From Microthyrium microscopicum (lineage: Eukaryota), in NCBI GenBank assembly GCA_010405405.1, contig MU004234.1, forward strand, positions 811,570 to 831,569: DNA of 20,000 nucleotides, in the 5' to 3' direction. Below, piece after piece: positions 1 to 20,000 of this stretch. The notes under the pieces are model-generated. The model did no database searches. It was not told where the DNA came from and saw only the letters and a list, made by a program, of their open reading frames with translations. The translations under genes were made by a program, and so were the position numbers. How positions within the stretch are numbered: the stretch's first letter is position 1; each line of letters opens with the position of its first letter.

Positions 1-1538
1 AGTCCGCAGAAATGGGTTAATGAACAAGTCGATATAGTCGATCGTCGTCAGGTTTATGTCGGCGGCTTTCGACTCCACATCCAGGTTTCTGATGAATAAC
101 TCTTCCAGATTTGGAGGAAGTGTCTCCGCCAACGAAGGCATGATGGCGACTTGCTGTTCATTTGAATGTCTCGCGTCTTGATTTAGCGGGTTACGCAATG
201 TTACGCTACCATATAACATCTGCAAATCCACCTCTAGCTTGCGCACATTGTCAAGAGCGCGAATATAGTCTCCAACGCTGCCACGGGCATAGGCGCTCGA
301 AAATGAAGCATTTTGACGGACCAGGAAACTGAAGGACGTTAAAGAGTGTACATGTCGTCCAGCCGCTGCTACCATGGACCGAAACGTCCCGGCGGTATGT
401 ATGTCGAAAATGTTTTCTGGGCGGTATGCACCTTGCAGATGTATACTCTTTAGTGCTGTGCAGGCTCCTAGGAGCACCTCTACACTTTCCTTGTCGAAAA
501 TTGCTTGTTTAATAGACAGCTTCTCCACGGGTGATGTTGCGTTCGGAAACGGTGCTTCGAAATCGCCCTCATTGCCGCTTCCAAGTCGGACTTGTAGCCA
601 TTTCTCTGTTATAAAAACTCCGCTAATCTCCACCTCTCTCATATTGGGGAGGTAGAACAAAGGCTTCAGAAGAAAACCAGGATGAATATAAGGTTCCCCA
701 AAGTCGAGTCGTATGCGACGCAGTTTCCAGAACGGCAGGTTGAGTTTACCCATATCAGGGCTTTCCATGATTCTCCGAGCCGTCTCTTGCAGAAGCAACC
801 ACGGAGCAAACGGCCTTGAATATTTATTTGTGCTGATCTCCAAGTTCTCCAAGTTGGGCAGCATAGCCTGGAATCTGTAAGTATAACGTCACAATCAGAG
901 ATAACGCTCCAGTCATGGTGGAACACCCATCGCACTCAGTGGGAACCATAGCACTCAATTGGAATCGCATCCTATGGTAGCCATTGAGTGCCATGGTGAA
1001 ATGATGTGTTTCGGGTTTGTCAGGTGTGGTCAAAAATATCTGATTCCACACGGGAAAATCTTACCAATAGGAGAGTGGCGTATGCATGTGGGCAGTTGGC
1101 TTTTTTATATGACTGCCAAATTGTGGAAGTGCTTAGCACCTTAGCATACACTCGTGCGTCCTGGGCGGAAGACTTCATGAGCCTTTTCCGCTCCTTGATC
1201 CTTCTCCGTTTGCCAGGTCCCTGCTGCTCTTTGACCGGGTGAAAGTTGTACTCTAGGTCGTCCCAGTTTGTCAAGCAGAAGCTTTTGACATATTTTCGAA
1301 GTACCGGATATACCCCGAGGTATTTGTAGAATACCAACAGCCTGCGAACACTATGGTTGTCCCAACATTGTATTAGGCGACGGGTGGCGACGTCGTTTAA
1401 CAACTTGCAGGTCAAGCACAACGAGCGATAGGTAGACCAGGTCAAATCGTCACGAAGCCCAATTTCCGCATCGATGAGATCGAAAATGCGATCGAGAATT
1501 TCGTTCGGAAGACTTGTTAGGCTGGTTTTTGGCGCCAT
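1..1538 (-). CDS. F-box domain protein with LRR-like C-terminal region; 3'-partial (runs off window). Exons 1538-1065 and 867-<1
   Basis: ATG at 1538 gives MAPKTSLTSLPNEILDRIF...LCLTCKLLNDVA (F-box pattern LPxEIL). The intron 1064-868 (GTAAGA...CTTAC...CAG, phase 0) joins YATLLL|AMLPNLENLEI. The second exon is open by manual translation to position 1, with LRR-like segments LFYLPNMREVEI, LLGACTALKSIHL and LPPNLEELFIRN. Confidence 0.85.
868..1064 (-). other. 197-nt spliceosomal intron with internal inverted repeats
   Basis: GTAAGA donor, CTTAC branch-like motif and CAG acceptor; splicing restores a continuous reading frame. A 15-bp inverted repeat lies at 945-959/983-997. Confidence 0.8.
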
Positions 1539-2055
1539 ATTTCGAGAGAGAAGGTTGGTACAGCCAACAATAGCTGGTTTGTCTGTGGTGGAGACTCGGT
1601 GCGACCTTGAGACTGAAGTTGTGATTAATATCAATGTATAATTGATGGCAACTTCAAGTTGAAGAAGTTGGCAAGGTTGAACATCTGCTGGATTAAATGG
1701 TAGCTTATTAGTGATGGGGGAATGAAGGCAGACACTTGATGCGCCTTTAATTGGAAGGACAACCATGGTTGAGTTCACGATGTCAACCACGGTTTGTACC
1801 AAGCTCTCACATAAAATACAACACTCATATATTAATCACATCCGTATTTCAGGTTCCAAGCTTTAGTGAGAGTAGTCTATTTGTACTTCCACTGATAGCG
1901 TGGTAAATACTGGCACGCTAAGCTGGGTATGGTCGGTTCCTCAGACATATGCAACTTTGATCTTAGCTCTGATGTGGATTACTACCAGCAACTGGAGATC
2001 ATATTCAGCAAGGTCGAGATATTTGTTTTCGATGGTTGGAGTACTCAAAAGTCCT

Positions 2056-2721
2056 TCAAAACAAGGTAAATATGAACTTGGCCAACTCCTCTCCGAAAAA
2101 GTCATACCCCTCTGTAGTCATATGCAACCCATCCAAAGACCAGAGCGGCTCCTCTCCATCTTCCTCAATATGTGGACACAGCGGAGCAAGATCCATAAGA
2201 AATATTTTGGAATAGTCCTTTGCATGTTCCGCAATCTTCTCATTGAGTTTTATACGAGACTTTCGCGCCTTTTCATACGCGCTGCTCATAGTCCTGTCAA
2301 GAGCCCGCTCAGGGACAGTGACACAGACAACTGATGCACCAGATATCAACACCTCGTCGTGCAGTGCTTTCAGGCCCTCGCAGATTTCACCCGCGCAATC
2401 ATCTGAGAGCTTATAGCCAAGGTCATTGGTTCCGCCAAGGATGACTACTATATCGTAAGGTGTGTCCTTCTCGCTCAATGCTGATTTAAGACGTTGTTGA
2501 AAAGAGCCTGCAAGGGAGAGCAGTACGCGGTCGCCGCCGAGGCCGTTGACATCAACTGTTATTTCCGTGCCAGGAAGTAATTCGGACAATTTGTTCTGGA
2601 GTGCCGGACCATAGGGATGCGTGGTCAAGCCAAAATCTGTATGGCCTTCCGTGAGAGAATCCCCAAACGCCAATATGCTGATCTGGTCAACATTGGCAAG
2701 CGTCAACTGTTTGGGGGCCAT
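2056..2721 (-). CDS. SGNH/GDSL-like hydrolase (esterase/lipase family), 221 aa, intronless
   Basis: All four SGNH blocks are present: FGDSLT (Ser), GLGG (Gly), LGGTNDL (Asn) and DGLH (Asp/His). Confidence 0.93.
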   Translation of the reverse strand: MAPKQLTLANVDQISILAFGDSLTEGHTDFGLTTHPYGPALQNKLSELLPGTEITVDVNGLGGDRVLLSLAGSFQQRLKSALSEKDTPYDIVVILGGTNDLGYKLSDDCAGEICEGLKALHDEVLISGASVVCVTVPERALDRTMSSAYEKARKSRIKLNEKIAEHAKDYSKIFLMDLAPLCPHIEEDGEEPLWSLDGLHMTTEGYDFFGEELAKFIFTLF

Positions 2722-3593
2722 ATTGAGTAGACTCCAGTGTTCACTGGTTGGCTAGTGCTGCTGTCAGCCATTGACCTTTGAAAGCGGGCATCGGGAATTA
2801 GATGCTAGGCCATACCTTTGTACCGCTCAAAAACGGCTATAGCGATTAGGAGAGAGGTGAACTGAGGTAAGACCAAGTGCAACATGGAGAATGATACAAA
2901 AAGGTCCGTGCTTGGTGCTGCATTTGGTAGTTCGATAATTTTCTTCATCCATTTAAATATTTGATAATTGTAAGGTAAGCTTTTCACTGGGTCCTACTCT
3001 TGCCATCAGCATTGTTCTTCGTGTTCAAAGTGGCAGAGGTTTAGATGCGTTTAATTGCTTCAAAAGGTGTTGTAGAAACTAGGAGGATGGAGCTATTCTG
3101 CCCCCCTAAATAAGCAACACAGAGGCCCTGAAACGCACCTAGGGGCGGTCTTGCTCCATCAGCATCGAAGCATGATTCGAAGTATCCATGGTTATGGGGC
3201 GCCGCAGATGCGGACATGCTCAAGGAAGTATAAAAGAGTTCTCATTACTCACACACAAAAACAAGAAGAATGCATTTTTTATATTACTGCTCTAAGTAAA
3301 TAAGGTTTGCCAAAAAGTATTCCTGTAAACTTCAAAAGATAGTGCAATGATATTTGCGAGCAGCCTGCCTCGAAGCGTGACGAATCAGTGGTGAAAGAGG
3401 CCAAAGTAGATCAGATCTAGAATATCTAGGAAGGACTCATGAAAAAGTCTATCCGGTCCTCTTTTGCACAACCATAACCATCGTCTGGGGTGAATCGAAG
3501 CCAGAAGTTCGATTACATCGGATTTGGCGATAGTACGTCTTGATGGGACCTTTCAGGACCAGCCATTCATAGATTTTGTTCTGGGAACTTTGG

Positions 3594-4991
3594 TCATCCT
3601 GATTCTCCCTCATTTACTTCCTCTGCGTTCTCGCGCGTCTGGCGATTGGCAAATACTGCAAGAAGGCTAAGGTCATATACGACCTTCATTCCTCCCGCCA
3701 TCAAGAAAGCAATCCAAAACATATCCCTCTCCACCAGTTGTCCCGTAATTACTGGACCAATACTCTGGGAGGCAGTCTTGACCACATTGATTGCACCCAT
3801 AATGGCTGTCCTTTCGTTCGGTAATAGTATCGCAGCCAAGAAAGCACTACGAGGGGCAGAGTCCATAGATTGAGTACTCGCTCGGAACAACAATAAAGCC
3901 ATGGCCACAGGAAGCGAGGCAGGTAAGCCCAGTGCTGCAAGAGCAATGGAAGACGGTAGGTGGGTGAAAACCATGGTTTTAACGTTCCCGATACGCCTTG
4001 CCAGACTAGCAGCTACAAGCACAGAGATTGCTTGAATGATTGAGGTGGTGAAAAAAAGAGAGCCAAGTAGATTTTCGCTTAATCCGAATCTCCGTTTAAA
4101 GTAGTTCGTGATCCAGGCCAACGGCGCAATACTGGATCCTAGATTGTCCAAGGCAAATAGCAGTGCCAATGTGAGAAATATGCCCCGACTCTCCCTACTG
4201 ATTTGAGGAAGCAGTGGTCTTCTCTGTTGCTTGGACCTCGCACTCGATTGCAAAGTTTGGTTTCCTAGTAGAGGTGTCTCTTCATTGTGAATGGGTTTCG
4301 GCTCTGGTTGGAGCTCGCAAGCGTTGCTTAATATCATTGTAAGGCCCAATTTGATCAGGCCAACGCCGGCGTAGGCAAAGAAAATGACTCGGTACGAAGC
4401 AATAATTTCAAATCCATGGTGAGCTTGGAGTGTATGGACGACCCATCCACAAGCCATCATCCCAATTGCAGCTCCCAGTGATCCAATGAGGTTGTAGTAT
4501 GCAAAGATAGAAGCTCTATCGTCCGGCAGAGAAAGATGAGCCAGTGTTGATTCTTCGATAGCTCTGAAAGGGCCGATTTCGTTGCCTGATGGACTGATGA
4601 TACCCAGTATTGCTGCAGCAAGGAGAATGAAATAGTTGTCAAATAAAGCAAAAATGACACCACTACCAGCCATCATAGCAGCTCCCAAAGCGAGCATGAA
4701 GCGTCTTCCAATACTGTCCGTAATCAAAGTGAGGAAGAAACTGATGAACACATCGCCTATCAGGGTCAATGTCATGAAAAGTCCTATGCGTGTATCTGAT
4801 ATGCCGAGTGTTGATAGGTAGGAGACGAGGATGAGTGTCGAGCCTCCATATGCGATTAAACGGACAAATCTTTGCGCAATCAGCAACTTAATGTCAATGT
4901 TAGAATTGATCAACGCCATCAGCCCAAGCTCTTGAAGAATGTTGACACCAAGCCGAGAGAGCCAGGGCGTCTGCGATGCTTCTTGATCCAT
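3594..4991 (-). CDS. Major facilitator superfamily transporter, ~465 aa, intronless
   Basis: The first in-frame ATG is at 4991 (MDQEASQ). There are two bundles of hydrophobic helices separated by a hydrophilic loop, with MFS motif A-like TDSIGRR and LARRIG. Substrate cannot be inferred. Confidence 0.9.
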   Translation of the reverse strand: MDQEASQTPWLSRLGVNILQELGLMALINSNIDIKLLIAQRFVRLIAYGGSTLILVSYLSTLGISDTRIGLFMTLTLIGDVFISFFLTLITDSIGRRFMLALGAAMMAGSGVIFALFDNYFILLAAAILGIISPSGNEIGPFRAIEESTLAHLSLPDDRASIFAYYNLIGSLGAAIGMMACGWVVHTLQAHHGFEIIASYRVIFFAYAGVGLIKLGLTMILSNACELQPEPKPIHNEETPLLGNQTLQSSARSKQQRRPLLPQISRESRGIFLTLALLFALDNLGSSIAPLAWITNYFKRRFGLSENLLGSLFFTTSIIQAISVLVAASLARRIGNVKTMVFTHLPSSIALAALGLPASLPVAMALLLFRASTQSMDSAPRSAFLAAILLPNERTAIMGAINVVKTASQSIGPVITGQLVERDMFWIAFLMAGGMKVVYDLSLLAVFANRQTRENAEEVNEGESG

Positions 4992-5677
4992 CGTCGAGGA
5001 TATAATGAGATCGTTGGATTTTCCGCAGTCCAGGTACAGTGATGGAGTCAAGCCGTTCGCATTGTCTTGGTCGGCGGCTTCGCCTTATTATAGTGGTGAG
5101 AAGAGTTTCAACCCTTCCTTGATCTGCCAGTGGCGGATCGCTGTAGCCTAAGAGTCGCTTGAACCTTCCGCATTAGGCAATTGCGACGGCATTTCCATGG
5201 CTGTTCGCGAGTCTCGCGCGAGTCACAGCCTCCACAAAGTGGATCGAAGAATATCCTGCTTATCAAGAACCCTCTCCTAGAAATCCTTTTGATTTTTTCA
5301 ATTCAAAAACGAAGTCCGCCAATATCTAAGCAGACTCCATGGTAGAGAACCGCGACTTCGCGAGTATGACAATTTCTCGCGATGGACAATTTTAACAAGA
5401 TAAAAGAAAAGGAGGGTCTCATTCCTACAGAGCTATAGATTGCTGATCAAACTGTTTTCCAAGTAGTCTTGGAATACAGTGTTAAATAGGTTGTGAATTT
5501 ATGTTTCACTAGGGTTGTCAACTTGTCAATACTAACAAGGTAAGCGAACTACTCTCGCCTCGGAAGGATTTGCTTATGAGTCAACGTCTGTTCAACCACC
5601 ACGACTACAACTACCCCTTAAAGTTGCACGCCTAGTTTTCATCAAGACAATATACCAAAAGCTTCTGGAGCTTAACT

Positions 5678-6638
5678 ATGCCGAGACCCACGCCAACTGA
5701 AATTACGTTTCGTGAATGGACTGGAAGCGATATCGTCGGTGTCGCAGAGCTCTTTCTTGTTGCTCCGGACGACGGCACTCTATATCAATTTCCAGAAGCC
5801 AAGAAACATCATCAGGAAATGCTCAGCAAGTTCATACGATATCTGAAGAGTGAGCTATTTAACCGGAAGACTCTCACGCGAATTGCGGACTTACGAACAG
5901 AGTCTGGTGAAAAGATCGTGGGTTTCTCACAGTGGCATCAAAGGGTGAAAGATCCAAAAGGTTCCGACACTTATATGCCAATAGAAGTCTTCCGACCATT
6001 GAGTTTGCAAGACCGTAAGTGTGTATTTTTATCTTTCCGAAATGCCTCTCGGCAGCGTAGCTGTCTTGCAGTCTTTCGTTCAACTCTTTGATTCCGCTCC
6101 TAGATTCTTTCATGAATAGTGTTTGACTGTAACAGTGATAAATTGGCCACTGATGGCACTTGAGGCAACATACAAACAACTCTACTCGTGGCTACACCAA
6201 GAGGCAAATCTAGGCCTCCAGAGGAACCCAAAGAAATCAGAGGCAATTAGAGCAGGAAGGAACCGATCTCCACAATTAGAAAAGTCCATACCATGCTTTC
6301 AACTCTCTGGATTGGCGGTTCACCCGGATCACCAAGGGTTCGGAATTGCAACAAAGCTTGTTCGCTGGGGCATGGATCAAGCAAAAGCTAAGGGCGTCCC
6401 AGTCATCACTGGCGGAGAGGAAAGTGGACTGAAGTTTTACCAGAATGCACTTGGTTTCAAACGCATTCGAGAAAGCGAGTATTGGATCGATCCCGAGGGG
6501 AATAACATTGATAGAGAAGAAGTTGAGAAAGGCAATGATTTATGGAAGAAAGTCAATGGTGGTGTTTCTGGTAGCGATGCCATATGGTGTCCTGACGGAA
6601 TAGAGGTTGATTTGAAAGGATTAACACCTGGTAGTTGA
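5678..6638 (+). CDS. GNAT-family N-acetyltransferase, ~279 aa; exons 5678-6014 and 6136-6638
   Basis: The intron 6015-6135 (GTAAGT...TTGAC...AACAG, phase 1) joins the two track ORFs in frame. Acetyl-CoA motif A is LAVHPDHQGFGIATKLVRWG, followed by GLKFYQNALGFK; IVGFSQW strand in exon 1. Confidence 0.88.
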
Positions 6639-7049
6639 ATGGGAGAAGTACGATTCAATGCATCTTTCGACTAATGCAGCAATGCGCGAGTATTGAGCAC
6701 TTCCCAGTAAGCCGGCAAATGTTGCAGTTGCTCGTGGATGGTTCTTATGTTCCCCCTTTTGTCTACAAAATGCCTTTCTTCTCATACTAATCTCTATCGC
6801 AAAGCTTGGATTTTTTTTTGCAGTTAGTATGCCAGTCAATCCATATCGTGTTGAACACATTGTCCTTTTAATTTTGATATGGGATCGGCACACGGTGGCT
6901 TGCCAGCCATTCGATTTCACTGTACATACGGTTGACAACAAATGCCCGCCATCCTCTTTTCCTTCCGTTCTATAGCTTGTTGCGTATGTCTCTAGACTTC
7001 TGGCTTATTGCACTCTTTTATCAGAAGTCCTAGACTACAGCCTGACACC

Positions 7050-8782
7050 ATGGGAGTCAGCCAATCGACCCATAGCGAAGACGTTGAGGCTCAACAAGAG
7101 CGAGCTGGTATCAATGCCGGCAAGGCTGATGAGAATACGCCTTTACTCTACTACTTGGAGCCGAGACAGCTCGACTTTGAACAATGTGCCAAATTGCACA
7201 ACGGGATTCTCGATCTAGGATGGAATGCCGTGGGCGAGGTTCGTCCTCACAGATCGTGGTGGGAGTACTACTTTGGTCCGCAAGATACAGGTAGGAAAAA
7301 GCCAACTGACCCGGGGCGCTCAATAATTATTAAAGCACAGAACCACAAAACAGCTGGGAGAGGTATAACCGGGATCCCAGTACGGCTACCGAGCTTGAAA
7401 AGCGCTTACCTGAATCCTTGATCAAATTTTTGAAACTGGCTGGTCATGATTATCCAGGACACGATGAAGAAAGAAGTTTCTTTCTATATGTGAAAAGACT
7501 ATGGGAGCCGGCAAATATGATTGCCTGCTTAAATGGGGATGGAGCATATTGGAGTATCAAGAACAAATACATATGCCTATATGAGAGCAACTTTGGAGGA
7601 TTCGTAGTGTGATTATCCACAGCCCTTATTTGTTGTTGTGTTACTGACCTTTTTGCTGCATAGATTCAATATAATCGACATGACGGCGCGAATCACGCAT
7701 GAGGCGGAAAACAAATTATCGCAAATTGTACCTGAGTAAGCTGGTCCTCTTAAATCCGAATGATCATGGTTTTTGGAACATCCAAACGACTGAGAAATGC
7801 CAAGCTAACTCTACATAGAGATGATGAACTCATGCAGCCAGGTATGAAATGGATGACTTTAGAATCGATAATAGAAGCCTTCGTGGAAATGATCGAGCAG
7901 AACCGAGTCATGGTACTACGTGAGGATCCAGATCCCAAAACGCAGTCCCTTGAGGTTAATGGATTTTTCTTCTTATCAACACTGCCTTGGCATCTTTCCT
8001 TAGATGATGAAACTATTGTCAACATAACAGTCGCAGCCTGGGATACCCTTTTATCGGCAGTCGAGTCACGCTTGCCAGCTCAAAAGTCACACCTTATCGA
8101 GTACCAATCTTCTTATAGCGAAGACATTATCGCTTCTTGCGATATTCACGGTTTCTTTCTGAAGAAGTTCCTTCTCAAGGCCAAAGTCCCAAGCTTCAAA
8201 TACGTCGCGCCAGGTCTCAGGACAATACCATCAGAGGAGCTCCACGCCAGCCAACCATTTCAGAATACAGATCTATCTATGCTCTGCACAGATATGTGGA
8301 AGGACCAATGGACCCAGCGTCGATTTAAATACTACCCATTTCTGTTCCTCCATGGCGACACAACTATTTCAGGAGGAAAGAGAGTGCTAGGCTATCCGTG
8401 GGAAAACGCTTCAAAATTCGAGACCGGATTATATCTTCAGCCTTCAGGGTACATTGAGCGACCAGATGGATGTCGGCTCCTCCTCCCATTCTCTATGGCA
8501 CCTGGTGAATGGCAAACATCAAGCCCGATTAAGTTGCGCTATGGTTACGATGGACTGTATCAACCCAAATCATTGACGGTTCAGCATGATCTACTTCCCG
8601 AAGTCCAAGATGAAATAGAGTGTGCGTTACGATTAGAACTTCTGTTCAAGAATTGGACAAGTATGATTGAAAATGGACATTGGGAAGTTGGTGCAGATGG
8701 AGTGATGGGTGGACTTGAGAAGTTCAAAGAAGCTGACACGGGAGGGAATTGGCATCTATATTTTCTAGGAAGAACATGGTGA
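7050..8782 (+). CDS. Uncharacterised fungal protein, ~514 aa; exons 7050-7290, 7341-7608, 7664-7735, 7819-8782
   Basis: Three GT-AG introns (7291-7340; 7609-7663 with ACTGAC branch; 7736-7818 with GCTAAC branch) join three track ORFs into one 1545-nt frame. The N-terminus MGVSQS fits MGxxxS. Motifs include WMTLESIIEAFVEMIE and NWTSMIENGHWEVGADGVMGGLEKFKEADT. Confidence 0.8.
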
Positions 8783-8819
8783 AAATCCTTAAAGCTGTAA
8801 CTCAATTTGCAGTATCCGT

Positions 8820-8964
8820 TGTGAAGGGGCGACCAACAGGGGCTGTTTCAGCCAAGAATAGGTGTTATTTAGATCTCTGAAGGGGCTAAGATTCTGGTTC
8901 CTTAAGCATATTTTAACCAATACAATTACCATTAAATCCTCTATTGCCGCTCCAAGAACTATTA
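8820..8964 (+). repeat. 5' LTR
   Basis: TGTGAAGGGG...GAACTATTA; direct repeat of 9525-9669. Confidence 0.9.
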
Positions 8965-8967
8965 AAT

Positions 8968-8975
8968 TGGGGGCT
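8968..8975 (+). other. Putative primer-binding site, tRNA-Pro-like (TGGGGGCT)
   Basis: Lies 3 nt after the 5' LTR, begins with TGG (complement of CCA) and matches the first 8 nt of the classical tRNA-Pro PBS TGGGGGCTCGTCC. Confidence 0.55.
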
Positions 8976-9524
8976 AAACCATGGACGGCAATATGATCTT
9001 TTATCCTCACATTCTCTTATTAAACGATTTACTACGTTTAAACTAACGGACGCTGACGACGACTAGCCTTTCGTTGCCTTTACCATCATATCTTCATTAT
9101 CGAACGACGACGTCCTTTATTAAGCACTCATTAAAATCCATTAGAACTAGCTGCGTTTGAACTGACGGCAGCATCTTACTCTATAAATTTACTATAAAAT
9201 GGCCCATAGAGAGACAAAGAAGCATAAACCAAACTAGAGCTAATTACATAGTGTTAAACGCATGGGATCACCTGAGTTGAGTCGCTATGGGCTGTTTTGA
9301 TAACTAAATAGAACGGAATGGTTACGGGATTTATATTTGAACGAGGGTCGACGATTCTGGCTATGATTTGGTAGTATGAGGACCTTAGGAGGAATTAGTG
9401 CTTTTAACGAACGAAAAGGGCTGCTAACGAGTGTAATTGAAGGGATGGGCAACAACAACAAACGAGCAAGCTTTTGCTACGAAGATTAAGATTGTATCTT
9501 GACCTTAATTGTCTATGGAATAGT

Positions 9525-9669
9525 TGTGAAGGGGCGACCAACAGGGGCTGTTTTAGCCAAGAACAGGTATTATTTAGATCTCTGAAGGGGCTGAGATTCT
9601 AGTTCCTTAAGCATATTTTAACCAATACAATTACCATCAAATCCTCTATTGCCGCTCCAAGAACTATCA
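9525..9669 (+). repeat. 3' LTR
   Basis: TGTGAAGGGG...GAACTATCA, followed directly by CCGT. Confidence 0.9.
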
Positions 9670-10607
9670 CCGTATGATTATATTTTCTGCACCAACTGAA
9701 TAGAAGAATGACTTGTCGAGCCACTAATAAATAGTGGCTTCGCACCGTGCCGCTCGCTCCCGCCACTTGAAAGACACTAGCCCGATGTCTGTGACCAATC
9801 GAAACCAGGAGCAAAACCGGCTCCCTGCGTGTTTTCCCTTCGACGCATTTTCGTGCTTCCAACGGTGTACCCATTTAGTATAGGTGCATCCTGAGGTGGA
9901 TCCTACCTACAGTGTAAGTCGTCAAAGGCCCCTAGGTGTCAAAACATCAACCTGGCCAACACTACCAACCTCATTTCTCAGTCCTACTGAATACTGACAC
10001 TGGCAAACTGCAAACACCAACAGATTCCAACACTACTACTCAAACTACCGAGATCGTTCATCTTCCTATGGAACACGATTTGAACGATGATCATAGCCAG
10101 GTCATGAAGTGGTACTTCGAGCGTATGGGTGCTGGAGGAGGTTTTCGTCTTCCATGGTGGCGCTTCTATACATAACAAAGGAGATGGCGGGGATAGCAAT
10201 TGGCGATATTCTGGCAACGTAAAAGCTGCGAATGAGAGCTTTGCTCAGTTCGGATCTATTGCATGTTCAAGTTTCGCTTTGATTAAGAATACAGTAATGG
10301 CTTCATAGAGTATCGCAGCCCAGACTGTTGATGTTAAGGATGGGGTCTGCTCTGTAGAATACACCCACACACCCGGACACCCCCTGGCATATGTTCGAAG
10401 GTTGTTACGGGCCAATCACAAGAAGAATAGTTGCTTCGATTAGCAATCCCTACTAATGCAGTATTCTAGATGACGATTAGACTATATCCCATTGAAAACT
10501 AAGATTCCATTTCTCCATAATCGTCCAGTCACTTGCACGCGAGCACATCGAGCCTTACAGCCTTTTGTGGATTACGACTTGCATACTTCCACATGGCTAC
10601 CTAGGTA

Positions 10608-10823
10608 CACAACGGCATGGCAAAATTAATGGCGTACTCCCATCAAGTTTGATGGCGCGCAGACGCTACGGTCTGTCATCGAGTGCTTTATTTGCTATAA
10701 AGGGCGTTCGGATTGGGAATATTTATCAGATAGGATGGGAATTCAAGCACCTTTTGGCTAGCAGCGCTAGCGGTAGCCATTAGAGTTGATGGGATTACGC
10801 CATTTATTTCGCCATGCCGTTGG
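10608..10823. mobile_element. Fold-back element with ~50-bp terminal inverted repeats; probable Tc1/mariner-type MITE (alternatively a hairpin RNA locus)
   Basis: 10605-10656 versus the reverse complement of 10776-10826 matches at 45/52 positions. TA dinucleotides flank the element at 10606-10607 and 10824-10825. No credible ORF. Confidence 0.6.
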
Positions 10824-11586
10824 TACATTACCGATGACCATTGAGCAGACTTCCAAAGTTCTGATATACCCTCTATTGCTTATGACACAACTCCCAACCC
10901 CTTATCTTTTCTTCAGTTTATCGCTCCTAGACCATCATAAATATCATGAATAGCGAGTAAGAGGGCTGATAGAAAACCAAGACGACAAGAATAAGTATCT
11001 ATAGTTAGATCAAATTGATGACTTGTGCACCGCACCTAACGATATTATATTACCATTTTATCGGAAGATGCCGCCGATGATGCGTCTATTCCTAGATTCT
11101 GTATTGAAGTGCGAAACTGCTACTCATCAATTTTCAAATTAGTTTTGCTATGCGATCCTTTTGATTATATTTTCTATTCCAAAAAGCAGTCTTCAAGATT
11201 ATATGTCCGCGATTCGAATCAAAATATGATAACGACAAGGCTAAATGCTCAATATAGAAATAAGCGGGTTGATAGAGCGCTTGGCAATTGCCCTATAAGG
11301 TTCTTGTATTTGGTCATTGCTTAATATACACAGATGCAATGACTTCATTTACACCGTGATAAAATAGGTAGATATCCGGACTTGAATTGTATCTCCGTAC
11401 TATCTCTGAGACAGCACAGTCTATCGCTACACCAAGATCGTACCTTGATAATTGGTTTCGTCACTATTTCCGGAAAGTGTCTATAAAGACTTTGATGAGC
11501 AATCGCGCCGATTGTCAAATAATTGATTCTTCGATTTCCATCACTCGCTAAATCAGCCATATTAACCGATTTGGATTTGCGTCATT

Positions 11587-13140
11587 ATGACTTTCTCATC
11601 GCAAGCAACTGCGACAATTTTGGTTGCGCTTGCTCTGTTCAGCGGATCTCAAGCCCAGACTTGCGCCGGCGTTGGCAACGGCACAGCTGTAACTGCTGCA
11701 AAAGGATTTTCTGCGTATCTTCTAGCCAAAGGACTCACATCGCCACGAGGGCTTGTCTTCGATCCTGAGGGTCATCTGCTCGTTTCCCAAAGAGTCACCG
11801 AAGGCAATTCCAAAGATAATGGTATCTTCGCTTTGAAGCTGAAGGATGAGGGTGGCTGCGTCACTGTAGTATCCAAGGAGCTCATCGCGGCGCATCCACA
11901 AGGAGCTGTAAGCAATTTCGGATGCGGTGGATAAGTTTTGAGATGCTAATGAACAATTCGTCAGCCCAAAGACGAGCCTCTTAACCATGGCTTGACACTA
12001 TCTCCAGATGGAAAGACGCTATATGCGTCTAGTATGACGCATGTTTATGCATGGCCATATGATGCTAAGTCGATGAAGACAACCGGCGAAGCCAAATCCA
12101 TCATCACTGGATTTGGTGCGAGAGGAGGCCATTCTACTCGCACACTTTTGGCTCTAAAGAAAACCCCTGGAACCATTTTGGTTAGTCGAGGCTCCGTGGG
12201 GAATCTGGACCCGGAAGCTCGAAACGTCAACTCCGGCGATAGTCAAATCCGGGCATTTGATGTGTCGGATCCTTTCAAAGAGCATAAGTATACCGACGGT
12301 TATTTGGTCGGCTGGGGGCTACGCAACAGTGTTGGCTTAGGCGAGCACCCAGTAGATGGTGGAATCTGGAGCAACGAAAATGGAAATGATAACATGAATA
12401 GAACTGGTCAGGGTATTCACAACGATTCTCCAGGCGAGGAAATTAACTACCACGGTACGATGAAAAACAAGGAACGCCATGGAAAGAACTTTGGCTATCC
12501 AGACTGCGTTGCTGCATGGAACATCCAAGGAATCCCAAACAATGAAGGCCTTTCAATCGGAAAGCAGTTTACTCACGATTACTCGGTATCCAATGGCGTT
12601 ACAGATGGGAAGTGTCAAAAGGATTATATCCCACCAGCAATCACTCTTCCAGCACATTGGGCTCCTATAGATATCGCATTTAACACAAATGGAACTGTAG
12701 CTTATATGACAAGCAAGGGCAGCTGGTTCGTTGACTTCTTTACGCTCAACATGAACATCAAACTAATTATCAACAGGAACCGTAATCCTCCCGATGGTTT
12801 CAAGCTCTTTGCAATCACTTTCAAAAACGGCAAGCCAATTCACTCAAGCTCAAGCAAAGATGCAGTGATTCCAATCTTGTCTTCTACACACCTTCCCAAG
12901 GGTCCAGTCGCAGGCAATCCTTCGAAAATGAACAGTGCAGACTGCCCCGATTGCATTCGACCCACTGGAGTCACATTTGATTCCAAGGGCCGATTGTTTG
13001 TTGCAAGCTCTGGAGCCACTCGAGGTGAAATCTTCATTGTTGTACGAAATGATGGGAAATCAGTAGATTCATCGACAGCTGAAGAGTTGGAGACACTGGA
13101 AAAGTCGACGTCTGTACCGGCTATGGGCATGCATATGTAA
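11587..13140 (+). CDS. Secreted PQQ-dependent sugar dehydrogenase (CAZy AA12; soluble quinoprotein glucose/sorbosone dehydrogenase beta-propeller), ~481 aa; exons 11587-11907, 11965-12725, 12777-13140
   Basis: Signal peptide MTFSSQATATILVALALFSGSQA. Motifs GLTSPRGLVFD, LNHGLTLSPDGKTLYASS, GHSTRTL, GWGLRNSVG, PGEEINYHG, NFGYPDC, AHWAP, GSW|NR and CIRPTG. Introns 11908-11964 (GTAAGC..GCTAAT..CAG) and 12726-12776 (GTTCGT..ACTAAT..CAG). Confidence 0.92.
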
Positions 13141-13803
13141 GGACAGACAGCTACATGACAAAATAACTGGCGTTCTCCCATTAGCGTCGATGGCTCCTAC
13201 GAACGCTGTCAATCAAAAGATGTTATATTTCCCATCGCATTCAATAAATTGCCCAAGTCTGAACGCACTTAGTAGTTGATAAAGCACTTAATAACAGCTC
13301 GTCTTATATAGGAGCCATCGTACTCGCTGGGAGCGCGCCATTTGTTTTGTCATCCCCTTGGACAGAGTAGCTCATAGCAAGAGAACCCGAGATAGGAATA
13401 ACTCTTCTGCTTCTATACAATACTTGATTTTACCTTGCTCGCCCTTATCAGCAGGGATAACGTTACCGAATGCTCCTCTAGCCTCGAGGTTTTCCCTTCT
13501 CCAGTAATTTCCTCAACGAAGCACTACTTCCAAAGAAGGAGCTACAGGTCACTTACGCTTCCTAAGGTACAGATCTATTGCATAAAGAAGGTTGCTCTCG
13601 TGAACAGGATAGATTCGAGATCTTGGCTTGGGTCAATGAGAACCATGACATACAGTCAAACTTTTCCCCTAGAAAATGAGAGGGAGGTTGGGCGCTGTAC
13701 AACTTAACAATTGGTGCCCTATGACAGTGGTTCTGGTCCTTTGCTAGATAGGAAGGCGTTTTCTGTCCAAAAGTAGCACTTATACACTAGAGTCTAGCCT
13801 AGA

Positions 13804-13836
13804 TACCTACCTTAGGTACTTACCTGCCTTAGGTAC
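13804..13836. repeat. 16-bp tandem duplication at the isochore boundary
   Basis: TACCTACCTTAGGTAC (13804-13819) and TACCTGCCTTAGGTAC (13821-13836), with one TG/TA difference. Confidence 0.7.
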
Positions 13837-14081
13837 CATAGCGCGCGACGGGGGGTAGAGGACATAATATCTACAATCTCTCTATAGTATTCTTTCCAGC
13901 CAGTACCTAGTATATACTTAATCAAAAAATACTATCATAGGAGACATAGTTTTATTTATAAAAAAGTATGTCTATAATAAATCATGTCCTAGTATTCTAT
14001 ATAGGCAAAAAAAATATGTATAAGAAGATTAGTTAATAAATAAAGAAGGCGCAAATTTATAAGGTTCTAAGAAAGGAAAAC

Positions 14082-14141
14082 ACGAAAATACGAAAATACG
14101 AAAATATAATGACACTATAAAAATACGGAATTACGAAAATT
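14082..14141 (+). repeat. Short tandem repeat (ACGAAAAT)x3 plus degenerate copies
   Basis: Three exact copies at 14082-14105, plus ACGGAATT and ACGAAAAT near 14125-14140. Confidence 0.75.
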
Positions 14142-15304
14142 ATAAGATATAACGAGTTGGGTTAGGCTACGTAATCTAAATAATAAATATCTTTACTAAA
14201 ATATTAGGCTAAGATTACTAATACTAAAATAGATACTAGTATCTTTATAAATATATACCCCTTTATATCTTATCCTTTAGCTACCCTTTCTAAAATTCTT
14301 TTTACTTTTTCTTTATCTCTTATCGTAATCCTTCTAAACTTATTAAAGTATATAAGCAGTATATAATGTCGTAAAGTAGATATAATAGCTTCTTTATGTC
14401 TTATTTTAGACATTGTAGCTATACTCTAGCTAAAGTAGAACATTGTAAGATTTACTAACACTACTTTAGCATTATTACCTCTTCCCTCCCCCTCCGCCCT
14501 ATAGTATTTAAGTTAGATACTCTGTAGTTACTATAAGGTTTATTCTAATATTAGTCCGTCGTTCTAGAACTTAGTACCTCTTACTTGCAATCTATAGATG
14601 CTTTTTTATTTATTTTTCGTAGTGCTTGCATGTCTAATAATATATAAGGCGTATAGGTAAACTTGTATTATAAGAATATAAGAAATAAAGCGTAGTTGAT
14701 TACTATGAGAGTCTAAAGGCTTAATATAGTTTTTAGGATATACTAATTAGGAGATTATATTATCTTTAATTAGGTTCTATAATTATCTAATTTCTTAATA
14801 TATTCTTTATTATAATATTCTTCTTTACTAGTATAAACTCTTTTAAAATTATAAATCCTATAACTATAACTTTAATAAATAAGTAAAATAAAAAGAATAT
14901 TATAATAACTAATAAAGAACCTTTACTTAGGAACTAGGTTTATTACTTTAGCTATACTAGATAGTAATCTTAAAAATATTATTCTCTAAGAACTTTTCTT
15001 AAGATCTTAGTTAACCTATTATAAATAGTATTTAAGTATTTATAGCTCTTTAATCCTTTTAGAAAGATTTATCTATATAGGAGCTATTAGTAGTAATATA
15101 TTAAGAAATTATAAGAAGTTTATATAAGTATACTAAGGTTACTTAATTTAGTAAAGAATATATATAATCTACGTATTAAGGCTTTAAAAAGTAAAGTTTA
15201 TAAAAAGTAATATATAAGTAGTAATAAAAAACTAGGTAGTAATTACTAGTTTAAGTAAATATAAGAATAAGAGCTTAATTTTATATTTATAAAGCTTTAT
15301 AATT

Positions 15305-16735
15305 TATTATCTTTTCTTTTTCTTTTTTATTATACTTTTATAATACTTTTAAGCTATTATGAATCTTATTTATTATCTTTTAGCTACGCTAATGGGCTAT
15401 GTAGACGCTACTCTTACTTTTAGAAAAACCCCTATAGGGAAACCTATAATATTCCTTTAGTTACCTTCTAGTAGCCTTATTCTATTATTGTTGTGATACC
15501 CTCTTAGTCTATTGCTTCTAAATAGAAGGACTTATATTATCTCTCTATAAACTATAAGCCTACTAAAGGAATTTTAGTTAGTAGGTTAATATAGTGGGTA
15601 ACTAGTAGTTGCTAATCGCTAAAGGCCCTATGTAGCTTAAGTATGCTATACGTTATATAGATTCTATGCTACGCGTTAGGATCTTAATCCTTAATACTAT
15701 CCCTATTACTAGTTTCCCTTTTAGGACTTATTTATTACTTAATTACTTAAGGCTATAGCGTCCCTTAAAATAAGTTAGATCTAGCTTCTTAGCGCCTATT
15801 TCTATTTAGTGTTGCCTTATTATTAAGTTTTACTATTATAGTTTGACGAGTTCTTATTAATCTTTCCCTTCTTAAGAGCTTATAGCTATTATCCTCGTAT
15901 AGTTAATTTTCTATGTAATTTTATAATAGGCGTATATAATGTATATTTCTAAGTTTTTATAATTAATTTCTGCCCTTAATAGGCTTTAGTATTATTATAA
16001 CCCTTAGCTATATTAAGCCCTCTCTTTTAATACTTATTAAGCGAGGTATCTATAATACCCCTTAGCTAAGTTTTCCCTATTAATTTATACTCTTTAATAC
16101 TATATAATAGGCTACTAAATAGCTACCTCTAAGTTTCTAGTAGTCTATATAGTCTACCTTTAGAGTATAAAGCATTTTAAATCTGCGTAGTTTTAGTTAC
16201 TTCTTTTTTTCTAAGTTTCTATTATATCTTCTACTCTTCTTAATTCCTCTTTTAAGGGTAAGTCTTTTATAAGCTCTCTTTCCTTCTCTTCTTTACGCCT
16301 TTAGGTACTTAGTAAACGTCCTACGCCTATAGGTACCTTTCTTCTATTATCTTTAAAGAAGGCAAAAACTATTCTATCTATAGACGTTAAAAATATTACT
16401 TTATTCTTAGATATAAAATTAGCTAGTTTTATCTTAGCTCCTATTATAAGTCTTTTAGTATCCTTTTGTATATAGTATTAACTATTATAATATAGACTAT
16501 ATGCGCCTTTAGCGTAAGAATCTATTTATACTATTTTTAAGCGTTATACTATTATATAAAGTTACTTAATAGTAAGCACCTAGTTAATCTTAGCGCGCTT
16601 GCTATAATAATTACTTATATCTATAGTTAGGCTAGCCTTAGCTAGCGTCCTTACTCTTATTATAAAGAGTAACGTTCTAAGTATAAGGCTATAAGTGTTT
16701 CCTTATTCTTAATCTTTTGCCTTTTCTAATATTAT
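15305..16735 (-). pseudogene. RIP-destroyed coding-like relic of unknown identity
   Basis: The purine-rich minus strand reads as protein-like (e.g. RRKEEKERELIKDLPLKEELRRVEDIIET; IIGFPIGVFLKVRVAST). Stops read in this frame are TAA/TAG, and one apparent frameshift falls at an A7 run near 16204-16210. No family motif recognised; boundaries approximate. Confidence 0.4.
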
Positions 16736-17054
16736 AGTAAGATGCTAGTAAAGTTAAAGGAGTAGAGTAAGTGCTTTTAACGCACCTTTAATAAGATAAT
16801 AGCTAACCTAGTTAACCCTTATTAAGGTATTAAGGAGTATATATTATTAGGTATAAATAAAAAGGCTACTAAATAAGTAAAGGTTATAGAGAGTTTAGTA
16901 AGTAAGTTTACTAGCCGTAGGGCCTAGTTTACTTCTATTATAGCCTTACTAGCGTAGTGAAAGAAGAAGAAGCTAAAGGTTAATATAGCTATATTAGCTA
17001 CTAATTTAGCTTATCTATAAGCTATCTTACTAGAGCTTTACGCTTAAAGTGTAA

Positions 17055-20000
17055 AGATAGATTTATTAATAGAGATATCTTAGTTATTAGGTAGGGTAGT
17101 AGCGTTATTTAATAAAAAGTAGTAAATAAATATAGAATAAAATTAATTACGTTCTTAGACTTAGTTATTTCCTTTATAATTATATATTACTAGTCTATTA
17201 GTACTATAGTATTATAATTAGTTATTTATAGAATCCTTAAGTCTTAATAGTTCTTTATGCGCCTTAAGGTCTATTTTTATAATCTTTTTAATTAGCCTAA
17301 ATTACTAAAGAGTTCTACTCTTTAGTAGCTATTTAGCTACTACCTAGGTATTTCTTAGATTAGAGAGTATATAGGCCTTATTTAGTATTATTACTTATTC
17401 TAGTAATCTTTCTCTATAATATTATAAGTAGTTTAGTAGTATATAGTAAACTATTTATTACTAGTAACTATATAGGTACTATAATAGGAAGATTATTAGT
17501 ACTTATACGCTATATAGCTAGTTATTAAATTTAATAACTTTTAATTATATAAGGAAGAGCGCTATTACTTATGCTTTGTTAAGACTATTATAAAGCTTAA
17601 TTAGTTAGTTGCTTTATAACGTTTTCTATGTTATAGTAGTATATCGCTACGTCCTTATAAGCTATACTTAAGTATTTATTTAGAGCTTATAATAATATAC
17701 CCTAATTAGAGACATCTCTAGTTCTAGTTTAGTTTTTACTTCCTTCTTCTTCTATAGCGTATTATCTATTAGTTACGTTGCTTGTCTATAATTAGTATCC
17801 TACTTTTGCTTTATTTCTAATCTCTTCTTTTATTACTTTAGCGTATTAATTCCCTAAGCTATGATCTTAGTTACGTGTATCTATACTAGTTTAAGTATTA
17901 TTAGGCTTCTTAGTTATTACTACTAGGAAGGTGTCCTCTAGTTCCTTAGGAGGTTCGCCTAGTATACTTTAATAATAATTTTGCTTATCTTTTATATTAC
18001 TATTAAGTCTTTATTCTTATTAGTATATTCCTTTGCTAAGACTGTAGCGTTTATTTAAAGTAGTTTAATTCCTATTTCCTTATTTAATAAAGTAATAGAA
18101 GTTTTTTAGTATCCTTTTATTATCTTATAGAGTATATTATTCTAAACTACTATTAGTAGTTTATAATAATCTTCTAGCGCCTTAAGGGATAGTAATCCTA
18201 GACTCTATACTTATACTCTATATATAAGGGTTAGCCTAACAACTACTATATAAAGAAGCTTTATCTTTCTAAAGACTAGTCTCTATCCTAACTATACTAT
18301 TCTTAAAAGTACTACTACTTACTTAAATCCTTTAGTTCTAGTCTTTTTAATATAGTCTTTCTAGTTTATTTTTCTATCTACTTATATACTTAGTATCCTA
18401 ATACTCTCTAATATAAGCTTAGCAAATATACTATCTACTATTACTATAGATTATAAGTTTACTTCTAAGTAGTAAATATTCTAAATAAAGTATATTACTT
18501 AGTACTTATTAGGGGCAAACTTTACGCTATATTTAGTTACTTAGTTAGCGCACTTTTAGTAGGCCTCTTCTAGTCTTATATAGTTCTCTTAAGTAATATT
18601 ACCCTATATAACTAATATAGTGTTATCTATAAACCTAAATCTAAAGACGTTATTACTTACGTTCTAGAAGTATTCTAGTAGTTCTAATATAAAGAAGAGG
18701 AAGAAGATAGGTAAGAGGGGGGATTCCTAAGGGATCCCTATATTAATTATTATTATTAGGCTTTAGTACTTAGCAAATATAATTTAGGTTGTATAATTAG
18801 TAGTAAAGCTTACTACTATGTTAATTAGCTACTAGGGGACTCCCTTTATCTCTAGGATATAAAGGAGTCTTCTTAGATTAACGTTATTATACGCCTCTTA
18901 AAAGTTAAGGCTAAGTGCTAATACTATAGCTCTTACGTTTCCCTTTTATACTACCTTAATAGCACTCTTTAGGAGCTATATTACTATTAGCATTAACTAC
19001 CCTACTCTAGCTTTTATCTAGTTCTAGGATAGTAAGTTGTTATCTTCTATAAGTTGGGTAAGTTTATTAGTAATAATCTTTTTAACTAGCTTTACTATAG
19101 TATTCTTAAGGGTAATTAGCTAGTAGGCTAATAGTAGTAAGTAGTCTTTTTTATCTAGCTTTTTTAGTACTAGCGTATAGAATTGCTTTAGGTATTCTAG
19201 GATTATGCTGCTTATTAGTATTCTGCTAATTATAGGTGCTAGTCTTTTACTAAATTCTATTAGTTTTAGATTATTATCCTCTTTTTTAGGCTACGCCTTA
19301 AGCTTAAGAGCCTTTAGGACCTTATTTAGTATATTAATAGGTTTTATCGCCTTACGATTTAGGAAGCTATTAATTACGTAATCTATCTCTTCTGCTATTA
19401 CCTTATAGTCTATCTCTAGTTCTAAGGGTAGGATGGCGTCCTCTATGTCGCTTAGGTTTATTGCCTTAGTTTAAAAAAAGAACTTTATAGATAGTATATT
19501 TACCTTACCTTAGTTATTATAGGTATAATTATTACTAGTTATCTATCTAAGTGCTAATAGGTGTAGGTCTTCCTTTAGTTTACTAGCTTTAGCTCTTATT
19601 TATTTGCTTATTCTTTATAAGCCTTAGTTCTTATAGCGCTTATAATCCTCTATAATCTCTTTTATAAAAGTTTACTAGGATACTACTTTATTTTAACGTA
19701 GAGATTTCCTTAGCTAAGCCGTAATTAATTTATATATATACTTATCCTAGTCGTTCCTTATTTAGAGATATCTTCTCTTTATGTAGCGCTTCTTCTATAT
19801 TAGTAAAGTAGTTATAGGCAACTACCTATATAAAGCTTACTTTAAGGGTTTTACTTTTAGGTAGTGAATCTCTAGTACTTCTATTATTACTTTATGTAGA
19901 GCCTTTATTAGTATATTTTTAGTATCCTATAAGCTATTATTTATATATTTAATAAATTATTCTATATCTAGTTTTTATATATTATACTATACTTTTAGTA
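17055..20000 (-). mobile_element. RIP-inactivated non-LTR retrotransposon (LINE, Tad1-like) ORF2 3' part: linker, reverse transcriptase, CCHC zinc knuckle, 3' UTR; 5' part beyond window
   Basis: Minus-strand relic motifs occur in correct order: KAIKPINILNKVLK (KAxGPxxIPNEVLK, ~19320-19355); LKKLDKKDY and AY*LITLKNTIVKLVK (YRPITL, ~19081-19165); LNF*EAYNNV (LDxxGAYDNV, ~18882-18911); GIP*ESPLLPIFFLFF (GIPQGSPLSP, ~18691-18738); GFVDD relic FIDN (18622-18633); KFAPNKY (~18503-18523); RILSI*VD (~18377-18400); C-P-C-G..H..C relic (17428-17478). The 3' end near AATAAATCTATCT is approximate. Confidence 0.9.

Follow-up and report, generated by a model that had tools for sequence, protein, structure and literature searches.

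The locus considered here raises the question of whether a short segment bounded by two direct repeats, situated close behind a gene of Microthyrium microscopicum, is a miniature retroelement that inserted in one piece, and whether it belongs to a family of such units. The window, i.e., the whole stretch of 20,000 nt that was analysed, contains a sole strong direct repeat according to the repeat search, namely a pair of 145 nt at 8818-8962 and 9523-9667 with 96% identity. The unit bounded by this pair and the gene before it comprise the following features:

7760..8782, plus strand: last exon of a conserved hypothetical protein gene (matches a 514-aa protein that carries the label Microthyrium microscopicum, at 100% identity)
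8816..8819, no strand: left target-site duplication CCGT (read directly; identical to 9670-9673)
8820..8964, plus strand: 5' LTR, 145 bp, TG..TA (repeat search and pairwise comparison; the alignments of sample copies begin at 8816-8818)
8940..8995, plus strand: possible U5-leader stem around the LTR end and the putative primer-binding site, weak (folding against shuffles)
8965..9524, plus strand: interior of 560 bp, non-coding, its composition mildly of the RIP type (open reading frames, Pfam, dinucleotide indices)
8968..8975, plus strand: putative primer-binding site TGGGGGCT, 3 nt past the 5' LTR (read directly)
9517..9523, plus strand: weak polypurine-like tract GGAATAG (read directly)
9525..9669, plus strand: 3' LTR, 145 bp, TG..CA (the contig of another copy departs from the window sequence exactly after 9669)
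9670..9673, no strand: right target-site duplication CCGT (read directly)

Terminal repeats and target site

The preliminary description of this DNA had proposed a miniature LTR element with 145-bp repeats, TG..CA ends and CCGT on both flanks. When the repeats are read from TG to CA, the LTRs occupy 8820-8964 and 9525-9669 and agree at 138 of 145 positions, their length being that given earlier; the repeat as detected begins at 8818 because GT stands before both LTRs. The 3' LTR terminates in ..ATCA, while the 5' LTR terminates in ..ATTA owing to a C>T change in a CpA. Thus, terminal direct repeats of the kind that characterises TRIMs (approximately 100-250 bp, with TG..CA ends) are present, the 5' LTR having become TG..TA via CpA>TpA.

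CCGT was indeed read at 8816-8819 and 9670-9673. With inner and outer flanks taken separately, the 5' copy is bordered by CCGT / AATT and the 3' copy by TAGT / CCGT, and no duplication encloses either repeat by itself. The match is therefore limited to the outer flanks (CCGT/CCGT), for which the chance is approximately 1/256 if the ends are fixed, and this is as expected for the insertion of the whole 850-bp unit in one piece. A target-site duplication around the whole unit, another TRIM characteristic, is thus found, although its length, known from one complete copy, is 4 bp and not the 5 bp usual in fungi.

Interior, primer site and other architectures

The absence of gag and pol from the 560-bp interior, as previously asserted, was borne out: the longest stop-free frame within 8965-9524 amounts to 65 aa, and a Pfam comparison of all six frames, read through stops, gave no match of any kind at a curated cut-off (best E 0.034). 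A short interior lacking these genes is likewise what TRIMs possess. An 18-nt imperfect direct repeat is located within the interior, at 9032-9049 and 9151-9168.

The sequence right after the 5' LTR is AATTGGGGGCT, and the spacer AAT lies between the LTR and TGGGGGCT (8968-8975), which was found at the 3-nt distance given for it earlier. The putative primer site comprises 8 nt, and its TGG part is generic; the 8-mer would fit the 3' end of tRNA-Pro, as the preliminary description had proposed. ARAGORN detected no tRNA genes in the 20,000-nt window. At the other end of the interior, GGAATAG (9517-9523), which had also been called weak before, consists of purines at six of seven positions, is interrupted, and is followed by a T and then by the 3' LTR. 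A stem pairing 8940-8954 with 8981-8995 is predicted to fold with an MFE of -18.2 kcal/mol (z -2.06), a stability equalled by 9 of 200 shuffles, and the 8 nt paired at its core (8942-8949 with 8985-8992) are about what would be expected by chance. The predicted stem, which would enclose the end of the LTR together with the putative primer-binding site, surpasses shuffled sequence only weakly.

Several other architectures were considered and rejected. A MITE or DNA transposon does not fit a region (8000-10500) in which no inverted repeats were found, and the split direct repeats of a DIRS/Ngaro type are absent, 268 of 300 and 239 of 300 shuffles scoring as well. A Helenus/Cassandra-type TRIM (TRIMp3) was discarded since no part of the LTR is derived from a tRNA or 5S sequence and ARAGORN listed no genes; a search of Rfam over 8700-9800 returned no matches even at E up to 10. 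For self-priming of the Tf1 type, the longest complement of the 30 nt after the LTR within the element is 8 nt, which is close to chance, and a palindrome of the GalEa type after the LTR is absent by reading. Longer LTRs masked by indels were looked for by gapped alignment of 80 nt outside each LTR end, and nothing was found. The search for a helper in the window, also for one degraded by RIP, gave nothing: the six frames of the AT-rich block at 13801-20000, read through stops, contain no Pfam families. A hidden copy of the element in the rest of the window was sought by comparison in a purine/pyrimidine alphabet, where the score of 51/60 against a null maximum of 50 is not above shuffles.

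Copies in public contigs

Public contigs were aligned to window positions 8000-10500 at 80% likeness. The locus was found in three runs of one sample (X1, X2 and X4), which is probably the window's own source and thus does not constitute independent support; the data on other copies consist of the contigs of that one sample and two small contigs of run X5. Summed contig depth, which is not copy number and is read here only as "repeated" or "not repeated", is level across the flanks (1011 in X4, 128 in X1, and 347 in X2) and reaches 4-10 times the flank value in the LTR bins of the three runs (4184-10168 vs. 1011 in X4). At a likeness of at least 80%, the interior bins 9092-9259 and 9344-9511 are back at flank depth, and single-copy depth prevails over most of the interior, the final 180 bp ahead of the 3' LTR included.

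Among those listed, contigs with other flanks begin to match at 8816-8817 (three loose-end flanks) and cease to match at 9669 in one case and at 9654, where the LTR tail has diverged, in two, the total of loose ends exceeding the listed ones by 20. The LTR is thus repeated in the sample at several loci that have different flanks, and its boundaries are constant (8816-8818 and 9669). The feature proves to be real, its limits had been drawn correctly, and the proposal of a non-coding, LTR-bounded unit with insertion-type ends is supported.

One contig, present in all three runs, skips from 9070 to 9277 and then passes from 9324 back to 8818, i.e., it consists of interior patches (approximately 9035-9070 and 9277-9324) joined directly to an LTR start. 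This rearranged sibling is the sole other contig of the sample that shares interior patches, and at its LTR joint (9324>8818) it carries GGAATGG (9316-9322), which resembles the GGAATAG before the 3' LTR. The sibling has a related but shorter interior. Most of the remaining copies have the appearance of solo LTRs, or of LTRs that belong to something else. A family of whole units of approximately 850 bp is therefore weakly supported, resting on a single rearranged sibling because most of the interior is single-copy.

Run X5, the only one from another study, is labelled as another organism. One of its two small contigs is an LTR-like piece of 50 nt whose flank differs, and neither contig spans the insertion site; it seems that the same or a very close fungus is present in X5 at a low level. 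Exact-pattern scans of a metagenome contig collection with stretches of the LTR gave no matches.

Origin of the unit

Three things, namely its anatomy, an LTR that recurs with constant boundaries, and the sibling, favour one reading as the best: the segment is probably a non-autonomous LTR retroelement, 850 bp long and of the TRIM type, composed of a 145-bp LTR, a 560-bp non-coding interior and another 145-bp LTR. Within this context, the whole unit would have been inserted once in a RIP-competent dothideomycete, 34 bp past the stop codon of a gene, with duplication of CCGT. Its transcript would start in the 5' LTR, reverse transcription would be primed near TGGGGGCT, and plus-strand synthesis would proceed from the GGAATAG tract; an autonomous LTR retrotransposon would supply the reverse transcriptase and the integrase for copying. 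Integration via a 4-bp staggered cut would follow the established mechanism of LTR retrotransposons. Repeat-induced point mutation (RIP) would then have struck after insertion, and the LTR family would persist at a low copy number, mostly as solo LTRs accompanied by at least one rearranged sibling.

It is unlikely that the unit is instead a one-off remnant of an autonomous LTR retrotransposon, produced by internal deletion or recombination, and not a propagating miniature family. The low copy number of the family is compatible with such a remnant, as are the flank-level depth of 9092-9259 and 9344-9511 and the occurrence of interior patches in only one other contig. Nonetheless, the six frames retain no trace of gag or pol, and the sibling keeps the interior-to-LTR layout with a different internal deletion. 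Moreover, full-length relatives carrying this LTR would make the stretch by the 3' LTR repeated, whereas it is single-copy.

A possible insertion-site preference

The borders of the other copies bear on how the LTR has spread. Those in a 5' or solo context have (C)GT directly ahead of TGTG, as does the window copy, and two other copies read ..ATCA followed by CCG. In hand counts that used 30-letter consensus strings only, an upstream flank in X1 matches window 8797-8819 at 18 of 30 ungapped positions (offset 3), and one in X5 at approximately 15 of 22 with two gaps. The shared (C)GT and the similar upstream flanks are not predicted by random integration; either the integration machinery prefers such a site, or some copies have spread with a little flank.

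With regard to the first option, it is conceivable, though rather doubtful, that integration of this family is markedly biased towards a target sequence (approximately ..AGTA(T/A)C followed by (C)CG(T/C)), with a 4-bp duplication. If true, this would imply a helper integrase with sequence-directed targeting, and the combination of such targeting with a 4-bp duplication was not met in a non-exhaustive search of the literature. Of all that this locus offers, only these signs of a favoured target combined with a 4-bp duplication merit a further look.

The same borders could also be explained by a non-retroviral route, through site-specific insertion at a CCG(T/C) core or through duplication with a short flank, in which case the CCGT pair would not be a classical target-site duplication. 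Such spread would account for alignments that begin at 8816-8817, with (C)CGT before TGTG, for the two copies in which CCG follows ..ATCA, and for the two upstream flanks that resemble the window, this likeness being a matter of hand counts on short consensus strings. However, it is quite unlikely, given that the repeat begins at the same base after an interior tract in the two contexts of a 3' LTR, at window 9523 and where the sibling joins 8818. Furthermore, within the window itself the sequences ahead of the two LTRs are unrelated (111 of 500 shuffles do equally well), one other copy has a different tetranucleotide after 9669, and neither split direct repeats nor inverted ends are present.

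Two independent insertions of a 145-bp short repeat (a solo LTR, SINE or similar) in the same orientation and by chance 560 bp apart are highly improbable. The much stronger repetition of the 145-bp unit than of the interior would suit this reading, but a duplication flanks only the whole unit and not either copy by itself, the sibling contig carries interior and LTR together, and an A-rich tail or pol III-type part is missing.

Repeat-induced point mutation

The element bears the footprint of RIP. All seven differences between its LTRs are CpA>TpA or TpG>TpA, the 5' LTR having undergone four of the changes and the 3' LTR the other three; as RIP-type changes make up 20 of the 435 possible LTR substitutions, the chance of seven out of seven is approximately 4e-10. 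One of these changes converted the terminal CA of the 5' LTR into TA. The two members of the interior repeat (9032-9049 / 9151-9168) differ at three positions, each of which is TpG vs. TpA. The indices of the interior (TpA/ApT 1.06 and (CpA+TpG)/(ApC+GpT) 0.90) fall on the RIP side of the flank values (0.58-0.83 and 1.23-1.46, respectively), i.e., its composition is mildly of the RIP type. Since no LTR difference falls outside the RIP type, ordinary divergence is nil and LTR divergence is unusable for dating the insertion. The element is most likely dead now.

According to the accessible part of PMC8549362, RIP in N. crassa is impaired below approximately 400 bp and below 80% identity. If these limits are valid here, the RIP marks on an 850-bp unit suggest that a near-identical partner of similar length once existed. 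Further along the window, the block at approximately 13800-20000 is AT-rich, with 25-29% G+C from approximately 14 kb onward, and its composition between approximately 14 and 20 kb is heavily of the RIP type (TpA/ApT 1.80; (CpA+TpG)/(ApC+GpT) 0.19).

Comparison with known elements

TRIMs have been described in plants, animals and fungi, as stated in the available sections of PMC6934838 and PMC10886601. Among Dothideomycetes, nine TRIMs are given for Cochliobolus heterostrophus in the portion of PMC4112212 at hand, and the accessible text of PMC8549362 counts 793 copies of RLX_TRIM_Sinope across 348 isolates of Parastagonospora nodorum, in which recent expansions were driven by a TRIM family. 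Thus, TRIMs are already reported in this class. For a fungus that has received little study, the window element extends the catalogue of repeats by one small LTR family; among the matches listed by a full-text literature search, no paper dealt with repeats or transposons of Microthyrium microscopicum. Because TRIMs are documented in related fungi, no long-standing question is opened by this finding.

The element shares with TRIMs the short LTRs with TG..CA ends, the short non-coding interior, a site in the position of a primer-binding site, a flanking duplication, a total length below 1 kb and a position beside a gene, and GGAATAG would be a weak counterpart of their purine tract. It differs in that its family is very low-copy. 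The authors of the P. nodorum study suggest, in the part of PMC8549362 that is accessible, that TRIMs below 400 bp escape RIP, whereas the window element, at 850 bp, is long enough for RIP. It thus provides an example of RIP on an 850-bp non-autonomous element in which a gene 34 bp away was spared.

The overall TRIM layout also resembles that of Helenus, Cassandra and Ajax, which are TRIMs whose LTR holds a pol III promoter derived from a small RNA; in contrast, the window LTR has no tRNA-like or 5S-like part. Helenus is present in fungi (rusts and some Agaricomycetes), and duplications measure 5 bp for the Helenus TRIMs of fungi and plants and 4 bp for animal TRIMs, as far as the available text of PMC10886601 goes, whereas 5- or 6-bp duplications are given for fungal Copia families in the accessible parts of PMC4112212 and PMC5445492. 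The duplication of the window element, seen in a single complete copy, is 4 bp and thus departs from the values that these three partly available sources give for fungal Helenus (5 bp) and fungal Copia families (5 or 6 bp).

With fungal GalEa Copia elements, as presented in the available part of PMC5445492, the window element has in common LTRs bordered by TGT..CA, the GalEa range of 138-311 bp including 145 bp. However, the same part of that source describes a conserved palindromic 9-mer directly after the GalEa 5' LTR, which replaces the primer-binding site, and a 5-bp duplication, whereas the window element has AATTGGGGGCT at this place and a 4-bp duplication. In addition, GalEa encodes a polyprotein, while the window element encodes nothing.

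Genomic neighbourhood

The open reading frame at 7760-8782 corresponds to the C-terminal part of the 514-aa protein, and both end at the same residues; the element is therefore situated 34 bp behind the stop codon of an intact gene. The conserved family of this upstream gene has no Pfam domain; with E values up to 1e-3 there are 16 relatives, most of them in JGI data, and their C-terminal ends all share a similar motif. An MFS transporter and a TrAA12-like protein are further neighbours. The intergenic segment 9808-9987 is matched without differences by a 180-nt contig of run X5, with a depth of approximately 3.

The 10-mer TATATTTTCT occurs on both sides of the element, at 8757-8766 (inside the end of the upstream open reading frame) and at 9679-9688; this flanking pair is probably due to chance, as 10 of 300 shuffles score as well. 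A MITE-like unit is located further downstream, at 10605-10827. Its 47-nt terminal inverted repeats (10610-10656 and 10776-10822) are 87% complementary and are separated by 119 nt, and GTACA stands directly on both sides of them (10605-10609 and 10823-10827).
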